A stretch of 6,470 bases of DNA from a virus, in the IMG/VR virus record IMGVR_UViG_3300029720_000150, positions 1 to 6,470 of that record; one strand, given 5' to 3'. The stretch's first letter is position 1. Each line of letters opens with the position of its first letter. Both the position numbers and the translations under genes were made by a program. The notes under the pieces are model-generated. The model was not told where the DNA came from. It did not search any database and was given only the letters and a program-made list of their open reading frames with translations. Shown piece after piece: positions 1 to 6,470 of the stretch.

Positions 1-89
1 ATTATAACTCTGCTGCTAATCAACGTAAGCGTTGGGAAGAAGCAGGTTTAAATCCTAACCTTATGATGAATGGTTCTGCTGGTTCTGTT
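1..89. repeat. Terminal redundancy of a circular contig (identical to 6382-6470)
   Basis: Base-by-base comparison shows 1-89 is identical to 6382-6470. The reading frame of the VP2-like gene is continuous across the implied junction. Confidence 0.95.
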
Positions 90-887
90 TCCGGTTCTGT
101 TCCTTCTACCGGTATGTCTAACTCTGGTGAAACTTTGGCTCAAGGTATTAATGTAGCAGGTTCTTCTGCTGCCCAAATGATTGCTCAACAGATGGATATT
201 AATGCTCAAAAAGATGTACGTTCTGCTGAGGTTCGAAAAGCTGAAGAAGAAGCTGATTATACCGGTCAGATGACAGAGTCCCAACGTATGCAGAATATGT
301 TTCTCTTGCAATCTTTGTCTGCCCAGACAAAGAATTGGGAATTAAAAAATATTTATCAAGAATTAGAAAATCAGTATGCAAAAGATTCTTTGGATGCTCG
401 TGTTGATTTGGTATCTGCACAAAACCAGTCATTAGCTAATCGTGCTTATTTAGATGCAATGAATGCTGCCCTTGCTGATACTCAAAATCGTATTGCAAAG
501 GTTAATTTGTCTTGGCTTCCTGCTGAAAAACAGGCTGGTTTAGCTAATGTTATTGCTCAGTCTGCTCTTTTTGCTGCTCAGCGTGGAATGTCTGAAGCTG
601 CTGCACGTATGTATGTCTCTTCTGCTGCTCTTAATTATGAGCAAAAAGCAGGTGTCAAGATAGATAATGATGTACGTTCAGCTACCAAACAGCTTTCTAT
701 TGATGCGACTAATGACGCTAGCCGTTGGACTCAACAAAAGTATGAGGATACTCAGTCTTCTCCTAATAAGTTATGGCGTTGGCTTGGTATCGATGGTTCT
801 TGGCTTCCTGCTGCAGGTGCTTATGCGTTTGGCAAATCTACGAAAGGTTTGCATGCTCCTAAGAAAGTTAAAGGATTCCATCCTTAA
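1..887 (+). CDS. Minor capsid / DNA pilot protein VP2-like, 3' portion (in frame from base 3; continues from 6246..6381 by circular wrap; full gene 1,023 nt, 340 aa)
   Basis: The frame is open from base 3 to TAA at 885-887. The ORF starting at 6246 is in the same frame once circularised (6246-6381 = -135, divisible by 3). The product has a Gly/Ala-rich hydrophobic N-terminus, then ...DYNSAANQRKRWEEAGLNPNLMM..., then an Ala/Gln-rich helical body, as in gokusho/alpavirus VP2 proteins. Codons are T-ending. It follows the capsid gene cluster. Confidence 0.8.
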   Translation, partial: YNSAANQRKRWEEAGLNPNLMMNGSAGSVSGSVPSTGMSNSGETLAQGINVAGSSAAQMIAQQMDINAQKDVRSAEVRKAEEEADYTGQMTESQRMQNMFLLQSLSAQTKNWELKNIYQELENQYAKDSLDARVDLVSAQNQSLANRAYLDAMNAALADTQNRIAKVNLSWLPAEKQAGLANVIAQSALFAAQRGMSEAAARMYVSSAALNYEQKAGVKIDNDVRSATKQLSIDATNDASRWTQQKYEDTQSSPNKLWRWLGIDGSWLPAAGAYAFGKSTKGLHAPKKVKGFHP

Positions 888-922
888 AATGGCTTATTAA
901 TCAACTTTTTGTATGCCATTTT
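886..922 (+). terminator. Hairpin overlapping the VP2 stop codon (8-bp stem AAAATGGC/GCCATTTT, 21-nt loop) followed by T-rich sequence; weak terminator or origin-type hairpin
   Basis: 886-893 aaaatggc is the exact reverse complement of 915-922 gccatttt. The loop 894-914 is ttattaatcaactttttgtat. The loop is large for an intrinsic terminator. Confidence 0.3.
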
Positions 923-939
923 TACTATTCATTATTATT

Positions 940-986
940 ATGCGTGCGTATTATTTATATATTATATATAGATTTTACGTACGCAT
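940..986. repeat. Inverted repeat ATGCGTGCGTA / TACGTACGCAT (10 of 11 complementary) flanking a 25-nt A/T-only loop inside a spacer of about 21% GC
   Basis: The arms are 940-950 and 976-986. The single mismatch would be a G-U wobble pair in RNA. Hand count of 921-1020 gives 21 G+C out of 100. Confidence 0.6.
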
Positions 987-1057
987 TTTATATATTTATG
1001 TACTCTCTTTAAAACTTTCCTATTGCAGCATACACTCATTAGTTTTCGTTAGTTTAA

Positions 1058-1065
1058 TACATTTG
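1058..1065 (+). promoter_or_regulatory. Candidate Bacteroidota -7 promoter element TAnnTTTG (TACATTTG) directly upstream of the hairpin-repeat block
   Basis: This is an exact match to the Bacteroides sigma-ABfr -7 consensus TAnnTTTG. No clean -33 TTTG lies at the expected spacing. The predicted start falls around 1070-1075, where tandem repeat copy 1 begins (1073). Confidence 0.3.
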
Positions 1066-1072
1066 TCTATAG

Positions 1073-1186
1073 ATTCGGCAGTGAACGGCACGACGTGCCC
1101 TGCCGCTTCTCATCTCAAAGTCCGCTTTTATTCGGCAGTGAACGGCACGAAGTGCCCTGCCGCTTCTTATCCCAAAGTCCTGCGTT
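1073..1186 (+). repeat. Two tandem 57-nt direct repeats, each containing a bulged hairpin CGGCAG-tgaac-GGCAC-ga(c/a)-GTGCC-CTGCCG
   Basis: Copy 1 is 1073-1129 and copy 2 is 1130-1186. The first 51 positions differ at 3 sites and the 3' tails diverge. Both stems (6 bp and 5 bp) are perfectly conserved. The only substitution inside the hairpin is in the 3-nt loop (gac versus gaa). Hand count for copy 1 is 32 G+C out of 57. Confidence 0.9.
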
Positions 1187-1220
1187 AGCCCACAATACCA
1201 TGAAAAACACTAGCCTTTTG

Positions 1221-1456
1221 CTTCTTTTGGGCAATGCCAAAAGAAGTGGGGTTTGGGGCAACGCCCCATAGACAGGAAACGCAGTTTCCGCTCCTCCCGC
1301 TTCCGGGTGACCGGAAGTAGGGTTATAGGGGCAAAGCCCCTAATCGCCTGTTATCATTAGTTATCATTAGTTATTGCCATACAGCAGGCAAATAGCCTGC
1401 CGAGTTATTATTCCTATAATAACGTATTAGAAAACGGTGTCTAATTTCCACCGTTT
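1221..1456 (+). other. GC-rich hairpin array (at least 8 stem-loops): candidate structured ncRNA or ssDNA cis-element (complementary-strand origin, packaging or integration site)
   Basis: Perfect stems read directly from the sequence are as follows. H1 1221-1246 (10 bp, loop GCAATG). H2 1254-1268 (6 bp, loop AAC). H3 1275-1289 (6 bp, loop GCA). H4 1300-1317 (7 bp, GTGA loop of GNRA type). H5 1326-1342 (7 bp, loop AAA). H6 1384-1400 (6 bp, loop AAATA). H7 1404-1423 (8 bp, loop TCCT). H8 1432-1456 (8 bp, 9-nt loop). Hand count of 1221-1340 gives 69 G+C out of 120, against about 35-42% in sampled coding stretches. No ORF of 60 aa or more lies on either strand. Confidence 0.6.
1350..1375. repeat. 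10-nt direct repeat GTTATCATTA, 2 copies plus a partial third (GTTATT); iteron-like
   Basis: Copies are at 1350-1359 and 1360-1369, with the partial copy at 1370-1375. They lie between hairpins H5 and H6. Confidence 0.8.
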
Positions 1457-1489
1457 CAGCAACCCCTAGTTTATCTACTGCTAAAGTGA

Positions 1490-1556
1490 CACCATTCCTT
1501 TGTCGCTTGCGAGGAACGTTCCTGTAGGTTCGTTCGTGCTAAACTTTTGAATGGTG
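1490..1556 (+). other. Long-range 8-bp helix (CACCATTC / GAATGGTG) enclosing the 12-nt perfect palindrome AGGAACGTTCCT
   Basis: 1490-1497 is the exact reverse complement of 1549-1556. The palindrome lies at 1512-1523. The element sits at the 3' edge of the structured block. Confidence 0.45.
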
Positions 1557-1656
1557 ATAATTTATGCACTTTAGTCTATATTGTAATATTAGAGTTTACA
1601 TTTCATGTGAAATGTTCTTAATATAAATAAAAATTCGTTAGCATAATGTCCCTTAT

Positions 1657-1688
1657 GTTGTAAATTCAAAAATATCTCTCTATATTTG
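1657..1688 (+). promoter_or_regulatory. Candidate Bacteroidota-type promoter (-33-like GTTG at 1657-1660; -7 TATATTTG at 1681-1688) for the 1741 ORF and downstream genes
   Basis: 1681-1688 is an exact TAnnTTTG match. A 3 of 4 match to TTTG lies 20 nt upstream. The site is in an AT-rich region about 50 nt before the next ATG. Confidence 0.4.
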
Positions 1689-1740
1689 CACTTGAATTCA
1701 GTTACTTAATATTCCTAATGTTATTGTCGTTTCATTTTAA

Positions 1741-2010
1741 ATGTTTTGGATTATGGAAAAAGTTATTTTAGATAGTGAACGCCCTTCTTTACTTGAAGGT
1801 GCATCCGATTTACGTTCATACGATTTCTTTAAAGTTATCGTTACTCAGCATGTTGATTCTGGAGTTCATACTTCACATTTAGCAGTTAGGACTGATTGTG
1901 TATCTGCTTTTATGGAGTCGGTCTATGATCTGTATGATAATGATACTGTTATTCAGTTTAATGGTATCTTTCAGCTTAGAGACCCTCGTTTCTGGTTTAC
2001 AATGGTTTAA
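1741..2010 (+). CDS. Hypothetical protein, 89 aa, acidic (alternative start ATG at 1753)
   Basis: The ORF runs from ATG to TAA. Its T-ending codon usage matches VP1 and VP4. It is on the same strand as all other genes, and I recognise no motif. Its size is in the range of phiX174 gene C and gokushovirus VP5, but no similarity could be verified. Confidence 0.65.
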   Translation: MFWIMEKVILDSERPSLLEGASDLRSYDFFKVIVTQHVDSGVHTSHLAVRTDCVSAFMESVYDLYDNDTVIQFNGIFQLRDPRFWFTMV

Positions 2011-2116
2011 GTTATTAAGTGTTTAAGATATGAATTTTACTAACTTTTTAAGAGATACGGTTCCACGGTGTTTTTTAATCATATTTGTTTTGTTTAATTT
2101 TTAATAATTTGTAATT

Positions 2117-2317
2117 ATGAATAAAGAAGTTATAAAGATTATTATTAAGGTGCTTATTTATGCTCTTGGATTGATAGGTACTTATTTTGGAGTATCAGCT
2201 ATGACTAGTTGTACTGTTCAGCGCAATTATGAGTCTAGTGGTCGTGGTACGGTTATTGTTTCCGATACTACTCATTTAGTTCATTCTGGTTCTTGGTTTT
2301 TTAAAAAAGTTCGGTGA
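2117..2317 (+). CDS. Small membrane-anchored protein or putative lipoprotein, 66 aa
   Basis: The N-terminus is MNKEVIK, followed by a hydrophobic span of about 21 residues (IIIKVLIYALGLIGTYFGVSA) and then M-T-S-C (Cys32), which resembles a lipobox. Codons are T-ending. The stop TGA (2315-2317) lies 2 nt before the rep ATG (2320), which suggests translational coupling. Confidence 0.65.
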   Translation: MNKEVIKIIIKVLIYALGLIGTYFGVSAMTSCTVQRNYESSGRGTVIVSDTTHLVHSGSWFFKKVR

Positions 2318-2319
2318 TT

Positions 2320-3807
2320 ATGAATAATACAACTCCTTGGATTTCTTGTTTTAAACCTGTTGGTATTAGAGATTGTTTTGGTCGTGTCCAAATGGTTGGT
2401 TGTGGTTCTTGTCCTGCTTGTCAAGAGCTTAAGCGTAATAGCTTGAGTAATCGTCTTGCTTTGGAAGAGCATAGAGCAAAATATTGCTCTTTTGTAACTT
2501 TGACTTATGACGAGGCTCATTTGCCCATTGTGGACGTTTCACCTTTGTTCTCTTCTTCTGATGGTGAGGTTGTTGATTTACTTCAAAATCATGATTTTAA
2601 TGAAGATTTCTCAACACCTTCTGTGGTTAATACTGAGGAGTTACGTAATAGTGTTATTTTATATAATAAACATCGTGCTTTTTATAAGGCTAATTATTCT
2701 GTGAATAGAAATGTTACTTATGAAGATAATCAAGTTGCGGTGCTTGTAAATAGGCATTTGCAGTTGTTCATTAAAAGATTTAGAAAATATGTCTCACAAA
2801 ATTACAATGAAAAGATACGTTACTACGCTGTTGGTGAATACGGAGTCCAGTCTTTGCGTCCGCATTGGCATATCTTATTTTTCTACTCATCGCCTCAGCT
2901 TGCAAGAGATTTTGAGGATGTCGTTCAGCTCGGATCATCATCCCGACCAATTCAGACCCCTGTTTTTCTTCGTTCACTCTGGAAGTTCGGTCACATTGAT
3001 TCTAAGCAGACTGACGGAAAAGCCTATTTTTACGTTTCATCGTATGTTAATAAGCCTTCTAATTTTCCCTATGTGCTTGAGATCCTTGCTCCACAACGTG
3101 CGTTTCACTCCAATTTCCTTGGAGAGATTTCTGAGAAAGAAGACATTAAAAAGTCTTTTCAAGACAGAGACTTTTCAAATCTCGGAAAAATTAATGTTAT
3201 CTCTTGGTCAGGCGACCAATATACTTACTCCGTTAGGCGGTCGCTTGTCGGTAGATTGTTACCGAGATATAGCTTCTCAGCTTGCGAGGATGACAGAATT
3301 ATATTTCGAAAACTTACGCTCTTTGCCGACAGTTTCGTCTTCAGAAAGTACGAGCAATTAGGTTCTGTTCTGAATTTAGCTTTGCATATTTTTAATGCTT
3401 GGTATTTTAAGAAGGACAATGAATTTGCTTCTCTGGCTTCGCTCTGTGCTTCTCAGTGCTTAGCTTGTTTGCATTCGGATTTGAAACTTTTATCTCCGCT
3501 TTGCTCTGTTCTTTACGCTTCTAAGCGTTTTGTTTCTGCTGCCGATTCTTTGGGTTTTGGTTTGCGTGATTATTATGATATTTACAAGTCTTATTATAAT
3601 TTTATTGAATATTCTAGACTTACGGATAATTTGTCTTTATGTCAGTTAGATCCACAATTTGCTTCTGCTTATTATGCTTCTGTTACTGATTTTGACACTT
3701 TGTCTTCTAGTATTGATTTTATTAATTGGTCTTGTTCTGTTAAAAATAAATTCCGTTCACGGATTAAACATAGACAGATAGCAGACCGTTATAAGTTTAA
3801 TATTTAA
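2320..3807 (+). CDS. Replication initiation protein VP4 (HUH endonuclease, phiX174 gene A family), 495 aa from ATG 2320 (the ORF track begins at GTG 2314)
   Basis: Motif 1 FVTLTYD is at 2491-2511. The HUH motif HWHILFF is at 2863-2883. The two-tyrosine motif 3 YVSSYVNK is at 3031-3054; compare phiX174 A protein YVAKYVNK. An N-terminal Cys cluster GCGSCPACQ is typical of microvirus VP4 proteins. Confidence 0.95.
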   Translation: MNNTTPWISCFKPVGIRDCFGRVQMVGCGSCPACQELKRNSLSNRLALEEHRAKYCSFVTLTYDEAHLPIVDVSPLFSSSDGEVVDLLQNHDFNEDFSTPSVVNTEELRNSVILYNKHRAFYKANYSVNRNVTYEDNQVAVLVNRHLQLFIKRFRKYVSQNYNEKIRYYAVGEYGVQSLRPHWHILFFYSSPQLARDFEDVVQLGSSSRPIQTPVFLRSLWKFGHIDSKQTDGKAYFYVSSYVNKPSNFPYVLEILAPQRAFHSNFLGEISEKEDIKKSFQDRDFSNLGKINVISWSGDQYTYSVRRSLVGRLLPRYSFSACEDDRIIFRKLTLFADSFVFRKYEQLGSVLNLALHIFNAWYFKKDNEFASLASLCASQCLACLHSDLKLLSPLCSVLYASKRFVSAADSLGFGLRDYYDIYKSYYNFIEYSRLTDNLSLCQLDPQFASAYYASVTDFDTLSSSIDFINWSCSVKNKFRSRIKHRQIADRYKFNI

Positions 3808-3819
3808 ATTTTATTTTTT

Positions 3820-5754
3820 ATGGCAAATCGTTCTAATGTTATGGGTTTACACGGCCTTAAAAATAAGCCGTCTAGAAACTCTTTTGATGTTTCTGCCCGA
3901 AATCTTTTTACCGCTAAAATCGGTGAACTCTTGCCTTGTGCCGTTTATGAAATGAACCCTGGTGATTCTATTCGTATTGACGCAAGTTATTTTACTCGTA
4001 CTGCTCCATTGCAGACTGCAGCATTCACTCGTCTTCGTGAGAATGTTCAGTTCTTTTTTGTGCCTTATTCTCAGCTTTGGAAGTATTTTAATACTCAAGT
4101 TTTGAATATGAGTACTAGTGCTTCTGGACAAGATGTTTCTCGTATCGCTACTTCCCCTTTTTCTAATGAAAAAGTTTCTACGGGTATGCCTTATGTTTCT
4201 TATTTTGCTTTGCATAGGTATTTATTTAACATGGGTCAGGCTGCTAATAATCAGTTAGGTACGGATTTCGAAGATAATTTCGCTAATTCTGTTTTTGATA
4301 ATAATGGCGAATTCCGTTGGGCTGCTTCTTCTAAGTTGCTTCAGTTGTTAGGTTATGGTCGTTTTGATTATCAGAATATGTCACCTGCTAATTTTGATCC
4401 TGTTACTGTTACTGGTATGTCACATCTTCCTAATGTGTCTATTTTCCGTTTGCTTGCTTACCAAAAAATTTGTAACGATCATTATCAGTTCCGTCAGTGG
4501 CAGGGATATGATGCATCTTTGTGTAATGTTGATTATGTAAAACCGTCTGGTTCGATGGATTTATCTCCTCAGCTTGATCAGATAAACTTTAGTACTGGCG
4601 AAAATGCTAACAGATTGAATTTTTTGGATTTGCGTTTTAGTAATCTTCCTTTAGATTATCTTAACGGTGTTCTTCCTACTGCTCAGTTTGGTTCTGAGAG
4701 TGTTGTTTCTATAGGTTCTGACCTTAACTCTCTTGATGGTGATTTGCTTCCTAATACTGAAGCTCACGCTAGTTCTGGTGGTTTAGTTGTTCGTCGTTAT
4801 AATAATAATAATGGTCAATGGCAAGATCGTATTCAAATCGGTGAGCTTACGCCGATTCCTAGTGATACTCATCTTGAGGCTTTTTACAGAGATCAATCGT
4901 CTGATAGAGATGTTAATTTTACTTTTGATATCTCAAACGCTTCTTTCTCTGGTGCTGTTTCTATTGCTGCTCTTCGTCAGGCTTATGCAGCTCAGAAGTA
5001 TAAGGAGATTCAGTTAGCTAATGATGTGGATTTTGTTAGTCAGATTGAAGCACATTTTGGTGTTAAGCCTAAGCATGCTGATGATACATCTTATTTTATT
5101 GGTGGTTCGTCTTCTATGATTGATATTAATCCTATTGTCAATCAGAATTTGTCTGGTGATGCGCAAGCTAATTATAAAGCTTCTCCTATTGGCAATGGTT
5201 CTTCAAAGATTAAGTTTACTGCTGATACTTATGGTGTTGTTATGGGTATTTATCGTTGTACCCCTGTACTTGATTATGCTCATATTGGTATTGATAGAAC
5301 TCTTTGTAAGACTGATGCGTCTGATTTCGTTATTCCAGAGATGGATAGTATTGGTATGCAGCAAAATTATCTTTTTGAAGTTCAAGCTCCATCTTTTAAT
5401 TCAGTAAATCATGGTTTTGTTGATGATGAAAATTTTGCTCAGTCTTATGGATACGCTCCTCGTTACTCTGAGTATAAAACTAATTATGACAAGTATAATG
5501 GTGATTTTTGTTTCACTCTTGATTCTTGGGTTACCGGTCTTCCTGCTAATATGATTGATGAGATTTGTCGTCACAATCTTTCATCTATGCAGATTGCACC
5601 AGAGCTTTTTAATTGTCGTCCGTCACTTTGTAATAGTATTTTTGTAAATCAAAATAACTATTTGGTTTCTGATGATAAACTTTATGTAGGTATGGTTAAT
5701 ATGGCTTATGTTACTCGTAACTTGAGTCGTTACGGACTTCCTTATTCTAACTAA
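3820..5754 (+). CDS. Major capsid protein VP1 (Microviridae F-protein family), 644 aa
   Basis: The N-terminal region is ...SRNSFDVS...LFTAKIGELLPCAVYEMNPGDSIRIDASYFTRTAPLQTAAFTRLRENVQFFFVPYSQLW. The C-terminal region contains ...GYAPRYSEYKT.... Both are characteristic of microvirus capsid jelly-roll proteins. It is the largest ORF, with strong T-ending codon bias. Confidence 0.95.
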   Translation: MANRSNVMGLHGLKNKPSRNSFDVSARNLFTAKIGELLPCAVYEMNPGDSIRIDASYFTRTAPLQTAAFTRLRENVQFFFVPYSQLWKYFNTQVLNMSTSASGQDVSRIATSPFSNEKVSTGMPYVSYFALHRYLFNMGQAANNQLGTDFEDNFANSVFDNNGEFRWAASSKLLQLLGYGRFDYQNMSPANFDPVTVTGMSHLPNVSIFRLLAYQKICNDHYQFRQWQGYDASLCNVDYVKPSGSMDLSPQLDQINFSTGENANRLNFLDLRFSNLPLDYLNGVLPTAQFGSESVVSIGSDLNSLDGDLLPNTEAHASSGGLVVRRYNNNNGQWQDRIQIGELTPIPSDTHLEAFYRDQSSDRDVNFTFDISNASFSGAVSIAALRQAYAAQKYKEIQLANDVDFVSQIEAHFGVKPKHADDTSYFIGGSSSMIDINPIVNQNLSGDAQANYKASPIGNGSSKIKFTADTYGVVMGIYRCTPVLDYAHIGIDRTLCKTDASDFVIPEMDSIGMQQNYLFEVQAPSFNSVNHGFVDDENFAQSYGYAPRYSEYKTNYDKYNGDFCFTLDSWVTGLPANMIDEICRHNLSSMQIAPELFNCRPSLCNSIFVNQNNYLVSDDKLYVGMVNMAYVTRNLSRYGLPYSN

Positions 5755-5768
5755 TTAATTTATATATT

Positions 5769-6197
5769 ATGAGTATTAGAAATTATAAAACTAAGTGTTA
5801 TATACCTCCTATTGGTGAGGATTTGCAGCACGACATTTGTGAAGAAGGTATTTCTTTTCATTCAGATATTACACTTCTTAGTCGTCTTTCTGATATGCGT
5901 CTTTCTCAGTCGCTTATGGATGGTATTTTATCTCGTTTCTCTCAGGTCAAGGATACTATGCCTCAAGAGCTTTCCGAGAAGTTTGCTTCTTTGGATGATT
6001 TCAAGAAGATGGATTTCACCGATTCACGATATTTGCAATCTCTTTCGGATAAGAAGTCTGCTTTGTCTTCATTCATTGATGATTATGATAAGAAACTTTC
6101 TGAAATGAATGATTCTCTGGAAAAGTCTAAACTTGCTTCTGCTCGTAAGAATTTGGATAATTATATTTTGTCTATGTTCTCTGATGAGGATAAATAA
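5769..6197 (+). CDS. Hypothetical acidic, predicted helical protein, 142 aa; possible internal scaffolding (VP3-like) protein
   Basis: This is a clean ORF 14 nt after VP1, lying between VP1 and VP2. It is rich in Asp, Glu, Ser and Leu and its size resembles gokushovirus VP3. The functional call rests only on position, size and composition. Confidence 0.75.
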   Translation: MSIRNYKTKCYIPPIGEDLQHDICEEGISFHSDITLLSRLSDMRLSQSLMDGILSRFSQVKDTMPQELSEKFASLDDFKKMDFTDSRYLQSLSDKKSALSSFIDDYDKKLSEMNDSLEKSKLASARKNLDNYILSMFSDEDK

Positions 6198-6202
6198 TTT
6201 AT

Positions 6203-6227
6203 GCCCCCTTTTTAGGGGGCTTTGTTT
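6203..6227 (+). terminator. Intrinsic-terminator-like hairpin GCCCCC-ttttta-GGGGGC followed by TTTGTTT
   Basis: The stem 6203-6208 / 6215-6220 is an all-G:C perfect 6-bp helix. The loop is 6 nt and a T-rich tract follows at 6221-6227. It lies 5 nt after the stop codon of the 142-aa ORF. Confidence 0.6.
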
Positions 6228-6245
6228 AATTTAATTTTATTGCTT

Positions 6246-6470
6246 ATGTCTGCTGTTCTTGGTGCTGCTGCTCTTACTGCTGGTGCTAGTCTTGCTGGTT
6301 CACTTTTTGGTGCTAATAAACAGGATAAAAATGCACAAGCACAAAGAGAGTGGCAAGAAAAAATGTATTTGATGGACAGGGATTATAACTCTGCTGCTAA
6401 TCAACGTAAGCGTTGGGAAGAAGCAGGTTTAAATCCTAACCTTATGATGAATGGTTCTGCTGGTTCTGTT
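6246..6470 (+). CDS. Minor capsid / DNA pilot protein VP2-like, 5' portion (runs off the window; 6382-6470 duplicates 1-89)
   Basis: ATG 6246 is the first ATG after the in-frame TAG at 6213-6215. The translation is MSAVLGAAALTAGASLAGSLFGANKQDKNAQAQREWQEKMYLMDRDYNSAANQRKRWEEAGLNPNLMMNGSAGSV. It continues without a break into the 1..887 ORF. Confidence 0.8.
   Translation, partial: MSAVLGAAALTAGASLAGSLFGANKQDKNAQAQREWQEKMYLMDRDYNSAANQRKRWEEAGLNPNLMMNGSAGSV
6382..6470. repeat. Terminal redundancy of a circular contig (identical to 1-89)
   Basis: All 89 nt are identical to the window start. Confidence 0.95.

Follow-up and report, generated by a model that had tools for sequence, protein, structure and literature searches.

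A conserved, hairpin-rich non-coding region upstream of the early genes in gut microviruses: a candidate complementary-strand origin

The window analysed here is a microvirus sequence of 6,470 nt (IMG/VR record IMGVR_UViG_3300029720_000150, positions 1 to 6,470). Its first 89 nt are found again at its end, and due to this terminal duplication the circular genome is 6381 nt. All genes are on the + strand. The pilot gene encodes 340 amino acids, spans the ends of the window, and stops at position 887. The initial annotation placed an ORF-free gap of about 13% of the genome at 888-1740. The gap is real, but it ends at 1752, since the downstream gene has its conserved start at 1753 and not at 1741. 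The non-coding region thus comprises 865 nt, or 13.6% of the circle, and other intergenic gaps of 106, 12, 14, and 48 nt were found as had been noted. Three zones of different base composition are found, with 21.0% GC at 921-1020, 54.9% at 1073-1340, and 23.2% at 1560-1740, the rest of the genome having 36.3%. This is the pattern first described, except that the middle zone had been given as about 57%. The features of the region are listed in Table 1.

Only three ORFs of at least 40 aa are found inside 888-1740: 913-1188 (+, 91 aa), 1095-1271 (+, 58 aa), and 1115-1261 (-, 48 aa). When the threshold is lowered to 20 aa there are 14 in 860-1760, none of which is intact across the relatives L088, L091, L001, and L022; each is disrupted in L001/L022 by frameshifts or stops. 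ORF 913-1188 was ruled out as a gene since it is broken in relatives. A short ORF opened by ATGAAAAAC looks like a signal peptide but was rejected as coding, as differences of 2, 4, or 6 nt in the stem arms make it switch frame from one relative to another. The gene callers found no gene in the gap in any of five assemblies of the genome, and no ORFs should be placed in 888-1752 by such programs. An Rfam covariance-model search, one of the checks initially proposed, gave no match in 888-1752 even at E <= 10. ARAGORN found neither tRNA nor tmRNA in the window, and no tRNA was found in seven related genomes. The best explanation would be that the control region acts as DNA, being neither a gene nor a structured RNA.

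Table 1. Sequence features in and around the non-coding region; positions are those of the window.
Feature	Positions	Strand	Remarks
Whole control region	888-1752	.	From pilot stop (887) to start of 85-aa early ORF (1753)
Hairpin over pilot stop codon, AAAATGGC...GCCATTTT	886-922	+	Inverted repeat I8
Long hairpin, 23-nt arms, then TTTTATATATTT; terminator-like	940-997	+	Inverted repeat I1
GCATACACTCATTAG motif, then 10-nt repeats TCATTAGTTT TCGTTAGTTT; 5' iteron-like set	1028-1055	+	Direct repeat D4 with 1354-1372
57-nt tandem repeat, 1.9 copies	1073-1180	+	Nested hairpin per unit (1077-1104, 1134-1161)
DNA mini-hairpin GCGTTAGC	1182-1189	+	
Nearly invariant unpaired motif (23-mer) CAATACCATGAAAAACACTAGCC	1193-1215	+	
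Hairpin Pa	1220-1247	+	Co-varying stem of 10-11 bp, invariant loop GCAATG
Three hairpins	1254-1318	+	TGGGGC-AAC-GCCCCA (1254-1268), GGAAAC-GCA-GTTTCC (1275-1289), GCTTCCGG-GTGA-CCGGAAGT (1299-1318)
Conserved motif GGGTTATAGGGG-loop-CCCCTAATCGCC	1320-1348	+	Holds hairpin 1326-1342
Four 10-nt iteron-like repeats	1341-1380	+	TAATCGCCTG TTATCATTAG TTATCATTAG TTATTGCCAT
Three hairpins	1384-1456	+	1384-1400, 1404-1423, 1432-1456
Long-range hairpin	1482-1564	+	Arms 1482-1497 and 1549-1564; inverted repeat I5
Hairpin ACATTTC-ATGT-GAAATGT	1598-1615	+	
dif-like site CGTTAGCATAA / TGTCCC / TTATGTTGTAA	1636-1663	.	11-nt arm, 6-nt spacer, 11-nt arm
TATATTTG, then block GCACTTGAATTCAGTTACTT	1681-1707	+	TATATTTG matches Bacteroides -7 box TAnnTTTG

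The region is 100% identical in five contigs from four human-gut samples, which rules out the chimeric assembly that had been considered as an objection. Gut samples that contain the genome include ERR912086 and ERZ27256490. Nor is it missing from close relatives, all of which keep it; the apparent deletions in L088 and L091 were rejected, as they are contig ends within the 57-nt tandem repeat, a place where assemblers break contigs. About 45 microvirus contigs carry the core element, and in every one of them the pilot gene is separated from the early genes by an ORF-free gap, the size of which is 450-1600 nt in most of the complete genomes. The feature is not peculiar to one genome, but belongs to a large clade. 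Blocks of the region are 91-93.5% identical to L088, compared to 76-88% for third codon positions, and the core is 89% identical to that of L001, compared to 64-73%. A module of around 55 nt (1191-1247) is 90-100% identical among viruses even though their capsids share only 25-60% and their Reps 25-36% identity. This conservation beyond that of third codon positions agrees with the original argument that a region of this size would not be kept without a function, and the region is non-coding, retained, and under selection.

A host-derived insert or att site, which had also been suggested, was rejected after searches of plasmids and bacterial genomes. Among 185,579 bacterial genomes the core-element pattern was found only in one mis-binned microvirus contig and in one chance match, and the only plasmid match to the region was a mislabelled microvirus. 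No integrated prophage or host attB was found by this pattern scan, among the best 120 capsid homologues, which are all on contigs of at most 12 kb, or by a metagenome scan with a pattern of 14 specified bases, which is too short to be specific and gave mostly chance hits among the matches listed. The 22.5-kb contig behind L146 is not a prophage but a concatemer, because it matches L048 exactly and wraps around. The pattern GGGTTATAGGGG..CCCCTAAT is also found in jumbo-phage contigs. This is probably a coincidence, as the pattern is half palindromic and nothing further is shared, and Rfam recognised no family at the shared-motif sites in 13 large phage contigs.

When 888-1740 was folded as DNA, a z-score of -10 was obtained. 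In a genome-wide scan using 150-nt windows the z-scores of 1051-1575 were between -3.4 and -6.2, compared to -0.46 +/- 1.28 for coding DNA, and no other part of the genome is nearly as structured as this region. The hairpin covering the pilot stop codon has an RNA folding energy of -8.7 kcal/mol (z = -3.3), and its GGC/GCC pairs are replaced by GAC/GTC in the alignment with L001 and L022, which is a compensatory change. With an RNA folding energy of -23.6 kcal/mol (z = -4.7), the hairpin at 940-997 accounts for the bulk of the 21% GC zone, and displays G.T wobbles at differing stem positions in the relatives. It is probably the terminator-like end of the late operon. Several other classes contain a hairpin and a T run 5' of the core, some of them GC-rich with alternating purines and pyrimidines. 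A scan for sigma-70 promoters and terminators found such sites to be no commoner than in shuffled sequences. For the motif ACAYTNAT(T)AG, 11 occurrences were counted on the + strand of the non-coding regions, none on their - strand, and five in the remaining 192 kb.

The GC-rich core (1073-1380) starts with the 57-nt repeat, the copies of which are 94% identical. Each unit consists of an outer stem GGCAG/CTGCC, a 5-nt internal loop TGAAC, an inner stem GGCAC/GTGCC, and the triloop GAC or GAA. The hairpin is retained through double changes, with GGTCG/CGACC and GGTTC/GAACC in L001, and GTGTC/GACAC and TGCC-GTA-GGCA in L040 and L048; L001, L022, and L036 have a single copy of the unit. In the mini-hairpin that follows, the outer pair is C-G in 20 and G-C in 12 of 32 relatives, with no unpaired case, and the inner pair is C-G in all of them. 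The 2-bp stem is thus only GC..GC or CC..GG, and L041 displays GCGAAGC at this position. These are the stem types reported to form DNA mini-hairpins, and a melting temperature of 69.5 C has been reported for GCGTTAGC (PMC13037366). Within the 23-mer, ATGAAAAACACTAGC is invariant in all 32 sequences of alignment A2, and the short forms L004 and L007 also carry the motif, slightly changed.

Hairpin Pa has 97% of its alignment cells paired, with two-sided changes in seven pairs and one-sided changes in none, a score not reached by any of 500 shuffles. It is also present in L008, a 3984-nt microvirus from the gut of Ciona; L004 and L007 lack it. Family-wide covariation is seen for the CTTCCG/CGGAAG hairpin (helix 6 of alignment A3), and the middle hairpins of 1254-1318 have other small hairpins in their place in other classes. 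The motif at 1320-1348 was found in 37 microvirus contigs, its stem co-varying (helix 7) between invariant flanks. Tandem Repeats Finder reported the iterons as a repeat of period 10 with 2.5 copies and 100% match at 1350-1374, and most of the relatives have similar GTTATC repeats 3' of the conserved motif.

Downstream of the core, the hairpins at 1384-1456 have a DNA folding energy of -18.7 kcal/mol (z = -6.3), and ACGGTG/CACCGT is changed to TCGGTG/CACCGA in L001 and L088, again in a compensatory way. Hairpins 1384-1400 and 1404-1423 are deleted in L001 and L022, and are therefore dispensable there. As Pa is missing in L004 and L007 and these two hairpins in L001, not every part of the region is essential. 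The long-range hairpin (DNA fold z = -2.7) encloses islands such as GTCGCTTGCGAGGAACGTT which are conserved in L001 and L022, and L001 and class III viruses keep the hairpin at 1598-1615 in the form CATTTCACGTGAAAC. L088 and L091 conserve the sequence at 1681-1707, and L004 and L146 have a similar one. This sequence might be an early promoter with its 5' leader; the full Bacteroides -33/-7 promoter pattern was not significant.

The alignment of homologues proposed at the outset confirmed both that the region is conserved and that its hairpins co-vary. In alignment A2 (32 sequences) 97.5% of the cells are paired and 77 cells have two-sided changes, which none of 500 shuffles matched in score, and in alignment A3 99.4% are paired with two-sided changes in nine pairs. 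All changes in the helices that align cleanly are from one Watson-Crick pair to another. Perfect covariation is found for stems of only 2-3 bp with a GNNA or GNA loop and a C-G closing pair, the loops being mostly GTTA, GCTA, GCCA, GGTA, and GGCA, which are not of the RNA-type GNRA. The loop classes of minimum-free-energy folds are uninformative because the energy model does not form mini-hairpins of 2-3 bp, and direct motif counts were used instead. In the non-coding regions of 35 genomes there are 5.45 mini-hairpin motifs per kb on the + strand (162) compared to 0.97 on the - strand (29), and 0.7-1.2 per kb elsewhere in these genomes. This roughly fivefold enrichment on the viral strand is a family-level statistic from related, and hence non-independent, genomes, and the window has only a modest number of strict C-GN(N)A-G hairpins, two with stems of at least 3 bp in addition to the mini-hairpin. 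Such a strand asymmetry is equally expected of an RNA made from the + strand.

The site at 1636-1663 contains two 11-bp arms with inner ATAA/TTAT and a 6-bp spacer, as in dif, and is the only exact match to ATAA-N6-TTATGT in the window. Its right arm is identical at 8-9 of 11 positions to the XerD arm of E. coli dif. The class I and III relatives have TGTTAACATAA-YGTCCC-TTATGTT within the non-coding region; the spacers CCGGTA and TAGACG are also found in relatives, and some sites are on the opposite strand. When L088 and L091 are added to the 35 genomes, the dif-like core is found in the resulting 37 at 0.96 per kb in non-coding regions and at 0.089 per kb elsewhere, an 11-fold difference. Judged by its sequence, the site may be used by Xer recombinases. 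A possible, though less probable, reading is that the palindrome is an operator for a dimeric regulator of the early promoter around 20 nt downstream. The inverted repeat AACATAA-N6-TTATGTT is indeed located directly 5' of the promoter-like box at 1681-1688, and the scans that were made revealed neither an integrated form nor a host attB. However, arm length, spacer length, and inner ATAA/TTAT all agree with a dif core, none of the small ORFs was recognised as encoding a DNA-binding protein, and dif-like att sites have already been described upstream of Rep in microvirus prophages of Bacteroidetes (PMC3091885). The site is widespread in the clade, and is relevant to the question whether these viruses integrate in the host chromosome or do no more than resolve replicative-form multimers.

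Non-coding status, conservation, strand-specific structure with covariation, and motifs are the basis from which all functions are here inferred. Taken together they point to 888-1752 as a cis-acting DNA control region in which the core probably is a G4-like complementary-strand origin, and possibly a plus-strand origin as well. Microviruses package the coding-sense strand, and the core would on this strand form an array of short, very stable hairpins, consisting of canonical mini-hairpins (GCGTTAGC) and stems with G-N-A or G-N-N-A caps, which frame the unpaired, invariant 23-mer and a hairpin whose loop is also invariant. When the single-stranded genome enters the cell it would be coated by SSB, while the hairpins would withstand melting and present a fixed landmark. 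There a host enzyme would make the primer for the complementary strand, either primase, as for G4, St-1, and alpha3, or RNA polymerase, as for the Ff phages and ssoA plasmids. The adjoining 10-nt iterons and the invariant motifs may in addition hold the nick site of Rep. On the 5' side the long hairpin and its T tract would terminate the late operon, and on the 3' side a XerC/XerD-type dif-like site, by which the phage could integrate or replicative-form multimers could be resolved, would be followed by the promoter of the early operon. With a terminator-like hairpin on one side and a promoter-like box on the other, the core is probably outside the transcription units. The terminator and the promoter that would leave it untranscribed are themselves predictions.

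The precedents come from the phages of E. coli. G4, St-1, and alpha3 have intergenic complementary-strand origins made up of hairpins with the same mini-hairpin motif, and in St-1 and alpha3 the origin has been placed at the GCGTTAGC octamer (PMC13037366). An identical octamer is found in the alpha3 G-H intergenic region (L092:5048), GCGAAAGC is inside the annotated G4 primer site, and the alpha3 record also has an unannotated stretch of 758 nt between genes H and A. The region described here displays three characteristics of this type, namely a structured non-coding viral strand, a conserved cluster of hairpins, and a GCGNNAGC/GCGNAGC mini-hairpin. In a blastn-short comparison with G4 and alpha3 nothing above chance was found, the matches being 10-15 nt long with E >= 1.9 and all outside the origin regions.

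The core could instead be mainly a plus-strand origin for rolling-circle replication, where Rep binds the iterons and nicks the GCAATG loop of Pa or the 23-mer, in the way that Rep binds iterons and nicks an invariant element in CRESS viruses and rolling-circle plasmids. The invariant loop on a co-varying stem, the period-10 iterons adjoining the hairpin with a second set upstream, and the location directly 5' of the Rep operon would all fit, and nick sites are often kept across highly divergent Reps. Still, this is unlikely to be the main function. L004 and L007 lack Pa although their Reps resemble those of viruses that have it, the iterons vary among the viruses while the core does not, and a nick site has no need for many tiny hairpins with GNA or GNNA caps. 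There is also no significant match to the 30-nt phiX174 origin, and CTTGATA is absent. The best score for CAACTTGATATTAATAACACTATAGACCAC in the genome, 18/30, equals the maximum for shuffled sequences, and the resemblance of AAAACACTAGCC to AATAACACTATAGACC was rejected as not significant. The 11-mer at 5119-5129 of the window (the TTGATATTAAT site), which is identical to phiX174 origin sequence, is within the capsid gene. A plus-strand origin could coexist with a complementary-strand origin, as in the Ff intergenic region.

The co-varying helices and the strand-specific structure would also be expected if the core were a small RNA, a ribozyme, or a leader transcribed from the + strand, and RNAalifold adds a closing helix UAGCCU/AGGUUA with an invariant G.U pair. 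This is nevertheless improbable, as the key helices have 2-3 bp and triloops or non-GNRA loops, which are weak as RNA and very stable as DNA. The well-aligned helices lack wobble intermediates, neither an Rfam family nor a tRNA or tmRNA was recognised, and the core sits between the terminator-like hairpin and the promoter-like box. Least credible of all is that the phage has no use for the region, which would then be either tolerated junk or an insert, mobile or acquired horizontally, such as a cassette or a MITE-like element. Similar direct repeats TCATTAGTT do flank the core (1036-1055 and 1350-1374), and very divergent microviruses share modules at 90-100% identity with stem variants that do not track capsid similarity, which indicates exchange by recombination. 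Against such an insert, the location is the same in every relative examined, the evolution is slower than at synonymous sites, the hairpins are preserved through compensatory changes, and no copies were found in the bacterial genomes or plasmids searched other than the misassigned microviruses mentioned above.

With the core read as a complementary-strand origin, a further and more tentative proposal can be made, which may well turn out to be wrong: it might be a host-directed origin cassette of DNA mini-hairpins, at which gut bacteria prime single-stranded DNA, and which is exchanged by recombination and constrained by the host enzyme. The proposal covers microviruses down to 25% protein identity, in which the module is held at 90-100% nucleotide identity. 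If true, this would be the first complementary-strand origin defined outside the E. coli microviruses, with possible use in ssDNA vectors and as a marker of host range for the thousands of gut microviruses that have not been cultured. To our knowledge, the replication origins and single-strand conversion of microviruses have not been described outside the phiX174/G4 group. Microviruses are abundant in the gut and almost none have been cultured, and the region is a concrete candidate, a strand-specific mini-hairpin array that contains an ultra-conserved module of 50 nt. The module could also help in recognising and grouping microvirus contigs.

The initial annotation likened the region to the intergenic region of the Ff phages (M13/f1/fd), and this is a good functional analogy. 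Both are long non-coding stretches where the packaged strand has several cis-acting hairpins side by side and further cis-acting sites nearby, and both adjoin a terminator and replication genes. However, the virus families are unrelated, there is no sequence similarity, and no counterpart of the Ff minus-strand origin, which mimics an RNA polymerase promoter, was detected here. Microviruses do not need a separate packaging hairpin. The plasmid single-strand origins ssoA, ssoU, and ssoT and the RSF1010 ssi signals are likewise orientation-dependent, highly structured, non-coding elements of 150-300 nt with short conserved unpaired motifs, they are cassette-like and common to replicons with unrelated Reps, which is also the pattern observed here, and RSF1010 ssiA has a CCGAAGG mini-hairpin. 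They differ in that plasmid sequence similarity is absent and the ssoA CS-6 motif (TAGCGT) is missing; not even TAGCG is found in 888-1752. The dif-like site shares with those of BMV1-7, enterogokushoviruses, CTX/VGJ phages, and plasmid cer/psi the palindrome of 11 + 6 + 11 nt, the inner ATAA/TTAT, the non-coding location upstream of Rep, and the conservation across relatives, but its left arm is a near-mirror of the right.

It was also stated initially that nothing like the region had been described for microviruses. This is contradicted by the hairpin origins of G4, St-1, and alpha3 (PMC13037366), and both dif-like sites (PMC3091885) and conserved intergenic hairpins (PMC9865509) were already known. 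The closest likeness is to the origins of the Bullavirinae (between F and G in G4, and between G and H in St-1, alpha3, and phiK), which are also intergenic clusters of stable hairpins on the packaged strand, and have in common with the core the GCGNNAGC mini-hairpin, the strand-specific structure, and in alpha3 the identical octamer GCGTTAGC. The homology ends at this octamer, though. A Bullavirinae origin is around 135 nt with three hairpins, while the core is about 300 nt with eight or more, and G4 has neither the invariant unpaired 23-mer nor the iterons. In reekeekee- and roodoodoo-microviruses intergenic hairpins with compensatory substitutions have tentatively been tied to minus-strand initiation (PMC9865509). 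Those genomes are 4 kb and have one or two such hairpins, while the region described here is 865 nt and contains 13 or more, together with other motifs.

The window holds one complete microvirus genome with every gene on the plus strand. Positions 6382-6470 are an exact copy of positions 1-89, and this 89-nt terminal duplication is the assembly overlap of a circular genome of 6381 nt, whose pilot gene crosses the junction. The stretch without genes that the initial annotation placed at 888-1740 is confirmed; no gene is called in 888-1752, which moves its end to 1752 and makes it 13.6% of the genome. The three composition zones described for it are also real, with GC contents of 21.0%, 54.9%, and 23.2%, against 36.3% in the remaining genome. 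ORFs of 91, 58, and 48 aa are present, none of them conserved. In the relatives L001 and L022 frameshifts or stops disrupt every one of the 14 ORFs of 20 aa or more, and the majority are disrupted in L088 or L091 as well. As no ORF is conserved among relatives, a coding role for 888-1752 is ruled out.

Features of the non-coding region and genes of the genome (z, folding-energy z-score)
Feature	Position	Strand	Remarks
Hairpin over pilot stop codon	886-922		
Long hairpin, then T tract; terminator-like	940-986		RNA fold -23.6 kcal/mol, z = -4.7
First iteron-like set	1028-1055		
Two 57-nt units, nested hairpin in each	1073-1180		
Mini-hairpin GCGTTAGC	1182-1189		
Invariant 23-mer	1193-1215		
Hairpin Pa, invariant loop GCAATG	1220-1247		
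Three hairpins	1254-1318		
Conserved motif GGGTTATAGGGG-loop-CCCCTAATCGCC	1320-1348		
Four 10-nt iteron-like repeats	1341-1380		
Three hairpins	1384-1456		z = -6.3
Long-range hairpin	1482-1564		
Hairpin	1598-1615		
Dif-like site	1636-1663		
TATATTTG, then conserved block	1681-1707		
85-aa ORF	gene start 1753	+	
66-aa ORF	2117-2317	+	
Rep	2314-3807	+	PF23343, phrog_942
Major capsid protein	3820-5754	+	PF02305, phrog_514
142-aa ORF	5769-6197	+	
340-aa pilot-like gene	spans window ends, stop at 887	+	

The non-coding region is a feature of the clade and not peculiar to this genome. The genome has been assembled five times from four human-gut samples, and all five assemblies match the window at 100% identity throughout the region. 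L001 (NZ_CP050055.1, 6313 nt), a related microvirus with a capsid 79% and a Rep 86% identical to those of the window, aligns with the region from end to end. The RefSeq title of L001 is 'Pseudomonas aeruginosa strain LIUYANG-A plasmid unnamed2', yet it is a complete microvirus genome of the same clade, and the record probably reflects contamination during sequencing, not a Pseudomonas plasmid. Two IMG/VR pattern scans found the core, the GC-rich hairpin array at about 1073-1380, in about 45 microvirus-sized contigs; in most complete genomes its setting is a stretch of 450-1600 nt free of ORFs, with the pilot gene on one side and the small ORFs or Rep on the other. Sub-modules are common to pig-gut microviruses and one Ciona-gut microvirus. 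Apparent core deletions in L088 and L091 are not real, since the "gaps" coincide exactly with contig ends (window 1053-1237) inside or adjoining the 57-nt tandem repeat. The assemblies break there, and this mimics deletions when the contigs are treated as circular. L082 (CAVBFV010000077.1, an 11.3-kb contig of which 8 kb was read) is a microvirus genome with the full core that has been binned into a Lachnospiraceae MAG, either through mis-binning or because that is where its host belongs.

Gut contigs of jumbo-phage size (199-295 kb; L038, L013, L027, and L025) carry two to three copies each of an ORF-free repeat of ~800 nt, 83-93% identical and found at 1067-1882 and 3789-4632 in L038. The repeats hold a GGGTTATAGGGG-hairpin-CCCCTAATCGC motif, as in the microvirus core. 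They gave no Rfam match and the neighbouring ORFs no Pfam match, and they could represent a large non-coding element of a kind not described before.

DNA folding of 888-1740 gives a z of -10, and a scan of the genome in 150-nt windows gave -3.4 to -6.2 over 1051-1575, compared with a mean of -0.46 (sd 1.28) for coding DNA. In the 48 nt that separate the 142-aa ORF from the pilot gene, at 6203-6220, lies a terminator-like hairpin, rich in GC and with a T run behind it (GCCCCCTTTTTAGGGGGC TTTGTTT), which ranks second in the genome for structure (z about -3.4). The helices of the core are backed by covariation. In an alignment of 32 family sequences 97.5% of the cells are paired, the observed covariation was reached in 0 of 500 shuffles, and hairpin Pa shows seven pairs changed on both sides and none on one side only; a second alignment (14 sequences) holds seven helices that are 99.4% paired, with both sides changed in nine pairs. 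In the nested hairpin of the 57-nt repeat, an outer stem of 5 bp is separated by an internal loop of 5 nt on the 5' side from an inner stem, which is closed by C-G and carries a G-N-A triloop; relatives keep this architecture with the sequence replaced. A hairpin with a T run upstream of the core is also found in several other classes of relatives.

Several co-varying helices have only 2-3 bp and GNNA or GNA loops closed by C-G (xC-GNNA-Gy, C-GGYA-G, C-GGA-G). The sequences GCGNNAGC and GCGNAGC are known as 'mini-hairpin DNA' (Kimoto and Hirao, PMC13037366); GCGTTAGC has a Tm of 69.5 C, and the structure forms with GC..GC and CC..GG stems only (PMC13037366). At the mini-hairpin position, 20 family sequences have a CC..GG stem and 12 a GC..GC stem, with no other form, and L041 has the triloop form GCGAAGC there. 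Most family loops (GTTA, GCTA, GCCA, GGTA, GGCA) fall outside the RNA-type GNRA, and no wobble intermediates were found in the well-aligned helices. In 35 genomes, which are related so that the counts are not independent, mini-hairpin motifs reach 5.45/kb on the plus strand of the non-coding regions, compared with 0.97/kb on the minus strand of these regions and 0.7-1.2/kb elsewhere.

Identity to L088 is 91-93.5% in the non-coding blocks and 76-88% at third codon positions (capsid, Rep, and 142-aa ORF). The corresponding values for L001 are 89% for the core (1190-1375) and 64-73% for third positions, the blocks flanking the core being 57-73% identical with sharply conserved islands. The module at 1191-1247 has 90-100% nucleotide identity in viruses with capsids 25-60% and Reps 25-36% identical to those of the window. 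Such conservation makes it unlikely that the region is a neutral or mobile insert, even if modules seem to have been exchanged between lineages. The variants of the Pa stem are independent of capsid similarity (L052, with 28% capsid identity, has the stem of L001), pointing to recombinational exchange or repeated convergence. That the core is a structured RNA is less likely, since it has no Rfam match, its mini-helices are of the DNA type, and it is flanked by a predicted terminator on one side and a predicted promoter on the other. The best-supported reading is that the non-coding region is a DNA-level cis-acting control region, and we infer its function, like that of each of its parts.

The core would act on the packaged single strand as a complementary-strand origin. 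The site at which primase begins the complementary strand carries GCGAAAGC in G4 and GCGTTAGC in St-1 and alpha3 (PMC13037366). The former is found at G4 position 3977, within the annotated 'RNA primer of replication' (3970-3997), the latter at alpha3 position 5048, in the G-H intergenic region. Besides the octamer there is no sequence homology to the G4 and alpha3 origins; the core would work like those of G4, St-1, and alpha3 though non-homologous. The iterons, the invariant loop, and the 23-mer would leave room for a plus-strand origin at the same place. Within the capsid gene, TTGATATTAAT at 5119-5129 (codons M-I-D-I-N) equals the phiX174/G4 plus-strand origin core including the nick site and is a candidate for the place where Rep nicks. 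Relatives as distant as about 55% capsid identity retain it without change, a conservation inseparable from coding constraint.

In the dif-like site, CGTTAGCATAA-TGTCCC-TTATGTTGTAA, a 6-nt spacer separates two 11-nt arms, and the inner ATAA/TTAT is that of bacterial dif sites; the exact core of the site occurs once in the window. Relatives of classes I and III conserve it as TGTTAACATAA-YGTCCC-TTATGTT, and other classes have variants with the spacers CCGGTA or TAGACG. Among 37 genomes (the same 35 plus L088 and L091) the dif-like core occurs at 0.96/kb in non-coding regions, compared with 0.089/kb elsewhere. This conservation and enrichment fit the dif-like att sites found upstream of Rep in Bacteroidetes microvirus prophages (PMC3091885) and the dif-motif proven by experiment in enterogokushoviruses (PMC7062461). 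No integrated form was found: the best 120 capsid homologues are all on contigs of at most 12 kb, and a scan of bacterial genomes turned up only a microvirus contig that had been placed in a Lachnospiraceae MAG. The only long metagenome contig among the matches listed is a concatemer, not a prophage. The site may therefore serve, in a cer-like manner, to resolve replicative-form multimers and not to integrate the phage; alternatively, it could be an operator that overlaps the promoter. Some relatives have two dif-like sites, in L040 in direct orientation and 121 nt apart (+288 and +409 from the core). In class II viruses two sites form an inverted repeat of roughly 28 nt (L082:6420-6510), which is reminiscent of the CTX phage attP and could fold as a forked hairpin on the single strand.

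The claim in the initial annotation that nothing like this region is described for microviruses does not hold, as long or hairpin-rich intergenic regions are already known in the Microviridae: the G4 and alpha3 origins, the 758-nt H-A stretch of alpha3, hairpins in small microviruses, and dif-like sites. The alpha3 stretch (X60322, 1-758), from gene H to gene A, is a case of long non-coding DNA in a classical microvirus: nothing is annotated in it, and none of its ORFs exceeds 77 aa. What appears to be new is the particular element family, of which a literature search found no description. It is distinguished by its size and mini-hairpin architecture, by an ultra-conserved 50-nt module common to very divergent gut microviruses, and by the fixed neighbourhood of predicted terminator, core, dif-like site, and predicted promoter. 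The analogy drawn earlier with the intergenic region of Ff phages is apt, because the plus-strand origin could sit together with the complementary-strand origin, as it does there.

Follow-up and report, generated by a model that had tools for sequence, protein, structure and literature searches.

Conserved and exchangeable DNA hairpins in the non-coding region of gut Prevotella microviruses: a candidate origin of complementary-strand synthesis

Introduction

In phiX174-like and Ff phages, conversion of the incoming single strand (SS) to the double-stranded RF relies on host proteins only, and the strand packaged by Microviridae is mRNA-sense. For the Bacteroidota microviruses, which rank with the most common ssDNA phages in the guts of humans and animals, we know of no defined cis-acting replication signal and of no account of the route by which the incoming strand is converted. 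Here, a window of 6,470 nt of viral DNA was analysed, which represents a complete temperate Microviridae genome of 6,381 nt and contains an array of hairpins (H1-H8).

The closest described system is G4oric, the complementary-strand origin of phages G4, St-1 and alpha3. The stem-loop cluster of G4ori has an SSB-free region of about 30 nt on either flank, to which primase binds (PMC6783573). Mini-hairpins of the C-GNA-G and C-GNNA-G kind are found at the G4, St-1 and alpha3 origins, in ssiA of RSF1010, which contains CCGAAGG, and in the N4 hairpin promoters, and their RNA versions are far less stable (reviewed in PMC13037366). Like G4oric, the array is an intergenic group of stable stem-loops on the packaged strand of a microvirus, and it has a GCGNNAGC-type (or GCGNAGC) mini-hairpin; the window octamer GCGTTAGC recurs in the complementary-strand origins of St-1 and alpha3 (PMC13037366). 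Further likenesses are the unpaired stretches of about 30 nt beside the stem-loops, in geometry only, and the expected reliance on host proteins alone. It differs in that the host belongs to the Bacteroidota, sequence comparison revealed no similarity, the hairpins number eight to twelve or more instead of three, the middle hairpins are interchangeable modules, and no CTG is conserved 3' of the cluster. In size the array far exceeds every characterised complementary-strand origin, and it is also more modular, which counts against a G4-like reading.

The intergenic region of the Ff phages (M13, f1, fd) is likewise a single non-coding stretch, several hundred nt long and full of ssDNA hairpins, where the origins of both strands and other cis signals lie side by side. 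The minus origin of Ff imitates a sigma-70 promoter recognised by RNA polymerase, whereas the window hairpins have no conserved Bacteroidota TTTG ... TAnnTTTG; moreover, virus family and Rep are unrelated, and a packaging hairpin is not evidenced in the window. The n' (PriA) site of phiX174, ssiA and ssiB of RSF1010 and plasmid sso are also ssDNA hairpins recruiting a priming apparatus, described as orientation-specific and host-specific, but these are single hairpins of 40-150 nt, and the RepB' primase of RSF1010 is plasmid-encoded, whereas a PHROG scan of the ORFs revealed no recognisable primase in the window genome. The BMV1-7 proviruses (Krupovic and Forterre 2011; PMC3091885) are, like the window genome, temperate Bacteroidales microviruses with no integrase, a dif-like att site and a duplicated core of 13-14 bp. 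Hairpins are unmentioned and the non-coding region is not analysed in that paper, and the array of the window is separate from att, at a distance of 180-410 nt. No description of these hairpins was found in PMC3091885, PMC7062461 or full-text literature searches.

Results

Genomic setting

The array sits in a non-coding region of 850 nt with the pilot-protein gene on one side and the early promoter on the other, and all genes of the window are on the + strand. The GC content at 1101-1400 is 0.50-0.53 versus about 0.36 genome-wide. A coding role of the ORFs 913-1188, 1095-1271 and 1115-1261 (minus strand) was rejected because no PHROG family was found for any of them, and the non-triplet indels and whole-module swaps in the non-coding region of relatives count against coding as well. 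A covariance-model scan of positions 888-1740 with Rfam 15, as proposed in the sequence-only reading, gave no match at E ≤ 10 for the array or the remainder of the region, and neither tRNA nor tmRNA genes were found in it. In a blastn search of the same stretch against 50,697 phage records, the matches were six pig microviruses only, with no similarity to the oric of G4, St-1 or alpha3.

Downstream of the array, 13-mers of the palindrome at 1598-1615 are common to nine of the 11 Rep clusters, and boxes equivalent to TATATTTG precede the first ORF in three relatives (L001, L002 and L004). The attP is the sole dif-like match with zero mismatches in the window and agrees with PMC3091885. Prophage junctions in two loci (L090 and L121) duplicate the core of this site, CATAAYGTCCCTTA (window 1642-1655), leaving the array intact within the prophages. 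Since the junctions map to 1637-1663, the array is not an att site; such a role, including that of a CTX-like folded attP, was rejected on the basis of these junctions and the single dif-like site.

Verification and extent of the hairpins

From the letters alone, eight uninterrupted hairpins had been described at 1221-1456. All eight stems were recovered as perfect Watson-Crick hairpins together with a ninth, overlapping alternative at 1426-1445, and these nine compare with a mean of 0.40 and a maximum of 4 in 2000 dinucleotide-preserving shuffles. The GGCAA apices of H1, H2, H5 and H6 are as described, and the closing pair is indeed flipped between H2 and H5, the loops being AAC and AAA, respectively. 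The claimed paralogous compensatory change is real; both hairpins belong to one motif family (GGGGTT..GGGG-apex-CCCC), and their apices have co-changed in one relative (L098). The folding z-score was -6.8 under RNA and -8.2 under DNA parameters, and none of 200 shuffles folded as well. Because the stems are perfect, the minus strand folds equally well (z = -7.5), so folding energy cannot discriminate the strands and was dropped as uninformative in this respect. Covariation among relatives was found in the mini-hairpin, H1, the H2/H5 apices, H8 and the upstream nested hairpin.

Other elements of the sequence-only reading had to be modified or given up. While the hairpins are real, the structured block exceeds 1221-1456 and additionally comprises 1073-1180, 1182-1189 and 1482-1564 (Table 1). 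The alternative pairing of 1326-1331 with 1463-1468, put forward as a possible switch or pseudoknot, is not conserved, as the relatives are without the CCCC run, and this argument therefore fails. The same applies to the GTGA loop of H4 as a sign of RNA, because this loop is ATGA in seven of seven relatives and position 3 of the conserved GNNA loops is mostly a pyrimidine. A G-quadruplex in the G-runs flanking H2 and H5 was considered and rejected, since the runs are not kept in type-B relatives. We conclude that all eight hairpins exist and belong to a folded block which is conserved and exchangeable in gut-Prevotella microviruses.

Table 1. Features of the non-coding region, with positions in the window.
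Feature	Position	Strand	Sequence or structure	Remark
Tandem 57-nt repeat	1073-1180	+	nested hairpin per copy, CGGCAG-TGAA-CGGCAC-GAM-GTGCC-C-CTGCCG	covariation in relatives
DNA mini-hairpin	1182-1189	+	GCGTTAGC, d(GC-GNNA-GC), 2-bp stem and sheared G-A pair	conserved in relatives
Unpaired stretch with anchor	1190-1220	+	G-poor, 31 nt; invariant anchor ATGAAAAACACTAGCC (1200-1215)	anchor exact in >130 loci (partly by construction)
H1	1221-1246	+	10-bp stem, loop GCAATG, apex GG-GCAATG-CC	covarying stem
H2 with G-rich 5' flank	1247-1273	+	TGGGGTTTGGGG-apex-CCCCATA; hairpin 1254-1268, 6 bp, loop AAC	H5-motif paralogue
H3	1275-1289	+	GGAAAC-GCA-GTTTCC, 6 bp, C-GNA-G DNA triloop	loop kept as GNA
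H4	1300-1317	+	CTTCCGG-GTGA-CCGGAAG, 7 bp	stem invariant within closest group
H5 motif	1317-1348	+	GTAGGGTTATAGGGGC-AAA-GCCCCTAATCGCC; hairpin 1326-1342, 7 bp	flanks invariant (partly by construction), apex variable
Four 10-nt direct repeats	1341-1380	+	TAATCGCCTG, TTATCATTAG, TTATCATTAG, TTATTGCCAT	begin in H5 3' flank
H6	1384-1400	+	GCAGGC-AAATA-GCCTGC, 6 bp	insertion specific to window genome
H7	1404-1423	+	AT-rich, 8 bp	sequence not conserved
H8	1432-1456	+	AAACGGTG-TCTAATTTC-CACCGTTT, 8 bp	compensatory change
Second conserved unpaired stretch (tail)	1457-1493	+	CAGCAACCCCTAGTTTATCTACTGCTAAAGTGACACC	consensus CYCTTGTYC, AT-rich run, GTGACAC
Perfect palindrome	1598-1615		ACATTTCATGTGAAATGT	context, outside array
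attP, dif-like	1637-1663		GTTAGCATAA-TGTCCC-TTATGTTGTAA	context
Early-gene -7 promoter box	1681-1688	+	TATATTTG, Bacteroidota-type	context, outside array

Conserved scaffold and covariation in relatives

The same scaffold, consisting of mini-hairpin, unpaired stretch, H1, interchangeable middle hairpins, H5 and then 10-nt repeats, recurs in over 130 related contigs of gut microviruses and prophages of Prevotella. Most of these loci came from searches with exact patterns for anchor, H1 loop and H5 flanks, whereas stems and gap lengths were unselected; the invariance of the letters of anchor, H1 loop and H5 flanks is therefore partly by construction.

In the upstream part, relatives possess one copy of the 57-nt unit compared with two in the window, where the apex of the second copy is a C-GAA-G DNA triloop. 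The nested hairpin covaries from GGCAG/CTGCC to GGTCG/CGACC and from GGCAC/GTGCC to GGTTC/GAACC or GGCTC/GAGCC, with GAA or GTA at the apex. A mini-hairpin of the form d(SCGNNAGS') precedes the anchor by 10-13 nt in 100 of 111 distinct relatives, its outer pair being CG in 54 and GC in 27 of them and never unpaired, and loop position 3 being a pyrimidine in 86 of the 100 sequences; in a few relatives, a GCGNAGC form takes its place. The unpaired gap from there to H1 measures 31-34 nt in 86 of 88 distinct sequences, with a G content of 10%. The 13-mers of the anchor are common to all 11 Rep clusters, and the CTA inside it is nearly invariant. We propose the stretch 1190-1220 as a candidate SSB-free landing pad or primer-template site, with a Rep nick site as the alternative. 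The H1 loop GGGCAATGCC is invariant among relatives, in part owing to the search pattern, while the stem covaries; over 38 distinct stems, 98.4% of the cells are paired, 69 cells have changed on both sides and G-T occurs in 3 of 380, with pairing and covariation values reached by none of 500 shuffles.

Concerning the middle hairpins, the H2 and H5 pair is present in the small rodent microvirus PQ006593, too. The loop of H3 is GCA or GTA in relatives, and type-E relatives show a compensatory change from G-C to A-T (GAAAAC-GYA-GTTTTC). In other types, TTCCG...CGGAA of H4 is kept, with loops of 7-9 nt and the outer pair changed between C-G and G-C. H5 stems display many distinct apex variants, T-GAA-A and T-GCA-A being the commonest, and genuine stems are almost all Watson-Crick (two non-Watson-Crick cells and no G-T); this motif also occurs in 4.5-kb microviruses. 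Similar runs of 10-nt repeats come after H5 in several relatives, and a second set, related to these repeats, lies at 1035-1060 of the window; no tracking of the 10-nt repeats with Rep clusters was found.

Further downstream, H6 is absent from L035, L048 and L069, and these three relatives show a compensatory change from A-T to T-A in H8. Relatives carry another palindrome, TCTTATATAAGA, at the position of H7. In other types, a hairpin equivalent to H8 has an unrelated stem sequence and is always followed by the pattern of the tail, which was detected in 69 of 108 distinct non-coding regions. The unpaired stretch after H8 comprises about 28-35 nt and is a candidate for the viral-strand (Rep) nick region or the primer start, and its GACAC starts a covarying long hairpin at 1482-1564. 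CTG, the initiation trinucleotide of E. coli primase, is present 3' of the cluster at 1476-1478, where it is specific to the window and not kept in other types; Bacteroidota primase may prefer the same or another trinucleotide.

Loop types and transcription signals

As (+)-sense RNA has the identical sequence, the case for DNA is built on the statistics of loops and wobble pairs. The loops obey the DNA mini-hairpin rule (C-GNA-G, C-GNNA-G) and not the RNA GNRA rule. There were 86 distinct hairpins of this kind on the + (packaged) strand versus 12 of the reverse-complement kind, and 46 versus 2 when stems of at least 4 bp were counted; a purine at position 3 was present in only 10 of 32 distinct C-GNNA-G hairpins. 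A comparison of G-T with A-C mismatches over all loosely defined hairpins (39 versus 24) was dropped as too noisy.

No conserved Bacteroidota promoter (TAnnTTTG) was found within or upstream of the array, its positions being scattered over 43 loci, and no terminator-like site was found for the array; in relatives, strong terminators stand after the pilot gene and before the array. An independent RNA gene was rejected in view of the missing conserved promoter and terminator. The array is located outside both attP and the transcription units.

Distribution among phages and host genomes

Among the microviruses with the exact anchor and H1 loop, the capsid protein shares 20-30% identity with that of the window genome in 26 loci and 50-60% in 53 loci, the corresponding Rep identity being 24-40%. 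Between the window and one relative (L120), the 177-nt array is about 88% identical, compared with 27% for the capsid protein and 24.5% for Rep, and array types are shuffled across Rep clusters. The array is independent of phage protein lineages, and its identity of about 88% despite Rep and capsid values of about 25% points to recognition by a host factor.

A search of 185,579 species genomes with the anchor and H1 pattern, addressing whether the block is a host repeat, yielded two matches, a mis-binned microvirus contig and a chance match, neither being a host repeat. Outside microviruses, the H1 16-mer was found in chance coding contexts only, except for a variant element in a 17-kb contig (L199). 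Occurrences of the H1 apex in 30-60-kb phages were taken as chance, given that one coding sequence was repeated across contigs with no hairpin extension. In jumbo dsDNA phages, the H5 motif resides in hairpin-rich non-coding repeats of about 800 nt, antisense to the flanking genes. These repeats had no match in Rfam at E ≤ 0.1, and the phages had no relative in GenBank by DNA or protein.

Discussion

Judged from the comparative sequence data, there is an about even chance that the array is a G4-like origin of complementary-strand synthesis acting in ssDNA. Priming of the complementary strand had been one option of the sequence-only reading in case the element acts in ssDNA; the comparative evidence favours it, although the support is indirect and no homology to G4 oric was detected. 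In its favour are the DNA-type loops of the packaged strand, the scarcity of G-T pairs, the lack of a promoter and a terminator, the swapping of the array among phages whose Rep proteins are unrelated, and a geometry similar to that of G4ori. We infer this function itself, together with the SSB exclusion, acting enzyme and primer start of the following scheme. The array would be the core of a replication-control region working as folded ssDNA in the packaged (+) strand, where it would serve as the origin for converting SS to double-stranded RF. Upon entry into a Prevotella cell, the circular ssDNA would be coated by host SSB, under which the highly stable hairpins (mini-hairpin 1182-1189, H1-H5 and H8) may remain folded and keep open one or two of the conserved unpaired stretches of about 30 nt (1190-1220, 1457-1484). 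A host priming enzyme might then read the H1 apex, the irregular H5 helix and the unpaired anchor. This would be a primase acting directly, as at the phage G4 ori, with RNA polymerase or a PriA primosome being less likely, and the short RNA primer laid down would be extended by DNA polymerase III.

It is possible, though rather unlikely, that the array is instead the viral-strand (+) origin, where the phage HUH endonuclease VP4 (Rep) would attach to the H5 flank and the 10-nt repeats and nick the anchor at 1200-1215 or the tail at 1457-1493, starting and ending rolling-circle replication; both origins could coexist, as in the Ff intergenic region. The repeats of 10-nt period adjoining a hairpin are reminiscent of plasmid and CRESS-virus origins, an AT-rich anchor between GC-rich hairpins is common to all 11 Rep clusters, and most relatives have CTTG in the tail, which we take to resemble the phiX174/pC194 nick core CTTGATA. 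Inside the rep genes, no 13-mer is common to at least six of the 11 Rep clusters, which makes a non-coding location of the (+) origin probable; a phiX-like origin inside rep was rejected, there being no conserved nucleotide island within these genes. However, a cognate Rep site is expected to track Rep, whereas array and repeats are swapped freely among Rep clusters of less than 50% identity, one repeat sequence going with clusters 0, 1, 5, 7 and 8. With loops of just 3-6 nt, which are variable, there is no conserved loop nick site, and in the fetched jumbo dsDNA phage loci carrying the H5 motif no microvirus-type Rep was seen. DNA mini-hairpins, moreover, go with priming or ssDNA promoter sites and not with Rep nick sites (PMC13037366). 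An RNA function, i.e., a new class of structured non-coding RNA, or a structured UTR, on the + strand with a regulatory (e.g., lysogeny) or counter-defence role, appears improbable. It would accord with the strong covariation, the z value obtained with RNA parameters, the GTGA loop of H4 in the window, the H5 motif within a long non-coding repeat of a dsDNA jumbo phage and a TAnnTTTG box at 1058-1065, directly upstream of the first nested hairpin in the window and two relatives. This box is, however, not family-wide, a terminator is absent downstream, the GTGA loop is not conserved, no Rfam family matches, and the jumbo-phage motif is antisense to the flanking genes. The conserved tetraloops break the GNRA rule, an RNA form of the conserved hairpin, with its 2-bp stem, would be unstable, and G-U pairs are almost absent (0.8%), while they typically make up several percent of the pairs in RNA families.

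Another role at the DNA level, such as a Xer accessory sequence for integration or excision at the nearby dif-like site, a genome-condensation or packaging signal, or a nuclease-resistant block, is very unlikely. The Xer sites of plasmids have accessory sequences about 200 bp long, and the array, retained inside prophages, lies 180-410 nt from the XerC-arm side of attP; yet Xer accessory sequences act as duplex DNA, which leaves strand-specific loops and covarying hairpins unexplained, and the H2/H5 motifs occur in small microviruses as well, a comparison confined to the motifs. Packaging in the microvirus phiX174 is coupled to Rep and needs no separate signal, which speaks against a packaging role, while the nuclease resistance of mini-hairpins (PMC13037366) would suit a protective block. 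That the hairpins are a mere passenger, captured as a host repetitive palindrome or assembled as a functionless chance cluster, has next to no probability. The atypical GC content and the recent insertion of H6 would be in line with it, but shuffles predict 0.4 hairpins, the array keeps its place across over 130 microvirus loci and shows compensatory changes there, and neither match in the species genomes is a host repeat; the genome scan, covariation and shuffles effectively refute this reading already.

A further proposal, which we advance as speculative, is that the array is a horizontally mobile, host-specific priming cassette. Being read by host proteins only, it would be swapped as one unit between unrelated Prevotella microviruses, and H5 (GGGGTTATAGGGG-apex-CCCCTAATCGCC) would be a binding site for a Bacteroidota replication or priming factor, which the jumbo-phage repeats would use, too, on the strand antisense to the genes. 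Should this be true, ssDNA phages and giant dsDNA phages of one host would converge on, or exchange, one single-strand initiation signal. Beyond this locus, loop grammar (GNA/GNNA versus GNRA), rare G-T pairs and strand asymmetry can part ssDNA from RNA structures in sequence data. For the Bacteroidota microviruses, the array is a sequence-defined candidate signal with clear mutational predictions for the mini-hairpin, the 31-34-nt gap, the H1 apex and the H5 flanks. Because it appears tied to the host and not to the phage lineage, it could mark the host range of uncultured microviruses, and it could become a part for synthetic ssDNA vectors of Prevotella and Bacteroides.

Genome context and related loci

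The window was identified as the circular genome of a microvirus, 6,381 nt long with a terminal overlap of 89 nt, in which every gene lies on the + strand. Since the top GenBank match of its capsid protein was just 40% identical, its lineage is thinly represented there. GC content at 1101-1400, in the hairpin block, was 0.50-0.53 versus ~0.36 for the genome, and the GC skew goes negative there. The AT-rich inverted repeat past the pilot gene is kept in type-A relatives and has a GC-richer version in type-B relatives. Some relatives have one or two minus-strand ORFs of ~90 aa upstream of the element (L002 2560-3130; L004 60-340, minus strand), with their own Bacteroidota-type promoter within the non-coding region, and a remnant of this promoter region is left in the window near 1010-1030.

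When the non-coding region was compared with GenBank phages by BLAST, the matches were confined to short blocks in six pig microviruses; some of these blocks were 98% identical over ~54 nt, although the remainder of those genomes gave no alignment. A common frame was seen in these loci, and exact patterns taken from it were used for wider searches, which yielded 53 loci in IMG/VR (~40 of them microviruses), 89 in human-gut metagenome contigs and two in 185,579 bacterial species genomes, namely a chance match and a microvirus contig that had been binned into a Lachnospiraceae MAG. With neither of the latter being a host repeat, the host-repeat identity, which the sequence-only reading had named as grounds for refutation, was rejected. 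The array was also rejected as coding sequence. De-duplication gave 114 distinct core versions, in which the letters serving as search patterns are invariant by construction; stems, loop NN positions and gap lengths were not selected by the search.

Among the retrieved contigs, one from IMG/VR (L046, 11,666 nt) carries two different microvirus gene sets in tandem (a 638-aa capsid and a 511-aa Rep, followed by another capsid-sized ORF, of 576 aa) with no internal repeat, and is either a tandem double prophage or an assembly chimera via the shared non-coding element. A variant element in a 17-kb IMG/VR contig (L199 3500-3620) has an (AC)n-rich stretch ending CACTAGCC and, 3' of it, a hairpin of H1 type, its stem 17 bp long and its apex the identical GGGCAATGCC.

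Hairpin array and its conserved frame

A search of 1221-1456 for perfect hairpins, requiring 6 bp or more in the stem and 3-9 nt in the loop, revealed nine, i.e., the eight described from sequence alone and one overlapping alternative, versus a mean of 0.40 and a maximum of 4 in 2000 dinucleotide-preserving shuffles. Folding energy, which had been proposed as a check against shuffled controls, gave z = -8.2 with DNA parameters and -6.8 with RNA parameters. The hairpin observation is confirmed and also extended, the structured block reaching past 1221-1456.

Features of the window, 5' to 3' order of the family elements, and sites in related loci
Feature	Order in family	Position	Strand
Pilot protein gene, spanning junction		6246 to 887	+
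Sole large non-coding region, home of the hairpin array		888-1740
Inverted repeat, AT-rich, 23-nt arms ATGCGTGCGTATTATTTATATAT / ATATATAGATTTTACGTACGCAT, directly past pilot-gene terminator		940-986
Two nested hairpins within 57-nt tandem repeat		1073-1180
Mini-hairpin, 8 nt, S-CG-NN-AG-S'	1	1182-1189	+
G-poor unpaired stretch with invariant ATGAAAAACACTAGCC (anchor)	2	1200-1215 (anchor)	+
H1, invariant apex GG-GCAATG-CC	3	1221-1246	+
Middle section, at least 5 unrelated hairpin sets; in the window H2-H3-H4 ('type A')	4	1254-1268, 1275-1289, 1300-1317	+
H5, variable apex, invariant flanks GGTTATAGGG(G) and (C)CCCTAATCGCC	5	1326-1342	+
Direct repeats, 10 nt	6		+
More hairpins, the last an H8-type hairpin; in the window H6, H7, H8	7	1384-1400, 1404-1423, 1432-1456	+
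Second conserved unpaired stretch, CYCTTGTYC + AT-rich run + GTGACAC	8	1457-1493	+
Long hairpin	9	1482-1564
Perfect palindrome TTTCAYGTGAAA (= ACATTTCATGTGAAATGT)	10	1598-1615
Dif-like attachment site GTTAGCATAA-TGTCCC-TTATGTTGTAA, equivalent of prophage junctions	11	1637-1663
Early promoter	12
Small ORF		1741-2010	+
Small ORF		2117-2317	+
Rep (VP4)		2314-3807	+
Major capsid protein		3820-5754	+
142-aa ORF		5769-6197	+
Prophage junction sites		L090 870-905 and 7085-7110; L121 5270-5290 and 11825-11845
H5 motif of jumbo-phage repeat, TGGGGTTATAGGGG-loop-CCCCTAATCGC		L060 822-849 and 4342-4369 (- strand); L065, L067, L068 likewise
H5 motif of small microviruses		L264 (OM869498) 1985-2070; L265 (PQ006593) 2025-2095; L062; L063

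The unpaired gap from mini-hairpin to H1 contains 10% G and measures 31-34 nt in 86 of 88 distinct sequences despite indels at several places inside it; CTA is nearly invariant in this 5' pad. The second conserved unpaired stretch, after H8, is ~28-35 nt long. Its CYCTTGTYC/AT-run/GTGACAC pattern is present in 69 of 108 non-coding regions, with a CTAG variant in the window, and no conserved initiation trinucleotide was found in this 3' pad. Since two unpaired stretches of ~30 nt bracket the hairpins, the block can be read as a stem-loop cluster, H1-H8, between two conserved single-stranded pads. The palindrome is situated between the dif-like site and the hairpin block, and its 13-mers recur in 9 of 11 Rep clusters; it may be an operator or factor-binding site governing the early promoter or lysogeny.

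Covariation

The 38 distinct H1 stems were 98.4% paired with 69 cells altered on both sides, and neither this pairing nor the covariation score was reached in any of 500 shuffles, a count that is not a probability, the sequences being mutually related. The same applies to the closest, type-A group of eight sequences, where five pairs were doubly changed, as in no shuffle. For the outer pair of the mini-hairpin, 81 distinct sequences revealed C-G in 54, G-C in 27 and an unpaired state in none. H3 and H4 are invariant inside type A; in other types both sides of the stem differ in a compensating way, with GAAAAC/GTTTTC in place of GGAAAC/GTTTCC for H3 and GTTCCG/CGGAAC in place of CTTCCG/CGGAAG for H4. 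Compensatory changes in H8, the upstream nested hairpin and the 1482-1564 hairpin were evident from three loci (L035, L048, L069). H6 is an insertion of this genome only, and a different palindrome occupies the H7 position in relatives. H2 and H5 are two copies of a single motif, of which both apices have changed from C-AAC-G to T-GAA-A in one locus (L098).

DNA or RNA

Because the packaged strand and (+)-sense RNA are identical in sequence, chemistry-specific signatures were compared; folding energy is uninformative on the strand, the stems being perfect. In the mini-hairpin just two Watson-Crick pairs enclose G-NN-A; NN is free, with a pyrimidine at position 3 in 86 of 100 cases, and a few relatives have a 7-nt form (GCGAAGC, GCGCAGC) in its place. 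It has the form that defines a class of DNA mini-hairpins of extraordinary stability, GCGNNAGC and GCGNAGC, whose RNA equivalents have a much lower melting temperature (39 °C for r(GCGAAAGC)) and which were reported at the complementary-strand origins of G4, St-1 and alpha3, at RSF1010 ssiA and at the N4 hairpin promoters (PMC13037366). The octamer of St-1 and alpha3 is that of the window, GCGTTAGC.

In 129 distinct non-coding regions, 86 distinct C-GNA-G or C-GNNA-G hairpins were counted on the + strand versus 12 of the reverse-complement kind, or 46 versus 2 once the stem was required to have 4 bp or more. The same loop rule holds for H3 (C-GCA-G), for the second of the nested hairpins upstream (C-GAA-G) and for the H5 apices seen most often, T-GAA-A and T-GCA-A. 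Only 10 of 32 C-GNNA-G loops satisfy GNRA, and the sequence-only argument for RNA from the GTGA loop of H4 does not hold, this loop being ATGA in 7 of 7 close relatives; a switch or pseudoknot, likewise suggested, was not supported. G-T pairs are scarce, with 3 among the 380 cells of H1 and not one in genuine H5 stems. Upstream of the array no Bacteroidota -7 box (TAnnTTTG) is conserved, no terminator-like site for the array was found, and in relatives strong hairpin-plus-T-run terminators close the late transcript ahead of it; the array is without a transcription unit of its own. The Rfam scan called for at the outset gave no match. The mini-hairpin form, the strand-specific loops, the few G-T pairs and the lack of both a transcription unit and an Rfam match statistically favour action as ssDNA on the packaged strand.

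Exchange among phages and prophage junctions

Carriers of the exact anchor and H1 loop have capsids 20-30% (26 loci) or 50-60% (53 loci) identical to that of the window, and their Rep is 24-40% identical in 87 of 93 loci. In one locus (L120) the entire 177-nt type-A array is present and 88% identical, no more distant than in the nearest relatives of the window, yet the capsid is 27% and the Rep 24.5% identical. Middle-array types and post-H5 repeats are spread over Rep clusters (50% identity) with no correspondence. The 13-mers found in at least 6 Rep clusters are all non-coding, except five located 2.9-4.3 kb downstream of the anchor within late-gene coding sequence, of which the first falls in the window's capsid gene; none is in rep. 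Given this free exchange among phages with very different replication proteins, the element would most simply be read by host proteins. In the ssDNA phages phiX174, G4 and Ff, complementary-strand synthesis is the step known to need host proteins alone.

Several metagenome loci sit in contigs of 20-128 kb, where microvirus genes were mapped by tblastn and the flanks carry bacterial genes (Na:Ala symporter, alpha-galactosidase, AcrB-, HlyD- and OEP-type efflux genes). The alpha-galactosidase is 83-84% identical to its named relatives, which come from Prevotella, and in these Prevotella-like contigs the prophages sit between the symporter and alpha-galactosidase genes or after the efflux operon. 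Their ends carry a duplicated CATAACGTCCCTTA (L090 and L132) or CCATAATACCGGTTA (L121), with a duplicated core at both junctions of 14 nt in L090 and 15 nt in L121 and no integrase gene. The window has one clear dif-like site only, which agrees with Krupovic and Forterre on Bacteroidetes microvirus proviruses (PMC3091885). The array itself was rejected as attachment site, as it is intact inside the prophage, 180-410 nt from the dif-like site.

The H5 motif beyond the family

The H5 motif is more widespread than the anchor/H1 family. Rodent microviruses of 4.5-4.7 kb with a different gene order have it together with H2 or a C-GCA-G hairpin. In microviruses of 4.2-4.7 kb (rodent faeces, IMG/VR), also with a different gene order, it lies in a short non-coding region, the anchor and H1 being absent, and the hairpin upstream of it is either H2-like or long with a C-GCA-G apex. 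Jumbo-phage contigs from IMG/VR (199-295 kb) have several copies each, inside ~800-nt hairpin-rich non-coding repeats that are antisense to the flanking genes, have GNA/GNNA loops on the same strand as the motif and gave no Rfam match and no GenBank relative; one loop alternates between GCTA and GTA among the copies. By rough estimate, a few chance matches to the H5 pattern are expected. Since the jumbo- and small-phage matches run ~5-6 nt past the pattern with the hairpin kept, we nevertheless consider the motif to be genuinely shared across these phages.

Possible function

No description of the hairpin element was found in the searchable literature; in a 2022 study, one or two conserved hairpins were predicted for very small microviruses, and these likewise could not be assigned a function (PMC9865509). 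At G4ori, SSB-free regions of ~30 nt beside three stem-loops bind primase, with priming from a CTG located on the 3' side of these stem-loops (PMC6783573). The block resembles G4oric, St-1 and alpha3 in four points, i.e., the stem-loop cluster, the mini-hairpin, the ~30-nt pads in their geometry and the presumed host-only recognition. Like the Ff intergenic region, it packs many cis signals, in the form of ssDNA hairpins, into a single non-coding block; the array failed the Ff promoter-mimic test for want of a conserved Bacteroidota -7 box. According to BLAST against GenBank phages, it is no sequence homologue of any of these origins.

A Rep (+) origin as part of the block, with the anchor and the CYCTTGTYC tail (1457-1493) as candidates, is unlikely yet deserves some weight, and would be compatible with a complementary-strand origin. 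The CTTG core of the tail resembles CTTGATA, the phiX174/pC194 Rep nick core, and this likeness makes 1457-1493 a candidate viral-strand origin; the 10-nt repeats adjoining H5 look like Rep-binding iterons, but their distribution does not follow the Rep clades. A structured RNA, to be set against the DNA-type signatures of loops and mini-hairpin, appears improbable, and some further role at the DNA level (Xer accessory sequence, packaging or protection, for example) more improbable still. That the array is a passenger or a chance cluster, to be set against the shuffle counts, is scarcely credible.

Priming on ssDNA, one of the two options of the sequence-only reading, is unproven and is the best supported interpretation. 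We judge the chances to be about even that the array forms the core of an origin for the complementary strand, which would work as ssDNA and be G4-like in logic, unrelated in sequence and far more elaborate.
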